From the UHGV virus genome UHGV-0314755: a stretch of DNA of 10,374 nucleotides, one strand, 5' to 3'. A program made the position numbers and the translations under genes. Below the pieces are notes generated by a model. It searched no databases. It was not told the origin of the DNA and saw only the letters and a list, made by a program, of their open reading frames with translations. How positions within the stretch are numbered: position 1 is the stretch's first letter; each line of letters starts with the position of its first letter. The DNA comes from a virus. Below, one piece after another: positions 1 to 10,374 of this stretch.

Positions 1-37
1 GTGGCGTGTTCAGCAGAAAACTCAGCTCAAGGAACAA

Positions 38-2170
38 ATGGGGCAGCAAGCATGGATAGGAAATATCGCTCAAAAATACAACGAGTTTCTTCAGGTTAAT
101 GGAGAGCCAGGGGATCTTGGTGGTGTGAGTCGTGCAATATCACATGGTAATTCATTGGATGCTCGTGGTTTACGTAATAATAACCCTGGTAATATTGAAG
201 CGAGCAAATCTAACCCGTGGGAAGGTCAGATCGGTAGCGATGGACGTTTTGCAACGTTTGCTACCCCTGAGCATGGAATCCGCGCGTTGGGTAAAAATAT
301 GTTGTCTTACCAGCGTCAAGGCTATGACACCGTTAGCGAGATTGTTAATCGCTATGCTCCGGCTAGTGATGGTAATAATACTGATGCTTATATTAGGGCA
401 TTGTGTGGTGAGCTTGGTGTTGGGGAGAATGATCAGCTTGATATCTCTAACCCAAAGACACTAGCTGCTTTATGTGCTGGGATTATTAAACACGAAAATG
501 GCAGTATGCCTTATAGCACCGAACAGCTTGAAACTGGTATCTCGGCAGCCCTTGGTCTAACTAACCTTGATTCACCTAAGCGTTATACGGGCAATGCGGC
601 ATTTGATGCTATGAGCCCTCAAATGCAAATACAGGCATTGAGGCAGGCTAATGAGCTGAGAAATCAGTACCGCCAGCAGTATGCGGACCAGCTTAGCACC
701 GTAGTTAAAGATGCATATTCAGCCCTTGATGAAGGATTGAAACCTGAGAAGTTACCTTCTGAGGACGATTTTATCCGGGCCAATGGTCCGCGCATTGGCG
801 CTATGAAGTGGAAGGATATGCAGGCGCAGATACAATATGGAGGTGTCATTGGTGCCGCTAAAGACCTCACTCCAGAAGGACGACAAGACATTCTTGAACG
901 TTTACGTCCACAGGATCCAAACGCTCCTGGATTTGCTGCTAACCAGCAACGCTGGGAGAAAATGCAGGCCAAATTTAAAGAGATGGATAGGGAGTGGGAG
1001 ATTCAGCAGGGAAGAAACAGGTTCGTGTCTTCAATGCAAAATAACTTCCCGCTGGACCCGAACGACAAAAACAATCAGGCAGCGGTAGACCGTTATTTCG
1101 CGCAGGATATCGCGCCTTCGTTTTCCATATCTGATCCGCAGAGCATCAATACACTGGTCACCGTCACAACTAAAAGCGGCATGATACCAACTCAGGTTAA
1201 AACAATGCTTAACAGTGGAGCAACATCAAGAGATCCTGCGCTGGTTGTCCCGATGGCAAAATTCTACGGTCAGTTATTCGATAATAATCCGGCGGCAGCG
1301 GCAACACTTGATAAAAGTACGATGGCATTTTACGGCAAGGTTTACGATTATTCCCGCGCTGGCGTGCCGGAGGATAAGGCTGTTGATATGGCTTACAGCC
1401 AGGTGTTCCAACAGGATGACCGAATGAAACAGATGCTTTCCACTGCCATGCGAGACAAAAAATATGTCGCGGCGAGGGCAACTGCTGCACAAAATAACGC
1501 CAGCAGTCTGACTTCCTTTGGTTCGTGGTCTCCGGATATTACCGATCCAGGAAAATCAAATGCGGCCTATCAGCGAGATTACCAGACAATTTACGATGCT
1601 AACTTTGTACAGACAGGTGGCGATGCAGAACAGGCTGAGAAAATGACCAATGCCATGATCAGAACCACCTGGGGAGTTTCTACGGTTAATGGCAAAGCAG
1701 AGGTTATGAAGTATGCACCTGAGGCATTGTACGGAGTAAATAATGGTGCTGGTAACTGGATACAGGGGCAGTGGGAGCAGGAAAAACGCGAGCTTAAATC
1801 AAAATCCTTTGGCGGTCCTCGCAGTGATACGGACTTAATACTTGTTTCTGATGGCCTTACGGCAAGGGATAGGAGTTATGCTGTTATGGTTTTACAGCCT
1901 GACGCAAACGGAGCGATAGAACCGAGAAATTATATTGGAGAAAATGGTCTCCCTGTTCGTTTCAAGCCGGATCAACTGACATCTCCAATGTACAGGCAAA
2001 CCATTCAGTTACAGCAACAGCGTGTTGATGAGGCTAGAGTGCGGAGAGAAGGCAATCCGCTGCCGCAGTTCAGCAATAAAGATGGATATACTCCTCCAGA
2101 TCTGACCAAACCATTCGGTTATGGTTCAGCCAATTACCTTCCGAGCAATATATACGCAGGGGGCAAATAA
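38..2170 (+). CDS. Phage internal virion / DNA-ejection (core) protein, 710 aa; the start may lie upstream of the window
   Basis: Long ORF with enteric-like composition. ATG at 38 is preceded by AAGGA (29-33), but the reading frame stays open back to base 2, so a 5' extension beyond the window cannot be excluded. Stop TAA (2168-2170) overlaps the next gene's ATG (TAATG), indicating translational coupling within a structural operon. Position just before a tailspike gene and size are typical of podovirus ejection/core proteins. The N-terminal ~100 aa contains a conserved-looking block (RGLRNNNPGNIE...GSDGRFATFATPEHGIRA). Product assignment is inference from context. Confidence 0.75.
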   Translation: MGQQAWIGNIAQKYNEFLQVNGEPGDLGGVSRAISHGNSLDARGLRNNNPGNIEASKSNPWEGQIGSDGRFATFATPEHGIRALGKNMLSYQRQGYDTVSEIVNRYAPASDGNNTDAYIRALCGELGVGENDQLDISNPKTLAALCAGIIKHENGSMPYSTEQLETGISAALGLTNLDSPKRYTGNAAFDAMSPQMQIQALRQANELRNQYRQQYADQLSTVVKDAYSALDEGLKPEKLPSEDDFIRANGPRIGAMKWKDMQAQIQYGGVIGAAKDLTPEGRQDILERLRPQDPNAPGFAANQQRWEKMQAKFKEMDREWEIQQGRNRFVSSMQNNFPLDPNDKNNQAAVDRYFAQDIAPSFSISDPQSINTLVTVTTKSGMIPTQVKTMLNSGATSRDPALVVPMAKFYGQLFDNNPAAAATLDKSTMAFYGKVYDYSRAGVPEDKAVDMAYSQVFQQDDRMKQMLSTAMRDKKYVAARATAAQNNASSLTSFGSWSPDITDPGKSNAAYQRDYQTIYDANFVQTGGDAEQAEKMTNAMIRTTWGVSTVNGKAEVMKYAPEALYGVNNGAGNWIQGQWEQEKRELKSKSFGGPRSDTDLILVSDGLTARDRSYAVMVLQPDANGAIEPRNYIGENGLPVRFKPDQLTSPMYRQTIQLQQQRVDEARVRREGNPLPQFSNKDGYTPPDLTKPFGYGSANYLPSNIYAGGK

Positions 2171-5100
2171 TGCCGATATATGAACAGAATCCTAAAGAGT
2201 TGCTTGGCGAGGATATTCAGCAAATAGCAGCACCTGATGACAGTAATTTCTATATGGAAACACCTTCTTTGCTTTCTGCTGTGAACCCATTTACCAGTGA
2301 TCAACGCGTTCAAAGGTCTAGACAAGCAGCATTTCGTATAGATAACACGCTGGGTAGCTTTATTGCCAGTGCTCCTTTCAGTCAGTTTGACAGGGTTGAA
2401 GGATATAACCCATTTGATAACGATGCAGCAGATATTAAAGGCTATGAAGATTTTGCAGATTCGTTTATCAACTCCGGTTCGCATGAAGAAACAATGGCAA
2501 TTAAACATCGAATCGATAAGCAAAGAACAGATAGAGAATATCTATCTGAAATGGGTGGTGCTGGTACTATTTCAAGCTTAGCAATGGGAATGATAGACCC
2601 GGTTAATGTGGCTGCAATGTTCATCCCTGTAGGGGCGGTAGCGCGTGGAGGAAGTATTGCTGAGACGGCAGGGCGTTTTGCCCTAGCGAATGCTGCTGGT
2701 GGGGGAGTATCAGAAGCCGCATTACAGGCCACTCAGGAAGCTCGCTCACCGATGGAGAGCGTATCGAACGTTGTTGTTGATGCTCTCGTTGGTGGGATCC
2801 TTGGTGCTGGTGCACAGCTACTTGCTGGACCTAGCGCGCGCGAGGCAGTGGTTAACTCAGTAGGTAATCATTTGCGAGGTATGGATTCTCCTCAAAGCAT
2901 TGGTGCAGCTCAGGTTTTCAATACCACACTCGATCAGGAACAGCTCGCTGGACTTGGACTTGCTAACAAAACGTTGAGTGTCACTCCTGCTGGCCGCTTG
3001 GCTCAATCACCATCTCTTGTCTCCCGTCAGATTAACCAGCAGCTTGCCGAAAATAACTATTTCTTCGCCAAAAATGATGAGGGGTTGGCTACGTTTACGG
3101 CAGTCGAGACTAAGATTAAGCAATACGACGCCATGCTTTATAAGCAGATGGAAGCCACTCGTGATGCTTACCAGCAGTACAGCAAATCTGTTAGCGCCCG
3201 CGGCGTGAAGAGGATGAGCTTTATTGATTTCAATGAAGCTGTTGGCATGGCTATGCGCCGTGGTGATCAGAGTGATATTCCTGAGGTTTCACAAGCAGCC
3301 GCCAGAATCCGCCCCATTTTCGAGACCACAAAAGCCCGTATGCAGGAACTGGGGATCCTTCCTGAGGATATCGATGTCGTGACGGCGAAAAGTTATCTTC
3401 CCCGCATTTATAAGTTCGATAAGATACTTTCCGACCGCACTGAATTCAGAGGGCGAATTGCCAACTGGATACAAGGGATTAGTGCCAAAGGTGCTGACAA
3501 AGCAGGTCAGCGAATTGAAAGGATAAATTCATTGCTAAAAACTGCAGAGGAATCGGCACCGCGCGCTGATGCTCTCGCTAGTGAAATCGCTGAAGCGGAG
3601 AAATGGTCTGGTAAAAAAATTCTACTTATGGAAGAACTGGATAAACGAAATAAGCTTATATCTCAGGAGACTGACACACAGGCGCGTCTTACAAGAATAG
3701 AAAAAGAGTTGGCCGAGACTTCATCAGAAAAACTTCAGGCAAGAATGATGAAAGAAAGCTCTGACCTTAAAACACGCCTTGATGATATAGCGCAGGCAAA
3801 GAGTGAGCTTCCTGTCTATCAGCGCCATATGGAGTTGCTGGATAATCCACGGAAATATCGTTCTGAGCTTCGCCGACTGCAAAAACGGGCAAATTCAACC
3901 ACAAGGCTGAATGCAAGCCGCGAACGAGCACTGAAGCAGATGGAGCCTCTATCCCGAGAGGAAGCAGAGGACGCTGCTGACGAGATCGTGAATAAAATAA
4001 TAGGCGCACCTTCCGGGCTTGTACCAGCCGATATTATCCCAGAGAGACTCGTTGGTCGGGCTGGTTTCACTAAAAGCAGAACGCTGCTTATTCCTGATGA
4101 GCGTATAGAAGATTTTCTTGAATCAGATGTTAACTACATCATGGAAAGTTATCTCCGGCAGGTGGCACCAGAAATTGAGCTGACTGCGCAGTTTGGCCGT
4201 AAAGATATGGGGGAGCAAATCCGTCAGGTTAGTGAGGAATATACCCGGCTAATAAAAGAGGCTAAAACACCTAAACGACGTGCAGTTCTTGAGAAGCAAC
4301 GGGAGGCTGATATTAGGGATATTACGGCTATGCGTGATCGACTGCTTGGTACTTACGGTGCACCTCAAGATCCACGCAGTTTCTTTGTTCGTGCCGGGCG
4401 AGTTGCTAGGAATATTAACTTCCTCCGTTTGCTTGGTGGAATGACTGTCTCCGCTGCAACTGATCTGATGCGACCGATGATGCAGCATGGCCTGAGAAAA
4501 TCTCTCGGACCAATGGTAAGCATGCTTAAAAATATGGACTCAGTGAAAATTGCAACCAGGGATTTGCGAGAAATGGCCGTTGGGCTTGATTATGTCCTGT
4601 CTACGCGTACAAAGGCTATAGCGGATCTTACTGACCCCTATAGCCGGAGAAGCGCCGCTGAGCGAGGTCTGAACTGGATGACGCAGAAATTCGGTAACTG
4701 GACGCTGATGAATCAGTGGAACAGCGCACTTAAATCATGGTCCGGGATGATAGTGCAGTCGAGGATACTTGACGCGGCTCGCCAAGTTTCTGCTGGTGGC
4801 ACGCTCTCCAAAAGTGAAATGCGGAAGATGGCACAGGTCGGCATCAATGAAGATGTTCTGCGCCGAATCGGGGAGCAATTCGGGAAGCACGGAGAGGATA
4901 TGGACGGGCTGTTAACCGGGCATAGTCATCTGTGGGATGACCGTTTCGCTAGAGAGATTTTCCAGTCTGCAGTGCTGAAAGATGTAGACTCAGTGATTGT
5001 AACGCCTGGCGTAGGTGATACACCGCTGTTTTTTAGTAAAGAAGGCTGGAAGATGATCACGCAGTTCAAAACGTTTATCTTCGCACAGCATAACAGGGTG

Positions 5101-5559
5101 CTAGTATCTGGTATCCAGCAGGGCGATGCTGCATTCTATCTTGGTGCGCTTGGCACGATTGCGCTTGGCTCAATGGTCTATATGATGAAACAGAAGTTAA
5201 GCGGTCGCGATATCGACTACAGCTGGAATAACCTTGTGAAAGAGGGGATCGACCGGGGCGGAATGCTTGGCTGGCTCTCTGAGCCGCTGAATACCGTTGA
5301 GAACATAAGCGGCGGTAGGTTTGGTCTTGGCGCGATGTTTGGTGCGCCTCCGGTATCAAGGTTTCAGAGTCGTAATGCTATTGGTGCTTTACTTGGTCCT
5401 ACCTTTGATCTTGGCGGTGATGCCGCGACGGTTGCGAATGGTGTACTTAACGGAGAATTTGACAGCCAGCAAACCCACGCGGTCCGTAAAATGCTACCTT
5501 TTCAGAACCTGTGGGCGATATCACCGTTACTAAATAAAGTTGAAGAGCAGATGAAATAG
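2170..5559 (+). CDS. Large phage internal virion / ejection protein (ejectosome or tail-hub-like), 1129 aa
   Basis: ATG at 2170 overlaps the upstream stop; SD AGGGGG (2158-2163) with a 6-nt spacer. The protein has Gly/Ala-rich hydrophobic segments (about aa 128-215, e.g. GGAGTISSLAMGMIDPVNVAAMFIPVGAVARGG and VVVDALVGGILGAGAQLLAG), a long charged heptad-like region (about aa 435-610, rich in E/K/R/L/Q) and a second hydrophobic patch near aa 990-1020. This composition is typical of channel-forming ejection proteins. Function is inferred, not shown by search. Confidence 0.8.
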   Translation: MPIYEQNPKELLGEDIQQIAAPDDSNFYMETPSLLSAVNPFTSDQRVQRSRQAAFRIDNTLGSFIASAPFSQFDRVEGYNPFDNDAADIKGYEDFADSFINSGSHEETMAIKHRIDKQRTDREYLSEMGGAGTISSLAMGMIDPVNVAAMFIPVGAVARGGSIAETAGRFALANAAGGGVSEAALQATQEARSPMESVSNVVVDALVGGILGAGAQLLAGPSAREAVVNSVGNHLRGMDSPQSIGAAQVFNTTLDQEQLAGLGLANKTLSVTPAGRLAQSPSLVSRQINQQLAENNYFFAKNDEGLATFTAVETKIKQYDAMLYKQMEATRDAYQQYSKSVSARGVKRMSFIDFNEAVGMAMRRGDQSDIPEVSQAAARIRPIFETTKARMQELGILPEDIDVVTAKSYLPRIYKFDKILSDRTEFRGRIANWIQGISAKGADKAGQRIERINSLLKTAEESAPRADALASEIAEAEKWSGKKILLMEELDKRNKLISQETDTQARLTRIEKELAETSSEKLQARMMKESSDLKTRLDDIAQAKSELPVYQRHMELLDNPRKYRSELRRLQKRANSTTRLNASRERALKQMEPLSREEAEDAADEIVNKIIGAPSGLVPADIIPERLVGRAGFTKSRTLLIPDERIEDFLESDVNYIMESYLRQVAPEIELTAQFGRKDMGEQIRQVSEEYTRLIKEAKTPKRRAVLEKQREADIRDITAMRDRLLGTYGAPQDPRSFFVRAGRVARNINFLRLLGGMTVSAATDLMRPMMQHGLRKSLGPMVSMLKNMDSVKIATRDLREMAVGLDYVLSTRTKAIADLTDPYSRRSAAERGLNWMTQKFGNWTLMNQWNSALKSWSGMIVQSRILDAARQVSAGGTLSKSEMRKMAQVGINEDVLRRIGEQFGKHGEDMDGLLTGHSHLWDDRFAREIFQSAVLKDVDSVIVTPGVGDTPLFFSKEGWKMITQFKTFIFAQHNRVLVSGIQQGDAAFYLGALGTIALGSMVYMMKQKLSGRDIDYSWNNLVKEGIDRGGMLGWLSEPLNTVENISGGRFGLGAMFGAPPVSRFQSRNAIGALLGPTFDLGGDAATVANGVLNGEFDSQQTHAVRKMLPFQNLWAISPLLNKVEEQMK

Positions 5560-6000
5560 CTATTCACAATTAGTGATGGCGTATGTATCAAATATATTGC
5601 CATCACTAAATACATACCTATACTCAATCTCTCCGCCAAGGTGAATAAATGCTTTCATTTGCCTGTTGGAGCAAATGCTCGATTTTGAATAATTTCGCAT
5701 TACACTCTTTAATTTATTTTCTAAGGTTACATCACCATTATAAACTTTTGATAAATAGCTGTTGTTGTAATTAAGATGCGCTACAACTAAGAGTTTGTTT
5801 AGTATTGCATTTATTGAAACAATAGACATATTATCATTCAATTTTATGGGAAGTGACTTTCCTGCTTCTGATGCAATTTTGTTTGCATGTGCACACATAT
5901 CCTCATTTATTAAATTCTTAAAACATATGTCGTTTGCAAACGAAAAAATTGGTAGGATAAACAAAACGGTAGCTGTAATAGCGTGCATCGGCTTAATCAT
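5560..6000 (-). CDS. Small secreted (periplasmic) protein of unknown function, 146 aa; AT-rich cargo gene
   Basis: Only long ORF in a strongly AT-rich segment. N-terminus MIKPMHAITATVLFILPIFSFA/ND has the shape of a Sec signal peptide (positive n-region, hydrophobic core, A-x-A-like cleavage site). The mature part has 4 Cys and is N/K/I/S-rich. An AAGG motif lies 7 nt upstream of the ATG at 6000 (minus strand). The stop (5560-5562) abuts the stop of the 1129-aa gene on the other strand. No recognised family. Confidence 0.5.
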   Translation of the reverse strand: MIKPMHAITATVLFILPIFSFANDICFKNLINEDMCAHANKIASEAGKSLPIKLNDNMSIVSINAILNKLLVVAHLNYNNSYLSKVYNGDVTLENKLKSVMRNYSKSSICSNRQMKAFIHLGGEIEYRYVFSDGNIFDTYAITNCE

Positions 6001-6012
6001 TAGGTGACCTTT

Positions 6013-6462
6013 ATGTTCAAGAAGATGATCAACAGATTAATCGGTGGTAAGGAGGTTAGCAATAAAATTCAACCTCTTATCTTTAAGGATAACTTTTCAG
6101 CTTTTGAGTATGCGTGTAAGTATCTTGACACAAGCCTTTCAGCCAATAAACCAATGCCAGCCATCATCATACCTGGTCCCAGTGGGGAACAGCCAGTTTT
6201 GCTGGATTCTGGAAGACAAAGGGCAATGCTGAAGGTGTGCTCAGCTGATGGTGGATTTTTTGTTATTGCCGATTCATCTTACAGCAAAGGACCAAAGCTG
6301 AGGATTGGTGATCTTGTTGCTTGGTTGCCTGTGAGTTATGCCGAAGAATTAACGGATAAAATAGAAGATCCTCGCTCCGCTATGGTTGGCTTTATATTGG
6401 GAACCATTCATCCTGAACTAACATCTACTGGCTGGAAGGGTAAAGAAAGATTTCGCAAGTAG
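6013..6462 (+). CDS. Hypothetical cytoplasmic protein, 149 aa (cargo gene)
   Basis: ORF open from GTG 6004; the preferred start is ATG 6013, with SD AGGTGA (6002-6007) and a 5-nt spacer. Ends TAG at 6460-6462 and is followed immediately by an intrinsic terminator. No TM segment or signal peptide. No recognisable family by eye. Confidence 0.6.
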   Translation: MFKKMINRLIGGKEVSNKIQPLIFKDNFSAFEYACKYLDTSLSANKPMPAIIIPGPSGEQPVLLDSGRQRAMLKVCSADGGFFVIADSSYSKGPKLRIGDLVAWLPVSYAEELTDKIEDPRSAMVGFILGTIHPELTSTGWKGKERFRK

Positions 6463-6475
6463 CGTGACATGTCAC

Positions 6476-6500
6476 AGGCCGCTTTCGCGGCCTTGTTTTT
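6476..6500 (+). terminator. Rho-independent terminator for the plus-strand transcript (after the 149-aa gene)
   Basis: 7-bp GC-rich stem AGGCCGC/GCGGCCT with loop TTTC (6476-6493), followed by TGTTTTT (6494-6500). It is preceded by a perfect 12-bp palindrome, GTGACATGTCAC (6464-6475). Confidence 0.7.
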
Positions 6501-6537
6501 AACGAATGCCACCGCCGCCCGGGTGGGAATCCGCAGA

Positions 6538-6563
6538 CACAAAAAAGCCCGCGCCGCGGGCTT
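6538..6563 (-). terminator. Rho-independent terminator for the minus-strand transcript (after the 210-aa gene); with the previous feature it forms a convergent terminator pair
   Basis: Palindrome AAGCCCGCG-C-CGCGGGCTT (6545-6563) followed on the minus strand by a T-run (plus-strand AAAAAA at 6541-6546). It lies 4 nt downstream of the TAA stop of the 210-aa gene (6567-6569, minus). Confidence 0.7.
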
Positions 6564-6566
6564 CTA

Positions 6567-7199
6567 TTAATGCAGTTTATCTTTGCTTATAACCAGTAGT
6601 CTGTGGGTATGCACATCTTTATCACTGCCCCAACAGAAATCAGCCCACTGGCTATAGAAATCATCCCATGATGTCATGAAGCTAAGAGGTCTATCTTCTT
6701 CAGAGCCATCTGAAACGTATACATTATATCCCGGGGTGTTTATAGCCCAAGAAATCATTCTTTCCCAGAATCTTCTCCCATCGATTGTTTGTTGCTCATC
6801 AGATACAACGATCGCATATTGCTCTAGGAAGAACTGAAAAAAAATCTGAGGCAAACCATGAACAGCACGGTCATGAATAACATTAGGCGTACGCCATACC
6901 ATGATCTGCGTACATGTTCTTTTGGCTTCGACGATATCTTCCCGAAAGATTAACTTAACCGCATACACCGTTTCTGGAGTATCGCTGGTAGTAATCATTC
7001 TGTAATGATCGCCATTACAAGATTTTACAAGGCGATAACCATAAGGTGTTGTGAATCCCGGAAGAACGAAATCAACCACACCTTTCGCTAAGTAGCTTTC
7101 GGTGTGACTAGTGTTCTTCTCAGACATGTTCAGTTTTCTATCGAAATCTGCTTCTGGGATAATGTATGGCATCGCTTTTCTTGTTGTATTTGTTTTCAT
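6567..7199 (-). CDS. Hypothetical protein, 210 aa (orphan cargo gene, Trp/aromatic-rich C-terminus)
   Basis: Strong SD GGGAGGA 5 nt upstream of ATG 7199 (minus strand). Clean ORF ending at a good terminator. No TM segment or signal peptide. Operator copy 1 (TTACC-N5-GGTAA) lies 60 bp upstream, overlapping a TAATAT -10-like hexamer. No family recognised; an R-x5-H motif (RTPNVIH) is noted but is too short to interpret. Confidence 0.7.
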   Translation of the reverse strand: MKTNTTRKAMPYIIPEADFDRKLNMSEKNTSHTESYLAKGVVDFVLPGFTTPYGYRLVKSCNGDHYRMITTSDTPETVYAVKLIFREDIVEAKRTCTQIMVWRTPNVIHDRAVHGLPQIFFQFFLEQYAIVVSDEQQTIDGRRFWERMISWAINTPGYNVYVSDGSEEDRPLSFMTSWDDFYSQWADFCWGSDKDVHTHRLLVISKDKLH

Positions 7200-7258
7200 T
7201 TCGTCCTCCCATGTTTGGCTACAGGACGCGTTTTGAAGGGAAGATTAAAAACGCTTTC

Positions 7259-7273
7259 TTACCCGTAAGGTAA
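7259..7273. promoter_or_regulatory. Operator copy 1: palindrome TTACC-cgtaa-GGTAA upstream of the 210-aa gene
   Basis: Exact TTACC(N5)GGTAA. It overlaps a candidate minus-strand -10 (TAATAT, 7278-7273), with a weak -35-like TTGGCG 18 bp further upstream (7302-7297). It is one of three copies in the window, all in non-coding regions upstream of or between minus-strand genes. Confidence 0.5.
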
Positions 7274-7315
7274 TATTACGCGAATCTACATCACATCGCC
7301 AATGATTATTTTAAA

Positions 7316-7331
7316 GGCACATCCCTGTGCC
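7316..7331 (-). terminator. Possible weak terminator or stem-loop just downstream of the antirepressor gene
   Basis: 6-bp stem GGCACA/TGTGCC with loop TCCC, starting 8 nt after the ant stop (7339-7341). The following minus-strand sequence is TTTAAAATAAT, a poor U-tract, hence low confidence. Confidence 0.3.
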
Positions 7332-7338
7332 GCCGCCG

Positions 7339-8049
7339 TCAGAAGAACCCTGCCTTGTCGTTGATGTACTCCGCGTGCGTCTGGATATCACGCAGGCATT
7401 TGCTCACACCGACGATGTAGCAGAACATGGTGGTCAGCTCCGCCGCCGCGCCCGATACGTCGTGCCCGTCTTCCTGTAACTGGTTCAGCAGATTCATCAG
7501 CAGTGAGTTTTCCGTCAGGCCGAGAACACCAGACGGAGAATGAATCAGGCTGCGGTAGCCGGGCTTCAGTGGGGCGCTGTAGGTTTTGTTCTCTATCTTC
7601 ATTGCCTGCATCACTGCTGATGCTGTGGCGTTGGCTACCTGGTCGGCAACCATCTTTATGCGTTCTTCCTGCGGGAGCGAGTTTTTAATGTAACTTCCTG
7701 TGCGGCGGATCTGAGGAAGAACCTCACCTGTAACCCATTTACGAAAGCGGTAGGGGATAGTGCCTGGTGTTACTGCATCGCGGCAGCGGAGGATCAGTGT
7801 GTAGAGGCCTGACTCGGAGATGATGTTGATCTCTTTTACTCGGCTGTCAAAAATTGCACGATGTTCATGCCCTATGTTGAACATAGACCTTTCATCATCA
7901 TCCAGTTTTTCAAGTGATTGGGTGACGTTTTGGATACGCAGCGCACTACAAACGTCTTGGGCTACAAACCATGGTTGGCCATCGATAATGATGGAACGGA
8001 TAGGGTTAACAGATTCAAATTTGAAGATGGCAGTTTGAGCATTAGCCAT
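7339..8049 (-). CDS. ant: Phage antirepressor, 236 aa: Bro-N-type N-terminal domain plus Ant-type C-terminal domain
   Basis: N-terminus MANAQTAIFKFESVNPIRSIIIDGQPWFVAQDVCSALRI matches the Bro-N / P22-antirepressor N-terminal signature (F.F....IR....DG.PWFVA.DVC..L). Preferred start is ATG 8049, with SD GGAGA and an 8-nt spacer; the ORF track's extension to 8064 uses a GTG with no SD. The C-terminal ~65 aa are about 45% identical to the 85-aa protein encoded at 8365-8622. Confidence 0.85.
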   Translation of the reverse strand: MANAQTAIFKFESVNPIRSIIIDGQPWFVAQDVCSALRIQNVTQSLEKLDDDERSMFNIGHEHRAIFDSRVKEINIISESGLYTLILRCRDAVTPGTIPYRFRKWVTGEVLPQIRRTGSYIKNSLPQEERIKMVADQVANATASAVMQAMKIENKTYSAPLKPGYRSLIHSPSGVLGLTENSLLMNLLNQLQEDGHDVSGAAAELTTMFCYIVGVSKCLRDIQTHAEYINDKAGFF

Positions 8050-8060
8050 GGTGGTTATCT

Positions 8061-8145
8061 CCACTTAGTGATTTTAATCACCACCGCAACGCCAATTACT
8101 GGTGGTGAACTGGACAAGGTTGGCGTACCGGCCTAAGTGGTACCG
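8061..8145 (-). promoter_or_regulatory. Candidate promoter/operator region of the antirepressor gene
   Basis: Minus-strand -10-like TAAAAT (8076-8071), about 20 nt upstream of the ant start region. An 8-bp inverted repeat, TCACCACC (8078-8085) / GGTGGTGA (8101-8108), sits over the -35 region. The 8-mer CCACTTAG occurs at 8061-8068 and 8234-8241, and inverted (CTAAGTGG) at 8133-8140. GTACCGGC is directly repeated at 8125-8132 and 8140-8147. Promoter assignment is tentative. Confidence 0.35.
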
Positions 8146-8205
8146 GCGTCCTTTCGGACCCCTGCCCAGCCCACCATAATTCGGATATAGCTGTGCTTAA
8201 CGCAT

Positions 8206-8228
8206 AAAAAAACCACGTCTGGCGTGGT
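8206..8228 (-). terminator. Rho-independent terminator on the minus strand, between the small Ant-like gene and the antirepressor gene
   Basis: Minus strand reads ACCACG-CCAGA-CGTGGT followed by TTTTTTT (plus-strand A7 at 8206-8212). It lies downstream of two further hairpins (8247-8262 and 8262-8283). Confidence 0.55.
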
Positions 8229-8302
8229 ATGCGCCACTTAGTAACTCGGGACGCCAATCCCGGCACTGGATTTTGCCAGTGCCCGATTACTATGGCACAA
8301 GA

Positions 8303-8346
8303 GGAGTGCAATGTAAATTTACCGCAAAGGTAAATATAAGCACTCC
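8303..8346. promoter_or_regulatory. Operator copy 2: TTACC-gcaaa-GGTAA (8319-8333) embedded in a longer imperfect palindrome
   Basis: Exact TTACC(N5)GGTAA core, flanked by the inverted 7-mers GGAGTGC (8303-8309) and GCACTCC (8340-8346). It lies 19 bp downstream of the small Ant-like gene's stop and about 270 bp upstream of the ant start. Confidence 0.5.
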
Positions 8347-8364
8347 ATTTGGTAATTGCAAACC

Positions 8365-8622
8365 TTATCTGGTTTGTTTTCGTAATTGTTCGGCACAATA
8401 GTCGAGATGTGTTTGCAGATCCTGCATAGACATCTGTGAGCTGGTGACGTAGTTAATCAGTGCAGTCAGTTCGGCAAGTGGGCCATCGACATTAAATCCA
8501 TCCTTATCGAGATCCCGGAGTAATTTCATCAAGTGCGATCCCTCCACCAGTGACCTGACGCCTCCCGGCGTGTGAATCCTTTCGGTAAATCCGTCTTCCA
8601 GTGGATAGTGATACTGCTGCAT
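8365..8622 (-). CDS. Small antirepressor-like protein, 85 aa: free-standing homolog of the Ant C-terminal domain, probably SOS-controlled
   Basis: Preferred start ATG 8622 (SD GGAG, 8-nt spacer); the ORF track's start at 8637 has no SD and would leave only 7 bp between the start codon and the LexA box. The sequence TERIHTPGGVRSLVEGSHLMKLLRDLDKDGFNVDGPLAELT...DLQTHLDY aligns with the ant product's LIHSPSGVLGLTENSLLMNLLNQLQEDGHDVSGAAAELT...DIQTHAEY. A near-consensus LexA box lies immediately upstream. Confidence 0.75.
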   Translation of the reverse strand: MQQYHYPLEDGFTERIHTPGGVRSLVEGSHLMKLLRDLDKDGFNVDGPLAELTALINYVTSSQMSMQDLQTHLDYCAEQLRKQTR

Positions 8623-8642
8623 CTTAATCTTCTCCATGCAAT

Positions 8643-8662
8643 AACTGTATGTTTATACAGTA
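8643..8662. promoter_or_regulatory. LexA (SOS) box upstream of the small Ant-like gene
   Basis: AACTGTATGTTTATACAGTA matches the E. coli LexA consensus TACTGTATATATATACAGTA at 17 of 20 positions, with CTGT-N8-ACAG intact. It overlaps a TATAAA -10-like hexamer on the minus strand and is the only such box in the window. Confidence 0.8.
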
Positions 8663-8699
8663 GCAAATAATTTGTTTGCTATCCAGCACGTTTTGCAAA

Positions 8700-8714
8700 T
8701 TACCTGAAAGGTAA
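8700..8714. promoter_or_regulatory. Operator copy 3: TTACC-tgaaa-GGTAA in the divergent region between the small Ant-like gene and the tailspike gene
   Basis: Exact TTACC(N5)GGTAA, preceded by the palindrome TTTGCAAA (8692-8699). It lies about 80 bp upstream of the small gene's start and about 105 bp upstream of the tailspike ATG. Confidence 0.5.
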
Positions 8715-8818
8715 TATCTATTCATATTCACAGTCTTTCTATCCATATGTGGTTTTTCAGGTAATAGAATAACCAGATATGCGGCGCAACGGGTGCTGCG
8801 ACTATCTGGAGATTTAAC

Positions 8819-10374
8819 ATGACGGTCTCAACCAAAGTTGACCACAACGAATACACAGGTAACGGCGTTACGACATCGTTTCCGTATACTTTTCGAATTT
8901 TCAGAAAATCAGACCTGGTTGTTCAGGTGTCTGACCTGAACGGGAACGTAACAGAATTGGTTCTGGATACCGGTTATACGGTAATTGGGGTGGGAGCTTA
9001 TAGTGGTGGTACAGTGGTTCTTCCGTCGCCGCTTGCTGCTGGCTGGCGAATCACTATAGAGCGTGTGCTTGATGTGGTGCAGGAGACTGACCTTCGAAAT
9101 CAGGGGAATTTTTTTCCAGAAGTTCATGAGGATGCATTTGACTACCTGACGATGCTGATTCAGCAGTCTTTTTCTGGTCTATCTCTTGCACTCAGAAAGC
9201 CATCACGTTTATCAAATTATTATGATGCTCGTGATAACAGAATCCAAAACTTAGCAAGCCCAATTCTCCCGAACGATGGTGTAAACCGTAATTTTGTAGA
9301 AAACCTTTTTATTGATAAAAGCGCATCTGCTTCTGCATTGCGCTCTTTGCTGGAAAGCGCAGCTGGGGCTGGAATAATTGGTACATTGCAGGGATTAACC
9401 GTTCAGTCAGTTTTAGATAATGTAAAAATCCCACTGACGTCATTCGTGTTTTCTATTCCTGATGATTTTGCTAATGCAGATTCTTTAGCAGAATATCTTG
9501 AAAATAGATGCTATACCGGCACGCAAGTAATAGTACATGTCTCAGCAGGCACTCATAATTGGAATACTCTAAATAAGATTTTTGGGAAAGAGTGGGGTTT
9601 TGGCCGACTTAAATTTGTTGGTGAAGGAATGGATTTGACAATTATTCAGTTTCTTAAACAGGACGGAATTTATGCTGAAGCAGGTGAGTGTTATGGTCAT
9701 GCGCCACAGTTTCCCGTGAGTGGTGGTGATATAATACCAATATTTAGTAATTTAACTATATCAGGAATTGACAGAGATTCAGGAATTGATGATCCATATC
9801 TTGATTCAATGGGGATAAGGGCGTTTGACGGCGGTGTTGTTGTACTTGATGAAAGCGTAAGAATAACTCAGTTTTCCAGGTGTGGAGTTATGGCTGAGAG
9901 GCATGGTATAGCTTTTGTTCCTGGGGTTAAAGTCGATACTACAGGTTCTGATTGTTTCGCTGCCTCTGAAGGTGGTTATATCTATTGTCCAGACTCTACA
10001 GCAAGCAACCCGAAAGGTCATTGCTACATCGCATATTCTGGAGGGCAGCTTTATATGCCTAACTGTATTGCCCAGAATGCAGAGACACACAACTCGTCAA
10101 ATGTAGGGGGATCTGGTCTTGTGTTGACCGGAAGCAGTTACGCTTACGCTATTAATCTTCAAACTAAAAACAATGCTCAACGTGGAATTAGTGTGGCGTT
10201 AGGGTCTTTTCTACGAGCTGACGGGTTTACTGAGAGTGAAAATATTCTACCTGTGACTGTTTCGCAGGGTTCCACGTTGGTTTCTCCAAATTGCACAATA
10301 AACAAACCAGATGCTCTTGCGCTTTTAATTGAGAAAGGAGGAAAGGCATTTTTCCAGGTAGCAACAACTGATAA
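8819..10374 (+). CDS. Tailspike protein, 5'-partial view (518+ aa; runs off the window end), with an epsilon15/Det7-type conserved N-terminal particle-binding domain
   Basis: Not in the supplied ORF track because no stop falls within the window; I translated it by hand from ATG 8819 (SD GGAG 8808-8811) and found it open to the end. N-terminus MTVSTKVDHNEYTGNGVTTSFPYTFRIFRKSDLVVQV...ETDLRNQG...LTMLIQQ matches, from memory, the conserved N-terminal domain shared by tailspikes of epsilon15-like and related enterobacterial phages. The downstream part is lower in GC and not recognisable. Confidence 0.88.
   Translation, partial: MTVSTKVDHNEYTGNGVTTSFPYTFRIFRKSDLVVQVSDLNGNVTELVLDTGYTVIGVGAYSGGTVVLPSPLAAGWRITIERVLDVVQETDLRNQGNFFPEVHEDAFDYLTMLIQQSFSGLSLALRKPSRLSNYYDARDNRIQNLASPILPNDGVNRNFVENLFIDKSASASALRSLLESAAGAGIIGTLQGLTVQSVLDNVKIPLTSFVFSIPDDFANADSLAEYLENRCYTGTQVIVHVSAGTHNWNTLNKIFGKEWGFGRLKFVGEGMDLTIIQFLKQDGIYAEAGECYGHAPQFPVSGGDIIPIFSNLTISGIDRDSGIDDPYLDSMGIRAFDGGVVVLDESVRITQFSRCGVMAERHGIAFVPGVKVDTTGSDCFAASEGGYIYCPDSTASNPKGHCYIAYSGGQLYMPNCIAQNAETHNSSNVGGSGLVLTGSSYAYAINLQTKNNAQRGISVALGSFLRADGFTESENILPVTVSQGSTLVSPNCTINKPDALALLIEKGGKAFFQVATTD

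Follow-up and report, generated by a model that had tools for sequence, protein, structure and literature searches.

A close counterpart of the locus analysed here has been described in phage P22, where the interval from the ejection genes to the tailspike gene carries sieA together with mnt (PMC10883804). SieA, an envelope-located prophage accessory product, acts on the conduit formed by the ejection proteins and blocks injection, and mutations that escape it map to the ejection proteins gp16 and gp20 (PMC10883804). In this temperate podovirus the sieA-mnt-arc-ant interval has the last ejection gene on one side and the tailspike gene on the other and adjoins an antirepressor module, i.e. it is at the same position as the slot described below; it can be dispensed with, and its content differs among relatives, phage L having only 836 bp there.

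Other small phage envelope proteins that stop DNA entry are T4 Imm and Sp, T5 Llp, phi80 and N15 Cor, TP-J34 Ltp and lactococcal Sie2009. Imm and Sp are two proteins placed at different layers, and Sie2009-type genes adjoin the repressor gene. Phage accessory genes are also known as swapped cassettes with many alternative cargos per locus, as in the lambda morons (bor, lom) and the defence hot-spots of P2/P4-like elements.

The present locus shares with the morons its sharp edges, deviant GC, own terminator, promoter-like element and exchange among near-identical prophages. Its products differ from the exclusion proteins: SieA is a multi-pass inner-membrane protein, whereas a soluble periplasmic protein of pilotin-like fold and a cytoplasmic protein are predicted here, and SieA has no sequence or PHROG relation to the slot proteins. 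There is no homology either to Imm/Sp or to the lipoprotein blockers; the 146-aa protein of the slot is predicted to be neither a lipoprotein nor membrane-anchored, and its 149-aa neighbour in E. coli has no transmembrane (TM) segment. The slot differs from the P2/P4-like defence hot-spots in that the cargos seen in it lack matches to PADLOC models.

The slot and its two cassettes

There is little doubt that positions 5560-7338 of the window (the whole stretch of 10,374 nt that was analysed) are part of a hypervariable slot of an epsilon15/phiV10-like E. coli prophage, with the last ejection-protein gene on one side and the antirepressor/tailspike genes on the other, and that they hold two independent cassettes, modules A and B, with a conserved terminator-bearing linker between them (Table 1). 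The three ORFs described in the earlier note are present, as is the sharp composition shift that it had seen over the first of them: GC is 30% over 5551-6000 and, by gene, 32% (146-aa), 42% (149-aa) and 41% (210-aa), against 47-48% in the flanking ejection genes. Its picture of a single three-gene island is refuted. Comparison with related prophages places sharp homology break-points at 5559/5560, ~6460, 6537/6538 and 7258/7259, and in 5,426 complete E. coli genomes module A occurs in 14 and module B in 93, the two never together. The convergent terminator pair, which had been taken for a boundary of the island, is internal: it stands between genes 2 and 3 and divides module A from module B. 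Judging from the break-points and GC, the linker is the recombination joint of the two cargo sub-slots.

Table 1. Features of the slot and its right flank, in positions of the window
Feature	Position	Strand	Remarks
Module A	5560-~6460		Head-to-head 146-aa/149-aa gene pair
146-aa exported protein gene (gene 1)	5560..6000	-	Antisense to late operon
Signal-peptide coding part	5935..6000	-	Residues 1-22; predicted SPase I site SFA/ND, no lipobox
Strong hairpin	5570..5609	+	11-nt perfect inverted repeat, 11 nt past ejection-gene stop codon, within 3′ end of 146-aa gene
149-aa cytoplasmic protein gene (gene 2)	6013..6462	+	phrog_9944; late-operon strand, divergent from gene 1
Linker	6461..6537	none	GC-rich; conserved in all phiV10-like relatives (homology break-points, GC)
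Intrinsic terminator	6476..6493	+	Ends + strand transcript (late operon/149-aa gene)
Module B	6538-7258		210-aa gene cassette
Intrinsic terminator	6543..6565	-	Directly 3′ of 210-aa gene
210-aa cytoplasmic protein gene (gene 3)	6567..7199	-	phrog_1349; predicted fold distantly GNAT-like
Shine-Dalgarno GGGAGGA of 210-aa gene	7204..7210	-	From sequence; conserved
Imperfect inverted repeat, 210-aa gene leader	7223..7259	none	15-nt arms, 80% complementary
Promoter-like element	7259..7302	-	TTGGCG, 18 nt, TAATAT; 8/12 matches
BRO-N antirepressor gene	7339..8064	-	Right flank of slot; 210-aa gene 140 nt downstream on same strand

Turnover of the cargo is also seen beside a nearly constant flank: the ejection gene is at least 99% identical in 120 E. 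coli genomes, 14 of which have module A while the other 106 lack it. Where the 146-aa gene does occur, it is accompanied by the 149-aa gene and a 1129-aa gene in all 10 neighbourhoods among those listed, and 2,401 assembly blocks are indexed as containing the exact 146-aa protein. A synteny check of related prophages, as the earlier note had proposed, found the cargo variable, with at least nine alternatives in the sub-slot adjoining module A and the antirepressor gene. The only recognised families among the alternative cargos are the YafO-type toxin, which with its antitoxin is one of those found at the position of the 210-aa gene, and DUF4760; a comparison of 10 alternative cargos with PADLOC-DB v2.0.0 gave no match at E ≤0.01. 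The slot is a true variable-cargo hot-spot, its position analogous to that of P22 sieA-immI, and with its conserved flanks and at least nine unannotated alternative cargos it offers a place to look for new genes of exclusion, defence or counter-defence. Two marks of a moron, presence or absence between near-identical phages with sharp junctions and atypical base composition, are both found here. As for the third, an own promoter and terminator, the terminators are clear and the promoters merely consensus-like, at 8/12 matches for the 210-aa gene with none convincing for the 146-aa gene. No tRNA gene was found in the whole window.

By their pattern of substitution, all three ORFs are genuine genes under purifying selection (dN/dS 0.23 for the 146-aa gene and 0.08 for the 149-aa gene; dN 0.11 with saturated dS for the 210-aa gene), and these ratios, together with conservation across genera, rule out spurious ORFs. 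That no family would be recognised was borne out. Neither Pfam nor NCBIfam matched any of the three proteins, profile searches against PDB sequences returned nothing (for the 149-aa family even with its deep alignment), Pfam scans of the members of the 149-aa and 210-aa alignments gave scattered chance matches only, and the corresponding PHROGs families (phrog_8772 for the 146-aa protein, the others in Table 1) are all annotated ‘unknown function’. In 50,697 phage records searched with tblastn there was no homologue of the 146-aa protein, one remote homologue of the 149-aa protein and three close homologues of the 210-aa protein. PADLOC-DB v2.0.0 gave no match at E ≤1 for the three proteins, searches of PHROGs, Pfam and PDB gave no homology to known exclusion proteins, and a literature search on the RefSeq accessions of the proteins and on related exclusion or defence screens found nothing. 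The region had been put forward as candidate defence or exclusion cargo, a proposal to be given up if ordinary functions were assigned; it survives to the extent that structure searches gave no housekeeping or virion role, but neither did they give a defence function, and no catalogued defence family was matched.

Module A, the 146-aa and 149-aa gene pair

From its sequence, the 146-aa protein is predicted to be a Sec-exported, non-lipidated periplasmic protein. The cleavable signal peptide, in agreement with the secretion proposed earlier, is predicted family-wide, with SPase I-type sites (SFA/ND, AFA/NN, ALA/ES and others), and a lipobox is found in none of 11 members; a lipoprotein or true pilotin was rejected on the latter ground. 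In the family alignment C26, C36, C110 and C145 are invariant, as are the motifs CxPNLIxEDxC and LGGE, and the four cysteines and the signal peptide persist down to 25% identity. C110 stands at the end of a long helix and C145 at the C-terminus; the protein is probably doubly disulfide-bonded. In the AspS/PA3611 structural family a conserved disulfide links the C-terminal segment with helix alpha2.

In the AF2 model (pLDDT >90 in the mature domain, <50 for residues 1-25) the mature domain adopts an AspS/PA3611 pilotin-like fold, alpha1-beta1beta2beta3-alpha2alpha3-beta4beta5. This fold, that of the T2SS secretin pilotin AspS and its soluble relative PA3611 from P. aeruginosa, is known to clamp a C-terminal helical peptide of a secretin. 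PA3611, whose standing as a pilotin is not established, has AspS-like topology with an extra helix after beta3 and is not lipidated (PMC3542185); the modelled 146-aa protein is like it in both respects, extra helix included. It differs from AspS and PA3611 by an additional N-terminal Cys-Cys loop, within CxPNLIxEDxC, and by the lack of the C-terminal helix alpha4, and from AspS by the lack of the lipobox which that protein, a Lol-routed outer-membrane lipoprotein, needs for pilotin function.

One reading of this likeness is that the protein acts on a host secretin, e.g. on the S-domain of T2SS-beta GspD, as a decoy or protective chaperone, and so would change secretion, piliation or virulence and not phage entry, the other two genes being unrelated fitness morons. 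Lysogenic conversion of this kind seems unlikely. Identity to AspS (YghG/GspS-beta) and PA3611 (PDB 4FTF, 5ZDH, 3NPD) is just 15%, with no Pfam pilotin match; the gene is phage-borne and never in a gsp operon; and across genera, at 25-40% identity, it stays beside the ejection-protein gene while its surroundings are exchanged. E. coli, Providencia, Cedecea and further IMG/VR lineages all show it directly next to, and convergent with, the last ejection gene.

The start codons of the two genes of module A are 12 nt apart, with overlapping translation-initiation regions; started instead from a GTG at 6004, the second would encode 152 aa. The family of the 149-aa protein is large and uncharacterised, with ~300 clusters at 50% identity (308 cluster representatives); there is no Pfam model for it, so that an assigned function would annotate many genomes. 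Members often have N-terminal TM anchors, zinc ribbons also occur, one member is fused to a Zeta-toxin-like kinase, and many are chromosomal. Three diverged lineages of Acinetobacter prophages have the gene immediately after, and on the same strand as, the CI repressor gene, which is reminiscent of the Sie2009-type genes; elsewhere its neighbours are a GmrSD_N gene, PIN_12 with a resolvase, a phage muramidase or VapC. Among the remote members, some adjoin housekeeping genes or are found repeatedly in Maricaulis species. This family context, i.e. the position after the CI gene and the proximity to GmrSD and PIN genes, speaks to some extent for a role of the 149-aa gene in the lysogen or in exclusion. 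A 95-aa gene found at its position in Providencia was rejected as a homologue (hhalign probability 0.8%).

The Zeta-toxin-like fusion, the YafO toxin-antitoxin pairs in neighbouring sub-slots and a sub-threshold Ntox35 match of the 146-aa protein (E = 0.056, 14.6 bits against a cut-off of 23.6) would fit a toxin-immunity or toxin-antitoxin-like addiction pair. We regard this as highly improbable: the confident model of the 146-aa protein is a pilotin fold, in disagreement with an Ntox35 toxin, the two genes are divergent and not co-transcribed, the 146 family is widespread without a 149 partner, and the products are predicted to reside in separate compartments, one exported and the other cytoplasmic.

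Module A might instead have its use in the lytic cycle of the phage itself. The 149-aa gene would then be the last gene of the late operon, read through to the terminator at 6476-6493, and would aid maturation of the virion or ejection proteins or the timing of lysis; the antisense 146-aa gene would modulate this or be unrelated. The gene could indeed be a late gene, because it lies on the strand of the ejection genes and only the hairpin at 5570-5609 stands between; the first canonical + strand terminator is just 3′ of it, and the genes that relatives carry in this sub-slot (46, 98, 126 or 283 aa) are always on the + strand. The hairpin is strong (z = -5.2 on the + strand and -3.65 on the - strand; 0/200 shuffles) but, having no U-tract, is not a canonical terminator. 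A lytic role is nonetheless quite unlikely, since the gene is dispensable, as the 106 prophages without it show, and is absent from deposited phiV10-like phages, while the Acinetobacter members sit in a lysogeny operon beside the CI gene and many members are chromosomal and membrane-anchored.

Of the readings of module A, the most likely, though at somewhat less than even odds, is lysogen-expressed entry (superinfection) exclusion at the cell envelope, functionally akin to P22 SieA or T4 Imm/Sp. Once expressed from the prophage, the periplasmic 146-aa protein would attach to part of the ejection proteins as they arrive, or inhibit their transglycosylase, and thereby prevent assembly of the trans-envelope DNA conduit; the place of action of the 149-aa protein would be the cytoplasmic face. 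An envelope location is supported by prediction, through the signal peptide and four invariant cysteines of the one protein and the frequent TM anchors in the family of the other; the cues to lysogen expression are those of orientation and context, i.e. the 146-aa gene runs antisense to the late operon, and in Acinetobacter the CI gene is followed by a gene of the 149 family. Against exclusion, the sole known ligand of the AspS fold is the secretin S-domain and not a phage protein. Nor need the two proteins cooperate, because most prophages with the same ejection gene have no module A and distant 146-aa genes have no 149-aa partner. A more specific version, which we consider doubtful, makes module A a two-compartment podovirus exclusion system, in which the soluble periplasmic protein would re-purpose the peptide-clamping AspS/PA3611 fold to capture a helical ejection-protein segment and abort conduit assembly, the 149-aa domain representing a widespread lysogen-expressed family that acts on the inner membrane from its cytoplasmic side. 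If exclusion holds true, the way in which ejection proteins build the trans-envelope channel would become easier to study, through a blocker that is soluble and periplasmic, has a peptide-binding fold already known and is genetically tied to the ejection gene; if the cloned region had no phenotype, it would merely be another set of prophage morons.

Module B and its putative expression signals

Module B has the make-up of a self-contained moron, with a promoter-like element, a Shine-Dalgarno sequence, the gene and a terminator. The earlier note had inferred an operator on the 210-aa gene and expression independent of the late operon. The operator was not confirmed: the sequence offers only the imperfect repeat at 7223-7259, which may be what the earlier note had in mind, and a palindrome TTACC-N5-GGTAA at 7259-7273 overlapped by the promoter-like element, and the leader RNA has no significant fold (z = -0.9). 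Independent expression is plausible for the 210-aa gene, given its promoter-like element, strong Shine-Dalgarno sequence and own terminator, and is not supported for the 149-aa gene, which shares the strand of the late operon and is preceded by no canonical terminator. Toward the 146-aa gene no sigma-70-like promoter with at least 9/12 matches was found; a relaxed scan of the 146/149 start region gave weak matches only, and promoter-like sites were not enriched over shuffles.

The model of the 210-aa protein (pLDDT 83, pTM 0.79) is weakly GNAT-like. Its top structural matches are all GNATs, the acyl-CoA N-acyltransferases that include the toxins KacT and TacT, and its invariant polar residues, among them C96, D134, T138, G141, R143, D164 and R200, form an enzyme-like set. 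A conserved beta-loop-alpha segment, VVSD-EQQTxDGRRFW, falls at the expected position of the loop for the CoA pyrophosphate, as placed solely by the secondary structure of the model. The GNAT motif A, Q/R-x-x-G-x-G/A in the beta4-alpha3 loop, is absent from the alignment, which has Q137-T138-x-D/E-G141-R/K-R143-F-W instead, and a Pfam acetyltransferase match was found in 0/44 family members. A GNAT-toxin toxin-antitoxin module was rejected, there being no antitoxin gene. Module B most likely encodes an acyl-CoA-type transferase or a ligand-binding accessory protein with a role in defence or counter-defence.

The 210-aa protein could be a counter-defence or host-takeover enzyme, such as an acetyltransferase by which a host metabolite or immune protein is inactivated, and be expressed together with the BRO-N antirepressor at induction or early in infection, giving the lysogen no protection. 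The gene follows the antirepressor gene with no canonical terminator between, the antirepressor operon is under isrK and C4 antisense RNA control, and the GNAT-like fold and invariant polar residues suit an enzyme. We take this for a possibility on the unlikely side, as a promoter-like element and a terminator of its own accompany the gene, the GNAT assignment of the protein is weak, and the YafO-type pair that can replace it is typical of lysogen-expressed or abortive-infection functions. The gene occupies three distinct moron slots: that of the podoviruses, one after Rz/Rz1 in the lambdoid phage LLS, a bor-type position, and one before the tape-measure gene in Serratia prophages. P22-type antirepressor/Arc modules adjoin it in 3 of 4 Serratia loci among those listed, in favour of counter-defence, whereas in LLS and in Serratia locus L009 it occurs away from any antirepressor gene. 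The promoter-like element is common to prophages with other cargo and is also found in LLS, upstream of its 210-aa homologue.

Two exchangeable modules in a prophage slot

The window covers part of an E. coli prophage that is epsilon15/phiV10-like (Uetakevirus-type). RefSeq names its 1129-aa ejection protein 'DUF919 family protein' on the basis of a marginal Pfam match (23.4 bits, residues 530-575, a weak coiled-coil). The Pfam family in question is a baculovirus one, and PHROGs instead calls the protein an internal virion protein.

Features of the prophage segment, in window coordinates
Feature	Position	Strand	Remark
Ejection protein, 710 aa	38-2170	+	phrog_1044; with transglycosylase
Internal virion/ejection protein, 1129 aa	2170-5559	+	phrog_342
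Three cargo ORFs (146, 149, 210 aa)	5560-7199
Module A	5560-~6460		pairwise blastn, sharp junctions
Conserved GC-rich linker	6461-6537		with + terminator; common to all phiV10-like relatives (pairwise blastn)
Intrinsic terminator of convergent pair	6476-6493	+
Module B	6538-7258		pairwise blastn, sharp junctions
Intrinsic terminator of convergent pair	6565-6543	-
BRO-N antirepressor gene	7339-8064	-
90-aa gene	8365-8637	-
Tailspike ORF	from about 8800		runs past the right end

ORF calling recovered the three cargo genes as the earlier note had described them, and the AT-rich stretch it had pointed to was borne out (the windows at 5551-6000 have 30% GC); the individual genes have 32% (146 aa), 42% (149 aa) and 41% (210 aa), as against 47-48% in the ejection genes. 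It was also right that the proteins belong to no recognisable family: scans with Pfam, NCBIfam and PADLOC gave no match for any of them, and PHROGs places each in a family labelled 'unknown function'. All three genes are under purifying selection, with dN/dS values of 0.23 (146 aa) and 0.08 (149 aa), and for the 210-aa gene a dN of 0.11 with dS saturated. The proposal that 5560-7338 forms one three-gene island bounded on one side by convergent terminators had to be revised, however. Pairwise blastn resolves it into two modules, A (the divergent 146-aa and 149-aa genes) and B (the 210-aa gene); the convergent pair does exist, and is strong, yet falls between the 149-aa and 210-aa genes instead of bounding an island. 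Overall, the observations of that note were confirmed in part and its interpretation is partly supported. The linker between the modules (GC 61.5% over 6463-6566) serves as the recombination joint.

None of the complete E. coli genomes and none of the deposited phages holds 80% or more of 5400-7500. Of 5,426 complete E. coli genomes, 14 contain module A and 93 the 210-aa gene; since 120 genomes carry the ejection gene of the window at 99% identity or more, module A is present in only about 12% of those sharing that gene. The first sub-slot is occupied in other prophages by a + strand gene of 283, 126, 98 or 46 aa. In a large assembly collection, 2,401 blocks are indexed for the exact 146-aa protein, and in all 10 neighbourhoods listed for it the 149-aa and 1129-aa genes lie alongside, while the second sub-slot holds at least nine alternative cargos, among them a YafO-type toxin-antitoxin pair, DUF4760 and proteins of 272, 287 and 146 aa. 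The cargo combination of the window was met in one place, OZ038804.1, with an extra 53-aa gene. Alternative cargos tested against the PADLOC models gave no match. These comparisons show a hypervariable, cassette-exchanging slot at the position where P22 has its sieA and antirepressor (immI) genes. Moron cargo in such a prophage hot-spot is a known kind of feature; the protein families, and a soluble pilotin fold borne by a phage, are undescribed as far as our searches show.

Two further observations concern the joint. Many relatives carry, at exactly 6537/6538, an inserted cassette of ~190 bp that encodes a 53-aa 'transmembrane anchored protein' (WP_000708858); the window lacks this cassette. 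In E. coli CS5L (NZ_CP158311.1, locus L004) homology to the window stops at 6552, just past the linker; about 1.6 kb of unannotated sequence comes next, and beyond it lie yqeG and yqeF, which are host genes. The arrangement suggests a truncated prophage with its deletion end-point at the same joint.

The divergent gene pair of module A

The 146-aa protein is predicted to have a cleavable signal peptide of the non-lipobox type. This signal peptide, the four invariant cysteines of the family (C26, C36, C110 and C145) and the motifs CxPNLIxEDxC and LGGE are all kept down to 25% identity. A point of comparison is provided by the pilotin AspS, a lipoprotein whose binding partner is the secretin S-domain, and by its homologue PA3611, which is periplasmic and non-lipidated and has one more helix, following beta3, as well as a hydrophobic groove that is open (PMC3542185). 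In the structure model, the phage protein shares the PA3611-type topology. One reading of this likeness, that the 146-aa protein modulates a host secretin, we regard as unlikely. In nearly every lineage sampled, the gene lies directly against the last large ejection gene (968-1137 aa), in convergent orientation, be it in E. coli, in Providencia (37% identity), in Cedecea (hhalign probability 99%) or in IMG/VR contigs (29-40% identity); in one IMG/VR locus, L035, the two are separated by a small ORF of 94 aa. No homologue was found among 50,697 deposited phage genomes. P22 SieA is known to block DNA injection, and mutations escaping it map to ejection proteins (PMC10883804). Our tentative reading is that module A may be an exclusion device acting at the level of the envelope and expressed by the lysogen.

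Another possibility is a role in the late cycle of the phage itself. The 149-aa gene lies on the strand of the late operon, and all that separates it from the ejection gene in the way of a signal is a + strand hairpin at 5570-5609 (z = -5.2, 0 of 200 shuffles) that has no U-tract; the 146-aa gene runs on the opposite strand. We consider such a role distinctly improbable. The hairpin corresponds to an 11-nt perfect inverted repeat (5570-5580/5599-5609), interleaved with an 8-nt repeat (5581-5588/5610-5617), and the repeats begin 11 nt past the stop codon of the ejection gene, within the final codons of the 146-aa gene. Candidate roles for the hairpin are the 3' end of the late transcript, a pause site or a barrier against antisense read-through.

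The 149-aa gene likely starts at ATG 6013, preceded by AGGTGA; a GTG at 6004 falls within this Shine-Dalgarno sequence. The start codons of the divergent genes are 12 nt apart (5998-6015) and their start regions overlap. The Shine-Dalgarno sequence of each gene adjoins the start codon of the other and, therefore, both mRNAs must start within the opposite gene, so that their 5' ends overlap in antisense. Cedecea (L015) has a similarly tight spacing of 19 nt.

The close family of the 149-aa protein is small. A profile search brought 308 cluster representatives, 171 of them with E <= 1e-10. Many of the representatives are domains at the C-terminus, preceded by TM anchors, zinc ribbons or a Zeta-toxin-like kinase; no Pfam or PDB relatives were found, even with a 76-sequence profile. 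In three diverged lineages of Acinetobacter prophages, a homologue with a TM anchor is encoded on the strand of the CI-type repressor gene, 4-18 nt downstream of it and opposite cro. Remote chromosomal members have as neighbours a co-oriented GmrSD_N gene, PIN_12 with a resolvase, a phage muramidase or VapC, and others MeaB. That the 146-aa and 149-aa proteins form a toxin-immunity pair seems to us most improbable; the 149-aa partner is missing in most of the lineages that have the 146-aa gene. The loci with the GmrSD_N, PIN_12, muramidase or VapC neighbours are L079 (3866-4411), L059, L058 and L076; the GmrSD_N restriction-like gene is separated from the 149-family gene by a 51-nt gap on the same strand, and the resolvase next to PIN_12 is a serine resolvase. 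The family recurs across many Maricaulis species, a branch that may be chromosomal rather than mobile.

The 210-aa gene of module B

The family of the 210-aa protein comprises 63 clusters across Enterobacterales. Its members are constant in length, and about 45 residues, a good many of which are polar, are invariant or nearly so. The structure model has a pLDDT of 83 and a pTM of 0.79; neither a canonical CoA motif nor a Pfam acetyltransferase match was found. The E. coli copies invariably come after the BRO-N/Ant gene. A homologue follows Rz/Rz1 in the lambdoid phage LLS, and another precedes the tape-measure gene in siphovirus-type prophages of Serratia, with P22-type antirepressor/Arc genes beside it in three of the four loci listed. 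Module B would be an enzyme-like moron for defence or counter-defence; counter-defence taken by itself is a doubtful reading.

Upstream of the gene lie a promoter-like element and a strong Shine-Dalgarno sequence, and downstream of it a terminator. As for the operator claimed earlier, an imperfect inverted repeat (7223-7259) and a TTACC-N5-GGTAA palindrome (7259-7273) are indeed there, but the folding of the leader falls short of significance. Prophages with different cargo have part of the upstream element (7259-7304) in common with the window and, for this reason, the element looks like a candidate promoter of the slot.

Antirepressor region and further variability

Between the BRO-N gene and an 85-aa p24-like gene lies a third variable sub-slot (L023, IHE3034; L007, TL-2011b; L003; L005), which contains, depending on the prophage, a YafO toxin-antitoxin pair, a 242-aa protein or an IS3 element. 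The downstream tailspikes are likewise swapped in these prophages (endosialidase, SGNH hydrolase, GH28).

Just upstream of the BRO-N gene, Rfam gives gathering-level matches on the - strand to the C4 antisense RNA (8098-8181, 66 bits) and to isrK (8206-8282, 67 bits). These matches indicate an antirepressor operon of the P1/P7 c4-ant or Gifsy-1 isrK type, controlled by antisense RNA. Promoter-like sites are present at 8361-8333 and 8317-8289 (-). The 90-aa protein matches the same PHROGs (phrog_450 and phrog_15539) as the BRO-N antirepressor does with its C-terminal third; the 90-aa gene is therefore a paralogue of the C-terminal domain of the antirepressor that stands alone.

Follow-up and report, generated by a model that had tools for sequence, protein, structure and literature searches.

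What could a small secreted protein do at the very end of a phage structural operon, when it is encoded on the opposite strand and its stop codon touches that of a virion gene? The question is raised by a gene in a stretch of viral DNA of 10,374 nucleotides (UHGV virus genome UHGV-0314755; hereafter, the window), which is an epsilon15/phiV10-like E. coli prophage. A sequence-only reading had described there an AT-rich gene for a small exported Cys-containing protein, placed tail-to-tail against the structural operon, and had suggested a superinfection-exclusion factor, an inhibitor of an injected lysozyme or ejection protein, or a virulence-associated protein. The description itself proved accurate. 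The gene (5560–6000, minus strand) starts with ATG and encodes 146 aa at 32% GC, and its GC fraction of 0.30–0.32 stands against 0.47–0.52 in the flanking structural genes. The plus-strand TAG of a 1129-aa gene (5557–5559) is followed directly by the minus-strand stop CTA (5560–5562), so that the two convergent genes abut at TAG/CTA (5557–5562) with a gap of 0 nt.

The open reading frame is not a chance product, because a stop would be expected about every 13 codons at its base composition, dN/dS is only 0.15–0.23 against four homologues with 64–82% amino-acid identity, and each of the nine near-identical copies inspected (L001, L002, and L028–L034) has the frame intact. The 146-aa gene, annotated as a RefSeq CDS (WP_000595048.1), is thus real and under purifying selection. 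Homologues in seven other loci (L003, L007, L015, L018, L019, L021, and L024) all have 29–36% GC. The genomes of Serratia and Klebsiella are GC-rich, and the constant low GC of the homologues suggests selection on composition, such as H-NS-type silencing or residues rich in N, K, and I, over recent import.

The encoded protein carries the sequence hallmarks of the disulfide-bonded periplasmic type that had been proposed for it. A hydrophobicity scan marks residues 1–22 (MIKPMHAITATVLFILPIFSFA, encoded at 5935–6000 on the minus strand) as a signal peptide of the Sec/SPase I type. The N-terminus, MIKPMHAITATVLFILPIFSFA followed by ND, has Lys3, a hydrophobic core with a best 10-residue Kyte-Doolittle window of 2.68, and S-F-A at positions −3 to −1. 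The signal ends in FSFA/NDIC and has no lipobox (L-x-[GAS]-C), and the protein is without a second hydrophobic segment; in its mature part, Kyte-Doolittle windows of 19 residues reach at most 1.64. The predicted mature protein (residues 23–146, encoded at 5563–5934 on the minus strand) would comprise 124 aa and 14.0 kDa and contain all four Cys of the protein. These four residues, C26, C36, C110, and C145, are invariant in an alignment of 57 relatives, together with P51, G122, and G123. From these features we infer that the protein is exported and that C26/C36 and C110/C145 form two disulfides.

To which family could such a protein belong? Neither Pfam nor NCBIfam gave a significant match for the protein or its neighbours; those to Ntox35 (E 0.056) and small_PFL1563 (E 0.04) were dismissed as noise. 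No defence HMM of PADLOC-DB matched the protein or its four neighbours at E ≤ 1, and tblastn against 50,697 sequenced phage records returned no match to it. The sole match in PHROGs was a family of unknown function (phrog_8772, 'hypothetical', E 2e-79). Scanning the GTDB species-representative genomes with alignment A1 produced pattern matches with zero confirmed relatives. A word-indexed search found nine clusters, out to Klebsiella (74% identity) and Providencia (37%), and an exhaustive HMM search found about 306 clusters at E ≤ 1e-3, 165 of which lie at E ≤ 1e-10. Most listed members are uncharacterised proteins of 140–150 aa, and the named ones, from Morganella, Proteus, Serratia, Yersinia, and Roseobacter, are all called 'hypothetical'. 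An N-terminal hydrophobic signal-like segment is found in 109 of the 124 short members, and a lipobox-like string in six only. Fusions to Sel1/TPR, AMIN, or LprI domains, all of them envelope modules, occur in a few members; the family domain may therefore be of general use as a binding module in the periplasm.

The predicted structure connects this family to a known fold. In the AlphaFold2 model, residues 30–146 have pLDDT above 90 and run from a helix through three strands and three helices to two strands (a-b3-a3-b2). Only three Foldseek matches fell below 1e-3, namely PA3611 (5e-8, TM 0.80), V. vulnificus EpsS (6e-7), and AspS (3e-6); among the BFVD viral structures, none fell below E 0.01. 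The model also contains the AspS-type succession a1-b1-b2-b3-a2-a3-b4-b5(-a4), and on its basis the mature domain is predicted to have a pilotin-like (AspS/PA3611) alpha/beta fold. At the sequence level, three HMM profiles of growing breadth (8, 78, and 57 sequences) run against the PDB found no relevant match among solved structures and no relation to 3npd or 4ftf at E ≤ 1. The pilotin family PF16549 (T2SSS_2) did not match the protein at E ≤ 0.1, and one of 78 relatives touches it at E 0.0033, below the cut-off, compared with 1.3e-16 for E. coli YghG. The profile alignment with E. coli YghG by hhalign is weak and collinear (E 0.0014, probability 18%). It pairs the invariant LP motif and C110 with LPIK and Cys94 of YghG, in which a second Cys follows 37 residues on, C110 and C145 being spaced by 35. 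The equivalent pair in AspS forms a conserved disulfide (PMC3542185).

The protein nevertheless differs from the AspS/EpsS/YghG group (GspS-beta, PF16549) in several respects. It is predicted to be non-lipidated, whereas YghG has an LLSG/C lipobox; it has an extra N-terminal Cys pair; and its gene never lies beside T2SS genes, all 25 genomic contexts examined being phage or prophage. We therefore rejected a true T2SS pilotin, for which the lipobox, the PF16549 match, and the T2SS genes (0/25 contexts) are all missing. PA3611 of P. aeruginosa (PDB 3npd), the best Foldseek match, is closer: a signal without lipobox and an extra helix after beta-3 are common to both, and the 146-aa protein resembles PA3611 in being a secreted, non-lipidated protein with no assigned periplasmic function. 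PA3611 is, however, a chromosomal core gene of Pseudomonas, whereas the 146-aa gene belongs to a prophage. A hydrophobic crevice on AspS was proposed by its authors to bind the secretin S-domain, and PA3611, on whose surface a hydrophobic groove was described, was likewise proposed to bind secretins (PMC3542185). A surface similar to the AspS crevice could therefore be a binding site here.

The convergent 1129-aa gene (2170–5559, plus strand; phrog_342, 'internal virion protein') comes, in complete genomes, after the genes for a 'T7 gp14 family virion core protein' and an internal protein of about 915 aa in the same operon. A 710-aa ORF in the window corresponds to the C-terminal part of the latter, which has PHROG matches to endolysin and tail-injection transglycosylase families and an SLT/transglycosylase domain; PF01464 was detected on its counterparts in L015, L026, and L041. 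The 1129-aa protein is the last T7-type internal-virion (ejection) protein of the prophage.

We examined 25 contexts of family genes, with 25–100% amino-acid identity, in Escherichia, Klebsiella, Serratia, Yersinia, Providencia, and viral or metagenomic contigs. They cover the window, the IMG/VR loci L028–L035 and L039, and the metagenomic loci L015, L018, and L019 with the homologues of 64–82% identity; Klebsiella L007, Serratia L021, Yersinia L024 and L040, and Providencia L003 and L037; and also L036 (about 95% identical to the Morganella member P0023), L038, and the metagenomic loci L026, L027, L041, L042, and L043. In every one of the 25, the family gene adjoins the gene for the last large internal-virion protein (962–1244 aa), and in 23 it is convergent with it. 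The convergent gap is 0 nt in 16 contexts and 1–3 nt in three, with a 4-nt overlap in one (L041); it is 45–46 nt in two Providencia-type loci, and a small ORF lies between the genes in one locus. In L042 and L043, the family gene is co-directional, directly after the ejection genes in the late operon. The gene had been regarded as prophage cargo. Its linkage to the last ejection-protein gene, which holds in no fewer than five named genera, does not fit loose cargo and marks it as an old gene locked to this neighbour. Its upstream neighbour varies among the contexts. In Providencia and Yersinia, it is a divergent three-TM protein of 95–98 aa (phrog_3075; L003 7387–7674 and L024 5680–5976, minus strand). 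Another protein, of 212–215 aa with an N-terminal TM helix and C-terminal zinc ribbons, is encoded in L038 (4357–5004) and L041 (2658–3296), on the plus strand in both.

Within E. coli, the gene occupies a variable position. Accessory genes vary between the 1129-aa gene and the tailspike gene, and two flanks are conserved: the final 160 bases of the 1129-aa gene and a stretch of about 75 nt (6463–6537), annotated 'terminator' in phiV10. At least one conserved flank is present in 523 of 5,426 complete E. coli genomes, and a 903-bp cassette lies between the flanks in only 14 of these 523, which indicates that the phage can do without the 146-aa gene. This gene and a divergent 149-aa gene on the plus strand (6013–6462; WP_000473936.1, phrog_9944, function unassigned) make up the cassette. 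The two start codons are 12 nt apart, and the promoter of each gene must therefore lie inside or beyond the other. The AF2 model of the 149-aa protein is poor (pLDDT 52). A homologue of it (32% identity) is paired with the 146-aa homologue in Serratia, and it is absent beside the Klebsiella, Providencia, and Yersinia homologues. No direct or inverted repeats flanking the cassette and no tRNA were found.

Four other E. coli epsilon15-like prophages (L011–L014) carry in the same slot, corresponding to 5560–6462 of the window, the gene for an unrelated Cys-rich protein of 283 aa with a signal-peptide-like N-terminus (3662–4513, plus strand; phrog_6118; WP_001555613.1 in three and WP_000723561.1 in the fourth), co-directional with the late operon. 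Replacement of a related gene by the cassette was considered and rejected, the 283-aa protein having no similarity to either cassette protein. The slot seems to be reserved for exported proteins.

This position has a counterpart in P22, in which the order is gene 16 →, ← sieA ← orf59a ← mnt, arc → ant → and onward to the tailspike gene 9. SieA of P22 blocks DNA injection, the mutations that escape it map to the ejection proteins gp16 and gp20, and its homologues are always found between genes 16 and 9 (PMC10883804). The 146-aa gene has the same place, between the last ejection gene and the tailspike gene and convergent with the ejection gene; like sieA, it is prophage-borne, accessory, and AT-rich, and its presumed target would likewise be the ejection-protein conduit. 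The P22 sieA gene lies downstream of mnt in the immI region, and three lineages of the family have an mnt linkage as well: in Klebsiella L007–10, L027, and L041, a gene for an Mnt-like RHH protein is directly upstream of and co-directional with the family gene, with arc/ant divergent. The Klebsiella Mnt-like protein aligns to P22 Mnt at E 1e-8, and that of L041 matches Pfam Repressor_Mnt. In L041, the 212–215-aa zinc-ribbon protein is encoded between mnt and the family gene.

The window itself has no mnt and contains a P1-type C4/isrK-ant module. Just upstream of a Bro-N antirepressor gene (7339–8064) are a C4 antisense RNA (8098–8181; Rfam, 66 bits) and an isrK Hfq-binding RNA (8206–8282; Rfam, 67 bits), all on the minus strand, which together are a P1/P7-style c4-ant immunity module. 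The P22-style mnt/arc/ant genes of Klebsiella, L027, and L041 stand at the place of this module.

The two proteins are nonetheless different molecules. SieA crosses the inner membrane several times and carries a cytoplasmic FxRYPxEAxxFNK motif (PMC10883804), whereas the 146-aa protein is predicted by the model to be a soluble periplasmic alpha/beta domain with a cleaved signal. We detected no similarity to SieA (BLASTP E 13), and the motif is absent from the 146-aa protein; nor does this protein resemble SieA, T4 Sp, Imm, or other known exclusion proteins in sequence or fold. The phages differ as well, the P22-like hosts of SieA having gp7/20/16 and the phages with the 146-aa gene being epsilon15-like with T7-type core proteins. 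The 146-aa protein is thus a positional analogue, and probably a functional analogue, of SieA, but not its homologue.

Two long members of the family point to which ejection protein might be involved. P0023 of Morganella (290 aa, with the copy in L036 about 95% identical) and P0031 (287 aa, in L041) are composed of the family domain, a Pro-rich linker, an ejection-protein-like segment, and a C-terminal TM helix with a basic tail. The copied segment corresponds to residues ~60–120 of the ejection protein, with the motif GYNPF..GYE.FAD.FI.S.SPEET.AIK.RID. In the 1129-aa protein, BLASTP placed it at residues 66–119 (GYNPF..GYEDFADSFINSGSHEETMAIKHRID; 2365–2526, plus strand), with E 3e-10 for P0023 and 2e-12 for P0031, and the 290-aa Morganella-type member matched the 982-aa neighbour in L036 itself at E 4e-17. 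The homology of the segment is statistically robust. Copy and original are separated by about 3 kb and lie on opposite strands, and the copy has diverged to 36–50% identity; it is therefore old and maintained rather than an artefact of assembly or annotation. The copied segment, with the signal peptide before it and a positive-inside TM helix after it, is expected in the periplasm. Gly-rich hydrophobic segments follow about 12 residues after the motif in the ejection protein. By their sequence, the long variants look like a dominant-negative subunit of the ejection conduit, or a decoy, and we infer that residues 66–119 of the 1129-aa protein are the target or interaction module. The 146-aa protein of the window is the short form and lacks this segment.

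Under which conditions would the gene be expressed? The sequence-only reading had predicted expression in the lysogen and silencing by antisense late transcription during lytic growth. Between 5559 and a terminator-like hairpin at 6476–6493, which would end the plus-strand transcription coming from late-operon read-through and the 149-aa gene, we found no strong plus-strand terminator, only a weak 3-GC hairpin (5656–5677). A minus-strand terminator-like hairpin (6543–6565) would insulate the cassette from the upstream C4/isrK-ant operon. No sigma-70-like consensus promoter for the 146-aa gene was found on the minus strand of the window. A candidate seen in an alignment of six cassette variants, TTGCTA-17-TAATCT, is weak and lies inside coding sequence, and was not relied on. 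Expression in the lysogen with antisense silencing by late transcription is plausible by analogy, because of the mnt-linked relatives, the P22 precedent, and the lack of a strong terminator up to 6476. Such silencing is not a general property of the family, as the co-directional homologues of L042 and L043 are part of the late operon.

The most likely reading, to which we give about an even chance, is that the 146-aa protein acts as a soluble periplasmic analogue of SieA and disturbs the ejection apparatus of related superinfecting phages. The prophage would make the protein, in some lineages from the operon of the mnt maintenance repressor; the protein would be exported and oxidised and would wait in the periplasm. 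There it would bind or poison the T7-type ejection conduit (the gp14-like, transglycosylase, and 1129-aa proteins) of a superinfecting related phage, perhaps at a helix in one of these three proteins, and DNA entry would fail after adsorption. In the long members, the copy of the N-terminal ejection-protein segment with its membrane anchor would act as a decoy subunit. For this reading speak the position of the gene, the P22-like layout, the SieA precedent, the decoy variants, the fold, and the accessory status, since dispensability is what would be expected of an exclusion gene. Against it in the window speak the missing mnt and consensus promoter and the short form without decoy; further points against it are the two distant relatives co-directional with the late operon, the lack of similarity to known exclusion proteins, the absence from the 50,697 phage records, and the fusions to other domains elsewhere. 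Among the roles suggested beforehand, the comparative evidence favours an exclusion factor or an ejection inhibitor, and not a virulence factor. A more specific form of the proposal is tentative, and we lean against it: the family could be a new class of exclusion proteins for temperate podophages with T7-type cores, in which the pilotin-fold domain would capture a segment of the ejection conduit as pilotins bind the S-domain, the long forms being dominant-negative.

Exclusion might also work through the peptidoglycan hydrolase rather than the conduit. T4 Spackle (Sp) is a small signal-bearing periplasmic protein that excludes superinfecting phage via an injected virion protein, the gp5 lysozyme; it comes from a lytic phage and is expressed early. 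A Spackle-like inhibitor of the incoming SLT/transglycosylase, the penultimate ejection protein, would make the tail machine fail at the peptidoglycan. The predicted soluble periplasmic nature of the 146-aa protein, the neighbouring ejection protein with an SLT or lysozyme-type domain, and two members fused to an LprI/DUF1311 lysozyme-inhibitor domain would agree with it. The likeness to Spackle would be functional only, as the fold differs and Spackle is absent from the structural matches; there is no fold or sequence match to Ivy, PliC/MliC, or PliG either, the decoy copies the last ejection protein and not the hydrolase, and the family gene is linked to the last ejection gene and not to the SLT gene. 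We consider this mode of exclusion unlikely. A host-directed role in lysogenic conversion appears improbable: as a non-lipidated pilotin mimic on the S-domain of a secretin (T2SS GspD, type IV pilus, or filamentous-phage pIV), the protein would affect secretion or piliation, or shut out phages that depend on a secretin. The only structural relatives, AspS/EpsS and PA3611, lead in this direction, as do the weak collinear YghG match (hhalign E 0.0014, probability 18%), the relative touching PF16549 at E 0.003, and the proposed binding of PA3611 to secretins (PMC3542185). However, secretin mimicry leaves the decoy fusions unexplained, the hosts, in which the gene is linked to phage ejection genes, differ in their secretion systems, and neither a lipobox, T2SS neighbours, nor a Pfam pilotin match was found.

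A role in the lytic cycle instead of lysogen defence, in lysis or envelope modulation or in stopping the injection of progeny into infected cells, has in our estimate an equally small probability. The co-directionality of the homologues in L042 and L043, just after the ejection genes in the late operon, fits such a role at least as well as a role in the lysogen, and in most E. coli relatives the slot is filled by the secreted 283-aa protein, co-directional with the late operon. Yet 23 of the 25 contexts are convergent with that operon, three lineages have the gene in mnt operons, and the gene is dispensable in most related prophages. It is very improbable, finally, that the 146-aa and 149-aa genes are one toxin/immunity or abortive-infection pair, in which the secreted protein would have no function of its own. 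Both genes are swapped in together as the 903-bp cassette, their starts are 12–24 nt apart, the pair is kept from E. coli to Serratia at 37% and 32% identity, and there is the faint Ntox35 match (E 0.056). But the 149-aa gene is absent with the homologues of Klebsiella (74% identity), Providencia, Yersinia, L026, L027, and L041, the partner in L015 and L016 is called as a 78-aa product only, which suggests decay beside an intact 146-aa gene, and no PADLOC match was obtained.

Interference with ejection by a SieA analogue would belong to a known kind of system, the exclusion of superinfecting phages by a prophage from the sieA locus. For the family, the periplasmic location, the pilotin fold, and the decoy fusions, the libraries and literature searched yielded no described precedent. 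Little is understood so far about the way in which short-tailed phages form a DNA conduit through the Gram-negative envelope, and to our knowledge P22 SieA is the only dissected case of a prophage sabotaging the DNA conduit of a short-tailed phage. Belonging to a different phage group, the family could offer a counterpart that is soluble, modelled with confidence, and easy to purify, and the decoy fusions point to a segment of ~55 residues of the ejection protein as the interaction site. If the proposal is true, the decoy would show which part of a gp16-like protein is periplasmic and engaged in assembly. The proposal would also provide the first function for about 300 clusters of 'hypothetical' secreted proteins and extend the AspS/PA3611 pilotin fold to a second biological use, and the prophage determinant could limit phiV10-type phages in the detection or biocontrol of E. 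coli.

The region from the cassette to the tailspike is itself an accessory mosaic among near-identical prophages (6567–7199 of the window, minus strand, and L001, L002, L011, L019, L022, and L043). It contains genes for a YafO-family toxin, DUF4760, DUF2335, SocA/Panacea, and HigB-HigA, as well as a 210-aa phrog_1349 protein, and looks like a defence or moron hotspot.

Follow-up and report, generated by a model that had tools for sequence, protein, structure and literature searches.

A 12-bp perfect palindrome of epsilon15/phiV10-like prophages, GTGACATGTCAC (here called P), is probably a previously undescribed control site, as judged from a comparison of the genomes that carry it. P was found at the same three syntenic sites in five genomes, those of phiV10, epsilon15, Tyrion, SPN1S and the closest E. 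coli prophage; the copies lie 0-27 nt past a stop codon, and the flanks diverge around them. The explanation proposed here, which as a whole is given a little less than an even chance, is that P would serve as the site for one conserved sequence-specific factor that acts at operon boundaries and controls or reinforces termination. The two terminators and the small cargo gene next to the copy studied are normal parts of an epsilon15/phiV10-type prophage.

The window, that is, the whole 10,374-nt stretch of UHGV-0314755 that was analysed, is from a Uetakevirus (epsilon15/phiV10-like) prophage of E. coli, of which it makes up the cargo region. It follows the epsilon15/phiV10 gene order of large virion proteins, cargo slot, leftward Bro-N unit and tail fibre, and near-identical DNA was found in Uetakevirus members. 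In terL, the closest prophage shares 94-99% identity with epsilon15 and phiV10, and the prophage adjoins yfgI-ppk-purN, loci which we take to lie outside Ter. The window region is matched in 523 of 5,426 complete E. coli genomes, and its exact gene combination was found in no E. coli genome. The locus of P is the right-hand end of the rightward transcription unit for virion-structural and cargo genes, and the features that the first-pass annotation had placed there were all located as claimed (Table 1).

Table 1. Features of the window around P, with positions counted from the first nucleotide of the window.
Feature	Position	Strand	Details
146-aa low-GC cargo gene, phrog_8772	5560..6000	-	ORF list; CDS annotated in relatives
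149-aa cargo gene, phrog_9944	6013..6462	+	ATG 6013, TAG 6460-6462
P, copy 3, 12-bp palindrome	6464..6475	.	One base after the 149-aa stop
T1, putative intrinsic terminator of the rightward structural/cargo unit	6476..6503	+	Stem 6476-6493, T-run 6494-6500
Remnant of the gene for a 53-aa signal-peptide protein, phrog_14503	6499..6537	-	Last 12 codons and stop
T2, putative intrinsic terminator of the leftward 210-aa/Bro-N unit	6538..6565	-	Stem 6565-6543, T-run 6542-6537
210-aa cargo gene, phrog_1349, unknown function, terminated by T2	6567..7199	-	CDS annotated in IHE3034
Bro-N antirepressor gene with upstream RNAs, leftward immI-like unit facing T1/T2	7339..8295	-	

The genes for the 146-, 149-, 53- and 210-aa proteins are placed after the last virion gene and ahead of the tail-fibre gene. 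They are low in GC, variably present and flanked by terminators, as are morons, the terminator-bearing cargo genes of phage late regions, and as morons they are nothing out of the ordinary. The 146-aa product (phrog_8772, E 2e-79) carries an N-terminal signal peptide (translation MIKPMHAITATVLFILPIFSFA...); GC is 0.30 at 5700-5999 within its gene, whose start is 12 bp from that of the divergent 149-aa gene. In the leftward unit, the antirepressor gene occupies 7339-8064 (Pfam Bro-N, E 3.6e-19), and a P1-type C4 antisense RNA, C4 target sites and an isrK-like RNA were found upstream of it at 8098-8295, with Rfam scores of 66 bits for C4, 67 bits for isrK and 44 bits for c4-a1b1.

The 149-aa ORF is a real gene and part of the exchangeable cargo. 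A Shine-Dalgarno sequence, AGGTGA, precedes it at 6002-6007, and the same 450-nt CDS is annotated in RefSeq relatives (WP_000473936.1). The first-pass annotation had called its product an orphan of no recognisable family, a description that has to be withdrawn: residues 1-149 match positions 1-149 of the phrog_9944 profile, i.e. over the full length (E 1.4e-92), and the protein has 308 cluster representatives at E<=0.001. Homologues often form the C-terminal domain of longer proteins, in which Zeta_toxin/AAA_33 and a zinc ribbon occur as fusion partners; no function was assigned from these partners because they are too sporadic. Modelling with AlphaFold gave a pLDDT of 92.7 from a 79-sequence alignment and of 48.5 from only 13 close homologues, and a beta-barrel of OB-fold-like topology with an N-terminal helix is predicted. 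The family and structure check that had been suggested for this protein thus yielded a profile family and a confident model, but a Foldseek search of the model against PDB and BFVD returned nothing at E <= 0.001, and the protein had no match in Pfam, NCBIfam, PADLOC or PDB sequences.

T1 and T2 have the sequence characters of intrinsic terminators and lie downstream of stop codons. T1 consists of 7 pairs (6 GC) with the loop TTTC followed by TGTTTTT, and starts 13 nt past the TAG of the 149-aa gene; T2 consists of 10 pairs (6 GC) with a loop of 3 followed by TTTTTTG, and its stem starts 1 nt past the stop of the 210-aa gene. Among 21 terminator-like sites in the window, compared with 8.8 +/- 2.9 in shuffles, T2 ranks 1 and T1 ranks 2. 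Both hairpins appear in the predicted folds, with a fold z-score of -2.7 for T2. T1 and T2 are kept in relatives, and in phiV10 and epsilon15 the corresponding hairpins carry terminator annotations, which supports the earlier view of two opposed terminators separating the rightward from the leftward units. The T1 stems are invariant across six genomes and the loops vary. The T2 module follows other genes in OZ040490 and TL-2011b. By these features T1 appears to be an ordinary intrinsic terminator, and T2 may also act weakly in both directions, since an A-run precedes it on the plus strand.

The pair had also been described as one designed unit, a bidirectional terminator, and this does not hold, since IHE3034 and TL-2011b have a complete 53-aa gene between T1 and T2. 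In the window, the tight spacing of T1 and T2 results from a deletion of about 190 bp, seen as a gap at the 53-aa gene in the alignment against IHE3034, F2_407 and TL-2011b. The remnant translates as VSADSHPGGGGIR, compared with ...RSADSRPGGGGIR at the end of the full 53-aa protein; the rest of the gene is deleted, with the junction at 6537|6538, and the same junction was found in 23 of 124 sampled contigs. The 37-39 bp between T1 and T2 are therefore not a spacer but the 3' end of a deleted gene, a detail missed in the first-pass annotation. An extended minus-strand hairpin in which P pairs with this 3' end (-25.4 kcal/mol, z -3.3) was considered and dropped, because the partner is not conserved at site 3 of epsilon15 and SPN1S, nor at sites 1 and 2.

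That a perfect palindrome follows the stop codon of the 149-aa gene, separated from it by a single base and taking no part in the T1 stem, agrees with the earlier description. The window holds no further copy of P even with 2 mismatches allowed, and contains 4 perfect 12-bp palindromes; in 55 of 200 window shuffles a match to P within 2 mismatches occurred. Alone, a single palindrome of 12 bp carries no significance in 10 kb of sequence, so the significance of P rests on comparison. The search for the palindrome elsewhere in the genome, which had been suggested as a check, gave three perfect copies in the closest prophage as against 0.14 expected, a number reached in 0 of 100 shuffles; the chance expectation for a given 12-mer is about 0.002 per 40 kb. 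In phiV10, one of the three copies has a mismatch (site 1, C10T). P is absent from phiSG1 and from a Pseudomonas phage, both of which share terL only. Conservation of the palindrome in relatives, set beforehand as the refuting test of its importance, was found far more strongly than expected, in samples made up mostly of closely related enterobacterial prophages. Relatives fetched via the terS locus were 99-100% identical and uninformative on variation. A scan of bacterial contigs for CGTGACATGTCACA gave mainly chance matches, and only those in Enterobacterales and Morganellaceae were informative. P is annotated in none of four phage records, and the exact palindrome is absent from the literature searched, which did not include the 2007 epsilon15 genome paper.

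The three sites share a position at the ends of transcription units. At site 1, P overlaps the stop codon of the gp49 gene, the last early-right gene, just upstream of terS; at site 2 it follows a leftward moron facing terL; and at site 3, which holds the window copy, it follows the last rightward structural or cargo gene. The terS-terL module thus has copy 1 on one side and copy 2 on the other. The intrinsic terminators that come after copies 2 and 3 differ from each other, and P is the longest invariant block at these two sites, where hairpin loops, spacing (0-4 nt) and tails differ. At site 3, at least 8 unrelated cargo genes have their ends within P or 0-41 nt ahead of it, and three of the upstream genes take their stop codon from P's own TGA. 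Site 1 was followed through 80 gp49-like loci picked without reference to P, with 37 distinct left and 45 distinct right flanks; P was perfect in 73 and always lay on the stop codon. What comes after P at site 1 is a terminator, a gene start or a LexA-box promoter, and the coupling of P to termination is thus not universal, since a terminator does not always follow. At site 2, moreover, rightward (late) transcription reaches the hairpin first and P after it.

Two further readings of these positions were rejected. With GTGACA as a -35 element, copy 1 could be read as a promoter, GTGACA-18-CATGAT, but other subfamilies do not keep the -10, and sites 2 and 3 have none. P was also considered as a physical genome end, since the GenBank records of phiV10 and Tyrion open inside copy 1; a simpler account is that the records were opened at the last gene's stop, which lies inside P.

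The substitutions found in P indicate how it may be read. The two central bases took 10 of 19 substitution events (p = 3.5e-4), and the outer GTGA/TCAC took 6 of 19, fewer than expected (p = 0.002). Such a pattern fits recognition of two half-sites, and the full dyad symmetry, which includes the central CATG, favours a dimer bound to duplex DNA. The substitution pattern would be compatible equally well with a 4-bp RNA hairpin closed by a tetraloop, and 3 of the 6 outer-position changes, namely A4G (site 2), C10T (phiV10 site 1) and C12T (an extra SPN1S copy), are G-U-compatible in the transcribed orientation.

In the proposed explanation, the one conserved factor would most readily be a phage-encoded dimeric DNA-binding protein, and its action would provide insulation among three sets of genes, namely the late genes, the leftward morons and the antirepressor unit. 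P would double as a joint for cargo-gene swaps, because it is the only sequence common to all members in these intergenic regions. The best guess for the factor is gp49, since the gp49 stop codon lies inside copy 1; it remains a guess from position and annotation. gp49 is a conserved 112-aa Zn-ribbon protein (phrog_536) annotated as a transcriptional regulator, small and basic, with an arginine-rich N-terminus, MAKSAAERKAAQRARQ, and a C-terminal Cys cluster; it has no match in Pfam, NCBIfam or PDB. A more specific proposal, considered unlikely in this full form, is that P and the gp49-like protein make up an undescribed, family-specific system of termination control. Here the small regulator would read the 12-nt dyad, as DNA or RNA, after stop codons at three operon boundaries, and the adjacent terminators would insulate in the lysogen and switch to read-through in lytic growth. 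Such a system would do the work of lambda N/nut or Q/qut with parts that are unrelated to them.

P may instead act as RNA, a small hairpin GUGA-CAUG-UCAC bound by a phage antiterminator in the manner of nut/boxB, with gp49 again the candidate; this is possible but rather unlikely. On leaving the early-right operon, RNA polymerase would turn termination-resistant; it would then pass the terminator ahead of terS and subsequently T1, in the direction of the tail-fibre and lysis genes. The order of stop codon, P, hairpin and T-run along the terminator polarity at sites 3 and 2, and at site 1 of many members, is consistent with this, as is the placement of copy 1 between the last early gene and the late genes, where Q/qut lies in lambdoid phages. 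The variants fall mostly in the would-be loop (positions 5-8), the three stem changes retain G-U pairing in the transcribed strand, and gp49 has the arginine-rich and Cys-rich ends described. Yet a 4-bp stem is marginally stable, no compensatory double changes occur among the variants, an RNA hairpin has no need of a palindromic loop, and 3 of 3 strand-consistent transitions amount to p = 0.125 only. The site 2 copy follows the hairpin as late transcription meets it, gp49 has no detectable similarity to the N or Q families, and Rfam, even at permissive thresholds, gave no family at 6464-6565. It is quite improbable that P is mainly a recombination joint, through which co-infecting phages and prophages exchange cargo, either with the phage RecET system working on short stretches of homology or with a nuclease or recombinase that is site-specific. 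Homology does break 0-7 nt from the left edge of P in at least 7 of 8 upstream gene classes at site 3, and 0-2 nt from its right edge in many downstream classes at site 1; the terS-terL module lies between two copies, the window's gene combination is unmatched in E. coli, and these phages encode RecE/RecT-type proteins. However, 12 bp is very short for homologous exchange, no nuclease or recombinase apart from the integrase is common to all members (HNH genes are sporadic), and joints are equally expected to cluster at P if it is the only selected, and thus the only conserved, intergenic sequence. The conservation of the sequence itself is also left unexplained.

A very improbable alternative is that P is bound by a host nucleoid protein, as a matS-like site for MatP or an SBS-like site for SlmA, and links the prophage to chromosome organisation or cell division. 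Its favourable points are the exact matS half-sites, the length and outer GTGA/TCAC of the SlmA site, the unchanged sequence across phages of different enterobacterial hosts and the presence of copies in intergenic DNA of the Providencia chromosome. These Providencia copies, however, lie beside hisIE and rpoC, which differs from a Ter-restricted distribution, and the exact placement at stop codons is unexpected for a host nucleoid site; the spacer and position 5 of P, compared below, also disagree. Last, P might have no function of its own and hitchhike with a terminator or gene end in a recently spread module, a reading close to refuted. Contigs chosen by an exact T1 match are indeed ~97-100% identical over the whole module, and conservation within them is for that reason uninformative. 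But three copies stand beside three different hairpins, and P stays fully conserved among phages of E. coli, Salmonella and Enterobacter that have flanks too different to align.

The favoured reading, a factor-bound site at operon boundaries, would matter beyond this locus. Much work has been done on epsilon15 and phiV10 as model and typing phages, and few prophages are commoner than their relatives in E. coli, Salmonella, Klebsiella and Citrobacter. The occurrence of P three times per genome, absent as it is from four annotated records, points to a regulatory layer at operon boundaries that is undescribed for this family. If P controls termination, it would account for late transcription crossing the cargo and antirepressor region, as well as for the insulation of cargo genes in the lysogen. 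P is furthermore a precise landmark for cargo swaps, which helps moron annotation and the engineering of insertion sites.

Among known palindromic sites, P most resembles those of two host proteins. The 13-bp MatP site of the E. coli Ter macrodomain, matS (GTGACRNYGTCAC), has half-sites GTGAC and GTCAC identical to those in P, and is likewise a palindrome with a change-tolerant centre; the P variants GTGACACGTCAC, GTGACAGGTCAC and GTGACCAGTCAC keep the half-sites. It differs in having a 3-bp spacer and being spread over Ter, whereas P has a 2-bp spacer and sits at prophage stop codons and terminators. The pattern GTGAC[AG]N[TC]GTCAC (PMC3603311; matS also PMC6907758) had no match in the window or the five phage genomes, P being GTGAC-AT-GTCAC, and prophages are reported to be without matS (PMC3603311). 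The SlmA binding sequence, GTGAGTACTCAC, is also a 12-bp perfect palindrome with outer GTGA...TCAC, both shared with P, but its inner four bases are GTAC and those of P are CATG. SlmA requires G, T, A and G at positions 1, 2, 4 and 5, prefers a pyrimidine at 6, and loses much of its binding on a change of the G at position 5 (PMC3020112). P reads G, T, G, A, C, A at positions 1-6, and thus has C at position 5.

The arrangement of P, as distinct from its sequence, recalls phage systems. In lambda, antitermination depends on nut/boxB for N and qut for Q, with the regulator gene at the early-late boundary. P is similarly a short dyad placed between the last early gene and a terminator ahead of the late genes, it recurs at further terminators along the late region, and its neighbour encodes a small basic Cys-rich protein annotated as a transcriptional regulator. 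Unlike nut or qut, P lacks a boxA, a pentaloop on a 5-bp stem and the promoter-proximal architecture of qut; as it can form only a 4-bp stem with a 4-nt loop, it does not fit the pattern of a nut/boxB or a qut site, and the likeness may be taken as a lead, not as a test. "Boundary" or "linker" sequences mark the mosaic joints of lambdoid phages, and promoter-stem-loop cassettes (PeSLs) flank shuffled genes in T4-type phages. Compared with these, P is much shorter (12 bp), perfectly palindromic, fixed at three per genome and itself neither promoter nor terminator; as in these, a short conserved regulatory sequence lies at the joints of exchangeable modules, with unrelated cargo genes abutting it.

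The 12-bp palindrome GTGACATGTCAC, here called P, is a conserved cis element: each genome has it three times, at operon and module boundaries, right after stop codons. Site 1 lies just upstream of terS, over the TGA codon that closes gp49 (112 aa, phrog_536, labelled 'transcriptional regulator'), the last early-right gene; site 2 lies 4-27 nt past the stop of the terL-facing leftward moron and 4 nt ahead of a leftward terminator hairpin; and site 3, the copy in the window, comes 0-2 nt ahead of the terminator T1, past whichever rightward gene, structural or cargo, is the last. At sites 2 and 3, a predicted intrinsic terminator comes after P in the terminator's own direction. A search for the palindrome elsewhere in the genome, as suggested in the first-pass annotation, found exactly three perfect copies in the 49 kb of the closest prophage, E. 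coli OZ040490, where 0.14 would be expected and none of 100 shuffles reached three. P was found at the same syntenic sites in phiV10 (with a second perfect copy beside another terminator), epsilon15, Enterobacter phage Tyrion, Salmonella phage SPN1S and the E. coli prophage, the only imperfect copy across three sites in these five genomes being phiV10 site 1, with one mismatch. Sodalis phiSG1 and a Pseudomonas phage, which have terL alone in common with the group, contained no copies.

An exact match to the T1 hairpin was used to collect 124 contexts of copy 3: about 104 have P ahead of T1, and in 17 (IHE3034 type) a different sequence takes its place. At least eight unrelated genes terminate just before or within P at site 3. 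Measured from the hairpin, their stops are at -11 in three gene classes, which use the TGA within P, and at -16, -18, -22 and -53 in others; cargo genes are swapped exactly at P's edges. Alignments showed P as the longest invariant block at sites 2 and 3, while loops, spacers, tails and upstream genes vary. Furthermore, 80 gp49-like loci were picked independently of P, with left flanks of 37 distinct kinds and right flanks of 45; in 73 of them the copy is perfect. P always sits on the stop codon there, and what comes next may be a terminator (of several different sequences), a gene start with its ribosome-binding site, or a promoter with a LexA box. The earlier guess of a functional palindrome is upheld and considerably extended. 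P is annotated in none of the four phage records examined; that of epsilon15 details operators, IHF sites, RNase III sites and stem-loops, yet leaves P unmarked. Among the papers searched, none contains the sequence, and P appears to be a family-wide element not previously described in the sources searched.

Features of the window around P copy 3 and the leftward immunity region
Feature	Position	Strand	Remark
149-aa ORF	6013-6462	+	good Shine-Dalgarno
P copy 3	6464-6475		palindrome
T1 stem	6476-6493	+	predicted terminator; T-run directly after
53-aa gene remnant	6499-6537	-	last 12 codons and stop retained
T2 stem	6565-6543	-	predicted terminator; T-run directly after
Bro-N antirepressor gene	7339-8064	-	
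C4 antisense RNA, a1/b1 target sites, isrK-like RNA	8098-8295	-	upstream of Bro-N gene

By DNA and annotation comparisons, the window belongs to the temperate podoviruses of genus Uetakevirus, the epsilon15/phiV10 group. Two large rightward genes encode virion proteins of 710 aa and 1129 aa (the latter DUF919); small low-GC genes come next, as a block, and the leftward Bro-N gene after them, an order also seen in phiV10, TL-2011b, epsilon15 and the prophages of E. coli OZ040490, F2_407 and IHE3034. The interval from the last virion gene to the tail-fibre gene is a hypervariable slot; part of 5560-7300 was matched in 523 of 5,426 complete E. coli genomes, and the exact gene combination of the window in none of those searched. 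The P1-type C4 RNA (66 bits), its a1/b1 targets (44 bits, slightly below the gathering score) and the isrK-like RNA (67 bits) together make up an antisense immunity module of the P1/P7 immI type, here in a podovirus prophage. A minus-strand 146-aa gene ends at 5560, abutting the stop (ending 5559) of the plus-strand 1129-aa virion gene, with no terminator separating the two at this junction. Within 5560-6013 the start codons of the divergent 146-aa and 149-aa genes are 12 bp apart, so that the promoter of one must sit within the coding sequence of the other; plus-strand promoter-like sites occur at 5597-5624 (10 of 12 matches) and 5748-5777.

The first-pass coordinates of the 149-aa ORF, the palindrome and both terminator stems were all correct, and the gene and the two terminators are ordinary moron architecture of a known phage family. 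T2 and T1 rank as the best two among 21 terminator-like sites in the window (8.8 +/- 2.9 in shuffles), fold predictions recover both hairpins, and the phiV10 and epsilon15 records label their equivalents as terminators. In IHE3034, F2_407 and TL-2011b, a minus-strand gene lies between T1 and T2, its stop codon overlapping T1's T-run; it encodes a 53-aa protein with a signal peptide and a match to phrog_14503 ('membrane associated protein; moron'). The window has lost about 190 bp of it at the blunt junction CCGCAGA/CACAAAAAAGCC, leaving VSADSHPGGGGIR and the stop, where the full protein ends in RSADSRPGGGGIR. An identical junction occurs in 23 of the 124 sampled viral contigs and also in OZ040490, but there beside another downstream gene. 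The tight convergent spacing of T1 and T2 is therefore a deletion by-product: the pair still separates two transcription units, as first described, but is not a designed bidirectional unit. In another lineage (L334/L335, 5482-5560), the homologue of the 149-aa gene has three elements after it: a P with one mismatch, GTGACACGTCAC; a T1 hairpin lacking the 3' half; and a hairpin of T2 type between an A-run and a T-run. On this evidence a second, independent deletion merged both predicted terminators into one bidirectional terminator.

The 149-aa protein, initially taken for an orphan, matches phrog_9944 over its whole length, and a profile search returned 308 cluster representatives at E<=0.001. 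Homologues with 57-99% identity, one of them in Cedecea, occupy the same slot of related prophages. In many of the 308 this domain forms the C-terminal part of a longer protein, and a few have a Zeta-toxin-like kinase or zinc-ribbon domain fused to it, which hints that the domain may act in toxin-like or defence-like contexts. A distant homologue, P0043 (332 aa), joins an N-terminal Zeta-toxin/AAA_33 kinase domain to a domain of this type; another has the zinc ribbon. A confident AlphaFold model (pLDDT 92.7, 79-sequence alignment) predicts an N-terminal helix and a beta-barrel, and no match was found in Pfam, NCBIfam, PADLOC or PDB sequences.

Further copies were observed. A fourth copy in SPN1S, GTGACATGTCAT (L330 26722-26733), has one mismatch; it overlaps the Rz spanin gene's end, where the lysis genes give way to the attP/integrase region. 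In prophage-like DNA of Morganellaceae (Morganella, L378; Proteus, L414), another conserved gene ends in TAA GGT, with P next; the stop-codon-then-P arrangement thus is not confined to the Enterobacteriaceae phages of this analysis. One Providencia burhodogranariea genome has three copies of the 14-mer CGTGACATGTCACA in AT-rich intergenic DNA (L394 827-840, L401 7313-7326, L412 7439-7452), one copy between convergent hisIE and GntR-family genes and one about 200 nt downstream of rpoC, with the motif TCAATTGGTTAT near two of the three; since about 0.03 copies are expected by chance, it is maybe a host repeat element or host-factor site. At site 1 of some gp49-like subfamilies (L503, L504, L526 and similar), a near-consensus sigma-70 promoter (TTGACT, 17-nt spacer, TACTGT) directly follows P, about 5-50 nt past it, and overlaps the consensus-like LexA box TACTGTTTATGTATACAGTA, which predicts an SOS-controlled promoter at the early-late boundary of these phages. 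In the OZ040490 prophage (L247 7652-7722), RefSeq starts terS at 7696, and a strong terminator-like hairpin, GCCGCCAACTATGGCGGC with a T-run after it, lies at 7705-7722 inside the first terS codons; the epsilon15 record labels the homologous hairpin a terminator and places it ahead of terS, and the E. coli start is probably called too early.

Nineteen independent substitution events were counted at syntenic P sites: ten at central bases 6 and 7 (an excess, p = 3.5e-4), three at positions 5 and 8, and six in the eight outer bases 1-4 and 9-12 (a deficit, p = 0.002). Variants GTGACACGTCAC, GTGACAGGTCAC and GTGACCAGTCAC retain both half-sites. The pattern is as would be expected for a dimer reading two GTGA(C) half-sites, and it would also fit an RNA stem of 4 bp closed by a tetraloop. 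Of the six outer changes, three (A4G, C10T, C12T) stay G-U pairs in the transcribed orientation, but such small numbers (p = 0.125) do not decide the matter. Recognition as duplex DNA is modestly preferred, given that the dyad symmetry is full and takes in the central CATG. A model is tentatively favoured in which a phage-encoded dimeric protein would bind P at operon boundaries and control or reinforce termination and insulation there, recombination at P being a consequence of its conservation. The best candidate is gp49, which matched no known families; the 149-aa gene is missing from phiV10 and epsilon15 and is therefore not P's universal partner.

That P acts once transcribed, as a small RNA hairpin loading an antiterminator, is a doubtful though serious competitor. 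P differs from lambda N/nut and Q/qut in having no boxA/boxB or qut architecture, but resembles them in that site 1 follows the last early gene ahead of a terminator and the late genes, and that P recurs ahead of further terminators; gp49, with its Cys cluster and arginine-rich N-terminus, also recalls these systems. Mimicry of a host MatP or SlmA site is very improbable, and a P with no function at all is scarcely credible. The half-sites are exactly those of the matS pattern GTGAC[AG]N[TC]GTCAC (PMC3603311, PMC6907758), but P is not a matS because its spacer is 2 bp, not 3, and prophages have been reported without matS (PMC3603311). The SlmA site GTGAGTACTCAC equals P in length and shares the outer GTGA/TCAC, but SlmA requires G at position 5 (PMC3020112), where P has C. 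A role primarily as a recombination joint is unlikely; under the favoured dimer-binding model, exchange at P would follow from its conservation. Conserved boundary sequences occur at mosaic joints of lambdoid phages, and regulatory cassettes flank shuffled genes in T4-type phages; P, at which unrelated cargo genes join exactly, resembles both.

Follow-up and report, generated by a model that had tools for sequence, protein, structure and literature searches.

A cargo gene with a predicted GNAT-like product and a predicted operator of the immunity repressor Rep at its promoter in an epsilon15-type prophage

Results

A gene cassette beside two antirepressor genes

We analyzed a stretch of viral DNA of 10,374 nt (UHGV virus genome UHGV-0314755), which we refer to as the window. 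The features discussed here are listed in Table 1. The central one is a gene for a 210-aa protein. It lies on a cassette that has an antirepressor gene on one side and a convergent terminator on the other, within an E. coli prophage of the epsilon15/phiV10 type (Uetakevirus-like).

Table 1. Positions of the genes and signals in the window.
Feature	Position	Strand	Details
Cassette	6507..7327	-	~0.82 kb with hairpin, promoter, operator, Shine-Dalgarno sequence, gene, and terminator; missing from phiV10
Short direct repeats at cassette borders	7338-7328; 6520-6507		CGGCGGCGGCA; GGGCGGCGGTGGCA
Intrinsic terminator of cassette	6543..6565	-	10-bp stem, 6 GC pairs, T run; from terminator scan
210-aa CDS	6567..7199	-	ATG start; PHROG 1349 member; GNAT-like fold predicted
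Shine-Dalgarno sequence	7204..7210	-	GGGAGGA, 4-5 nt 5' of the ATG; from reading the sequence
Predicted Rep operator, copy 1	7259..7273	.	TTACCCGTAAGGTAA (minus strand ATTACCTTACGGGTAAG); exact match to TTACC-N5-GGTAA
Candidate sigma-70 promoter	7273..7302	-	-35 TTGGCG (7302-7297), 18-nt spacer, -10 TAATAT (7278-7273); from reading the sequence
Weak hairpin	7316..7331	-	GGCACAGGGATGTGCC, then TTTAAAA; directly 3' of the ant stop codon; from reading the sequence
241-aa antirepressor, upstream neighbor	7339..8064	-	N-terminal BRO-N domain, C-terminal SPC32H-Ant-like domain
Predicted Rep operator, copy 2	8319..8333	.	Abuts the -10 of the ant promoter TTGCAA-17-TATATT
Small antirepressor (90 aa)	8365..8637	-	PHROG 450; homologue of SPC32H Ant (PDB 5d50_E), E = 4.4e-47 by phmmer against PDB sequences
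Perfect LexA box	8645-8660		CTGTATAAACATACAG; between operator copy 3 and the small ant gene
Predicted Rep operator, copy 3	8700..8714	.	Located at the small ant gene's promoter

The cassette is an insertion relative to phage phiV10: both of its junctions in the window align to uninterrupted phiV10 sequence, and in megablast comparisons, phiV10-type phages align to the cassette's flanks only. Its G+C content is 41%, versus 46–51% in the surroundings. The 139 nt that separate the antirepressor gene from the 210-aa gene contain no open reading frame, nor is there any second one elsewhere in the cassette. The cassette has no match in Rfam, and the 5' leader of the 210-aa gene does not fold better than shuffled sequence (z = -0.9).

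An earlier note on this DNA, made from the sequence alone, had described the gene as an autonomous unit with a strong Shine-Dalgarno sequence, promoter elements of its own, and a dedicated terminator. The reading frame with its ATG start, the Shine-Dalgarno sequence (kept as GGAGGAC in every homologous cassette that we aligned), and the terminator are all present, and the absence of the entire cassette from phiV10 bears out the idea of an autonomous unit. The claim about the promoter holds in part. Its position is kept across the homologous cassettes in our alignment, but the promoter matches the consensus at only 8 of 12 positions, which is under the threshold of our consensus scan, so it was not among the calls of that scan. 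Nor did the terminator scan pick up the weak hairpin that follows the antirepressor gene. This hairpin could be a leaky terminator, and read-through from ant into the cassette is therefore possible.

Morons are independent promoter-gene-terminator insertions in temperate phages, such as bor and lom of phage lambda (the concept goes back to Juhala and Hendrix). Like the morons, the cassette is inserted as a discrete unit between conserved genes; it has a terminator of its own, a promoter (albeit a weak match to the consensus), and less G+C than the DNA around it. We judge that the 210-aa open reading frame is functional and that it is an accessory (“cargo”) gene carried on a self-contained cassette.

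Both of the neighboring genes encode antirepressors. The 241-aa antirepressor matches Bro-N from Pfam (E = 3.6e-19) as well as the Ant families in PHROG, and its C terminus is 42% identical to the 90-aa Ant. The true start of the small antirepressor is probably the ATG at 8622. The arrangement of operator, LexA box, and small ant gene is the same in phiV10 and epsilon15. The leader of the antirepressor with the BRO-N fusion holds isrK-like and C4-like RNAs.

The palindrome at the cassette promoter matches the operator of Rep

The palindrome TTACC-N5-GGTAA occurs exactly three times in the window (versus 0.17 occurrences expected by chance), and three copies were reached in 0 of 200 shuffles. 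At copy 1, the overlap with the candidate -10 element that the earlier note had pointed out amounts to one shared base: the first base of the operator, at 7273, is the last base of TAATAT. The predicted transcription start is covered. In other words, the site at 7259–7273 is placed so as to occlude the promoter, as expected for a member of the Rep regulon. The exact palindrome is found 74 nt 5' of the start codon in all 16 of the near-identical copies of the gene on viral contigs. There are two variants of the spacer among these, while the half-sites are identical.

Two kinds of evidence link this palindrome to Rep. In the reference record for epsilon15, the 15–17-bp palindrome ATTACC-N5-GGTAAT is annotated as “protein_bind repressor,” and the annotated sites include three beside the repressor gene and one upstream of gp19. 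Also, the operator occurs in 11 exact copies in L082, a complete E. coli prophage whose 210-aa gene is identical; these include clusters in the intergenic region between the cro-like gene and rep and just downstream of rep, by the promoter TTGACA-16-TAATCA. The rep product of this prophage is homologous over its full length to the SPC32H repressor (PDB 5d50_A; E = 4e-42). It contains tandem HTH domains but lacks the S24 peptidase domain that would allow self-cleavage. There is no rep gene in the window, and it is this matching prophage that encodes the Rep homologue. The -10 element and the operator have the same geometry at the promoters of the 210-aa gene and of ant as at the early promoter that adjoins rep in L082, where TAATCA is followed directly by TTACC.

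These comparisons of sequence and position identify the palindrome as a general operator, that of the primary immunity repressor Rep (the family of epsilon15 gp38 and SPC32H Rep). The earlier note had called it an antirepressor-type operator and had left its repressor unnamed. It is correct that both antirepressor genes have the same sequence, equally placed with respect to the -10 element, but the site is better described as a general Rep operator, and the repressor can be named from the epsilon15 annotation and from the clusters around rep. Because the operator of the 210-aa gene is the Rep operator, we predict that this gene belongs to the Rep regulon. Because the sequence of the operator and its position relative to the -10 element match at all three promoters, we also expect co-regulation with the antirepressor genes. 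Both the binding of Rep at copy 1 and the timing of the gene's expression are what we infer from this arrangement.

We considered two other candidates for the protein that binds the palindrome. One was the 210-aa protein itself, as the site travels with the cassette into phage LLS and into phages of Symbiopectobacterium. We rejected this candidate because epsilon15 and phiV10 have the sites without having the gene, because the sites cluster around rep, and because the protein has no predicted DNA-binding domain. The other was a host regulator, for which we found no support; the phage's Rep accounts for the sites.

Some relatives of the cassette lack the exact site or the matching repressor. 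In cassette variants from the same kind of phage (83% protein identity), the palindrome is degenerate, either TTAGC-N5-GGTAT or TTACC-N5-GGTCA. The cassette of the lambdoid phage LLS has the exact palindrome, and there is no other copy of it in LLS, whose CI is unrelated and of the S24 type. Because LLS keeps the cassette without a Rep-type repressor, the link to Rep is not required for the function of the gene.

The regulatory half of this locus is known biology, as the operator is that of epsilon15/SPC32H Rep and the neighboring genes encode its antirepressors. The antirepression circuit of Rep, Ant, and LexA was reportedly worked out for SPC32H and epsilon15 by Kim and Ryu in 2013 and by Kim and colleagues in 2016. 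Two later papers describe this circuit in the Salmonella phage SPC32H and in epsilon15 (PDB 5D50; PMC9638917, PMC7380047), and according to the first of these, SPC32H Rep binds to palindromic sites as a tetramer, which Ant breaks up (PMC9638917). In the Uetakevirus vB_EcoP_ZX5, the roles of the repressor and the antirepressor were verified by overexpression (PMC9782041). As in the SPC32H/epsilon15 circuit, we find a homologue of Rep (in the matching prophage), a homologue of Ant, a LexA box, and the site ATTACC-N5-GGTAAT. Unlike in that circuit, an operator is also present at a second antirepressor gene, which encodes a BRO-N fusion; and unlike in epsilon15 and phiV10, another is present at an inserted cargo gene, which Rep is predicted to control.

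The 210-aa protein belongs to a large and conserved family

The earlier note could not place the protein in any family, described the gene as an orphan, and suggested remote homology searches and structure prediction. These analyses show instead that the protein has many relatives, in a large family for which a GNAT-like fold is predicted (see below), so the gene is no orphan. The protein matches PHROG 1349 across its full length (E = 2.5e-113, with residues 1–210 aligned to positions 1–210 of the 210-position profile). A word-based search found 63 homologues, and an exhaustive profile search identified 913 cluster representatives (clusters at 50% identity, E ≤ 1e-3), most of which are about 200 aa long. 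All 100 of the 100 distant family members that we tested match PHROG 1349. The 210-aa protein has no match in Pfam or NCBIfam, nor in PADLOC-DB v2 at E ≤ 0.1, and searches of the PDB sequences gave chance matches only, whether the query was the single sequence or either of two family profiles. In their source databases, the homologues are named just “hypothetical” or “phage protein,” and a literature search by protein accessions and by the PHROG 1349 identifier found no papers.

The gene is under strong purifying selection, with dN/dS of about 0.06 (range 0.06–0.07, with dS saturated). The reading frame is intact in 16 of the 16 near-identical copies, so the frequent disruption that the earlier note would have counted against its proposal is not seen. 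Among sequences with as little as 22% identity, N29, Y79, Q98, W102, D134, G141, F144, and W145 are near-invariant. The near-invariant polar and aromatic residues suggest a defined active or ligand site. As the note had remarked, the C terminus is rich in tryptophan and phenylalanine (3 Trp, 3 Phe, and 2 Tyr in the last 50 residues).

Members of the family are found in podoviruses, siphoviruses, P1-like plasmid prophages, jumbo-phage contigs, and the chromosomes of Morganellaceae. Chromosomal homologues that stand alone, found in Proteus, Providencia, Morganella, and Photorhabdus, are conserved within genera, and many homologues are single genes flanked by housekeeping genes (for example, by a thiD-like gene and pagP in Proteus, and by bamC and purC in Providencia). 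A role confined to lytic growth fits poorly with these homologues. Together with the cassette variants that have degenerate operators, they show that the function does not depend on induction.

The genes that are enriched near family members are mainly housekeeping genes in the genome loci and antirepressor and Arc-like genes in the phage loci. Among 22 phage loci, Ant families adjoin the gene in about five and Arc-like families in four; such neighbors are also found in loci from Serratia and Symbiopectobacterium. The phage copies often lie in immI-like regions, beside genes for Ant and Arc/Mnt. In P22, the exclusion gene sieA sits in that region. The antirepressor and Arc-like neighbors are suggestive of a shared insertion hot spot rather than of a functional link.

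Structure models suggest a GNAT-like fold

We obtained two structure models of the 210-aa protein using different alignments, one with a pLDDT of 80.3 and a pTM of 0.77 and the other with a pLDDT of 86.2 and a pTM of 0.80. The predicted structure contains the mixed beta-sheet with flanking helices that forms the core of the GNAT fold. When we used Foldseek to compare it to models of viral proteins, members of the family itself ranked first, followed by proteins described as NAT_SF or acyl-CoA N-acyltransferase (E = 1e-4 to 1e-5). The GNAT proteins considered included NatD/Naa40 (4ua3), Hat1 (1bob, 7xay), AAC(2')-Ia (5us1), and the C-terminal domain of ICL2/Rv1916 from M. tuberculosis (6edw, 8g8k), and the best structural match was to the last of these, which is a non-catalytic GNAT-like domain. 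We predict that the protein has the GNAT acyl-CoA N-acyltransferase fold with an additional N-terminal helical arm; any catalytic activity is likewise a prediction from these models.

In contrast to the GNAT superfamily, the family has this N-terminal arm, has no sequence or profile similarity to the GNATs that we searched (Pfam, NCBIfam, PDB, and RimJ), and shows no acetyl-CoA loop that we could recognize. A Pfam scan of 133 family members gave no acetyltransferase family even at E ≤ 10. With hhalign, the probability of a match to an alignment of RimJ (Acetyltransf_3) was 0.1%, which is a weak negative because the RimJ alignment is narrow (66–93% identity). The nearest thing to the canonical loop Q/R-x-x-G-x-G/A is the segment D134-x-x-Q137-T138-x-x-G141-x-R143-F144-W145, which precedes a helix (139–154) and in which the spacing differs from that of the loop.

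Discussion

A proposed mechanism and its rivals

We give slightly better than an even chance to the following explanation of the locus as a whole: the 210-aa gene is a cargo gene under the control of Rep, expressed as an immediate-early gene, and its GNAT-like product acylates a target or binds acyl-CoA. Unlike a typical moron promoter, the promoter of this gene carries the operator of the prophage repressor, so we predict no expression in the lysogen. There, Rep on copy 1 would keep it silent because bound Rep would block RNA polymerase at the weak sigma-70 promoter. Upon infection of a cell without Rep, the gene would be transcribed as an immediate-early gene. During the SOS response, relief of the repression of the small antirepressor by LexA would lead to the disassembly of Rep, and the 210-aa gene would then be transcribed, coming on with ant and the early operons. 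The soluble 210-aa protein would acylate a target of the host or of a competitor, or else would bind acyl-CoA and act on such a target, early in lytic development. On the predicted structure, an early-expressed acyltransferase or acyl-CoA binder is the most likely role.

The gene might instead be a classical moron for lysogenic conversion or defense that is expressed in the lysogen from its own promoter, where it might, for example, exclude other phages or modify a toxin or an antibiotic; the palindrome would be leaky or vestigial and would have come with the promoter. We consider this unlikely, though several observations speak for it: the promoter-gene-terminator architecture of an insertion in the late region, the position of the LLS cassette after the lysis genes with an isolated palindrome and no Rep-type repressor, the degenerate palindrome in the clade at 83% identity, the chromosomal homologues that are conserved within genera, and the frequent location of phage copies in immI-like regions beside Ant and Arc/Mnt genes. 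Against it, the half-sites are exact in all 16 near-identical copies although the spacer varies, the site has the same -10/+1 position as in the phage's own early promoter, and no defense model in PADLOC matches the protein. The remaining rivals accept a GNAT-like protein and differ in what it does. It is quite doubtful that the protein is non-catalytic, that is, a sensor of acyl-CoA or another ligand, or a protein-binding module, that tunes the lysis-lysogeny switch or another regulator as an additional component of the antirepression module. The GNAT-like domain of ICL2/Rv1916, our best structural match, binds acyl-CoA as a regulator. That we found neither a canonical acetyl-CoA loop nor any match to an acetyltransferase profile agrees with such a role, as do the recurrence of Ant, Arc, or Mnt neighbors in unrelated phages and one homologue in which the toxin-binding N-terminal domain of MqsA is fused to the family domain, which replaces the DNA-binding domain. 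But N29, Y79, Q98, and D134, near-invariant at such low sequence identity, resemble an active site; there is no phage switch on which the chromosomal homologues could act; and the adjacency to ant may reflect nothing but a shared insertion hot spot.

Least probable, and in our view very unlikely, is a toxin of the GNAT type. TacT and AtaT are such toxins and acetylate aminoacyl-tRNA; silenced by Rep in the lysogen, the 210-aa protein would arrest host translation upon induction or act in abortive infection. A toxic product would indeed need tight repression in the lysogen, and in one distant homologue, which is fused to an SRA (modified-DNA-binding) domain, a Phd/YefM antitoxin gene overlaps the gene from upstream, which puts the homologue in the position of a toxin. 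This context rests on one metagenomic contig, though, and the cassette has neither an antitoxin gene nor a partner of the RHH/DUF1778 kind that accompanies TacT, AtaT, and KacT. The single-copy chromosomal homologues lack a partner gene as well, and cassette variants persist intact with degenerate operators. Across about 140 loci, the upstream Phd gene, the fusion to the N-terminal domain of MqsA, and a HicA neighbor are single cases, none of which recurs; the HicA neighbor (in L078) probably belongs to a separate hicBA pair.

Comparison with other phage GNAT proteins

The protein represents a widespread family (over 900 clusters at 50% identity) without a Pfam model, a solved structure, or a literature. 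If it is an early-acting acyltransferase, as in the explanation that we favor, then the repertoire that phages use for host manipulation or anti-defense would gain a new enzyme family. The gene would also offer a clear example of cargo that is directly under the immunity repressor, as opposed to being expressed in the lysogen.

AcrVA5 is a phage GNAT protein with a known role. Like AcrVA5, Rac, and Mom, which act on macromolecules of the host or the phage, the 210-aa protein is a small single-domain phage protein with a predicted GNAT fold. Rac, from phiKMV, also has a known role (PMC7552054), and Mom, from phage Mu, carries out a tRNA-dependent modification of adenine in DNA (PMC13219725). 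Mom is a late gene under the control of Com and Dam, whereas the 210-aa gene is predicted to be early, and we detected no homology between them. The hhalign probability for the family alignment against Mom was 0.13%, with 2 aligned columns; nothing in the 210-aa family aligned with the family-specific residues R111 and S124 or the HTH-like insertion of Mom; and the family has no annotation as Mom in PHROG or Pfam.

A bolder and rather improbable idea is that all of PHROG 1349 is an unrecognized class of GNAT-fold effectors. These would be made as immediate-early proteins under the immunity repressor and might acylate and disarm a component of the host (such as a defense protein, a toxin, or a part of the translation machinery), as AcrVA5 or Rac do. 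By carrying its own operator, the gene could then be silenced in trans by a resident epsilon15-type prophage after its transfer to an unrelated phage, such as LLS.

Carriage in E. coli

At least 80% of the region 6440–7400 is present in 93 of 5,426 complete E. coli genomes (~1.7%). Among the carriers are strains of ExPEC and APEC, for instance IHE3034 and APEC O18.

The 210-aa gene lies in a self-contained cassette

The window comes from a podovirus prophage of the epsilon15/phiV10 type. The open reading frame, Shine-Dalgarno sequence, and terminator that the earlier note assigned to the 210-aa gene, and the palindrome at its -10 element, are real and can be read in the sequence (see table). 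The promoter-like elements are present too, but they are weaker than had been described: the -35/-10 pair of the candidate promoter (P210) matches just 8 of 12 consensus positions, which is why P210 was not listed in a consensus promoter scan of the window.

In phiV10, which lacks the 210-aa gene, the ant (antirepressor) stop codon leads directly into a shared convergent terminator. Relative to phiV10, the window has an insert of ~0.82 kb (about 6507-7327) at this ant/terminator junction. Short G+C-rich direct repeats (CGGCGGCGGCA at 7328-7338 and GGGCGGCGGTGGCA at 6507-6520) flank the insert, and the pair sits exactly at the single-copy site of phiV10. This arrangement suggests insertion through recombination at the short repeat. 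Because the insert holds the gene together with its own signals, it is a self-contained cassette, in line with the earlier proposal that the gene is an autonomous unit. Its G+C content is 41-43%, versus 48-51% for the neighbouring phage genes. The cassette is separated from the ejection-protein genes by two small cargo genes with no assigned function (5560-6462).

Features around the 210-aa gene, in window coordinates
Feature	Position	Strand	Details
Internal virion and ejection proteins	38-5559	plus	
Cargo gene	5560-6000	minus	146 aa; PHROG 8772; N-terminal signal-like hydrophobic segment
Cargo gene	6004-6462	plus	152 aa; PHROG 9944; own terminator at 6476-6493
Cassette	~6507-7327		weak hairpin, promoter, operator, Shine-Dalgarno sequence, 210-aa gene, terminator
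Intrinsic terminator of the 210-aa gene	6565-6543		strong; 10-bp stem, 6 GC pairs, T run
210-aa gene	6567-7199	minus	ATG, 210 codons (ORF reading)
Shine-Dalgarno sequence	7210-7204	minus	GGGAGGA, 4-5 nt ahead of the ATG
Palindrome TTACC-N5-GGTAA	7259-7273		its minus-strand start is the last base of the P210 -10
P210 -10-like element	7278-7273	minus	TAATAT
P210 -35-like element	7302-7297	minus	TTGGCG; 18-nt spacer to the -10
BRO-N antirepressor gene	7339-8064	minus	241 aa
ant leader	8098-8282	minus	long; downstream of the Rep operator (8319-8333) and upstream of the BRO-N ant start codon
Intrinsic terminator in ant leader	8228-8212	minus	
Small Ant gene	8365-8637	minus	90 aa
Tailspike gene	start near 8819	plus	

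The predicted operator of the immunity repressor

The palindrome TTACC-N5-GGTAA occurs exactly three times in the window (7259-7273, 8319-8333, and 8700-8714), versus 0.17 expected copies, and none of 200 shuffles gave three. All three are placed alike with respect to the promoter-like elements of minus-strand genes. In the epsilon15 reference record, seven ATTACC-N5-GGTAAT sites carry the annotation "protein_bind, repressor, lysogeny"; three of them are next to gp38, the repressor gene, and one is upstream of gp19. A complete E. coli prophage that is integrated next to guaA (in GPEC128-620; L082) and encodes an identical 210-aa protein has 11 exact palindromes in about 39 kb, versus about 0.05 expected by our own estimate for a 10-base pattern. 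Some are clustered in the interval that separates a cro-like gene from the repressor gene, and two others lie on either side of a TTGACA-16-TAATCA promoter that comes shortly after the repressor gene; the operator abuts the -10 element alike at this promoter and at P210. The repressor of L082 has tandem HTH domains, lacks an S24 peptidase domain, and is a full-length homologue of the SPC32H Repressor (PDB 5d50_A; E = 4e-42), and the 90-aa protein in the window is homologous to the SPC32H Anti-repressor (PDB 5d50_E; E = 4e-47). In SPC32H, palindromic sites are bound by a Rep tetramer, which tetrameric Ant breaks apart (PMC9638917). In the related phage vB_EcoP_ZX5, overexpressed repressor blocks lytic transcription, and overexpressed antirepressor promotes the lytic cycle (PMC9782041).

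Together, the epsilon15 annotation, the clusters in L082, and the homologies to SPC32H Rep and Ant identify the palindrome as the operator of the primary immunity repressor (Rep), and the 210-aa gene, with a putative Rep site at 7259-7273, is predicted to be in the Rep regulon. The gene would be silent in the lysogen and would come on at infection or once SOS has triggered antirepression. This agrees with the repression and derepression predicted in the earlier note, but the repressor, which had been called unknown, is a known one, and the palindrome is its operator instead of an "antirepressor-type" operator.

Further exact palindromes in L082 lie at 30482, 33623-33655, and 36558-36634; sites are found upstream of a tRNA-Arg/gp49-family unit and of a DUF1064 gene, and the small terminase gene has two in tandem within its 5' end. 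Given these extra palindromes, the Rep regulon seems to be much larger than the immunity region.

Control of the two antirepressor genes

The promoter of the small Ant gene combines the Rep operator at 8700-8714 with a perfect LexA box (CTGTATAAACATACAG, 8645-8660), and this combination is common to phiV10 and epsilon15. This double control implies that the target of the SOS-triggered antirepressor in turn represses the antirepressor gene, which would form a positive feedback loop. In the 241-aa antirepressor, a BRO-N domain is fused to a C-terminal domain with 42% identity to the 90-aa Ant, which indicates that the phage encodes two antirepressors with one putative Rep-binding module in common and with differing controls. 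The ant leader has Rfam matches above the gathering score to the Hfq-binding sRNA isrK (8206-8282, 67 bits) and to C4 antisense RNA (8098-8181, 66 bits), which suggests that an RNA layer like that of P1/P7 immI is added to the Rep control of ant. Overall, the analysis confirms the cassette and its operator wiring, and known Rep-Ant-LexA biology accounts for the wiring; we found nothing mechanistically surprising.

Conservation of the gene and of its operator

At least 80% of the region 6440-7400 is present in 93 of 5,426 complete E. coli genomes, and the flanks alone match in a further 433. All 16 near-identical copies of the gene in viral contigs are intact, and a comparison with copies at 83% protein identity gave dN/dS of 0.06-0.07 (with dS saturated). 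Disrupted copies are rare (one of eight in the 83% clade and five or six of 69 species genomes); the frequent disruption that would have refuted the earlier proposal was not seen. The gene is real and maintained.

In 16/16 near-identical copies, the exact palindrome precedes the start codon by 74 nt; the half-sites are identical, and the spacer is one of two (TTACG or TCAAG). The exact palindrome also precedes the homologues in the lambdoid phage LLS (PQ299149.1; L083 42053-42067) and in Symbiopectobacterium-type prophages, and a one-mismatch version lies within the promoter spacer of the homologue in Serratia siphoviruses. Thus, the promoter-operator region belongs to the mobile cassette. LLS encodes an S24-type CI as its own repressor and has no second copy of the palindrome in its 42.9 kb. 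Either the site is left over from transfer, or it is a handle through which a resident epsilon15-type prophage could silence the gene in trans. In the 83% clade, which is found in the same kind of phage, the site is TTAGC-N5-GGTAT or TTACC-N5-GGTCA, and the palindrome is absent from more distant and chromosomal homologues. These variant sites and site-less homologues indicate that the predicted Rep control is a trait of this lineage rather than something that the protein needs in order to function.

A large family with a probable GNAT-like fold

The protein had been described as an orphan that fits no family, but it matches PHROG 1349 across its whole length. We found 63 homologues across Enterobacterales (37-99% identity), and an exhaustive profile search yielded 913 cluster representatives with E ≤ 1e-3, of which 271 reach E ≤ 1e-10; the representatives are mostly about 200 aa long. 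The recovered loci are from Enterobacterales, Vibrionales, and Methylococcales, and also from viral contigs, some very large. Searches of Pfam, NCBIfam, PADLOC, and PDB sequences found no relative, and no source record names the protein or its homologues. PHROG 1349 is large, unstudied, and easy to test.

AlphaFold models had pLDDT of 80.3 and pTM of 0.77 with 44 sequences, and 86.2 and 0.80 with 133 sequences. When compared to viral models with Foldseek, uncharacterised family members came first, followed by NAT_SF/acyl-CoA N-acyltransferase proteins. Nine residues are conserved in at least 90% of the 133 sequences (N29, Y79, Q98, W102, D134, G141, F144, W145, and I204), a pattern that points to a defined site. 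Preceding helix 139-154 is the segment D134-x-x-Q-T-x-x-G141-x-R-F-W, which bears only a loose resemblance to the GNAT beta4-alpha3 loop. Profile comparisons of the family with Mu Mom and RimJ showed no similarity. We consider a GNAT-like fold to be probable, and we claim neither proven membership nor enzyme activity.

The best-supported reading is an early, Rep-repressed protein that would be a GNAT-like acyltransferase or bind acyl-CoA. Of three readings that may hold instead, one differs in expression: a moron would be expressed in the lysogen, where Rep is predicted to keep the gene off. The others differ in activity, with the protein being a non-catalytic regulator or a toxin. Two rare fusions were found, each on a single metagenomic contig. 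One (L142 4001-5080) combines the family domain with a modified-DNA-binding SRA_ScoMcrA domain, and a Phd/YefM antitoxin gene overlaps the fusion gene upstream; the other (L141 1519-2262) combines it with an MqsA zinc-ribbon N-terminal domain. As single cases, these hint at an effector or toxin-related role.

Homologues in other phages and in chromosomes

In phages, the 210-aa gene is a mobile cargo gene. Besides epsilon15-like prophages, homologues are found after the lysis cassette of LLS, inside the tail module of Serratia siphoviruses (adjoining P22-type Ant and Arc), between the baseplate genes and sit in P1-like plasmid prophages, and downstream of an Mnt-like gene in Symbiopectobacterium prophages. 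Among 22 further phage loci, Ant families were near the gene in about five and Arc-like families in four; this mild enrichment may reflect only a shared insertion hot spot.

Many homologues are lone genes between housekeeping genes, without a partner gene. Examples lie between a thiD-like gene and pagP in Proteus, between bamC and purC in Providencia, and between PTS IIB and hda in Photorhabdus. In the Morganellaceae (L045, L047, and other loci), lone-gene insertions are at differing housekeeping sites in Proteus, Providencia, Morganella, and Photorhabdus. Each genus keeps to one site, with unusually long intergenic regions on either side of the gene (about 450-550 nt in Proteus).

Follow-up and report, generated by a model that had tools for sequence, protein, structure and literature searches.

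Three exact copies of the palindrome TTACC-N5-GGTAA occur in the stretch of DNA analyzed here (10,374 nt, referred to below as the window), which represents the late/accessory end of an E. coli prophage of the epsilon15-like group (Uetakevirus, phiV10-type). Sequence comparison makes it highly probable that each palindrome is a copy of the immunity operator that epsilon15-like temperate phages use, bound by the master repressor Rep. They are probably new instances of a repressor site already annotated in epsilon15, here also gating two accessory modules, and an apparent orphan operator is then explained by known biology. The three copies are:

7259..7273, operator copy 1, TTACCCGTAAGGTAA, exact match; adjoins the −10 of the putative 210-aa gene promoter, between the Bro-N gene and the 210-aa gene
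8319..8333, operator copy 2, TTACCGCAAAGGTAA, exact match; at −10/+1 of the predicted IsrK/C4/Bro-N promoter, between ant and the Bro-N gene
8700..8714, operator copy 3, TTACCTGAAAGGTAA, exact match; in the divergent ant/tailspike intergenic region

Distribution of the palindrome in the window and in related phages

Exact pattern matching returned these three copies and no fourth, as the earlier note had claimed. The expected number of exact copies is 0.01, and none of 200 dinucleotide shuffles of the window reached three, in agreement with the earlier judgment that chance is very unlikely. No one-mismatch copy was found within the window, and the seven further matches at ≤2 mismatches are a number compatible with chance. 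All three copies are indeed non-coding, while their description as lying upstream of or between minus-strand genes fails at site 3, where ant is on the minus strand and the tailspike gene on the plus strand. The A/T-rich tail seen after each copy is real and belongs to a longer symmetric consensus, A-TTACC-(W)5-GGTAA-T flanked on both sides by A/T-rich DNA, which was derived from 36 exact sites of four genomes. At sites 1 and 2, −10 hexamers adjoin the operator on the minus strand. The view that the site is not of the LexA, Mnt/Arc, C2 or lambda type is upheld: TTACC-N5-GGTAA does not fit CTGT-N8-ACAG, and it is not known to match the consensus of the Mnt, Arc or lambda-type 17-bp operators. 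No ribbon-helix-helix gene is present in the window according to the ORF list and Pfam.

TTACC-N5-GGTAA is also the top 5+5 palindrome in phiV10 (8 exact copies), epsilon15 (11), Tyrion (9) and Klebsiella phage BUCT711 (9). Our reading of the annotation tables places 34 of these 37 exact sites in intergenic DNA, and the other three fall in doubtful ORF starts; the copies are thus nearly all outside coding sequences, whereas copies inside them were what the earlier note had named as speaking against its proposal. At ≤1 mismatch, phiV10 holds 14 sites versus 0.65 expected. The same number was obtained by scanning the complete CE10 prophage and its host flank, as had been suggested: this closest complete relative, 97.6% identical to the window over the region, has 10 exact and 4 one-mismatch sites, and no exact copy was found within ~22 kb of host flank. 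The earlier claim that the palindrome specifically links three genes is therefore not borne out, the motif being genome-wide, with ~10–15 copies per genome near most promoters. Its confinement to ~1.5 kb holds inside the window and is lost in the genomes of relatives, where copies are dispersed; it is only apparent, a window effect, because structural genes fill the remainder of the window, and in none of the relatives do such genes hold a copy.

In phiV10, the CE10 prophage, epsilon15, Tyrion, BUCT711 and SPC32H, multiple intergenic copies flank the rep/cro divergent promoters. Operators are found at nearly every promoter region of CE10 and phiV10, including both sides of the repressor gene, and late-gene promoters of relatives likewise have upstream operators. 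PL and the gp45 promoter share one layout (operator, 19 nt, −35, 17 nt, −10, operator), in which the operator centres are 62 bp apart. SPC32H, a phage that has been studied experimentally, carries TTACC-N5-GGTAA at rep/cro, PL and the ant/tailspike region, and the motif is kept in phages of four host genera. The RefSeq record of epsilon15 lists seven "protein_bind: repressor, lysogeny" features that correspond to ATTACC-N5-GGTAAT, and all three window sites match the half-sites and spacing annotated there exactly, although these features may be purely computational. The phiV10, CE10 and ZX5 records contain no operator annotation, and the ZX5 paper does not discuss operators (PMC9782041); the operator map names the promoters that Rep should control in phages of this type, whose records leave the sites unannotated. 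Such prophages occur in ~10% of complete E. coli genomes (556/5426), K1 and STEC strains included, and the best match to the window within these genomes spans 79% of its length.

Conservation at the same positions in related phages, a check that the earlier note had proposed, is observed: orthologous regulatory sites carry the motif, and the window sites are conserved at fixed positions in >100 loci in which spacers and flanks vary. This conservation argues against a chance occurrence of the palindrome, as do the 0/200 window shuffles that reach three copies and the 0/100 shuffles that reach the motif counts of phiV10 and CE10. In favour of a chance origin are the small number of specified bases (10) and the A/T-richness of intergenic DNA; we nevertheless regard it as practically discounted.

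The protein likely to bind the sites

The binding protein is most likely Rep because the motif is genus-wide, flanks rep/cro and is annotated as a repressor site in epsilon15. The window itself lacks rep and the immunity region. CE10 Rep, CE10_RS15180, is 99% identical to phiV10 gp40, a homologue of SPC32H Rep (PDB 5D50_A), and phiV10 Rep matches 5D50_A with E = 4e-42. The candidate repressor that the earlier note proposed to look for elsewhere in the prophage is hence most likely Rep, the SPC32H Rep homologue. The same note had predicted one dimeric binder encoded outside the window. A single oligomeric DNA-binding protein that is not window-encoded agrees with this prediction, whereas a simple dimer does not, since SPC32H-type Rep is reportedly a tetramer: according to PMC9638917 and PMC9986798, SPC32H Rep occupies palindromic sites in tetrameric form, and Ant breaks the tetramer. 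Overexpression of a phiV10-type Rep lowered holin and endolysin mRNA by >99.9% (PMC9782041). In the words of this ZX5 paper, how repressor and antirepressor work "remains to be unraveled" (PMC9782041).

Rep of the phiV10 type is only ~43% identical to the Reps of Salmonella phages. Although overall identity among the Rep proteins is only 43–78%, all of them have the same putative recognition helix, NLVNRW. The unchanged half-site fits this invariant helix, which is consistent with Rep as the binder and not decisive. Covariation of specificity was considered as a means of assigning the binder and rejected: the phiV10, Tyrion, Klebsiella and epsilon15 types of Rep all share TTACC-N5-GGTAA, so that covariation cannot tie the motif to Rep over a Cro-like protein or another regulator.

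Another conserved regulator could accordingly be the main binder, either the Cro-like phiV10 gp41, encoded divergently from rep, or the "transcriptional regulator" gp55/epsilon15 gp49, the palindrome then being a lytic-phase switch or activator site. The rep/cro intergenic region holds sites where a Cro-type protein would act too, and operators at about −65 before late promoters occupy a possible activator position. At PL, the gp45 promoter and the promoters of sites 1 and 2, however, it is −10/+1 that is covered, a repressing position that argues against a Cro-like or activator reading. The epsilon15 annotation names the sites repressor sites, neither gp41 nor gp55 has a recognisable DNA-binding domain in Pfam, and the lytic genes are shut off by Rep overexpression (PMC9782041), all of which speaks against gp41 or gp55 as main binder. 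We consider this alternative unlikely; a lambda-like sharing of the sites by Cro and Rep is compatible with our main explanation.

Homology among relatives breaks beside the operator at sites 1 and 2, where unrelated upstream flanks meet a constant downstream part in the manner of a recombination linker. The palindrome might from this be a structural or recombination element at module boundaries of mosaic phages, or else a host-factor site. Several features contradict such a role. Phages of four host genera share the motif, and ~22 kb of host flank contain no exact copy. Its positions are fixed relative to promoter hexamers, pairs stand 62 bp apart around promoters, and the spacer centre is A/T in 70 of 72 symmetrised cases among the exact sites of four genomes, as expected of a protein-bent site. 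A terminator is also excluded, the stem being 5 bp long with no T-run. A structural, recombination or host-factor origin is thus very improbable, and the operator reading would still hold if conserved regulatory sites doubled as recombination junctions. Observed or computed directly are the motif and its intergenic spread across whole genomes, the epsilon15 annotation, the homologies at the protein and RNA level, and the overlaps with promoters.

The three sites and the genes beside them

Site 1 precedes an accessory gene:

6567..7199, minus strand, 210-aa accessory gene, phrog_1349, function not assigned, weak GNAT-like fold
7273..7302, minus strand, putative sigma-70 promoter of the 210-aa gene; −35 TTGGCG (7297–7302), 18-nt spacer, −10 TAATAT (7273–7278)

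Operator 1 begins at the final base of this −10. The predicted promoter matches 8/12 consensus positions, which is why it falls below the threshold of the promoter scan. In 16/16 E. coli-type IMG/VR loci, site 1 begins 74 nt before the ATG start codon of the 210-aa gene; two spacers and two unrelated upstream flanks are represented among these loci with the half-sites unchanged, and the site is also found in the CE10 prophage. Homologues of the 210-aa gene with 62–68% identity occur in other phage contexts and have no operator there. Presence of the operator goes with the phage background rather than with the cargo gene.

Site 2 stands before an antisense RNA module and an antirepressor gene:

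8333..8361, minus strand, predicted IsrK/C4/Bro-N promoter; −35 TTGCAA (8356–8361), 17-nt spacer, −10 TATATT (8333–8338), 9/12 consensus positions (promoter scan)
8317–8289, second promoter-like site, TTTACA-17-CATAGT, just downstream of operator 2
8206..8295, minus strand, IsrK-like leader RNA (Rfam isrK RF01394, 67.2 bits versus a gathering score of 50)
8098..8181, minus strand, C4-type antisense RNA of the P1 immI type (Rfam RF01695, 66 bits versus a gathering score of 45, E = 5.5e-12)
7339..8049, minus strand, Bro-N::Ant-domain fusion antirepressor, 236 aa, Pfam Bro-N at residues 22–117

Among 114 IMG/VR instances of the IsrK-like core, 106 have an exact upstream operator and 6 more have one with a single mismatch (112/114 viral contigs at ≤1 mismatch). 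The distance from operator to core is 57 nt in 104 instances and 54 nt in 2 that have a different operator-to-core segment, and at least five unrelated upstream flanks are represented. phiV10, CE10 and Enterobacter phage Tyrion also have site 2, with spacers that differ.

The IsrK/C4 antisense module between site 2 and the Bro-N gene was absent from the earlier note. Its IsrK-like leader (folding z = −4.9) carries the decoy targets a1 (8251–8257) and b1 (8234–8241), for which the c4-a1b1 family RF03163 scores 44.3 bits, just under its gathering score of 46.7, and ends with a rho-independent terminator consisting of a stem at 8212–8228 followed by a T-run. The C4-type RNA is probably equivalent to STnc1160 of Gifsy-1. 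Its loop a' ACGCCAA (8120–8126) is complementary to target a2 TTGGCGT (8089–8095) and its loop b' CCACTTAG (8133–8140) to target b2 CTAAGTGG (8061–8068), which overlaps the Shine-Dalgarno sequence of the Bro-N gene. The C4 loops therefore have two sets of a/b targets, the downstream one on the Bro-N ribosome-binding site. No icd-like ORF lies between the end of C4 (8098) and the Bro-N start (8049).

Translation of the Bro-N gene probably starts at the ATG at 8049, not at the GTG at 8064 chosen by the ORF finder, and the CE10 annotation of the protein also gives 236 aa. Over its C-terminal ~75 residues the protein shares 42% identity with the small Ant (E = 1e-19), and both proteins match phrog_450. 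The Bro-N region is ~95% identical in nucleotide sequence to the region of phage ZX5 that holds its "anti-repressor" gene; overexpression of that Bro-N antirepressor (ORF4) promotes the lytic cycle (PMC9782041).

Site 3 lies between two divergent genes:

8365..8622, minus strand, ant, small SOS-controlled antirepressor, 85 aa, orthologue of SPC32H Ant
8645..8660, LexA box CTGT-N8-ACAG, CTGTATGTTTATACAG; overlaps the ant promoter region, 23 nt upstream of the ATG at 8622
8744..8770, plus strand, motif M2, CATATGTGGTT (8744–8754), 7 nt later −10-like TAATAG/TAGAAT (8762–8770), upstream of the tailspike gene
8819..10374, plus strand, tailspike/tail-fibre gene, ATG at 8819; translation begins MTVSTKVDHNEYTGNG... 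and continues past the window end

The site is orthologous to the epsilon15 "protein_bind repressor, lysogeny" feature at 19895–19911 and keeps a fixed 55-nt offset to the LexA box in 85/85 distinct segments (67 exact, 18 with one mismatch). The LexA-box block itself is kept in five phages whose hosts belong to four genera. Site 3 is ~65 bp upstream of the likely start of ant and at the same distance from that of the tailspike gene, and its target is ambiguous because of this equidistance. No convincing −35 or −10 overlaps site 3 on either strand; a candidate plus-strand promoter has a −10-like TAATAT (8712–8717) and no acceptable −35.

The ant product matches PDB 5D50 chain E, "Anti-repressor protein", over residues 2–84 (phmmer, E = 4.1e-47). 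The 85-aa gene, which has its own LexA box, encodes an SPC32H-type Ant and not a P22-like one. Kim and Ryu reportedly placed SPC32H ant under LexA control in 2013. PMC7380047 summarises this control as well.

The M2 block is invariant in five phages, and phiV10, epsilon15 and Tyrion have the same arrangement ahead of their portal and lysis genes; together with the −10-like sequence it is possibly a late-type promoter. Two other readings of M2 were dropped. An RNA hairpin or RNase III site formed by the inverted pair (8744/8771) is at odds with an inverted copy that is not conserved in epsilon15 and Tyrion, and as a strict palindrome AACC-N6-GGTT is only marginally enriched, the directional CATATNTGGTT being the conserved form. 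In phiV10 and CE10, the tailspike orthologue bears the annotation tail fiber or endosialidase.

A proposed induction circuit and its known counterparts

In the mechanism that we propose, Rep would be of the SPC32H type, with an N-terminal HTH, a middle dimerisation domain and a C-terminal tetramerisation/Ant-binding domain, and would be encoded ~12 kb away, outside the window. In a lysogen, Rep on 10–15 sites would silence almost every transcription unit. It would cover −10/+1 of the 210-aa gene promoter at site 1 and −10/+1 of the promoter for the IsrK/C4-antisense leader and the Bro-N::Ant antirepressor at site 2, and at site 3 it would sit between the LexA-controlled ant promoter and the tailspike gene. 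We infer physical binding at the three window sites and repression of both accessory promoters. DNA damage would take LexA off the box at 8645–8660, and the small Ant then produced would dismantle the Rep tetramer. All Rep-gated promoters would open, that of the second (Bro-N) antirepressor included, with translation of the Bro-N protein further gated by the C4 RNA and the IsrK decoy. The predicted outcome is a feed-forward latch on the lytic decision, in which the ability of the Bro-N::Ant fusion to bind Rep, like the feedback itself, is inferred.

The Rep operator accompanies the 210-aa gene and the IsrK/C4/Bro-N cassette in this phage background and in no other. Accessory modules wired into the immunity of the resident phage offer a concrete case of cargo under a phage master switch. 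Tentatively, and leaning somewhat against it, we raise the possibility that epsilon15-like phages of E. coli and Enterobacter gained a second-stage antirepressor circuit after ant that is not described for epsilon15/SPC32H, made up of a Rep-gated promoter, an IsrK decoy with terminator, C4, and a Bro-N protein with a duplicated Ant domain. Should the Bro-N::Ant fusion dismantle Rep, a repressor-repressed antirepressor would act as a positive-feedback latch whose threshold is set by RNA, a union of the SPC32H design with that of P1 immI. On this reading a Rep-gated, GNAT-like 210-aa gene would be expressed only after induction, and the second genus-wide motif, CATATRTGGTT beside the operators, would mark a further regulator.

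The window resembles epsilon15 and SPC32H in its identical half-sites and spacing, the orthologous ant/tailspike site, the dispersal of the operator at nearly every promoter, an ant orthologue (5D50_E) with a LexA box, and the 5D50_A-type Rep encoded by its close relatives. It differs from both in having a Bro-N gene, an IsrK/C4 module and a 210-aa gene after ant, and neither phage consequently has an equivalent of sites 1 and 2.

In P1/P7 immI, said to have been described by Citron and Schuster in 1990 and by Heinrich et al., the C1-controlled Op51 is reportedly followed by c4 antisense RNA, icd and ant. Common to both systems are a promoter gated by the immunity repressor (predicted in our case), a transcript with C4 between a1/b1 and a2/b2 targets, and b2 on the ribosome-binding site of the antirepressor gene. 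Unlike P1, the window has an operator and repressor unrelated to the asymmetric 17-bp P1 C1 site, no icd-like ORF, a rho-independent terminator between a1/b1 and C4, and an antirepressor that is a Bro-N::Ant-domain fusion.

P1 C1 operators and the gp71 "stoperators" of mycobacteriophage L5 are further examples of one repressor with many genome-scattered sites, accessory and late regions included. Stoperators are asymmetric, orientation-dependent elongation blocks; sites of the window type differ in being symmetric, intergenic and placed on promoters.

The isrK-orf45(STnc1160)-anrP region of Gifsy-1 has, according to PMC4825925, an IsrK with its own terminator, read-through to a downstream RNA that is processed, and an antirepressor-like gene whose transcript is gated at the level of translation. 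The window is similar in its IsrK-like RNA with terminator, downstream RNA and antirepressor gene, and different in phage background and repressor. No mention of a repressor operator at the Gifsy-1 isrK promoter was found in the accessible part of PMC4825925, whereas the isrK-type promoter described here has a Uetakevirus Rep operator in 112/114 viral contigs.

Operator copies in the window and in related phages

Pattern search of the 10,374-base window yielded three exact copies of the operator TTACC-N5-GGTAA, all of them in non-coding DNA:

7259-7273, site 1
8319-8333, site 2
8700-8714, site 3

No further copy was found in the window at one mismatch, and two-mismatch matches look like background. 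These results agree with an earlier note on this DNA, which had described the palindrome as exact three times, non-coding and absent elsewhere in the window. Its view that three copies are unlikely by chance is borne out by an expected count of 0.01 and by 200 dinucleotide-preserving shuffles, none of which gave three; a chance origin is excluded. The A/T-rich tail seen beside each site is accounted for by an extended symmetric consensus, A-TTACC-WWWWW-GGTAA-T, the central base being A or T in 70 of 72 symmetrised cases.

Matches to the region come from epsilon15-like E. coli podophages (Uetakevirus), among them phiV10, TL-2011b, ZX5 and HEMP4, and from prophages carried by about 550 of the 5,426 complete E. 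coli genomes. Two large virion genes are followed by a minus-strand accessory block and then by the start of the tailspike gene. The CE10 prophage is the nearest complete relative over 6400-9000 (97.6% identity). Coverage of the window by any complete E. coli genome reaches 79% at most, so the window is a mosaic variant. The stretch from the virion genes to the 210-aa accessory gene holds two more accessory ORFs, 5560-6000 (-, phrog_8772) and 6004-6462 (+, phrog_9944); neither has a Pfam or PADLOC match or an adjoining Rep operator.

The earlier note had taken the palindrome for an operator of three genes, a reading that gives way to a genome-wide distribution once complete phages and a prophage are scanned. 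phiV10 carries 14 copies at one mismatch or fewer (0.65 expected) and the CE10 prophage 10 exact and 4 one-mismatch copies, with no exact copy in about 22 kb of flanking host DNA. In an unbiased count of all 5+gap+5 palindromes, TTACC-N5-GGTAA ranks first in phiV10, epsilon15, Enterobacter phage Tyrion and Klebsiella phage BUCT711 (8, 11, 9 and 9 exact copies, respectively). According to the annotation tables, 34 of these 37 sites are intergenic and the other three fall in doubtful ORF starts. The sites occupy orthologous positions in this phage group.

Operator positions in the phage group
Before the small terminase gene: two
Before the portal-region gene, the tailspike gene, the lysis cassette and int: one each
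Downstream of rep, at the PL-like promoter: two
Between rep and the divergent cro-like gene: two or three
After the cro terminator: one
Before the next early unit: two

The PL and gp45 promoters share one layout, in which an operator, 19 nt, the -35, 17 nt, the -10 and a second operator succeed one another with operator centres 62 bp apart. Two public annotations overlap operators and are likely errors: the phiV10 small terminase start at 41, which takes in two tandem operators at 87 and 105 (41-121) where the epsilon15-homologous start is an ATG near 122, and Tyrion "gp39" (34059-34271), which overlaps two PL operators.

Probable assignment of the operators to Rep

The regulator that the earlier note regarded as unknown is most likely Rep, the master repressor of the SPC32H type. 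The epsilon15 RefSeq record holds seven "protein_bind, repressor, lysogeny" features whose sequences are ATTACC-N5-GGTAAT, one of which (19895-19911, in the intergenic region of gp19 and the tail-fibre gene) aligns with site 3. SPC32H, the Uetakevirus phage whose lysis-lysogeny switch has been studied, carries the motif at rep/cro and PL as well as in the ant/tailspike region. In secondary descriptions (PMC9638917 and PMC9986798), its Rep is a tetramer on palindromic sites, with an N-terminal domain for DNA binding, a middle one for dimerisation and a C-terminal one for tetramerisation and Ant binding; the tetrameric antirepressor Ant splits it into dimers. phiV10 gp40 is homologous to this repressor (PDB 5D50/5D4Z, E 4e-42), 99% identical to CE10 Rep and identical to ZX5 Rep. 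Overexpression of ZX5 Rep reduces holin and endolysin mRNA levels by over 99.9%, and that of the ZX5 Bro-N antirepressor favours the lytic cycle, in a study that defines no operator (PMC9782041).

The sites might belong to, or be shared with, a Cro-like protein or another conserved phage regulator; Rep is favoured over such a protein by the -10/+1 positions of the sites, by the epsilon15 annotation and by the overexpression data. The N-terminal helix-turn-helix segment NLVNRW is invariant among Rep proteins only 43-78% identical, which fits the unchanged half-site; with both constant, covariation cannot prove the assignment.

Modules adjoining the three sites

The features next to the operators are as follows:

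8645-8660, LexA box CTGTATGTTTATACAG, canonical, directly upstream of the 85-aa ant gene
8622 to 8365 (-), ant, orthologue of SPC32H Ant (5D50_E, E 4e-47)
8282-8206 (-), IsrK-like decoy leader RNA, 67 bits against a gathering score of 50, bearing the a1/b1 targets and a terminator at its end
8181-8098 (-), C4 antisense RNA, 66 bits against a gathering score of 45
8061-8068 (-), b2 target, on the Shine-Dalgarno of the Bro-N gene; a2/b2 lie in the same transcript as IsrK and C4

LexA control of SPC32H-type ant was reportedly described by Kim and Ryu in 2013. For ant, ATG 8622, with the Shine-Dalgarno GGAG ahead of it, is the probable true start rather than ATG 8637. In all 85 distinct viral-contig segments (67 exact, 18 with one mismatch), 55 nt separate site 3 from the beginning of the LexA box, and the spacing of LexA box, operator and downstream block is gap-free in phages of four host genera. 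Site 3 stands about 65 bp upstream of the likely starts of both ant and the tailspike gene, and the single promoter-like element that it overlaps is a -10-like TAATAT (8712-8717) without a -35. Looping by a Rep tetramer to site 2, 381 bp away, is one possibility for its action.

Site 2 directly follows a good promoter (TTGCAA-17-TATATT, 8361-8333) whose transcript has a strongly structured leader (z = -4.9). A complete IsrK-like and C4 module with matching a1/b1 and a2/b2 repeats (8098-8295, -) precedes the Bro-N gene, a P1 immI design within an epsilon15-like podophage and a locus of the type seen in Gifsy-1 (isrK-STnc1160-anrP). In Gifsy-1 the read-through mRNA goes untranslated until short IsrK acts on it in trans (PMC4825925). 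An exact operator stands upstream of the IsrK-like core in 106 of 114 viral-contig instances, with six more at one mismatch; the distance is 57 nt in 104 and 54 nt in 2, where the operator-to-core segment differs. In phiV10 the site 2 operator sits within a perfect 41-bp palindrome (20484-20524, GGAGTGCTTATAT-TTACCTTTGCGGTAA-ATATAAGCACTCC). In the counterpart at 8306-8346 of the window, the spacer is oriented the other way and the left arm differs, which may reflect inversion or exchange between arms, or a bidirectional promoter.

The Bro-N protein probably starts at ATG 8049, as in the CE10 annotation, and not at the ORF-finder GTG 8064; it then has 236 aa, including a Bro-N domain. Its C-terminal ~75 residues (~155-233) share 42% identity with the small Ant (E 1e-19), encoded 300 bp away, and both match phrog_450. 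The Ant domain is thus encoded twice in this phage, each copy with its own control, presumably LexA for the small Ant and Rep plus C4 RNA for the fusion. The Tyrion homologue likewise joins Bro-N and Ant-like domains, and the shorter phiV10 gp23 retains just part of the latter.

Site 1, located 74 nt ahead of the 210-aa gene, adjoins a weaker promoter (TTGGCG-18-TAATAT); the product of the gene shows a weak GNAT-like fold. All 16 of the 16 E. coli-type loci carry the site, although two spacers and two upstream flanks occur among them. It is degraded at homologues of 82-83% identity from other Uetakevirus-like contigs, and absent at homologues of 62-68% identity in unrelated phage contigs. By this comparison, the operator belongs to the phage background and not to the cargo gene.

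Predicted circuit, possible modular junctions and a second motif

Alongside the observed homologies, positions and conservation of the three-site system, we infer a feedback circuit. In the lysogen, Rep tetramers on the operators would shut the early, IsrK/C4/Bro-N and 210-aa promoters. DNA damage would remove LexA, whose control of SPC32H-type ant is published (summarised in PMC7380047), and the small Ant then made would disassemble Rep and open the Rep-gated promoters. The Bro-N::Ant fusion, gated by C4/IsrK RNA, would bind Rep and add further antirepressor activity; synthesis of the 210-aa protein would be confined to the lytic phase. Of the components, operator type, Rep/Ant switch, C4 module and IsrK are known already. 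Modestly new are the sites themselves in E. coli members, where they are not annotated, the predicted gating by two of them of accessory modules that epsilon15 and SPC32H lack, and a Bro-N antirepressor with a second Ant domain under putative Rep and RNA control.

Homology between relatives breaks immediately beside the operators at sites 1 and 2 (loci L034-L113, from IMG/VR, and L007-L022): two unrelated flanks precede the 210-aa gene, and at least five, among the 114 core instances, join the same IsrK module. That the operators serve as recombination linkers only is unlikely, given their promoter-locked positions; the breaks suggest instead that immunity operators are also points at which modules are joined by recombination.

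A second genus-wide motif, CATAT(R)TGGTT, accompanies the operators and is sometimes palindromic as AACCATATATGGTT.

Copies of CATATRTGGTT
Window: 8744-8754 (+), 8771-8781 (-), 8361-8374
phiV10: 3308, 20921, 24736/24739, 33132
epsilon15: 2988, 24751

With 10 specified bases, the expectation is about 0.07 copies per genome, against 2-6 observed. Ahead of the portal, tailspike and lysis genes, a -10-like hexamer (TAATAG, TAATAA, TATAAT) comes 7 nt after the motif, with no -35. Other copies fall within the spacers of the PL and gp45 promoters, and one that overlaps the ant stop codon lies directly next to the -35 of the IsrK/C4 promoter. The motif may be the site of a second regulator or a late-type promoter element.

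Follow-up and report, generated by a model that had tools for sequence, protein, structure and literature searches.

The Ant antirepressor domain occurs twice in the stretch of viral DNA analyzed here (UHGV virus genome UHGV-0314755; 10,374 nucleotides, hereafter the window), once as a small free-standing gene and once as the C-terminal part of a larger protein that begins with a Bro-N domain. Judged from sequence comparison, the two genes are built on one homologous helical domain of ~75 residues, the copies representing two old subfamilies (types A and B) of a single unannotated domain and no recent duplication. It is reasonably probable that one Rep-binding domain has been wired to two inputs, the SOS response and an RNA immunity switch, and that this arrangement originated by shuffling. 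The repeat itself is real and informative, yet it is assembled entirely from known parts.

The window represents the "immI-like" accessory region of an E. coli prophage of the epsilon15/phiV10 type (Uetakevirus), flanked by DNA-injection genes on one side and the tailspike gene on the other, and HEMP4 is a 97% relative at the DNA level. Phages of this kind, including O157 typing phages, occur in roughly one in ten complete E. coli genomes, and close relatives of the window carry a third copy of the domain beside the integrase gene (three per genome). The gene for the repressor Rep lies outside the window; phiV10 Rep matches PDB chain 5D50_A, an SPC32H-type Rep, with E=4e-42. A tRNA scan of the window found none, and three neighboring moron ORFs have no match in Pfam, NCBIfam or PADLOC.

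Two subfamilies of one antirepressor domain

Residues 155-228 of the fusion protein align without gaps to residues 2-75 of the small protein, with 31 of 74 positions identical (42%; BLASTP, E=1e-19), and hhalign of the two subfamily profiles yields a probability of 99.7% (E=1.5e-26) over 79 columns. Matches to PDB chain 5D50_E and phrog_450 are common to both proteins. The first-pass annotation of this DNA, whose gene coordinates and sizes were right, had reported ~45% identity over ~65 residues, a similarity that proves significant in pairwise and profile alignment alike. It had also presumed that the conserved block is the repressor-binding unit, and the block indeed corresponds to a complete antirepressor crystallized bound to its repressor (PDB 5D50). 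Chance similarity of the two copies was considered and rejected. The domain has no model in Pfam or NCBIfam, and PADLOC is likewise blank.

Types A and B each form a conserved subfamily of their own and differ in their C-terminal halves, and the residues invariant between them are largely hydrophobic or structural. These common residues could form the core of an Ant tetramer instead of the interface with Rep, and two domains at 42% identity could have different partners.

The small antirepressor gene

The small gene (8365..8622, minus strand; 85 aa, type A) begins with an ATG after a GGAG Shine-Dalgarno sequence and is the ortholog of ant of Salmonella phage SPC32H. Its product, ~88% identical to SPC32H Ant, matches the "Anti-repressor protein" chain 5D50_E (E=4e-47, aa 2-84 on 3-85) and phrog_450 (E=9e-48). 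The gene is free-standing and divergent from the tailspike gene, and it shares with SPC32H ant its length, its position on the tailspike side and the place of its LexA box; furthermore, SPC32H Rep is homologous to the Rep of the window's relatives, at ~45-50% identity for the E. coli phages as estimated by eye from the alignment. The 85-aa protein can therefore be identified, from its sequence, as an SPC32H-type Ant, i.e., an already characterized protein. In the PGAP rows inspected, the small Ant is labeled "hypothetical protein".

Before the small gene lies the LexA box CTGTATGTTTATACAG (8645..8660), the sole perfect CTGT-N8-ACAG in the window, both half-sites of which are invariant in SPC32H, phiV10, ZX5 and HEMP4; SPC32N differs from SPC32H by a change of ACAG to AAAG within the homologous box. 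As the first-pass annotation had stated, the box belongs to the small gene only, since no perfect match occurs between 8050 and 8365 and the fusion gene is thus devoid of an SPC32H-type SOS box. No sigma-70 consensus promoter for the small gene was found in the promoter scan.

The Ant of SPC32H is reportedly LexA-controlled and strips a non-cleavable Rep from its operators (Kim and Ryu, 2013; Kim et al., 2016; PDB 5D50 and 5D4Z), and the 2016 study is said to describe it as a tetramer in complex with Rep; the eight Ant and eight Rep chains of 5D50 are consistent with this. Because of the ~88% identity and the conserved box, the same mechanism is postulated for the small gene: LexA would repress it through the box at 8645-8660, and DNA damage would lead to synthesis of the small Ant, which would then remove the non-cleavable Rep from its operators.

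The small ORF has been retained as a gene under purifying selection, with a dN/dS of 0.055 and 136 clusters of mostly full-length homologs; the first-pass annotation had contrasted a maintained gene with a decaying fragment, and on these figures a pseudogene was rejected.

The Bro-N fusion gene

The larger gene (7339..8049, minus strand) encodes 236 aa from its ATG and matches both phrog_130 ("anti-repressor Ant") and phrog_450. Its Bro-N domain comprises aa 17-112 (7714..8001, minus strand; PF02498, E=3.4e-19, 69.7 bits against a gathering score of 25.6), and the Ant-like C-terminal domain of type B comprises aa 155-231 (7357..7587, minus strand; 5D50_E, E=1.2e-13). AlphaFold2 predicts a confident fold for the Bro-N domain (pLDDT about 87), for which Foldseek against PDB returns weak fold matches to the SKI/Dachshund DHD and Mbp1 APSES domains. 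The C-domain is modeled with low to moderate confidence (pLDDT 56-77), and a Foldseek search of PDB with the fusion model did not recover 5D50; because of this low or moderate confidence, the predicted structure offers no more than the sequence match already does.

Full-length homologs of the fusion (226-238 aa) are present in Escherichia, Salmonella, Citrobacter, Enterobacter and Leclercia. The gene is under purifying selection, with a dN/dS of 0.18-0.25 for the fusion and 0.18-0.32 when the fusion and its C-domain are taken together. These values bear on the proposal that recombination has left one copy behind without a function. Some precedent for this exists in phiV10, where p23/p22 carries a frameshift inside the C-domain, in the metagenomic variant P0164, which lacks the first half of the C-domain through an in-frame deletion, and in TL-2011b, where an insertion lies between the two ant genes. 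Against such decay stand the selection on both genes, hundreds of full-length copies across genera, the presence of at least 80% of the two-gene segment in 183 complete E. coli genomes, and RNA control elements that are intact and covarying. The proposal is accordingly barely credible and, for this window, already largely refuted. Because SPC32H has no Bro-N cassette and the viable phage phiV10 has its C-domain frameshifted, the fusion is dispensable. Where decay is found (phiV10 and P0164), it strikes the C-domain of the large gene and spares the small ORF.

The IsrK/C4 RNA cassette

The intergenic region contains an RNA cassette of the IsrK/C4 antisense type known from P1 immI and Gifsy-1 isrK-anrP. 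It begins with a sigma-70-like promoter (TTTACA-17-tgCATAGT; 8289..8317, minus strand) detected by promoter scan, with a predicted start at ~8282, about 7 nt downstream, which is also where position 1 of the Rfam isrK model aligns. The IsrK-like small RNA (8206..8282, minus strand; RF01394, 67.2 bits against a gathering score of 50) carries copies of the C4 target, namely b1 (TTGGCGT, 8257-8251, minus strand) and a1 (CTAAGTGG, 8241-8234, minus strand), and ends in an intrinsic terminator identified by terminator scan (8228-8206, minus strand); the c4-a1b1 model RF03163 scores 44.3 bits, just under its gathering score of 46.7. The terminator between the two genes that the first-pass annotation had pointed out is thus present at 8228..8206, but it ends the IsrK-like RNA, and the C4 antisense RNA beyond it had been overlooked.

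This C4-type RNA (8098..8181, minus strand; RF01695, 66 bits against a gathering score of 45) contains a' (CCACTTAG, 8140-8133, minus strand) and b' (ACGCCAA, 8126-8120, minus strand). It is followed by the leader of the Bro-N gene (8059..8095, minus strand), which holds b2 (TTGGCGT, 8095-8089, minus strand), a2 (CTAAGTGG, 8068-8061, minus strand) and the Shine-Dalgarno sequence GGAG (8062-8059), the last being overlapped by a2. The a' element CCACTTAG is complementary to CTAAGTGG of a1 and a2, and ACGCCAA of b' to TTGGCGT of b1 and b2. These short complementarities were read directly from the sequences; RNAduplex applied to whole RNAs gave long, meaningless duplexes and was set aside.

The IsrK and C4 pair also occurs in 10 other phages, and across the 11 phages a'/a1/a2 and b'/b1/b2 change in concert: the ZX5 version of a'/a1/a2 is CCTTTTAG/CTAAAAGG/CTAAAAGG, and that of phiv142-3 and Tyrion is AGACCAA/TTGGTCT/TTGGTCT. 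Because of this three-way covariation in 11 phages, a' and b' are considered to pair with their targets. In these phage records, the IsrK and C4 RNAs are unannotated or overlaid by a probably spurious "Ash family" CDS.

While the pairing is supported by covariation, the regulatory outcome proposed here is modeled on P1 and Gifsy-1. The a' and b' elements of the C4 RNA would pair with b2/a2 in the leader and occlude the Shine-Dalgarno sequence of the Bro-N gene, and the IsrK-like RNA would bear a1 and b1 as decoys and be closed by an attenuating terminator. Which way the RNA acts is judged from two dissimilar model systems: C4 is a repressor in P1, and IsrK of Gifsy-1 is an activator in trans that works through orf45 (PMC4825925). 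A translationally coupled ORF of the icd or orf45 kind is absent or vestigial in the window, where just a 20-aa ORF with a TTG start (8117..8055) and no Shine-Dalgarno sequence is found.

Modular origin of the fusion

The second copy arose via modular shuffling of an old domain family. Besides standing alone, the domain is attached to at least five kinds of N-terminal module (Bro-N, AntA, pRha, ORF6N and P22_AR_N), and the junctions of the mosaics lie at or near the domain boundary. Relative to ZX5, the window is 95-100% identical on either side of a segment of 40-80% identity (IsrK-3'/C4/Bro-N-5'), and relative to phiv142-3, identity is about 30-60% over the whole N-domain and climbs to about 90-100% where the C-domain begins. 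The first-pass annotation had suggested duplication together with shuffling; the free-standing form, the five N-modules and the junctions near the boundary bear out the shuffling, while a recent tandem or local duplication is rejected because the copies belong to different subfamilies. The fused architectures surfaced only with the C-domain as query and an exhaustive profile search, a word-indexed homolog search with the small protein having returned free-standing close relatives only. Among the 34 phage records that hold the domain, none is a Gifsy record.

This exchange also bears on the suggestion that the C-domain is only a scaffold for tetramers: Bro-N would do the work (by binding DNA or in some other regulatory role) and the fusion would not counteract Rep, or else it would form mixed, possibly inactive tetramers with the small Ant. 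Several features are compatible with it, including the tetramer reportedly formed by SPC32H Ant and the chain numbers of 5D50, the largely hydrophobic or structural nature of the A/B-invariant residues, and the resemblance of Bro-N-like folds to the DNA-binding DHD/APSES domains. But within one phage lineage it is the N-module that is freely swapped (two Bro-N variants 67% identical, AntA, P22_AR_N), and the type-B C-domain persists at 89-100% identity. An N-domain responsible for the specific function would predict the reverse. Furthermore, a free-standing type-B protein of 95-97 aa exists. A purely oligomerizing role is therefore regarded as quite improbable. The C-terminal domain is taken as the probable repressor-binding warhead of the fusion, presumably acting on the same phiV10-type Rep.

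Proposed targets and inputs of the two antirepressors

In the favored arrangement of one Rep-binding domain with two inputs, the 236-aa gene, with its own promoter and gated by the RNA cassette, would deliver a second version of the domain to Rep. The SOS input would serve induction, and the RNA-controlled channel, specific to an immunity class, would serve either the decision taken at infection and establishment or commitment.

Alternatively, the type-A Ant may act on the phage's own Rep and the type-B fusion may be tuned to the repressor of a co-resident or incoming phage, in line with the first-pass suggestion of two antirepressors aimed at different repressors. The mere 42% identity of the types and their distinct C-terminal halves would suit such a division, as would the existence of phages with the small Ant alone and of type-B genes outside Uetakevirus prophages, for example in a small Klebsiella island where they adjoin an AlpA-like gene, with a HicA-toxin gene in most loci. 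Trans-acting antirepressors also have a precedent in FsoA of Fels-1, which acts on the Gifsy-2 repressor (Lemire et al. 2011, PMC3121763). Yet in phiV10, HEMP4, TL-2011b, ZX5 and an E. coli guaA prophage, type-B domains at 89-100% identity are always paired with one Rep (98-100%, the phiV10-type Rep of HEMP4, TL-2011b and the guaA prophage), and the divergence of type A is matched by that of type B in Tyrion and ST11-OXA245phi3.2. ZX5 Rep is reported to be 42% identical to epsilon15 Rep (PMC9782041). Moreover, ORF4 of ZX5 is a Bro-N protein whose C-domain is 100% identical to that of the window, and its overexpression cuts the number of prophages roughly 1000-fold and reduces rep transcription by 75% (PMC9782041), moving ZX5 itself off lysogeny and toward lysis. 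Specialization on foreign repressors is thus disfavored and considered unlikely, but it and the wiring of one domain to two inputs are not mutually exclusive.

Three perfect TTACC-N5-GGTAA palindromes occur in the window, against 0.17 expected. One (TTACCTGAAAGGTAA, 8700..8714) lies upstream of the small ant promoter and is conserved in SPC32H, the second (TTACCGCAAAGGTAA, 8319..8333) abuts the -35 element of the IsrK-like promoter, and the third (TTACCCGTAAGGTAA, 7259..7273) is located downstream of the Bro-N gene and upstream of a 210-aa ORF. In both phiV10 and HEMP4 the motif occurs 14 times, two of the copies lying between rep and cro, and this placement suggests that the palindromes are candidate Rep/Cro operator-like sites. 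Should those at both ant promoters prove to be genuine operators, the initial Ant produced would relieve repression of further Ant synthesis, which would constitute a positive-feedback switch.

A broader and more tentative view, doubtful at present, is that Uetakevirus phages of E. coli possess a multi-input antirepression network in which the warhead is present in two or three copies, each with its own sensor and a swappable N-terminal chassis. The sensors would be LexA, the C4/IsrK RNA immunity class, Arc/sar and whatever governs the third copy beside the integrase gene; TL-2011b has an Arc-like gene, a sar RNA and a P22_AR_N protein that ends in a type-B domain. Operator-like sites for Rep at the ant promoters would add positive feedback, and mixed tetramers might form. 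If this is true, the C-modules of Bro/AntA/pRha/ORF6N/P22_AR proteins would be repressor-specific warheads and the N-modules generic, and the existing crystal structure could guide direct tests. Few prophage genes are as common, or as poorly understood, as those for "antirepressor-like" proteins of the Bro-N/AntA/pRha/ORF6N kind, and the homology of the fusion's C-module to an antirepressor with a solved complex provides a structure-guided hypothesis as to which half recognizes the repressor. Additionally, SOS and RNA-gated routes to one repressor would matter for spontaneous induction as well as for superinfection among related prophages.

Comparison with known antirepressor systems

SPC32H has one ant gene, to which the window adds a Bro-N-fused second copy under RNA control. 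The immI region of P1/P7 (c4-icd-ant; RF01695/RF03163, Rfam clan CL00128) resembles the window in having a C4-type RNA upstream of the antirepressor gene, with two target sets of which a1/b1 lies upstream and a2/b2 covers a ribosome-binding site, and in the variation of specificity classes among close relatives. In contrast to P1/P7, the window has no icd-like coupled ORF and places a2 on the antirepressor's own Shine-Dalgarno sequence, its antirepressor C-domain is unrelated to P1 Ant, and its cassette lies downstream of a LexA-controlled gene. The isrK-orf45-anrP locus of Gifsy-1 comprises IsrK (driven by a promoter of its own and ended by a leaky terminator), the C4-like processed RNA STnc1160 and an antirepressor-like gene (Hershko-Shalev et al. 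2016, PMC4825925); the order is that of the window, in which orf45 is absent or vestigial.

Tum of phage 186, GfoA/GfhA/GftA of the Gifsy phages and AntC of N15 are small LexA-controlled proteins that inactivate non-cleavable repressors (PMC3121763). They share this logic with the window's small gene. The SPC32H class is said to be structurally distinct (Kim and Ryu, 2013). Domain shuffling among the modular BRO/KilA-N/AntA/pRha/ORF6N/P22_AR phage regulators was reportedly described by Iyer, Koonin and Aravind in 2002; like the window's fusion, BRO-class regulators combine an N-terminal Bro-N domain with an exchangeable C-module, whereas the C-module of the window is unusual in being equivalent to a free-standing antirepressor whose complex has been solved. 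The immI region of P22 (mnt-arc-ant, with sar RNA) occupies the same place between injection genes and the tailspike gene, but the window is without arc, mnt or sar.

Phage context and gene layout

The window (10.4 kb) comes from an epsilon15/phiV10-like (Uetakevirus) phage or prophage of E. coli; its segment 7200-8900 shares 97% identity with Escherichia phage HEMP4 and 91-95% with ZX5, TL-2011b, and phiV10. Two genes on the minus strand lie between two large plus-strand ORFs, which match internal-virion/injection proteins, and an epsilon15-type tailspike gene that starts at 8819. The small gene (8622..8365) encodes 85 aa, and the fusion gene (8049..7339) encodes a 236-aa protein with a Bro-N domain (PF02498) in its N-terminal part (aa 17-112). 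The interval 5560-7199 also carries three moron-like ORFs of 146 aa (minus), 152 aa (plus), and 210 aa (minus), whose sole matches are PHROGs of unknown function (8772, 9944, and 1349), with none in Pfam, NCBIfam, or PADLOC.

A domain shared by both proteins

The C-terminal resemblance between the two proteins noticed in the first-pass annotation is real and well past chance. BLASTP aligns aa 155-228 of the fusion with aa 2-75 of the small protein without gaps (31/74 identities, 42%; E=1e-19), and profiles built separately for each kind align over 79 columns with 99.7% probability (E=1.5e-26), values on which chance similarity was rejected. The small protein and the fusion also match PHROG 450 (E=9e-48 and 4e-36, respectively) and PDB chain 5D50_E, "Anti-repressor protein" (E=4e-47 and 1.2e-13). 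Pfam, NCBIfam, and PADLOC contain no model for this shared domain.

The two copies fall into separate subfamilies, with the small gene in type A, ending in NYVTSSQMSMQDLQTHLDYCAEQLRKQTR, and the fusion in type B, ending in CYIVGVSKCLRDIQTHAEYINDKAGFF; they are not a local duplication. Only 64 clusters came out of an exhaustive profile search across 1.84 billion representatives, so the domain family is small. An 84-aa metagenomic homolog (P0139) is type-A-like in its N-terminal half and type-B-like in its C-terminal half, a pattern that suggests recombination between the paralogous subfamilies.

The small gene and its LexA box

Judged by its sequence, the small gene encodes an antirepressor already known, the SPC32H-type Ant: its product shares about 88% identity with Ant of the Salmonella phage SPC32H, and its position, divergent from the tailspike gene, is that of SPC32H ant. 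No curated family model exists for this protein, and its ortholog is a "hypothetical protein" in the PGAP labels among the covering E. coli genome matches listed.

The LexA box attributed to this gene, CTGTATGTTTATACAG at 8645-8660, is the sole perfect one in the window, and its half-sites are invariant across SPC32H, phiV10, ZX5, and HEMP4. The deposited SPC32H and SPC32N sequences differ at two positions over 5.2 kb, one of which changes ACAG to AAAG within the homologous box. Kim and Ryu, in 2013, reportedly placed Ant under LexA control and found it produced constitutively by SPC32N, an account with which this change fits. A second LexA-like sequence, CTATTCATATTCACAG (8718-8733), has one mismatch and sits some 60 bp upstream of the perfect box, in the interval that separates small ant from the tailspike gene. 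The window holds six such sites against 3.5 expected, so this one may be due to chance.

The IsrK/C4 RNA cassette

The terminator reported between the two genes is present (8228..8206, minus), but it belongs to the IsrK sRNA of a putative IsrK/C4 RNA switch, both RNAs of which are recognized by Rfam. IsrK (8282..8206, minus) scores 67.2 bits against a gathering score of 50, and the C4 antisense RNA (8181..8098, minus) 66 bits against 45; a c4-a1b1 model match at 8295..8243 falls slightly under threshold. A promoter-like site, TTTACA-17-tgCATAGT (8317..8289), has its predicted start at about 8282, which is the start of the IsrK model.

Two C4 elements, a' (CCACTTAG, in the loop) and b' (ACGCCAA, in a single-stranded stretch near it), have complements, CTAAGTGG and TTGGCGT, that each occur twice, in IsrK (a1/b1) and in the Bro-N gene leader (a2/b2). 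There, a2 overlaps the Shine-Dalgarno GGAG nine bases upstream of the ATG at 8049. Both sets covary across eleven phages with the IsrK/C4 pair: a', a1, and a2 read CCTTTTAG, CTAAAAGG, and CTAAAAGG in ZX5 and TL-2011b, CCTTTGTAG, CTACAGAGG, and CTACAAAGG in Tyrion, and CCGATAAC, GTTATCGG, and GTTATCGG in 118970_sal3, and b' AGACCAA is matched by TTGGTCT in both b1 and b2 of phiv142-3 and Tyrion. C4 specificity classes differ even among phages whose flanking genes are 95-100% identical, as with a' CCACTTAG in the window versus CCTTTTAG in ZX5, or b' ACGCCAA versus AGACCAA in phiv142-3. The differing classes among the window (8098-8282), ZX5, phiV10, and phiv142-3 parallel P1/P7 immI heteroimmunity.

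The architecture is common to the P1/P7 immI operon and the Gifsy-1 isrK-orf45-anrP locus (PMC4825925); unlike in those systems, however, a coupled upstream ORF is not evident, there being only a 20-aa TTG ORF. The cassette is common, being present in 257 phage records; those of Stx phages are among them, and there it stands before unrelated antirepressor genes. The C4/IsrK RNAs lack annotation in the ZX5 and Hafnia phage yong2 records, in which CDSs labeled "Ash family protein" overlie them (1779-1892 and 1088-1771, respectively); the 37-aa ZX5 CDS is probably mis-annotated C4 RNA.

Repressor and candidate operators

The repressor gene matching the small Ant sits outside the window. Its phiV10 counterpart, p40, is a homolog of SPC32H Rep (5D50_A, E=4e-42), and HEMP4, TL-2011b, and a guaA prophage of E. 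coli carry the same Rep as phiV10 at 98-100% identity. Three copies of the palindrome TTACC-N5-GGTAA lie in the window (0.17 expected): one upstream of the promoter of the small gene (8700-8714), one abutting the -35 element of the IsrK promoter (8319-8333), and one preceding the 210-aa ORF (7259-7273). Allowing at most one mismatch, phiV10 and HEMP4 hold 14 copies each (fewer than one expected), almost all intergenic and often paired 48-62 bp apart, two of them in the gap that separates rep from the cro-like gene. This sequence, found at both ant promoters, is probably the Rep/Cro operator; if so, Ant output would be self-reinforcing, feeding itself once Rep begins to fail.

Domain shuffling and additional copies

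Domain shuffling, as first proposed, is borne out. The Ant-like domain stands behind five N-terminal modules (Bro-N, AntA, Phage_pRha, ORF6N, and P22_AR_N, the last in TL-2011b gp42), and type B is also found on its own, as a free-standing 95-97-aa protein. In sliding-window profiles against ZX5 and phiV10, identity is 95-100% through the small gene, 40-80% over the IsrK 3' half, C4, the leader, and the beginning of Bro-N, and 95-100% once more over the rest of the Bro-N gene, from roughly codon 70. Against phiv142-3, the entire N-terminal module differs (AntA in that phage), and identity returns to about 90-100% where the C-domain starts. RNA specificity class and N-terminal module have therefore been swapped and the type-B domain kept.

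HEMP4 and TL-2011b each carry three copies. Besides the small type-A gene and the Bro-N-B fusion, HEMP4 has an AntA-B ORF adjoining the integrase gene (1600-2286), and TL-2011b has a P22_AR_N-B protein (31060-32244) that lies behind an Arc-like gene with a sar RNA (31231-31298) and is Arc/sar-controlled. A third copy of the domain may likewise exist in the window's own genome, beyond the window.

Maintenance of both genes

Both genes are maintained, and a reading of either as decaying was rejected on dN/dS and full-length homologs. The small ORF, which would count as a fragment if disrupted in relatives, has a dN/dS of 0.055 (versus SPC32H and Tyrion) and 136 homolog clusters, mostly of full-length 85-86-aa proteins. 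For the fusion, dN/dS is 0.18-0.25 (0.27-0.32 for its C-domain), and several enterobacterial genera hold full-length versions. Matches occur in 534 of 5426 complete E. coli genomes, 183 of which cover at least 80% of the two-gene segment. Decay, where observed, hits the fusion: phiV10 p23 (Bro-N)/p22 (19551-20230) is frameshifted within the Ant-like C-domain, leaving the 29-aa p22, annotated separately, as the out-of-frame remnant, and a metagenomic variant (P0164) lacks the first half of that domain. The IsrK/C4/Bro-N cassette is absent altogether from SPC32H and epsilon15; the Bro-N unit is therefore accessory.

Proposed mechanism

The fusion C-domain would be the Rep-binding part and act on the same phiV10-type Rep as the small Ant. 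A type-B domain aimed instead at the repressor of another phage is disfavored by its constant association with one Rep and by an experiment in ZX5, whose Bro-N protein has a C-domain identical to that in the window: overexpressing that protein reduced prophage counts about 1000-fold and transcription of the repressor by 75% (PMC9782041, which mentions neither the small gene, LexA, nor SPC32H). A purely oligomerizing role is hard to square with N-modules that are swapped freely around a conserved C-domain. With Rep as the shared target, C4 would stop translation of the Bro-N gene, and IsrK or other a1/b1-bearing transcripts would lift the block; these may include read-through from the LexA promoter, since a scan found no terminator between 8365 and 8283. 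One repressor would thus be reached through an SOS channel and an RNA-gated, class-specific channel, the latter resembling the P1 and P22 secondary immunity regions.

The SPC32H-type Ant, the Bro-N module, and the C4/IsrK cassette are already known. What appears to be new is that the stand-alone Ant doubles as the C-terminal module of multi-domain antirepressors, and that genomes hold two to three copies of the domain, each behind different controls. In Klebsiella quasipneumoniae and relatives (four loci, 5665-6873), a free-standing 95-aa type-B Ant gene lies in a small chromosomal island beside an AlpA-like gene, a DUF1902 gene, and, in three of the four loci, a HicA-toxin gene, with no phage structural genes nearby; the island may be a satellite or remnant bearing an antirepressor for a helper prophage.

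Follow-up and report, generated by a model that had tools for sequence, protein, structure and literature searches.

The repeated motifs at positions 8061-8241 of the virus genome UHGV-0314755 very probably form a P1-type immI module on the minus strand, in which the antirepressor gene, ant, is placed under RNA-based control. The window analyzed here is the whole stretch of 10,374 nucleotides. The family membership, structure, complementarity, co-variation and geometry of the module were observed directly. It is an ordinary member of a known system and reveals no new kind of system. An initial annotation had suggested that the repeats are DNA operators of a second, Mnt/Arc-like regulator of ant. 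This plausible but mistaken reading is replaced by an RNA mechanism that can be tested directly.

The RNAs are unannotated in the phiV10 GenBank record and in the one RefSeq record inspected, and so the control of lysogeny in phiV10/epsilon15-like phages is described only through repressor and antirepressor proteins (PMC9782041). Among the papers covered by a literature search, none dealt with RNA control of ant in these phages. In Uetakevirus, overexpression of the ORF4 Bro-N antirepressor promotes the lytic cycle (PMC9782041).

Repeated motifs in the leader

The motif CCACTTAG occurs on the plus strand at 8061-8068 and 8234-8241, with its reverse complement at 8133-8140. There is also an inverted repeat of TCACCACC (8078-8085) and GGTGGTGA (8101-8108) with a 15-nt spacing, and a direct repeat of GTACCGGC at 8125-8132 and 8140-8147 with 7 nt between the copies. 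All of these were present as the initial annotation had described them, and we agree that none of the four motifs resembles the TTACC-N5-GGTAA site found elsewhere in the window. For CCACTTAG, three matches were counted in the window against 0.20 expected, a number reached by none of 200 shuffles. The TCACCACC/GGTGGTGA motif has a third, unrelated copy at 9722-9729, and again 0/200 shuffles reached three. The two copies of GTACCGGC were matched in 2/200 shuffles.

A second triple had gone unnoticed. ACGCCAA lies at 8089-8095 and 8251-8257 on the plus strand, with its complement at 8120-8126, in the same direct/inverted/direct layout as the CCACTTAG triple. By count alone this triple is not significant (31/200 shuffles reach three), which counts against the P1-type reading; its meaning comes from its position and co-variation instead. 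On the minus strand, the CCACTTAG triple is the P1-style b1/b'/b2 set, and the UUGGCGU/ACGCCAA/UUGGCGU triple the a1/a'/a2 set. The GTACCGGC pair is the stem of hairpin 2 of a C4 RNA, and TCACCACC/GGTGGTGA is the 3′ strand of C4 together with a co-varying downstream arm.

Promoter-like sites and the putative operator

The leader has two promoter-like sites, both on the minus strand, and between them is a TTACC-N5-GGTAA palindrome (8319-8333), a putative protein operator that had gone unnoticed here in the initial annotation. The upstream site (8333-8361) consists of TTGCAA (8361-8356), 17 nt and TATATT (8338-8333); it matches the consensus at 9/12 positions and its -10 element overlaps the first base of the palindrome. 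The other site (8289-8317), also a consensus match, consists of TTTACA (8317-8312), a 17-nt spacer with a TG element, and CATAGT (8294-8289). Transcription from this site is predicted to start near 8282, coinciding with position 1 of the isrK model. The window holds three copies of TTACC-N5-GGTAA (0/200 shuffles reach three), and in relatives the half-sites are conserved and the spacer is variable. This suggests that a protein may bind at the palindrome.

The earlier suggestion of a separate regulator for ant was right in one respect. There is a dedicated second control layer unlike that of TTACC-N5-GGTAA, and the repeats are its recognition elements. It was wrong to set ant apart from the regulator of the other promoters, as the -35 element of the leader promoter has one of the three TTACC-N5-GGTAA sites directly next to it.

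The IsrK-like RNA and the C4 RNA

The first unit of the leader transcript is an IsrK-like small RNA (8206-8282, minus strand), equivalent to a c4-a1b1 unit, which carries a1 and b1. It matches the Rfam family isrK (RF01394) at 67.2 bits (gathering score 50) over model positions 1-77 of 77. The score for c4-a1b1 (RF03163) is 44.3 bits, 2.4 below the gathering score of 46.7, and this shortfall counts against the P1-type reading. The RNA folds into two hairpins and an intrinsic terminator, with a linker that is single-stranded; hairpin 1 co-varies at 5/7 pairs. The loop of hairpin 2 holds a1 (UUGGCGU, 8251-8257), complementary to a', and the linker holds b1 (CUAAGUGG, 8234-8241), which is one of the CCACTTAG copies and is complementary to b'. 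The terminator (8206-8228), with the stem ACCACG/CGUGGU (8228-8212) and a U-run to 8206, is also the terminator hairpin of the isrK model; it was found independently of that model and had been missed in the initial annotation. In the same order as in Gifsy-1, the RNA precedes a C4-like RNA and an antirepressor, and its a1/b1 are complementary to a'/b'. An ORF of the orf45 type, translationally coupled to the antirepressor, was not found, and this too counts against the P1-type reading.

The second unit is a C4-type antisense RNA (8098-8181, minus strand), a full-length match to RF01695 at 66.0 bits (gathering score 45, E = 2.2e-11). Its architecture comprises a 17-bp acceptor-like closing stem (8176-8160 with 8119-8103), hairpin 1 (8159-8148), hairpin 2 (8147-8127, or 8125-8147 with the GTACCGGC copies included) and a 3′ CCA at 8102-8100. 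The minimum free energy is -43.6 kcal/mol (z -5.0), and both b' and a' are unpaired in this structure. The inverted CCACTTAG copy is b' (CCACUUAG, 8133-8140), located in the 11-nt loop of hairpin 2. The junction 3′ of hairpin 2 is single-stranded and holds a' (ACGCCAA, 8120-8126), which is complementary to a1 and a2. The two GTACCGGC copies are the near-palindromic stem strands GCCGG/CCGGU together with neighbouring bases of the loop and of a'; in relatives the hairpin 2 stem is retained and the direct repeat of 8 nt decays. One arm of the TCACCACC/GGTGGTGA inverted repeat is UCACCACC (8101-8108), which comprises the 3′ end of the closing stem and the CC of the CCA. No promoter-like site was found between the terminator and C4, which agrees with C4 arising by read-through, like STnc1160 in Gifsy-1.

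The ant leader

Beyond C4, the leader of ant carries a second copy of each target on the minus strand. The a2 box (UUGGCGU, 8089-8095) lies 3 nt past the C4 3′ end, the same position as the annotated P1 a2, and forms 7 bp with a' (8126-8120 with 8095-8089). The b2 box (CUAAGUGG, 8061-8068), another CCACTTAG copy, forms 8 bp with b' (8140-8133 with 8068-8061) and overlaps the first two bases of the ant Shine–Dalgarno sequence, GGAG (8062-8059). The ATG at 8049 follows b2 by 11 nt with no intervening ORF. Among 41 relatives, 34 have an SD-like motif in contact with the b2 3′ end, and the distance to the ATG is usually 8-12 nt. No icd-like coupled ORF lies between b2 and ant, which counts against the P1-type reading; this feature is specific to P1/P7 and not to the Rfam family.

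Between a2 and b2 lies the GGUGGUGA arm (8078-8085), the other arm of the TCACCACC/GGTGGTGA inverted repeat. Its sequence complements the C4 3′ strand and partly also the ACCACC that immediately precedes the AUG. Its GGTGGTG is nearly invariant in relatives, although the search did not impose it.

The antirepressor gene downstream of C4, as in a P1-type immI region, is ant (7339-8049, minus strand). It encodes a Bro-N antirepressor of 236 aa (Pfam Bro-N, 3.4e-19; phrog_130 anti-repressor Ant, 5.7e-56). The gene upstream of the leader is a small paralogue of the C-terminal domain of Ant.

Co-variation across relatives

Among relatives there are 49 distinct (b', a') combinations, with 37 b' loops and 14 a' cores. 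The complements occur at fixed positions: a1 near -80, b1 near -64, a2 near +7 and b2 at +32 to +42. Over a set of 37 relatives, pairing in the C4 closing stem reaches 99.7%, 7/17 pairs having changed on both sides, and in hairpin 1 all 5/5 pairs have changed on both sides. The pairing of a1 with a' holds in 99.2% of cells and that of a' with a2 in 94.2%, each with 6/7 pairs changed on both sides. None of 500 shuffles reached the observed values, and slid controls were only 36-47% paired.

The comparison of b' with b1 gave 330 Watson–Crick pairs, 19 G·U pairs and 17 mismatches, all of the mismatches being terminal or penultimate. Between b1 and b2 the differences are almost only transitions that create G·U pairs, and b1 is usually 1 nt shorter. 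A non-cognate b1 control with G·U allowed was weak, in that segments of 6 to 7 nt often pair fully by chance; the argument for b1 is carried by positional constancy and by the Watson–Crick-only comparison. The C4 loops were parsed by a CCGG-stem anchor, MFE-based parsing being inconsistent between sequences. A column-wise count of hairpin 2 on one alignment gave only 55% paired, an alignment artefact, as the row of the window stands one column out of register with most of the others. The stem itself is evident both in the Rfam alignment and in the fold.

Between two lineages, the GGUGGUGA arm and the C4 3′ strand co-vary. A swap test of arm and 3′ strand that allowed G·U had no discriminating power, since G·U pairs let GGUGGUG match CCGCCAC as well; a Watson–Crick-only rerun gave a clear result. 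The alternative pairing of the arm with the hexamer before the AUG is 92.3% paired, with one-sided changes only. A scan of viral contigs for ATGGCGG-N50-80-CCGCCACC returned, among the matches listed, only chance ones in GC-rich contigs that passed the filter. When an internal GCCGG anchor was added, the second C4 lineage was recovered.

Comparison with known immunity systems

The closest counterpart is the immI region of P1/P7 (C4, RF01695; c4-a1b1, RF03163), which has the same order and spacing of operator, two promoters, a1, b1, c4, a2, b2 and start codon. In both, a1 (7 nt) and b1 (8 nt) are followed by a terminator-like hairpin and then by a structured RNA of about 77-84 nt, in which b' occupies the hairpin 2 loop and a' the junction. 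The a2 box lies 3-4 nt past the RNA 3′ end, b2 lies about 20 nt beyond a2 over the ribosome-binding site, the start codon follows 10-11 nt later, and the antirepressor is downstream. The C4 RNA of P1 scores 68.8 in Rfam, against 66 here. P1 also has a complementary arm after a2 (CCUGCCACC/GGUAGCAGG), and its Oc4/Op51 occupies a position analogous to that of the TTACC-N5-GGTAA site.

The two systems differ in specificity, with a = UUGACAG and b = GUUAGUG in P1 and a = UUGGCGU and b = CUAAGUGG here. P1 possesses icd, whereas the present leader does not, so that b2 would act directly on the Shine–Dalgarno sequence of ant. The antirepressor is a single Bro-N protein rather than the Ant1/Ant2 pair, and the operator is the TTACC-N5-GGTAA palindrome rather than the asymmetric C1 site. 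The host phage of the module is a phiV10/epsilon15-like podovirus (Uetakevirus), whereas P1 is a plasmid prophage.

In Gifsy-1, the isrK-orf45/STnc1160-anrP region gives the same three Rfam hits in the same order. Its a specificity is identical (UUGGCGU/ACGCCAA), and as here a terminated IsrK is followed by read-through into a C4-like RNA and an antirepressor. The published, experimentally verified compensatory pairs G28-C162 and G31-C159 of Gifsy-1 map exactly onto a1-a', and the Shine–Dalgarno sequence of anrP is overlapped by b2. The b specificity is different (Gifsy-1 b' is UCGGUGAU), as is the upstream neighbour, which is the antiterminator antQ in Gifsy-1 and the small Ant paralogue here. 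The equivalent of orf45 here has only 14 codons; it starts at the AUG at 8177 on the C4 5′ strand, lacks an SD and ends at a UAG inside b'. In Gifsy-1, anrP translation rises more than 100-fold when IsrK is provided in trans, and Hfq binding and trans activation of antirepressor translation by IsrK are known only for that prophage (PMC4825925).

Two further systems are more distant. The CI RNA of P4, with seqA/seqB/seqC, and the CA RNA of N15 are also processed leader RNAs with target copies on both sides that confer RNA-based immunity. In P4 the effect is that transcription of replication genes terminates prematurely, whereas a block at the antirepressor ribosome-binding site is proposed here. 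The Rfam scans gave no match to a CI-type family, and the likeness to P4 is an architectural analogy. The immI region of P22 is likewise a dedicated second immunity region that silences an antirepressor independently of the main repressor. It does so through the Mnt/Arc ribbon-helix-helix proteins on DNA operators and the sar antisense RNA from the opposite strand; the regulatory RNA here, unlike sar, is on the same strand as its target.

Proposed mechanism

C4 processing, action in trans, the translational block and the decoy function are taken from P1 and Gifsy-1 and would operate here by analogy. Transcription would start at about 8282 from a promoter flanked by the TTACC-N5-GGTAA palindrome. 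Many transcripts would end at the terminator (8228-8206), yielding an IsrK-like RNA, about 77 nt long, with a1 exposed in a hairpin loop and b1 in a linker. Read-through transcripts would include C4 (8181-8098), which is probably cut out by RNase P, because it has a tRNA-like acceptor stem and CCA.

In the released C4, the hairpin 2 loop would expose b' and the junction beside it a'; in the leader of ant, b' could form 8 bp with b2 and a' 7 bp with a2. As b2 overlaps the Shine–Dalgarno sequence, ribosome binding would be blocked and no Ant made, leaving the prophage repressor active. Rho-dependent polarity may follow as a secondary effect, as in P1; Biere et al. are said to have described, in 1992, the polarity at P1 c4 as a consequence of the translational block. 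The terminated a1/b1 RNA would compete for a'/b' and relieve repression, so that the balance of decoy and antisense RNA may set a threshold, with the a and b sequences serving as specificity (immunity) determinants. The conserved GGUGGUGA arm is left unaccounted for by this scheme, which counts against the P1-type reading.

Alternative explanations

The alternative that survives best, and still an improbable one, is the switch in cis envisaged for Gifsy-1. Here the long isrK-C4-ant transcript would be locked in an inactive form by the pairing of a1 with a' and by neighbouring pairing, and IsrK would refold it in trans; C4 would never be a free antisense RNA, and a2/b2 would not be targets. The Gifsy-1 authors reported two conformers on native gels, effects of G28A/G31A in cis and in trans, and binding of IsrK to the long RNA in vitro (PMC4825925). 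They invoke coupling through orf45 and refolding of the long mRNA in cis and in trans, without a trans-acting C4, and found that constitutive STnc1160 did not relieve IsrK toxicity (PMC4825925). Their refolding model and the STnc1160 result count against the P1-type reading, and the alternative partners of the C4 3′ strand and the GGUGGUGA arm show that alternative folds are under selection. A switch of this kind leaves unexplained the complementarity of a2/b2 over 14 a' and 37 b' types, with b2 on the SD. In P1 the homologous RNA is processed to 77 nt and represses in trans, its a2/b2 targets being annotated, and a stable STnc1160 species exists in Salmonella. The coupling ORF of Gifsy-1 is also not conserved, as seen from the 14 codons opened by the AUG at 8177.

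Less probable again is a primary attenuation of the P4/N15 kind, in which C4 would pair with a1/b1 and a2/b2 while the RNA is still being transcribed and so cause premature termination rather than a translational block. The position of a1/b1 just before an intrinsic terminator would suit this mechanism. The Gifsy-1 authors drew a structural analogy between IsrK and SeqA and between STnc1160 and CI, and IsrK in trans also raised fusion transcription 8-fold. Yet that transcriptional effect compares with a translational one of 139-fold, the position of b2 over the SD in most relatives points to translation, and the minus strand has no terminator-like site after a2/b2. Attenuation as an output is compatible with the P1-type reading and does not exclude it, because the translational block by P1 c4 reportedly itself causes Rho-dependent polarity.

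The proposal that the 8-mers and inverted repeats are DNA sites of a second repressor, of the Mnt/Arc type, at the ant promoter is now highly improbable. It does have the non-random character of the repeats in its favor and the precedent of P22, where Mnt and Arc act at ant in immI, and co-varying repeated sites would also be expected for the operators of a diverging repressor. The motifs lie, however, in the transcribed leader, where they follow the predicted start by 40-220 nt and come after a terminator. Between 8205 and 8050 the minus strand showed no promoter-like site, and the P22-type arrangement of operators overlapping the ant promoter is not seen. The motifs fall inside two Rfam RNA families and coincide with the loops, the junction and the single-stranded parts of structures that carry compensatory changes. 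In the 49 relatives, the direct and inverted copies co-vary as base-pairing partners, and the layout of one inverted copy between two direct ones, with its spacing, matches a1 b1/c4/a2 b2 of P1. The internal differences between b1 and b2 are all transitions that preserve G·U pairing with b', which argues for RNA pairing and not for one protein reading one DNA sequence. Nor was such a regulator found: 19 neighbouring ORFs of at least 40 aa, scanned from 5560 to 10367, gave no ribbon-helix-helix or other DNA-binding family of Pfam or PHROG.

A protein-coding origin of the region, in the form of a 100-aa ORF (8398-8096, minus strand) that is open, is annotated in some genomes as an SF0880-like hypothetical protein and is noted in the phiV10 record as similar to a Shigella hypothetical protein, can be dismissed almost entirely: the ORF begins at a TTG without an SD, crosses an intrinsic terminator and two RNA families, has no Pfam family and is uncalled in RefSeq, C4 varies from 76 to 84 nt among relatives with some lengths not multiples of 3, and substitutions track base-pairing rather than codons. 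The case is built on the terminator, on the ORF having no family, on the variation in length and on the pairing-driven substitutions, because the open-frame test itself is weak (36/49 relatives keep some frame open across the structured region).

Extensions and occurrence

A broader interpretation is put forward tentatively and, taken as a whole, is somewhat doubtful. Rather than a passive leader, the terminated a1/b1 RNA could be a dedicated anti-antisense sponge tuned to bind C4 more weakly than the ant mRNA does, because b1 differs from b2 almost only by transitions that create G·U pairs and is usually shorter by that single nucleotide. The a and b boxes, which reassort independently (14 x 37 types seen), may constitute a two-key combinatorial immunity code across enterobacterial prophages. 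The IsrK phenotype of Gifsy-1 might then reflect titration of C4 (STnc1160) and not direct activation of the mRNA, and the co-varying arm after a2 might represent a third element, not described before, that links the exposure of the ant start region to how C4 folds or is processed.

With the a and b boxes known, it should be possible to predict which prophages are homo-immune at the RNA layer and to design decoy or antisense RNAs that induce or lock such prophages. The IsrK work on Gifsy-1 can also be re-read in P1 terms. In E. coli ExPEC XM, which carries a phiV10-like prophage, the stretch 8040-8340 is matched at 99.7% identity. A close relative of the leader is present in 440 of 5,426 complete E. 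coli genomes (~8%).

The ant leader and its repeated motifs

The source phage is a temperate Uetakevirus, a podovirus of the phiV10/epsilon15 type, and shares 98.5% identity with Escherichia phage HEMP4 across positions 7900-8700. The motifs precede ant (minus strand, ATG at 8049, extending to 7339), whose product is a Bro-N antirepressor of 236 aa. In the related phage vB_EcoP_ZX5, overproducing the Bro-N antirepressor favoured the lytic cycle, in a report that makes no mention of RNA (PMC9782041). As the motifs lie upstream of a minus-strand gene, the whole finding is read here in the sense of that strand, with the region taken as the ant 5′ leader.

The initial annotation had suggested that the repeated 8-mers at 8061-8241 are a second operator system of ant, perhaps with Mnt/Arc-like logic. 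The repeats themselves are present as described. Two copies of CCACTTAG (8061-8068 and 8234-8241) flank its reverse complement (8133-8140), which makes three matches against 0.20 expected; none of 200 shuffles reaches three. TCACCACC (8078-8085) and GGTGGTGA (8101-8108) form an inverted repeat with a 15-nt spacing, and GTACCGGC is found at both 8125-8132 and 8140-8147. Other features had been missed, namely a second direct/inverted/direct triple (ACGCCAA at 8089-8095 and 8251-8257, its complement at 8120-8126), a minus-strand intrinsic terminator at 8228-8206 and a TTACC-N5-GGTAA palindrome at 8319-8333, located at the promoter of the ant leader itself.

RNA families, promoter and fold

An Rfam scan of the window returned two matches above curated thresholds, both on the minus strand: isrK (RF01394) at 8282-8206, with 67.2 bits against a threshold of 50, and C4 antisense RNA (RF01695) at 8181-8098, with 66.0 bits against 45. 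A permissive scan added c4-a1b1 (RF03163, “a1, b1 targets of C4 antisense RNA”) at 8295-8243 on the same strand, at 44.3 bits and thus under its threshold of 46.7. Because the window instance passes curated thresholds, the leader is, by its sequence, an ordinary member of a known RNA system. A promoter-like site, TTTACA-17(TG)-CATAGT, lies at 8317-8289 (minus strand), and its predicted start at about 8282 is the first base of the isrK model. No promoter-like site was found between the terminator and C4, so C4 would have to arise by read-through. Such an origin has been reported for STnc1160, the C4-like RNA of Salmonella Gifsy-1 (PMC4825925). In the fold of C4 alone (-43.6 kcal/mol, z = -5.0), a closing stem of 17 bp encloses two hairpins.

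Each motif has a place in this minus-strand RNA, in which two boxes, a and b, show three-way complementarity. The upstream copy b1, CUAAGUGG (8241-8234), lies in a single-stranded linker of the IsrK-like RNA; the C4 box b′, CCACUUAG (8140-8133), lies within the 11-nt loop of C4 hairpin 2; and the target box b2, again CUAAGUGG (8068-8061), covers the first two bases of the ant Shine–Dalgarno (SD) sequence GGAG, 11 nt before the AUG. The second triple supplies a1, UUGGCGU (8257-8251), in the loop of IsrK hairpin 2, a′, ACGCCAA (8126-8120), at the junction 3′ of C4 hairpin 2, and a2, UUGGCGU (8095-8089), 3 nt past C4. Each copy of GTACCGGC contains one strand of the C4 hairpin 2 stem, which is near-palindromic (GCCGG / CCGGU), together with adjacent bases; among relatives the stem is kept and the 8-nt direct repeat degrades. 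In RNA sense GGTGGTGA reads UCACCACC, which ends the C4 closing stem on the 3′ side and runs into the CC of a CCA tail, and TCACCACC reads GGUGGUGA, a conserved arm downstream of a2.

Co-variation among relatives

Relatives were collected through the Ant protein (79 viral loci) and through a DNA pattern of the C4 stem (120 loci). Parsing left 127 genuine C4 records; these contain 37 different b′ loops and 14 a′ cores, which occur in 49 distinct (b′, a′) combinations. In almost all combinations the complements of a′ and b′ stand at constant relative places despite widely differing sequences: a1 near -80, b1 near -64, a2 near +7 and b2 at +32 to +42.

Pairing was counted on an alignment of 37 sequences. 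The a1-a′ helix is paired in 99.2% of cells and the a′-a2 helix in 94.2%, each with six of seven pairs changed on both sides. For the C4 closing stem the values are 99.7% and 7 of 17 pairs, and for C4 hairpin 1, 97.2% and all five. All 500 shuffles fall short of these values, and when the partners are shifted by 1-3 columns, 36-47% remains paired. In 44 of the 49 relatives there is a b2 with Watson-Crick pairing over 6 nt or more; in 34 of 41 the 3′ end of b2 is in contact with an SD-like motif, and the ATG mostly follows after a gap of 8-12 nt. Pairing of b′ with its cognate b1 totals 330 Watson-Crick and 19 G·U pairs, plus 17 mismatches, every one of which is terminal or penultimate in the duplex. 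Internal differences between b1 and b2 are all transitions that preserve G·U pairing with b′, e.g., CUACAAAGG vs CUACAGAGG.

It was also seen that b1 pairs consistently less strongly with b′ than b2 does (L038, L085, L109, L124, L170 and other loci of relatives), through transitions that create G·U pairs; the 19 G·U positions represent about a dozen independent cases. In addition, b1 usually ends 1 nt earlier than b2 does (GGC vs GGA). The b1 and b2 of the window are identical 8-mers. In one relative (IMGVR_UViG_2671181028_000005, about 9700-11100) there are three C4 copies spaced 656 bp apart; each copy is flanked by a1/b1 and a2/b2 boxes of its own, its b2 precedes a start codon, and its a/b specificity differs from those of the others.

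The arm downstream of a2

Downstream of a2, GGTGGTG hardly varies across the aligned relatives, although it was not imposed by the search pattern. A second C4 lineage, recovered with a different search pattern, has the 3′ strand GUCCGCCAC with GUGGCGGAC at the corresponding place. Counting Watson-Crick runs of 7 or more, the cognate strand and arm pair in 94% of lineage 1 and 50% of lineage 2; the lineage 1 strand pairs with lineage 2 downstream regions in 3%, and the reverse swap gives 0%. The counterpart in P1 is CCUGCCACC / GGUAGCAGG. Given the cognate and swapped pairings in two lineages and the P1 pair, the TCACCACC/GGTGGTGA repeat is, on comparative sequence grounds, a selected helix of the C4 3′ strand with the arm, enclosing a2. 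This helix competes with the far longer C4 closing stem, and one counter-example (L405) retains the arm though its C4 3′ strand has changed. In the window the arm has an alternative partner, ACCACC immediately ahead of the AUG, with which it pairs in the minimum free energy fold of the whole leader; that pairing is 92.3% paired in relatives, with one-sided changes only.

In L216, L343, L347 and similar loci of the second lineage (ATGGCGG-type), 15-45 nt after C4, the arm runs directly into GGACUCC. This sequence is similar to b′ and can base-pair with the b2 that contains the SD in the same leader, e.g., CUAGGAGU. Seen by eye, this could be a built-in anti-SD.

Comparison with P1 and Gifsy-1

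The annotated order of P1 immI is the C1 operator Oc4, promoters P51a and P51b, a1 (7 nt), b1 (8 nt), c4 (77 nt), a2, b2 and the ATG of icd, the ORF before ant. The P1 spacings are 4 nt from c4 to a2, 22 nt from a2 to b2 and 10 nt from b2 to the icd ATG; the layout and geometry are those of the window leader. P1 scores 68.8 bits for C4, 51 bits for c4-a1b1 and a weak 35 bits for isrK, terminator-like hairpin included.

Gifsy-1 gives the same three Rfam matches between antQ and anrP, its antirepressor gene, and its a boxes are those of the window. With numbering from its first base, a1 spans U26-U32 and a′ spans A158-A164, so the compensatory pairs G28-C162 and G31-C159 of Hershko-Shalev et al. 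(PMC4825925) are a1-a′ pairs. In that study IsrK in trans raised anrP translation 139-fold, and the G28A and G31A forms had no activity in trans (PMC4825925). Sequence comparison suggests that the published activation could be read as titration of the C4-type repressor STnc1160, and not as orf45-dependent coupling alone. Within 34050-34330 (minus strand) of Gifsy-1, the anrP start codon (34076) is served by an SD of its own, GGAGG. A b2 box, AUCACCG, overlaps this SD and is complementary to the C4-like RNA loop.

The window differs from P1 in the absence of icd, and from Gifsy-1 in the absence of an orf45-type coupling ORF, the ORF from the C4 AUG having 14 codons. It also differs in upstream neighbour, antirepressor type, phage type and operator.

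Proposed mechanism

By analogy with P1 and Gifsy-1, C4 would be excised from read-through transcripts, and the acceptor-like stem with CCA suggests RNase P as a possible processing enzyme. C4 would pair with a2 and b2 and block 30S binding to ant, the terminated a1/b1 RNA would titrate C4 and derepress ant, and the a and b boxes would set immunity specificity.

A cis-only refolding switch, as in the Gifsy-1 model, possibly accounts for part of the behaviour; it leaves the conserved a2/b2 boxes unexplained. The Gifsy-1 authors likened IsrK and STnc1160 to SeqA and CI of P4 (PMC4825925), and P4-like attenuation may add to the translational block, though it is unlikely to be the main output. The reading of the 8-mers as protein operators is disfavoured: repeated operators of a diverging repressor would co-vary as well, but would not give the G·U pattern or occupy loops of a co-varying RNA fold, and no ribbon-helix-helix or other DNA-binding family was found in the 19 ORFs scanned between 5560 and 10367.

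TTACC-N5-GGTAA sites and the upstream small gene

Three TTACC-N5-GGTAA palindromes occur in the window, at 7259-7273, 8319-8333 and 8700-8714 (none of 200 shuffles reaches three). All three precede a leftward gene or leader, and each has on its upstream side a -10-like hexamer (TAATAT, TATATT, TAGATA) that ends in the palindrome's first T. In relatives the half-sites are conserved and the 5-nt spacer is variable. They look like scattered putative operators of one phage regulator. The leader-promoter site, comparable in position to Oc4 of P1, probably provides a first, protein-based layer common to the two other leftward promoters. The separate control that had been suggested for ant is supported as regards an RNA layer, but not as an exemption from TTACC-N5-GGTAA.

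The small gene just upstream of the leader, listed at 8365-8637 (minus strand) with 90 aa, is more likely to be of 85 aa (ATG at 8622, SD at 8634-8631), in agreement with the RefSeq CDS length. Since it is 42% identical to Ant residues 151-228 (phrog_450), it is taken as a free-standing copy of the Ant C-terminal domain. Upstream of it lie the 8700-8714 palindrome and the window's only CTGT-N8-ACAG (LexA-box-like) site, TACTGTATAAACATACAGTT (8645-8660, minus strand); at least one such site occurs in 21 of 200 shuffles. The small gene might encode an SOS-inducible small antirepressor, by analogy with 186 Tum or the Gifsy antirepressors.

Annotation and distribution

This kind of system has been known since the work on P1 and is present in Rfam; no description of a C4-type module in phiV10/epsilon15-like phages was found in the literature searched. 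The phiV10 GenBank record has only a terminator and an 'SF0880-like' misc_feature in the leader, the RNAs being unannotated, and RefSeq record NZ_CP025328.1 leaves the 315-bp gap from BRO-N to the next CDS (2511-2825) without RNA annotation. Features possibly worth following are that b1 is systematically the weaker partner, that a and b boxes reassort, and that the arm beyond a2 co-varies.

A mechanically called 100-aa ORF at 8398-8096 (minus strand, TTG start) runs across the promoter, IsrK-like RNA, terminator and C4. It was rejected as a gene on the terminator, the lack of any Pfam family found for it, and the evidence of RefSeq and relatives. According to the phiV10 record, the Shigella hypothetical protein SF0880 was apparently annotated from this ORF, which is probably a spurious gene call spread between databases. 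Positions 8040-8340 are closely matched in 440 of 5,426 complete E. coli genomes, mostly on the chromosome.

Follow-up and report, generated by a model that had tools for sequence, protein, structure and literature searches.

The gap between the two antirepressor-like genes of this prophage holds an unannotated copy of a known regulatory RNA, and the assignment of positions 8282-8206 (minus strand) to the IsrK / c4-a1b1 family is real and well supported. Most likely, with a probability of about 0.72, the element is the IsrK / c4-a1b1 RNA of a P1-type immI cassette, in which a C4 antisense RNA would block translation of the antirepressor gene ant and the short, terminated RNA would titrate C4. 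The families and the principle are already known (1990, 2008-2010, 2016) and were unannotated here. The value added by the present analysis is modest, consisting of an explicit equation of IsrK with the a1/b1 sites, a survey of specificities and the recognition of missing or wrong database annotation. Recognition of the module also accounts for the unusually long space that separates these two genes.

The window, by which we mean the whole analyzed stretch of 10,374 nucleotides (UHGV-0314755), comes from an epsilon15-like (Uetakevirus) Escherichia coli prophage. It is 97.7% identical to HEMP4 and 91-95% identical to phiV10, TL-2011b and ZX5, and 535 of 5426 complete E. coli genomes carry related sequences. 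The ant gene (8049-7339, minus strand) encodes a 236-aa Bro-N protein that matches Pfam Bro-N (3e-19) and the PHROG family anti-repressor Ant (6e-56). Its product is a putative antirepressor by annotation and by homologue; overexpression of the ZX5 gene at the ant position lowered lysogeny, with prophage titre down about 1000-fold (PMC9782041). In the RefSeq and GenBank records of related prophages, no RNA gene is annotated for either the small RNA or C4. The phiV10 record carries a "putative rho-independent terminator" as the sole annotation at the element, and ZX5 annotates the C4 region as a 37-aa "ash family protein", which has no Pfam match.

The 77-nt small RNA and its promoter-like site

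An Rfam scan of the whole window matched the isrK model (RF01394) at 8282-8206 on the minus strand with 67.2 bits against a threshold of 50 (E = 5e-13), and the alignment spans model positions 1-77 of 77. The c4-a1b1 model (RF03163) matched 8295-8243 on the same strand with 44.3 bits, just below its threshold of 46.7. Because the two models overlap on both 5' hairpins, they describe one and the same element. A further Rfam match, to NsiR4 at 4264-4323, reached 20 bits where the threshold is 40 (E = 0.77) and was treated as chance.

The 77-nt RNA is composed, on the minus strand, of hairpin 1 (8282-8263; GCACUGG / CAAAAU / CCAGUGC), hairpin 2 (8262-8247; CGGGA/UCCCG, or CGGG...CCCG, inverted repeat I4), which presents the site a1, a single-stranded site b1, and an intrinsic terminator identified by a terminator scan (8228-8206; ACCACG-CCAGA-CGUGGU followed by U7). 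The earlier note on this DNA, made from the letters alone, had placed two hairpins and a hairpin-U7 terminator on this strand, and all of them are present where it put them. It had the two hairpins in reverse order, however, the GGCACTGG hairpin being the first from 5' to 3'. The minimum-free-energy and centroid folds agree on two 5' hairpins and a rho-independent terminator, and in the minimum-free-energy fold the site a1 lies partly within the stem of hairpin 2. The terminator with its U-tail is the sole trait of an Hfq-binding RNA visible in the window sequence.

RNA folding and covariation across related phages had been proposed in the earlier note as checks on the element. The folding energy of the 77-nt RNA is -29.7 kcal/mol (z = -2.87 against dinucleotide shuffles, 4 of 200 being equally stable), which by itself is only modestly better than chance, and the case for the RNA consequently rests on homology and covariation. 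Covariation was clear for hairpin 1, which is supported by both fold and compensatory change: six of its seven pairs were changed on both sides among 42 relatives, and 89% of its cells were paired compared with 29-49% when the partner was slid. Of the 85 unique related elements, 78 have a stem directly before the T-run, and the stem sequences are very diverse; the terminator was scored per sequence here, as MAFFT kept the stems out of register and RNAalifold did not call it.

A consensus scan identified a sigma-70-type promoter-like site directly upstream (8317-8289, minus strand), with the -35 hexamer TTTACA at 8317-8312, a 17-nt spacer and the extended -10 TGcCATAGT at 8297-8289 (TG at 8297-8296, CATAGT at 8294-8289). 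This site predicts a start at about 8282, exactly where the Rfam isrK model begins, and its position agrees with the annotated P1 promoter P1c4/P51b and with the Gifsy-1 isrK start. In 94 of 97 related loci, hairpin 1 is preceded at a distance of 3-11 nt by a -10-like hexamer, compared with 29% in a position control. The earlier suggestion of a separate sRNA, roughly 100 nt long and initiated near the operator, is supported: the element is a 77-nt IsrK-family RNA with a promoter-like site and a predicted start.

An operator-like palindrome, ATTTACC-N5-GGTAAAT (8335-8317; "operator copy 2"), abuts and overlaps the -35 of the small-RNA promoter. Its core, TTACC-N5-GGTAA (8319-8333), occurs in three copies in the window against 0.17 expected, and, as had been noted before, the palindrome sits inside a larger imperfect one, with arms at 8298-8309 and 8340-8351. 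The half-sites are conserved and the spacer is variable in ZX5, EC.W1-9 and Kp4865-1. A second promoter-like site lies further upstream (TTGCAA 8361..TATATT 8333), and its -10 overlaps the palindrome. Judging from this layout, the operator probably controls the small-RNA promoter.

Upstream of the operator lies an 85-aa ORF (8622-8365, minus strand), which resembles the Ant C-terminal domain (residues 155-228 of Ant, 42% identical across 74 aa) and is preceded by a perfect LexA box (8662-8644, minus strand). The terminator scan found no other minus-strand terminator between this LexA-controlled gene and 8228, so SOS transcripts should run into the small-RNA element and end there. To this extent the proposal of a structured 3' UTR that stops SOS-driven transcription holds. 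The upstream gene differs from phage to phage, however, and the element always accompanies C4 and ant; serving as the 3' end of that gene is therefore not its primary role.

C4 antisense RNA and its two target sites

A gene for C4 antisense RNA follows the terminator at 8181-8098 on the minus strand, matching RF01695 with 66 bits against a threshold of 45. The predicted fold has two hairpins inside a long closing stem and is markedly stable (-43.6 kcal/mol, z = -5.0), with 0 of 200 shuffles equally stable. ARAGORN finds no tRNA or tmRNA in the window, though the C4 closing stem resembles an acceptor stem. Both the C4 gene and its target sites on the ribosome-binding site of ant had been missed in the earlier note.

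Two segments of C4, the 8-nt b' (CCACUUAG, 8140-8133) in the loop of C4 hairpin 2 and the 7-nt a' (ACGCCAA, 8126-8120) in the single-stranded stretch after that hairpin, have exact complements both in the small RNA and in the ant leader, all on the minus strand. In the small RNA these are a1 (UUGGCGU, 8257-8251), in hairpin 2, and b1 (CUAAGUGG, 8241-8234), in the linker joining hairpin 2 to the terminator, which complements the C4 loop exactly. In the leader they are a2 (UUGGCGU, 8095-8089; inverted repeat I3), just 3' of C4, and b2 (CUAAGUGG, 8068-8061), which forms direct repeat D1 with b1 and overlaps the ant Shine-Dalgarno GGAG (8062-8059) ahead of the ant ATG at 8049. A repeat finder independently recovered these relations (D1, I3, I4). 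Within the window, b' and a' are the only 8- and 7-mers of C4 with complements in both flanks; when the flanks were dinucleotide-shuffled 5000 times, a 7-mer complementary to both of them arose only 6 times and two separate 6-mer sites only 10 times. The observed order of the cassette on the minus strand is operator, promoter, hairpin 1, hairpin 2 with a1, b1, terminator, C4 (b', a'), a2, b2 and ant.

In order to survey related loci, 120 viral contigs were retrieved using a pattern for the conserved C4 ends, which together with phage records amounted to about 100 unique loci. With few exceptions, the real C4 loci among them have upstream and downstream complements to these two C4 segments and to no others. 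These segments are highly variable, with 40 variants of b', 23 of a' and 58 combinations of the two, and the complementary sites vary with them. Matches of at least 6 nt at all four sites were found in 60 of 101 cognate sets and in 1 of 1333 non-cognate sets, a count in which the window and one related locus (L048) are under-scored because the automatic parser took a shifted stem for C4 hairpin 2. In fixed columns of a MAFFT alignment of 60 loci, a1 and a' pair in 92% of cases with six of seven pairs compensatory (covariation 0.665, against 0.16 shuffled and at most 0.17 slid), and a' and a2 pair in 83.5% (covariation 0.46 against 0.12 shuffled); shared ancestry can inflate such counts, which the slid-partner and non-cognate controls address in part. 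Matched a1/a'/a2 triplets include UUGGCGU/ACGCCAA/UUGGCGU, UUGGAAC/GUUCCAA/UUGGAAC and UUUGCAC/GUGCAAA/UUUGCAC. For the b sites the evidence comes from k-mer analysis, the b loops varying in length from 8 to 12 nt.

The closest relatives, ZX5, EC.W1-9 and Kp4865-1, show coordinated differences exactly at the a and b sites, and their flanks are 91-95% identical. That alignment left out the phiV10 row, and phiV10 was included in the later site analyses; its cassette has the same a site as the window and the b site CUAAAAGG. Heteroimmunity based on RNA, of the kind seen between P1 and P7, would be expected to leave such a pattern.

In relatives, b2 stands about 8-16 nt ahead of the start codon. 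Where b2 and an ORF could be paired, an ORF of at least 100 aa directly follows b2 in 50 of 64 loci and a small ORF in the other 14, so that the direct layout of the window is a common one. The cassette precedes Bro-N, Rha, ORF6N, AntA, "Derepression" and Icd-like ORFs, and the genes upstream of the element also vary (ninE in VT2-Sakai, antQ in Gifsy-1, simA in P1). The cassette is therefore a portable control unit for genes of the antirepressor type and does not depend on what lies upstream.

Relation to the P1, Gifsy-1, P4 and P22 systems

The immI operon of P1/P7, reportedly described by Citron and Schuster in 1990, runs Op51/P51, a1, b1, c4, a2, b2, icd and ant1/2. The C4 RNA of P1 is reportedly processed by RNase P, and translational repression is said to be followed by Rho-dependent polarity (Hartmann et al. 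in 1995 and Biere et al. in 1992). Element for element, the layout of the window is that of the annotated P1 locus (Oc4, P2c4/P1c4, a1, b1, c4, a2, b2). The two C4 RNAs fold alike, a hairpin loop exposing b' and a single-stranded stretch carrying a'; in both phages a precedes b in each target, b2 is located at the ribosome-binding site, the promoter has a palindromic operator or operator-like sequence, and a terminator-like hairpin with a T-run separates b1 from c4. The specificities differ at both sites, P1 having UUUGACA at a and UGUUAGUG at b. Unlike in P1, no icd lies between b2 and ant in the window, and the ant ATG directly follows b2. The window operator and its presumed repressor are unrelated to P1 C1, and the window prophage is integrated whereas P1 is a plasmid. 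In P1, C4 is needed for full repression of ant (PMC8198154), and a1 and b1 are annotated only as "putative" targets within the c4-icd-ant mRNA.

The closest experimental counterpart of the small RNA is IsrK of Gifsy-1. Gifsy-1 and the window carry the isrK, C4 and c4-a1b1 families in the same order before an antirepressor gene (anrP in Gifsy-1), and both RNAs have a three-hairpin 77-nt form with a terminator and a promoter directly upstream. Their a1 (UUGGCGU) and a' (ACGCCAA) are identical, but the b specificity is CUAAGUGG in the window and UCACCG-type in Gifsy-1; by sequence, the window specificity is a hybrid of the Gifsy-1 a site with another b site. The surroundings differ as well: the antirepressor is of the Bro-N type in the window and ORF6N-like in Gifsy-1, the window has no isrJ downstream, the phage is an epsilon15-like podovirus rather than lambdoid, and the upstream gene is a LexA-controlled paralogue of the Ant C-terminal domain rather than antQ.

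When IsrK is provided in trans in Gifsy-1, translation of anrP increases 114- to 171-fold, or about 140-fold (Hershko-Shalev et al. 2016, PMC4825925). The changes G28A and G31A abolish this trans activity, with C162U and C159U as the compensating changes (PMC4825925). When the numbering of that paper is mapped onto the sites, G28 and G31 fall in a1 (U26-U32) and C159 and C162 in a' (A158-A164), so pairing of a1 with a' is experimentally established in Gifsy-1 with an a1/a' pair identical to that of the window. A processed RNA of about 80 nt, STnc1160, which is C4-like, depends on the isrK promoter (PMC4825925).

In the published model, IsrK opens a fold around the orf45 start codon and translation is coupled into anrP (PMC4825925); orf45 translation has been detected (PMC4825925). 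The orf45 frame starts at an AUG in the 5' end of C4 (AUUAUGG) and runs through C4, a2 and b2 for 45 codons to an AUGA overlap with anrP. The window, in contrast, lacks orf45: the same frame ends after 14 codons, and the published coupling therefore cannot operate there. With neither icd coupling as in P1 nor orf45 coupling as in Gifsy-1 applicable, ant is targeted directly in the window. The Gifsy-1 authors themselves observed that the nucleotide sequence of the orf45 region is conserved and its amino-acid sequence is not (PMC4825925). Since the orf45 frame is not conserved, the Gifsy-1 "orf45" mechanism cannot be general.

Two further immunity systems share features with the cassette. The CI RNA of P4 is likewise a small RNA processed from the leader of its own operon, with complementary sites on both sides (seqA, seqB, seqC), but it acts by transcription termination on replication genes and not on an antirepressor ribosome-binding site. 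P4 seqA was called a structural homologue of IsrK by the Gifsy-1 authors, who compared their system with seqA/CI and not with P1 c4 (PMC4825925). The sar RNA of the P22 immI region, which the earlier note had offered as an analogy, also controls ant by pairing near the ribosome-binding site; however, sar is cis-encoded on the opposite strand and overlaps ant, whereas the RNAs of the window lie on the ant strand, pair through short separate sites and do not overlap ant. No Rfam sar match was found in the window at E <= 1, and a sar-type antisense RNA was rejected, the promoter, hairpins and terminator all lying on the ant strand at least 157 nt upstream of the ATG. IsrK and c4 appear in neighbouring paragraphs of a 2025 review, which draws no connection between them, and our literature search, which was thin on subscription journals, found no paper connecting IsrK with P1 c4.

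Proposed switch, alternative explanations and significance

By analogy with P1, transcripts that read through the terminator would serve as the precursor from which C4 is processed (by RNase P in P1), and the a' and b' segments of C4 would pair with a2 and b2 of the ant leader, covering the ribosome-binding site. Ant would then remain untranslated and lysogeny would be kept. Transcripts that end at the terminator would yield the 77-nt RNA, whose perfect copies of both target sites suggest that it acts as a target mimic. Complementarity and the Gifsy-1 results suggest that this RNA would pair with a' and b' of C4, either free or inside the read-through RNA, and we infer that it is a decoy for C4. 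Titration of C4 would free the ant ribosome-binding site, and the Ant so made would antagonize the prophage repressor. The start site, the termination efficiency and the processing of C4 in the window prophage are predictions, and the output of the switch would be set by promoter activity together with the ratio of terminated to read-through transcripts. After DNA damage, SOS transcripts from the LexA promoter would add RNA bearing a1 and b1 and some read-through ant mRNA.

The chief competitor to this decoy reading, which we consider distinctly less probable though deserving of attention, is that a1 and b1 act only in cis within the read-through precursor, in C4 folding or processing or in an inactive conformation such as the Gifsy-1 "structure A", and that the short RNA is a by-product without a function in trans. 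Mutating a1 in cis increases the basal translation of Gifsy-1 anrP, and an a1:a' helix was seen by native gels in the 217-nt precursor (PMC4825925); the annotation of P1 also knows a1 and b1 only as putative sites within the c4-icd-ant mRNA. The cis effect means that a1:a' has a cis role as well, which a simple decoy alone does not explain. Constitutive expression of the orf45/STnc1160 region, moreover, enhanced IsrK toxicity in Gifsy-1 and gave no protection (PMC4825925), which sits poorly with C4 as a simple titratable repressor. Against an exclusively cis role, the short Gifsy-1 RNA activates strongly in trans and loses this activity with either G28A or G31A, and the Rfam description of RF01394 gives the short form as stable and Hfq-associated. 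The terminator directly after b1, kept in 78 of 85 related elements, argues for selection for release of the short RNA.

The remaining explanations are far less probable. If the element were a plain terminator or insulator, the 3' UTR of the LexA-controlled 85-aa gene that only shields ant from SOS transcription, it would fit the sole minus-strand terminator between 8365 and 8228 and the bare terminator annotation in phiV10. This seems improbable for an element that has its own conserved promoter-like site, that is found together with C4 after such unrelated genes as ninE, antQ and simA, and that carries two sites co-varying with C4 and the ant leader, which a simple terminator would not need. 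An equally small chance is given to an Hfq-dependent sRNA that pairs mainly with host mRNAs in trans and is linked to ant only incidentally; Rfam does call isrK Hfq-binding, and the terminator and U-tail are of the form typical of such sRNAs, but its two variable single-stranded segments change in step with the adjacent C4 and ant leader rather than matching a fixed host target, and 58 specificity combinations are incompatible with a conserved one. Least probable of all is that the region encodes a protein, either from a 100-aa TTG ORF (8096-8398, minus strand) or from a short ORF within C4. A weak match of phrog_20442 (1e-6), a family of unknown function, covers the C4 part of the translation, ZX5 has an annotated CDS there, and orf45 of Gifsy-1 is translated. 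The 100-aa ORF, however, crosses the promoter, the terminator and the RNA gene and has no Pfam match, indels among relatives are not multiples of three, and the ORF from the C4-internal AUG (8177) has only 14 codons, being interrupted in the b' loop with its stop 84 nt before the ant AUG; to this is added the absence of amino-acid conservation in Gifsy-1 despite conserved nucleotides. The earlier statement that no ORF accounts for the region was therefore essentially right, the 100-aa frame being a mechanical one.

In the proposed switch, the cassette decides whether the antirepressor is produced and hence whether the prophage is induced. Knowing the module also predicts which prophages share RNA specificity, as the window does at its a site with Gifsy-1. 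A broader proposal, which we regard as tentative and somewhat more doubtful than not, is that IsrK-type RNAs in general are anti-antisense mimics of the C4 target, forming one system with a1/b1 of P1 c4 and carrying a two-site address code, and that here the mimic also serves as the 3' UTR of a LexA-controlled mRNA. If this is true, the IsrK and P1 c4 a1/b1 literatures describe a single system with a combinatorial two-site RNA code, in which no fewer than 40 variants of b and 23 of a make up 58 combinations. Such a code would set which prophages cross-talk and which stay mutually immune in antirepressor control, and the mimic, as the 3' UTR of a LexA-controlled mRNA, would make the translation of Ant responsive to DNA damage by way of RNA.

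The Gifsy-1 isrK locus and C4 genes read as protein

In the Salmonella prophage Gifsy-1, the isrK locus with its published 'orf45' lies on the minus strand (L131 34076-34316), and 'orf45' is a frame that traverses the C4 antisense RNA gene. The G28A/G31A and C162U/C159U mutations published for this locus (Hershko-Shalev et al. 2016, PMC4825925) map to the P1-type a1 and a' sites, respectively, and STnc1160 corresponds to C4. In the literature searched, no statement was found equating Gifsy-1 orf45, these mutations and STnc1160 with a P1-type C4 system.

The translated C4 region of the window (8099-8212) is matched at 1e-6 by phrog_20442, a protein family of unknown function, and translated C4 RNA genes are probably the source of some protein families. 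In the GenBank record of phage ZX5 (L003 673-786), a CDS for a 37-aa 'ash family protein' overlies the C4 RNA gene. Elsewhere in the window, an Rfam NsiR4 match within the 1129-aa tail gene (4264-4323, minus strand) is weak, at 20 bits where the threshold is 40 (E = 0.77), and almost certainly due to chance.

The SOS-controlled ORF and operator copies

Upstream of the sRNA, an 85-aa ORF stands behind a LexA box on the minus strand (window 8365-8662), the box itself being perfect (TACTGTATAAACATACAGT, 8662-8644). The ORF shares 42% identity with residues 155-228 of the Bro-N antirepressor Ant and looks like a stand-alone copy of the Ant C-terminal domain under SOS control. Transcripts of this ORF are expected to stop at the sRNA terminator (8228-8206), in which case a1/b1, the sRNA segments complementary to C4, would form their 3' UTR.

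An exact match to the operator pattern (TTACCCGTAAGGTAA), the third in the window, was located at 7259-7273, between the end of ant (7339-8049) and the start of a 210-aa minus-strand ORF (6567-7199) belonging to phrog_1349, a family of unknown function. This copy suggests that one common putative DNA-binding protein governs three promoters in the region.

Module arrays and antirepressor exchange in relatives

Complete IsrK-C4-ORF modules occur in tandem in L046 (9650-11215) and in four further related loci (L030, L031, L101 and L127), with as many as three copies spaced 656 nt apart and with a/b specificity differing between the copies of each array. In the arrays with a scored downstream ORF (L046 and L030), a Rha-like ORF of ~120 aa follows most modules. 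In one relative (L062 2463-2716), an insertion of ~37 nt is present between the sRNA terminator and C4, indicating that the length of this spacer is not under strict constraint. The downstream ORF of another contig, L056, encodes an AntA-type antirepressor whose C-terminal ~80 aa are common to the Bro-N Ant of the window (7339-7800), which points to domain shuffling among antirepressors sited behind the same RNA cassette.

Follow-up and report, generated by a model that had tools for sequence, protein, structure and literature searches.

The closest described counterpart of the locus analysed here is the Ant/Rep/LexA switch of Salmonella phage SPC32H, which was reportedly described by Kim & Ryu in 2013 (J Virol) and by Kim et al. 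in 2016 (PNAS), with PDB entries 5D50 and 5D4Z. According to two citing papers, the SPC32H Ant protein is tetrameric, binds two dimers of Rep, and disrupts the Rep tetramer that binds DNA (PMC9638917), acting via the C-terminal tetramerisation domain of Rep (PMC9986798). A review adds that several Salmonella prophages, SPC32H included, are induced by LexA-controlled antirepressors (PMC7380047). The statements on SPC32H made in this text are drawn from its PDB entry, its GenBank annotation, and the citing papers.

An arrangement similar to the one described below, with a LexA box, then a small antirepressor gene, and a target repressor that is uncleaved, is that of Tum, the antirepressor of CI in phage 186, a P2-like myovirus. 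Tum has 146 amino acids, with a DinI-like half (PMC3121763). GfoA/GftA/GfhA of Gifsy-1/-2/-3 resemble the protein studied here in being small, LexA-controlled, and encoded outside the immunity region, with repressors that are uncleaved (PMC3121763; Lemire et al. 2011), and AntC of N15 is, with Tum, GfoA, and GftA, its functional analogue (PMC3121763). Antirepressor genes preceded by small RNA elements are represented by the P1/P7 immI region (c4, icd, ant) and by isrK-orf45-anrP of Gifsy-1, an experimentally studied locus (PMC4825925).

The stretch of DNA analysed here (the window) is 10,374 nucleotides of the UHGV virus genome UHGV-0314755. It belongs to an E. coli prophage or temperate podovirus resembling epsilon15 and phiV10 (Uetakevirus-type). 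Phage EC.W1-9 matches positions 1-6537 at 98.2% and phage HEMP4 matches positions 7259-9164 at 96.7%, while the closest complete prophage, located at guaA in E. coli DEC9B, shows 99.0% identity over 79% of the window. The region is matched in 535 of 5426 complete E. coli genomes, which include O157, O103, and other pathogenic lineages. The rep gene is absent from the window itself. The main genes are the following:

38-5559, plus strand: two large internal virion (ejection) protein genes
5560-7199: block of small genes of unknown function, after the ejection-protein genes
7199..6567, minus strand: 210-aa gene of unknown function
8049..7339, minus strand: Bro-N antirepressor gene, then two small RNA genes and the 85-aa gene, also on the minus strand
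8820 (start), plus strand: tailspike gene, divergent from the 85-aa gene

An antirepressor region between ejection-protein and tailspike genes is also found, as is generally known, in the temperate podovirus P22, where immI (ant, arc, mnt, sar) occupies this place and ant is controlled at the RNA level. The P22 proteins, however, are different, the repressors there are Mnt and Arc and not LexA, and the c2 repressor is RecA-cleavable.

The 85-aa gene, its upstream elements, and the operator-like sites of the window are as follows:

8365..8622, minus strand: ant, predicted 85-aa small antirepressor, with stop codon (ATG 8622-8620, TAA 8367-8365)
8632..8635, minus strand: Shine-Dalgarno GGAG of ant, 9 nt before the ATG, invariant in 10/10 relatives
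8643..8662, no strand assigned: LexA (SOS) box, AACTGTATGTTTATACAGTA, which in the ant sense is TACTGTATAAACATACAGTT
8657..8685, minus strand: predicted ant promoter, with -35 TGGATA (8685-8680), a 17-nt spacer, -10 TACTGT (8662-8657), and a predicted start near 8650
8700..8714, no strand assigned: ATTACC-N5-GGTAAT palindrome TTACCTGAAAGGTAA, probable Rep operator in the ant/tailspike intergenic region
8319..8333, no strand assigned: second probable Rep operator, 1 nt upstream of the -35 element of the isrK promoter
7259..7273, no strand assigned: third probable Rep operator, upstream of the 210-aa gene

The 85-aa product shows 88% identity to SPC32H_020 ('ant: anti-repressor protein') in a tblastn comparison spanning residues 7-89 of a 90-aa reading of the gene, and it is matched to chain E of PDB 5D50 ('Anti-repressor protein') by phmmer at E=4.4e-47. 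The proposal, made in a preliminary description of this DNA, that the protein be compared with known small Ant proteins has thus led to a close relative. The two proteins are of nearly the same length (85 vs 86 aa) and their genes lie in the same slot on the same strand; this slot, between the internal-virion-protein genes and the tailspike and on the strand opposite to them, is common to SPC32H_020, epsilon15 gp19, and phiV10 p24 (PhiV10p24). Because of the 88% identity, the shared genomic slot, and the shared LexA box, the 85-aa gene is identified as the very ortholog of SPC32H ant. A longer reading of 90 aa, from an in-frame ATG at 8637, was rejected: in nine other phages a 1-nt difference takes this ATG out of frame, so the conserved product has 85 aa.

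The Ant family consists of 85-86-aa proteins, almost all from Enterobacteriaceae and metagenome contigs, most of which are named 'hypothetical protein'; this is also the RefSeq name of the gene in question. The product matches PHROG 450 (E=9e-48), which is labelled 'unknown function'. Pfam assigns no family to the small protein (a sub-threshold DUF724 match, at 17.4 bits vs a cut-off of 38.4, was dismissed as spurious), NCBIfam gives no match to it, and PADLOC gives none for the three cargo ORFs. The dN/dS ratio of ant, calculated against SPC32H, epsilon15, Tyrion, and BUCT554, is ~0.06, with dS of 1.4-2.3 and saturated synonymous sites, which points to strong purifying selection on the protein. 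Ten epsilon15/phiV10-like phages, from E. coli, Salmonella, Enterobacter, and Klebsiella, were compared upstream of the gene. Despite the saturation at synonymous sites, all ten show little or no variation in the two halves of the LexA box, in the Shine-Dalgarno sequence, in a CTGGA(T/A)A block, and in the ATTACC-N5-GGTAA palindrome. The kinship of the product to the C-terminal domain of the adjacent antirepressor, claimed earlier, is confirmed: the 85-aa protein and residues 155-228 of the Bro-N protein share 42% identity (E=9e-16).

The sequence AACTGTATGTTTATACAGTA agrees with the LexA consensus TACTGTATATATATACAGTA at 17/20 positions and contains a perfect CTGT-N8-ACAG core. As stated in the preliminary description, it lies directly upstream of the small gene, with a gap of 20 nt between the end of the box and the ATG; it is the sole such match in the window (8643-8662), and none of 200 dinucleotide shuffles produced a match of this kind. 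Matrix scoring, which had also been suggested, sets the site clearly apart: on an approximate, symmetrised matrix of 28 E. coli SOS boxes, it reaches 26.9 bits (heterology index 1.8), above all 28 matrix boxes in a leave-one-out comparison, vs 7.3 bits for the runner-up in the window. When the complete genomes of SPC32H and phiV10 are scored with this matrix, the homologous box is the sole site to exceed 11 bits. The box is kept at the same position in 10/10 relatives, although it is weaker in three Klebsiella phages (heterology index 8-9). In SPC32H both the box, with its distance from the ATG, and the ATTACC-N5-GGTAAT site upstream of it are the same as here.

For the ant promoter, we infer the hexamers at 8657..8685. 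The -10 element TACTGT coincides with the first half of the LexA box, TGGATA lies in the conserved CTGGATA block, and both hexamers and their 17-nt spacing are kept across relatives. They are weak matches, and a scan with the promoter consensus did not call them. TTGCAA (8698-8693) was considered as the -35 element, on the model of isrK, where an operator is followed by TTTACA, and was rejected, as no conserved -10 is present at 16-18 nt. The predicted geometry is shared with p95 of phage 186, the SOS-dependent promoter before tum, in which the annotated -10 is formed by the first 6 nt of the box TACTGTATGTTTATACAGTA. The p95 box is identical to that of epsilon15, and its reverse complement is one base off the window box in the ant sense.

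The likeness to phage 186 ends at the proteins. Homology between Ant and Tum is not detectable (16.5 bits, E=0.061, in a single BLASTP comparison), and the small Ant was therefore rejected as a Tum homolog. Phage 186 is absent from the tblastn matches of the small Ant in the phage collection, where only epsilon15-like relatives were returned. The Gifsy antirepressors, in turn, are encoded in an operon downstream of a dinI homologue, whereas nothing dinI-like is found at this locus. By sequence, the small Ant belongs only to the SPC32H Ant family. The assignment to an antirepressor of the SPC32H, 186, or Gifsy type, put forward in the preliminary description, thus stands in respect to orthology with SPC32H and to a Tum-like function, but not in respect to Tum homology.

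An operator-like TTACC-N5-GGTAA motif had likewise been pointed out at ant, and a perfect copy is indeed present there (8700-8714). The window holds three perfect copies, while 0.17 would be expected even with one mismatch allowed, and 0/200 shuffles gave three. Perfect copies flank rep on both sides in SPC32H, phiV10, HEMP4, epsilon15, and the DEC9B prophage, and in four relatives scanned further copies head other operons, late ones included. In total, perfect copies number 8-11 per ~39-kb phage genome, against an expectation far below one. In phiV10, the motif overlaps the -35 and the spacer of the rightward early promoter, while the leftward early promoter has one motif across its -10 and another near -62. 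Such sites are labelled 'protein_bind: repressor' in the GenBank record of epsilon15, including one upstream of gp19, the ant homolog; this is an annotation and not an experiment. From its clustering around rep in four relatives, TTACC-N5-GGTAA is very probably the Rep operator. The dispersed arrangement of these sites is reminiscent of P1 C1.

The Rep of the DEC9B prophage is 100% identical to phiV10 Rep and matches chain A of 5D50 ('Repressor') over its full length (E=4e-42). In a Pfam search with phiV10 Rep, only HTH domains are found and no S24 peptidase domain. By these matches, the closest complete prophage encodes, like SPC32H, an SPC32H-type Rep, with two HTH regions and without a self-cleavage domain. 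The lack of an S24 domain fits a repressor that RecA cannot make self-cleave. The earlier supposition that the main repressor is not RecA-cleavable agrees with this, and the DEC9B Rep supports the interpretation of the locus as an SOS-antirepressor system. The similarity to SPC32H is lower for the partner than for Ant: Rep proteins of the phiV10 and SPC32H types are only 42% identical, vs 88% for Ant between these phages, so that binding of Ant to a phiV10-type Rep is an extrapolation.

Taken with these comparisons, it is very probable that the 85-aa gene encodes Ant, an SOS-gated antirepressor of an epsilon15/phiV10-like E. coli prophage, which would be kept off by LexA and would inactivate Rep once made. 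In the undamaged lysogen, host LexA would occupy the box at 8643-8662, over the predicted -10 and the start site, and ant would be silent. DNA damage would activate RecA, LexA would undergo self-cleavage, and ant would be transcribed. By analogy with the 88%-identical SPC32H ortholog, the Ant tetramer would then bind the C-terminal domain of Rep and dismantle the Rep tetramer, releasing it from the ATTACC-N5-GGTAAT operators and derepressing the lytic genes. If Rep acts on the site at 8700-8714, its removal could also exert positive feedback. In this phage, we infer both the binding of LexA at the box and the binding of Rep by Ant. The small Ant need not be the sole or the main inducer, since a second protein with an Ant domain adjoins it.

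This second protein belongs to a module of the P1 immI/Gifsy-1 isrK type, located directly downstream of ant:

8289..8317, minus strand: predicted promoter of isrK/C4/second antirepressor gene, TTTACA, 17 nt, (TGc)CATAGT, with +1 at ~8282, matching position 1 of the Rfam isrK model
8206..8295, minus strand: IsrK-like RNA, with a1 (8258-8251), b1 (8242-8234), and an intrinsic terminator (8228-8212) followed by a U run
8098..8181, minus strand: C4-type antisense RNA, with a' (8126-8120) and b' (8140-8133), Rfam C4 66 bits (gathering 45)
8061..8096, minus strand: leader targets a2 (8096-8089) and b2 (8069-8061), which repeat a1/b1
7339..8049, minus strand: second antirepressor gene, 236 aa, with an N-terminal Bro-N domain fused to an Ant-like C-terminal domain

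The IsrK-like RNA scores 67.2 bits with the Rfam isrK model (gathering 50), and the c4-a1b1 model gives 44.3 bits, just below its gathering value of 46.7. The 236-aa protein contains a Pfam Bro-N domain (69.6 bits, cut-off 25.6), and its C-terminal part matches 5D50 chain E (E=1.2e-13). It shows 81% identity to ORF4 of phage ZX5 and is identical to it over the last ~160 aa; overexpression of ORF4 lowered lysogeny ~1000-fold (PMC9782041). The study of ZX5, a close coliphage relative, deals with the Bro-N protein only and mentions neither LexA nor SPC32H (PMC9782041), and the small ant was overlooked in it.

The a' and b' segments of C4 are unpaired in its minimum-free-energy fold and have exact complements of 7-9 nt in a1/b1 and a2/b2. 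Across the window, phiV10, Tyrion, and KpST512, the a/a'/a2 segments covary, and likewise b/b'/b2, with the a-type sets GGCGT/ACGCC vs GGTCT/AGACC vs GAGAC/GTCTC and the b-type sets AAGTGG vs AAAAGG vs ACAAAGG. In Kp4865 the covariation is seen for a1/a' and b1/b' only, the leader being beyond the fetched locus. Covariation of this kind across the phages marks a functional antisense system of the P1 immI type that exists in several specificities. RNAduplex energies of C4 with its targets are not clearly separated from those with shuffled targets, so the antisense case relies on the covariation. The order IsrK/a1b1, C4, and a2/b2 before an antirepressor gene is that of P1/P7 immI and of Gifsy-1 isrK-orf45-anrP. 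Unlike in these two loci, b2 here overlaps the Shine-Dalgarno of the Bro-N antirepressor gene itself (GGAG, 8062-8059), and no obvious icd/orf45-like ORF is present; none that is convincing was read between C4 and the ATG at 8049. In addition, and in contrast to both P1/P7 immI and Gifsy-1, the antirepressor carries an SPC32H-Ant-like C-terminal domain, a LexA-gated ant lies upstream, and a Rep operator flanks the promoter.

In SPC32H, ant is followed by a terminator, whereas here none was found and the second antirepressor module follows. Between the stop codon of ant and the IsrK terminator, nothing resembling a terminator was detected; there is only a weaker hairpin, which surrounds the second operator (-21.7 kcal/mol, z=-2.5). 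SOS-driven transcription could therefore read into the RNA module. With Rep-type operators at or near all three promoters of the locus, the region might be seen not as a single SOS switch but as an antirepressor hub with three inputs, in which tandem, paralogous Rep-binding Ant domains are gated by LexA on one side and, for the domain fused to Bro-N, by an IsrK/C4 pair with phage-specific recognition sequences on the other; we put this forward as a tentative possibility, on balance a doubtful one. If it were true, the Rep operators would provide positive feedback once some Rep is removed, leading to all-or-none induction, and the specificity of C4 would link SOS induction to superinfection immunity.

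The Bro-N protein also bears on the target of the small Ant. Since antirepressor action in trans is documented for Gifsy and Fels prophages (PMC3121763), the small Ant could be LexA-controlled and yet act mainly on related Reps of co-resident prophages, leaving the protein with the Bro-N and Ant-like domains as the cognate antirepressor. Such a role would suit the 88% conservation of Ant between phages whose Reps share 42%, the fusion of a paralogous Ant domain (42% identity) to the adjoining Bro-N, and the ~1000-fold effect on lysogeny of the overexpressed, near-identical ZX5 ORF4. The Bro-N/C4 module, however, is absent from SPC32H, epsilon15, BUCT554, and BUCT711, which have the small Ant only. 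The small Ant is thus better regarded as the ancestral core inducer, and the module as an optional extension of the core LexA-Ant switch. In phiV10, moreover, the annotation splits the Bro-N gene in two (194 aa and 29 aa) while the small ant is intact, and strong purifying selection acts on the small gene and its box in every lineage. An action chiefly in trans is, in our estimation, unlikely, and the small Ant is retained as the probable SOS-gated antirepressor of its own prophage.

In respect to the control of the small Ant, the operator at 8700-8714 has to be considered together with the LexA box. It is centred near -57, about 50-64 bp upstream of the predicted ant start, in the intergenic region shared with the tailspike gene, and it may serve either ant or the divergent tailspike gene. 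No convincing sigma-70 promoter of the tailspike gene overlapping this operator was found. A conserved TAGAAT (8765-8770), beside a GGTAA half-site, is a candidate tailspike promoter element. The dual control by LexA and a phage repressor suggested in the preliminary description is therefore upheld as far as the motif is very probably a Rep operator, while the position of the copy leaves the control of ant by both proteins, with the positive feedback it would give, as a possibility. In a stronger form of this idea, ant would be ruled chiefly by Rep through this site, with the LexA box as a minor modulator, for which FsoA, an antirepressor controlled by the Fels-1 repressor, is a precedent (PMC3121763). 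The retention of the operator in 10/10 relatives and the presence of Rep-type operators at both other minus-strand promoters of the locus would be in line with such control. Nevertheless, the operator near -57 is outside the core promoter, whereas the LexA box covers the -10 and the +1. It also carries one mismatch (GGTGA) in phiV10, HEMP4, and the DEC9B prophage, in which the LexA box stays strong, and the site may belong to the divergent tailspike promoter, as the motif precedes late operons elsewhere. Predominant control by Rep is accordingly judged very improbable, and LexA remains the preferred regulator of ant.

That the LexA-like palindrome and the small ORF are chance or decaying remnants without function, a view to which the lack of a Pfam or NCBIfam family and the RefSeq name 'hypothetical protein' might lend themselves, has a negligible probability and is already contradicted by the absence of such a box from 200 shuffles, the dN/dS of 0.06, the retention of the region in 10/10 phages and its match in 535/5426 complete E. 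coli genomes, and the solved structure of the ortholog.

In general, the LexA-Ant-Rep switch is already known from SPC32H, with its structure solved, and the present locus is an ordinary example of it that introduces no new principle. What is new is the occurrence of an unannotated ortholog in phiV10-like coliphages, in tandem with a paralogous antirepressor gated by RNA. The 85-aa gene, named only as hypothetical so far, thereby gains a correct annotation, in a region matched by ~1 in 10 complete E. coli genomes. Its identity as the ortholog of SPC32H Ant explains how these prophages can respond to DNA-damaging antibiotics without a cleavable repressor.

The antirepressor region of the window contains a complete immI-like module, placed as follows.

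8049-8333, minus strand: complete immI-like module

The elements of the module follow one another in the order Rep operator (probable), promoter (predicted), IsrK/a1b1 RNA, C4 antisense RNA, a2/b2 leader and Bro-N antirepressor gene. Covariation of the a and b recognition sequences is seen among phages of E. coli, Enterobacter and Klebsiella and implies that there are several antisense 'immunity' specificities.

The second probable Rep operator of the window is embedded in a longer palindrome (8303-8346). In phiV10 the arms of this palindrome (L004, 20485-20523) are perfect over 17 bp (GAGTGCTTATATTTACC...GGTAAATATAAGCACTC). One arm is changed both in HEMP4 and in the window, and since the change generates the TTTACA -35 element, the isrK promoter may differ from lineage to lineage.

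In the public records of ZX5, phiV10 and the DEC9B prophage, the C4 RNA gene is carried as a protein, and no IsrK or C4 annotation was found in the records of these three examined:

ZX5 (L015), 2658-2771: C4 RNA region, annotated as an 'ash family protein' CDS
phiV10 (L002), 3901-3968: C4 RNA region, annotated as 'similar to hypothetical protein SF0880'
DEC9B (L016), 28219-28488: C4 RNA region, overlapped by a hypothetical CDS

Two ORFs (194 and 29 aa) are annotated for the Bro-N antirepressor in phiV10 (L002, 4074-4753); the gene may be disrupted there, and the small ant gene of this phage is intact.

The stretch at 5560-7199 looks like a cargo (moron) hotspot. Its content is variable, with a YafO toxin-antitoxin pair in DEC9B and other genes in ZX5. 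In the window the slot is occupied by three ORFs:

within 5560-7199, minus strand: 146-aa ORF, PHROG match of unknown function
within 5560-7199, plus strand: 152-aa ORF, PHROG match of unknown function
within 5560-7199, minus strand: 210-aa ORF, PHROG match of unknown function

The PHROGs matched are 8772, 9944 and 1349, respectively, and none of the three ORFs gave a hit above threshold in Pfam, NCBIfam or PADLOC. The Rep-type operator at 7259-7273 belongs to the 210-aa gene.

On the other side of the module, the tailspike gene of the window shares no more than about its initial 350 nt (window 8820-9170) with HEMP4 and the E. coli prophages, and the similarity stops beyond them, as is usual where an exchangeable receptor-binding part is attached to a conserved head-binding domain. 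A conserved TAGAAT lies immediately 3' of a lone GGTAA half-site (window 8760-8770, plus strand), 50 nt 5' of the tailspike ATG; this TAGAAT is a candidate -10 element of the tailspike promoter, accompanied by a possible Rep half-site.

When the whole relatives were scanned, ATTACC-N5-GGTAAT sites, which in the window lie at 7259, 8319 and 8700, were found flanking rep and also elsewhere: they head the operons for terminase, portal and replication, as well as the lysis operon of epsilon15. The half-site is identical between relatives, although their Reps are only 42% identical. This distribution suggests a dispersed operator network resembling that of P1 C1.

Follow-up and report, generated by a model that had tools for sequence, protein, structure and literature searches.

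Introduction

Tailspike modules set the host range of phages, and no other phage parts are reused as often in phage engineering or as anti-capsule enzymes. In the epsilon15 and P22 groups, those tailspikes that have been characterised are endoglycosidases. The modularity of tailspikes is well established (PMC10684548, PMC6872550), and fragment-level shuffling of receptor-binding proteins has been documented in general (PMC10684548).

Here, we analysed the tailspike gene at the 3' end of a 10,374-nt stretch of viral DNA (UHGV-0314755; hereafter, the window). The epsilon15-like spikes (epsilon15 gp20, the phiV10 tail fibre, and the EC.W1-9 "eliminase") share with the window spike an anchor of ~165 residues at 66–81% amino acid identity, and they occupy the same syntenic position in the genome, the E. 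coli members of this group being 92% identical to it in nucleotide sequence over the first 354 nt; their receptor-binding part, by contrast, is unrelated in sequence to that of the window spike. Coliphage K5 orf523 (AAG59820.1 in AF322018), the second spike gene of this Zindervirus, is homologous to the whole receptor-binding module, with 71% identity in the core, and belongs to the same predicted beta-helix family, also without functional annotation; however, K5 is a lytic T7-like rather than a temperate phage and orf523 lacks the anchor domain. Instead, orf523 begins with MLQRLSTKLIQ, which resembles the undecapeptide MIQRLGSSLVK of the K1-5 endosialidase, a peptide thought to bind that enzyme to an adapter protein (PMC6872550). 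Finally, the spikes of P22-like (Lederbergvirus-type) E. coli prophages (WP_282656269.1, P0004; a 64-member cluster) carry the same module, have the same length past the anchor, and also lie at the prophage end, but they start with a P22 Head_binding N-terminus (Pfam E = 3.9e-67) and the two ends of their module are 52% and 57% identical to those of the window spike.

Results

Genomic context and full length of the tailspike gene

The tailspike open reading frame, as read from the sequence, lies on the plus strand with its ATG at 8819–8821 and a Shine-Dalgarno-like GGAG at 8808–8811 on the same strand, 7 nt 5' of the ATG; it is open for 518 codons and is cut by the end of the window. A promoter/terminator scan of the DNA 5' of the gene gave nothing better than shuffled sequence. 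By sequence comparison, the source of the window is an epsilon15/phiV10-type E. coli prophage: the window is 99.96% identical, ungapped over all 10,374 bases, to an E. coli prophage (L010; GCA_014486175.1), and over its positions 1–5559, where the genes for injection and internal virion proteins lie, identity to Escherichia phage EC.W1-9 is 98%. Recovery of the full gene, proposed in the earlier note on this DNA, succeeded from L010 and from an IMG/VR contig (L005), both of which carry a gene for a 702-residue spike that equals the window protein over the 518 common residues, with five synonymous differences; another IMG/VR locus (L003) was too short for the entire gene. In total, 19 contigs carry the exact 702-residue protein, which falls in a 24-member cluster and also has many deposits at NCBI labelled only "hypothetical protein [Escherichia coli]", and an exact 37-mer search for the full gene among GTDB species representatives gave no match. 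We also considered that the gene might be a pseudogene or decaying remnant, and this was ruled out, the protein being identical on 19 contigs, in complete-looking prophages. The spike gene is followed by genes for two holins, a GH19 endolysin, and a spanin and then by chromosomal yfgI/yfgH and ppx/ppk. In the related loci (L010–L015), the injection-protein genes are followed first by a small variable region and then by the spike gene, beyond which lies the lysis cassette.

The anchor domain and its junction at codon 118

We divided the anchor into a conserved segment, codons 1–118 (8819–9172, plus strand; GC 46.9%, GC3 0.46), which is supported by nucleotide identity and a PDB match, and a remainder, codons 119–165 (9173–9313, plus strand), which is a divergent allele with homology at the protein level only and in which the low GC starts. 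The earlier note had matched the N-terminus to epsilon15-type tailspikes, and our searches with residues 1–165 agree with this: at least 25 PHROG tail families match (best, PHROG 1640, E = 2.2e-95), and tblastn returned 124 phage records, among them Salmonella phage VB_ST_E15 (70% identity) and phiV10 (66%), the range across phiV10, VB_ST_E15, and EC.W1-9 being 66–81%. With this query, the tblastn matches to phiV10 and VB_ST_E15 concern the anchor only. The anchor also has matches in Klebsiella, Pseudomonas, Bordetella (BPP-1), and Pelagibacter podophages, and residues 1–128 match the N-terminus of the solved depolymerases Dpo31/Dpo36 (PDB 28lx/8ck1; E = 1.4e-27).

At the nucleotide level, 8819–9172 is 90–93% (about 92%) identical to seven records of epsilon15-like E. 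coli phages (ZX5, phiv142-3, EC.W1-9, HEMP4, and three of Phi05 B), and identity to all seven ends at 9164–9172, i.e. at codon 118; for phiV10, nucleotide matches end already at 8942. Across this junction, 9120–9238 finds only matches of 72–76% nucleotide identity in E. coli genomes. The protein alignment to the EC.W1-9 spike runs on to residue 161 at lower identity while nucleotide identity collapses, and beyond residue 165 BLASTP detected no similarity between the two spikes. The deposited variants of the 702-residue protein (P0035–P0047) fall into two allele classes, with 13–14 substitutions within residues 1–118 and 0–2 in the 584 residues from 119 to 702. Because these variants differ almost only in residues 1–118, the anchor segment is itself being exchanged at codon 118, and the junction is reused.

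A base composition shift at the junction

The estimate in the earlier note of 47–48% GC for the first ~100–150 codons was essentially right (47.7% for codons 1–100, 46.9% for codons 1–118, and 45.1% for codons 1–150). The drop to 38–40% that it placed from ~9110–9300 onward is present at 9300–9800 (38.3%) but does not persist, GC recovering to 43.8% in 9800–10374, with 41.0% over 9173–10374 as a whole. The observed shift is clearest at third codon positions, where GC3 falls from 0.458 in codons 1–118 to 0.28 in the remainder, so that GC is not uniform across the gene; for comparison, every 400-codon segment of the two long virion genes nearby has a GC3 of 0.39–0.51. A scan for a single GC3 change-point places it best at codon 116, with a statistic reached by only 14 of 2000 shuffles, and the GC3 split gives a Fisher p of 5e-4, the split having been picked post hoc. 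This change-point coincides with the abrupt loss of nucleotide identity to the relatives at gene nt 348–354 (window 9166–9172).

Importantly, the receptor-binding module has a GC3 of 0.26–0.29 in epsilon15-like, P22-like, and K5 backgrounds alike. In the EC.W1-9 spike, the receptor-binding part of which is unrelated, that part is at 0.27, compared to 0.40–0.47 in anchors. Because GC3 is low in all backgrounds and in a non-homologous module, low GC by itself is no proof of a recent foreign arrival, and because an unrelated receptor-binding part is equally low, composition is not independent proof of transfer. We conclude that low GC is a property of the pool of exchangeable modules and that the proof of exchange is the observed homology pattern and not composition. 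Of the other features that the earlier note had attributed to the later region, a cysteine content is clear, with eight cysteines in residues 166–518 and none in residues 1–165; richness in N/S/T/G is marginal only, with a share of 32% beyond the anchor, 30% in the anchor, and 24–27% in other virion proteins.

A rare receptor-binding module behind at least six N-termini

Codons 166–296 (9314–9706, plus strand) encode a predicted helical neck and N-terminal cap and form the 5' flank of the module, which has diverged from its closest relative. Homology to the 642-residue tailspike of P22-like E. coli prophages begins at residue 174, corresponding to residue 114 of that protein and thus directly past its Pfam Head_binding domain; this domain (PF09008) is absent from the window protein and present in the relative (L001/P0004). 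Among 50,697 phage records, coliphage K5 orf523 was the sole relative of the module (tblastn, 62.6% identity, E = 9e-180, 93% coverage of residues 171–702), and the receptor-binding parts of epsilon15 gp20 and phiV10 were not returned. An exhaustive HMMER profile search of 1.84 billion representative proteins yielded only five clusters at E < 1e-30, the four full-length clusters of the module family all having E <= 1e-187, and a word-indexed protein search yielded three homologues. The module family is thus very small and rare, and its phage-database member, K5 orf523, is without functional annotation; a full-text literature search for "orf523" gave nothing relevant. The module had no Pfam match above threshold, no NCBIfam match, and no PDB sequence match, the last of these being the outcome of a comparison with structures that the earlier note had suggested.

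In addition to the epsilon15-type anchor, the P22 Head_binding domain, and the short peptide of K5 (P0003 is 99% identical to orf523), the module follows a P2-type Phage_tail_fib domain (P0005) and three further N-termini (P0001, P0002, and P0006), with P0002 in yet another type of podophage. Judged from these sequences, the module is used behind at least six different N-termini, or attachment solutions. The horizontal swap of the receptor-binding module that the earlier note had proposed is supported from both sides: a 92% identical anchor is shared with spikes of epsilon15-like coliphages, such as EC.W1-9, that have unrelated C-terminal parts, and from residue 174 onward the protein is homologous to spikes with P22 Head_binding, K5 orf523, and Phage_tail_fib N-termini. 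No characterised tailspike is collinear with the 702-residue protein.

Exchange of a central block between homologous spikes

Compared with the P22-like version, amino acid identity is 52% in residues 174–293, 98% in residues 294–597, and 57% in residues 598–702. The high-identity core spans 902 nt (gene nt 889–1790, corresponding to 9707–10608 in window numbering) and is 97.45% identical to the P22-like spikes, with flanks of 59% and 57% nucleotide identity; across the C-terminal flank, other family members are at least as close to the window spike as the P22-like protein is. A core of 98% identity, diverged flanks, and a C-terminal flank that is no closer together argue that a block of ~300 residues of rungs was recently exchanged between homologous spikes. 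On this pattern, the exchange partners are the spikes of epsilon15-like and P22-like prophages, already homologous but diverged. A single junction therefore does not describe the observed mosaic, in which we located three breakpoints, close to codons 118, 297, and 597.

Both types of spike were observed together in at least one E. coli assembly (H6297 locus tags; P0042 and P0062), which contains a complete gene of the P22 type alongside a fragment that has the C-terminal flank of the epsilon15 type. Judging solely from the closeness of their accession numbers, HHX5311246 and HHX5311058 probably also come from one assembly. These findings suggest co-resident prophages as the setting for the core exchange.

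Predicted fold and invariant acidic residues

Codons 297–518 (9707–10374, plus strand; cut by the window end), the in-window part of the 902-nt core, are predicted to form the rungs of a right-handed parallel beta-helix. We modelled the window fragment and the homologue P0004, in both cases as monomers. The AlphaFold2 model of residues 158–518, made with the family alignment (pLDDT 83.5, pTM 0.81), has a helical neck, a small alpha/beta cap, and then regular three-stranded rungs, and the model of the full-length homologue P0004 is a single beta-helix that ends ~20 residues short of the C-terminus, leaving no separate C-terminal domain. Foldseek searches of PDB and BFVD returned beta-helix matches that are generic, with low TM scores and at most 17% identity; most of the top matches are enzymes that act on polysaccharides or enzymatic tailspikes, and the searches lean slightly to alginate epimerase/lyases. 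P22 gp9 was matched with E = 1.7e-3 and a TM score of ~0.3. Matches to Pfam Beta_helix remain below its gathering score (PF13229; 13.1 and 15.6 bits compared to a cut-off of 25.9), and distant relatives (P0008–P0029; E = 1e-14 to 1e-10), some of which have an epsilon15-type N-terminus, pass it. Because models, Foldseek matches, and distant relatives passing Beta_helix agree, we regard the assignment as a right-handed parallel beta-helix as solid as a prediction; neither the fold matches nor the family searches assign the module to an enzymatic class.

We detected no homology at the sequence level between the module and characterised beta-helix spikes or enzymes. CBA120 TSP2 (5w6p/6w4q), phi29 gp12 (3gq7), P22 gp9, HK620, AlgE4 (2pyg), and 8ja4 differ from it with identities of 8–17%, and the spike bodies of P22, Sf6, and HK620 gave no PDB sequence match, the only such matches arising from the head-binding rows of the alignment. 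Seven acidic residues in the beta-helix region (D324, D325, D329, D337, E360, D373, and D378) are invariant in the family, including in members that are otherwise 53–60% identical to the window spike, and on the basis of this conservation they are candidates for a catalytic site.

Discussion

In our preferred explanation, an epsilon15/phiV10-like temperate podophage, integrated in E. coli, has this gene for its only tailspike, and the spike is a recombinant of at least four segments. Specifically, residues 1–165 are the lineage's own tail-attachment domain, fixing a presumably trimeric spike to the tail hub. Residues 174–702 are a module of the small "coliphage K5 orf523" family, predicted to fold as a long right-handed parallel beta-helix. 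From what other beta-helix tailspikes do, we infer trimer formation, glycan binding, cleavage, and the identity of the glycan, i.e. the module would bind and probably cleave O-antigen or capsule, allowing the virion to reach the outer membrane. The module has moved between unrelated phage lineages with recombination at the anchor/module boundary, and in a later step its central 300 residues underwent exchange with a P22-like prophage spike, probably in a host with both prophages. We are confident about the architecture and recombinant origin of the tailspike and cautiously favour enzymatic cleavage of a surface polysaccharide, taken alone. A spike working like epsilon15 gp20 or P22 gp9 is the best-supported reading, and the labels "depolymerase" and "unusual glycan" are plausible.

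Some beta-helix spikes bind without cleaving, and the module might be a non-catalytic spike of the adhesin type, only holding the virion on a glycan or protein receptor. We consider this somewhat unlikely because polysaccharide-active enzymes and enzymatic tailspikes make up most of the best fold matches, several Asp/Glu of the beta-helix are invariant among members 53–60% identical to the window spike, and the epsilon15 and P22 groups have endoglycosidases as their characterised tailspikes. That the fold searches lean slightly to alginate epimerase/lyases would instead fit a lyase/epimerase-like module acting by removal of the C5 proton from a uronic acid, in the manner of AlgE-type mannuronan epimerase/lyases; such a module, which implies an acidic capsule or colanic-acid-like target and not a neutral O-antigen, seems to us distinctly unlikely. 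A broader proposal, which we would advance as a speculation with the odds against it, is that the orf523-type module represents an unrecognised depolymerase family with a distinct glycan specificity and possibly mechanism (e.g. AlgE-like), and that residues 297–597 are a specificity cassette swapped between co-resident prophages independently of the ends of the beta-helix.

The recombinant origin itself has to be weighed against the idea that selection or amino-acid composition lowered the GC in a gene that was inherited vertically as a whole and never recombined. That a GC3 of 0.26–0.29 is general to such receptor-binding parts, including a non-homologous one, would agree with vertical inheritance; nevertheless, the drop occurs at synonymous positions within a few bases of the point at which identity to seven relatives is lost, the sequence 3' of it shares homology with spikes whose N-termini are unrelated, and an internal patch of 902 nt is 97.5% identical to a P22-like spike between flanks of 57–59%. 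Uninterrupted vertical descent is thus highly improbable, and the presence of the exact protein on 19 independent contigs argues against the homologies being assembly chimeras. We therefore retain a recombinant spike as the preferred reading.

Recombination between anchor and module is ordinary phage evolution, and our findings leave the picture of tailspike modularity unchanged. Rather, they are of specialist interest in that a rare module family without a structure, a Pfam model, or a known function is used behind at least six attachment solutions and has undergone recent exchange at the sub-domain level across prophage families. Through the window spike, K5 orf523 is connected with two other phage families, both represented by temperate prophages of E. 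coli, providing a functional lead. Moreover, a spike in which the central rungs have been swapped and both ends are diverged represents a natural experiment that predicts where the determinants of specificity lie.

As for the hosts, the module finds a match in only two of 5426 complete E. coli genomes, and the P22-type version is present in two complete genomes, E400634 and K56-43-un. E400634 carries the O-antigen cluster rfbBDAC-wzx-wecB-...-wzy-GT2-GT4 (L008, NZ_CM128600.1 1935000–1952000). Altogether 22 genomes match this cluster, 13 of the 5426 in full and nine more over the first 3.5 kb only at 88–89% identity, and the other carrier, K56-43-un, is not among the 22.

Several features of the neighbouring DNA were also recorded. 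The two large genes for injection and internal virion proteins (2–5558) are 82% identical in nucleotide sequence to Klebsiella phages ST512-KPC3phi13.3 and Kp4865-1, arguing that the injection part of the virion module is common across genera and the spike is not. Positions 5560–8818 are a patchwork of small genes, mostly on the minus strand, which relatives match piecewise and the gene content of which differs between prophages with an identical spike. This region includes a Bro-N/Ant-type anti-repressor at 7339–8064 and, at 8365–8637, a 90-codon open reading frame matching the same PHROG (450) as the C-terminus of the 241-residue anti-repressor. Some near-identical prophages carry genes for an ISL3-family transposase (406 residues) and a DUF1706 protein (172 residues) just 5' of the spike (L005, 3475–5360; L014, 7974–9731); this insertion is absent from the window, where the corresponding point is 8649–8656, between the 85/90-residue gene and the spike. 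In the P22-like prophage with the related spike (L001, 2300–4121), genes for a YafO-family toxin and three Arc-family repressors lie directly 5' of the antirepressor and spike genes.
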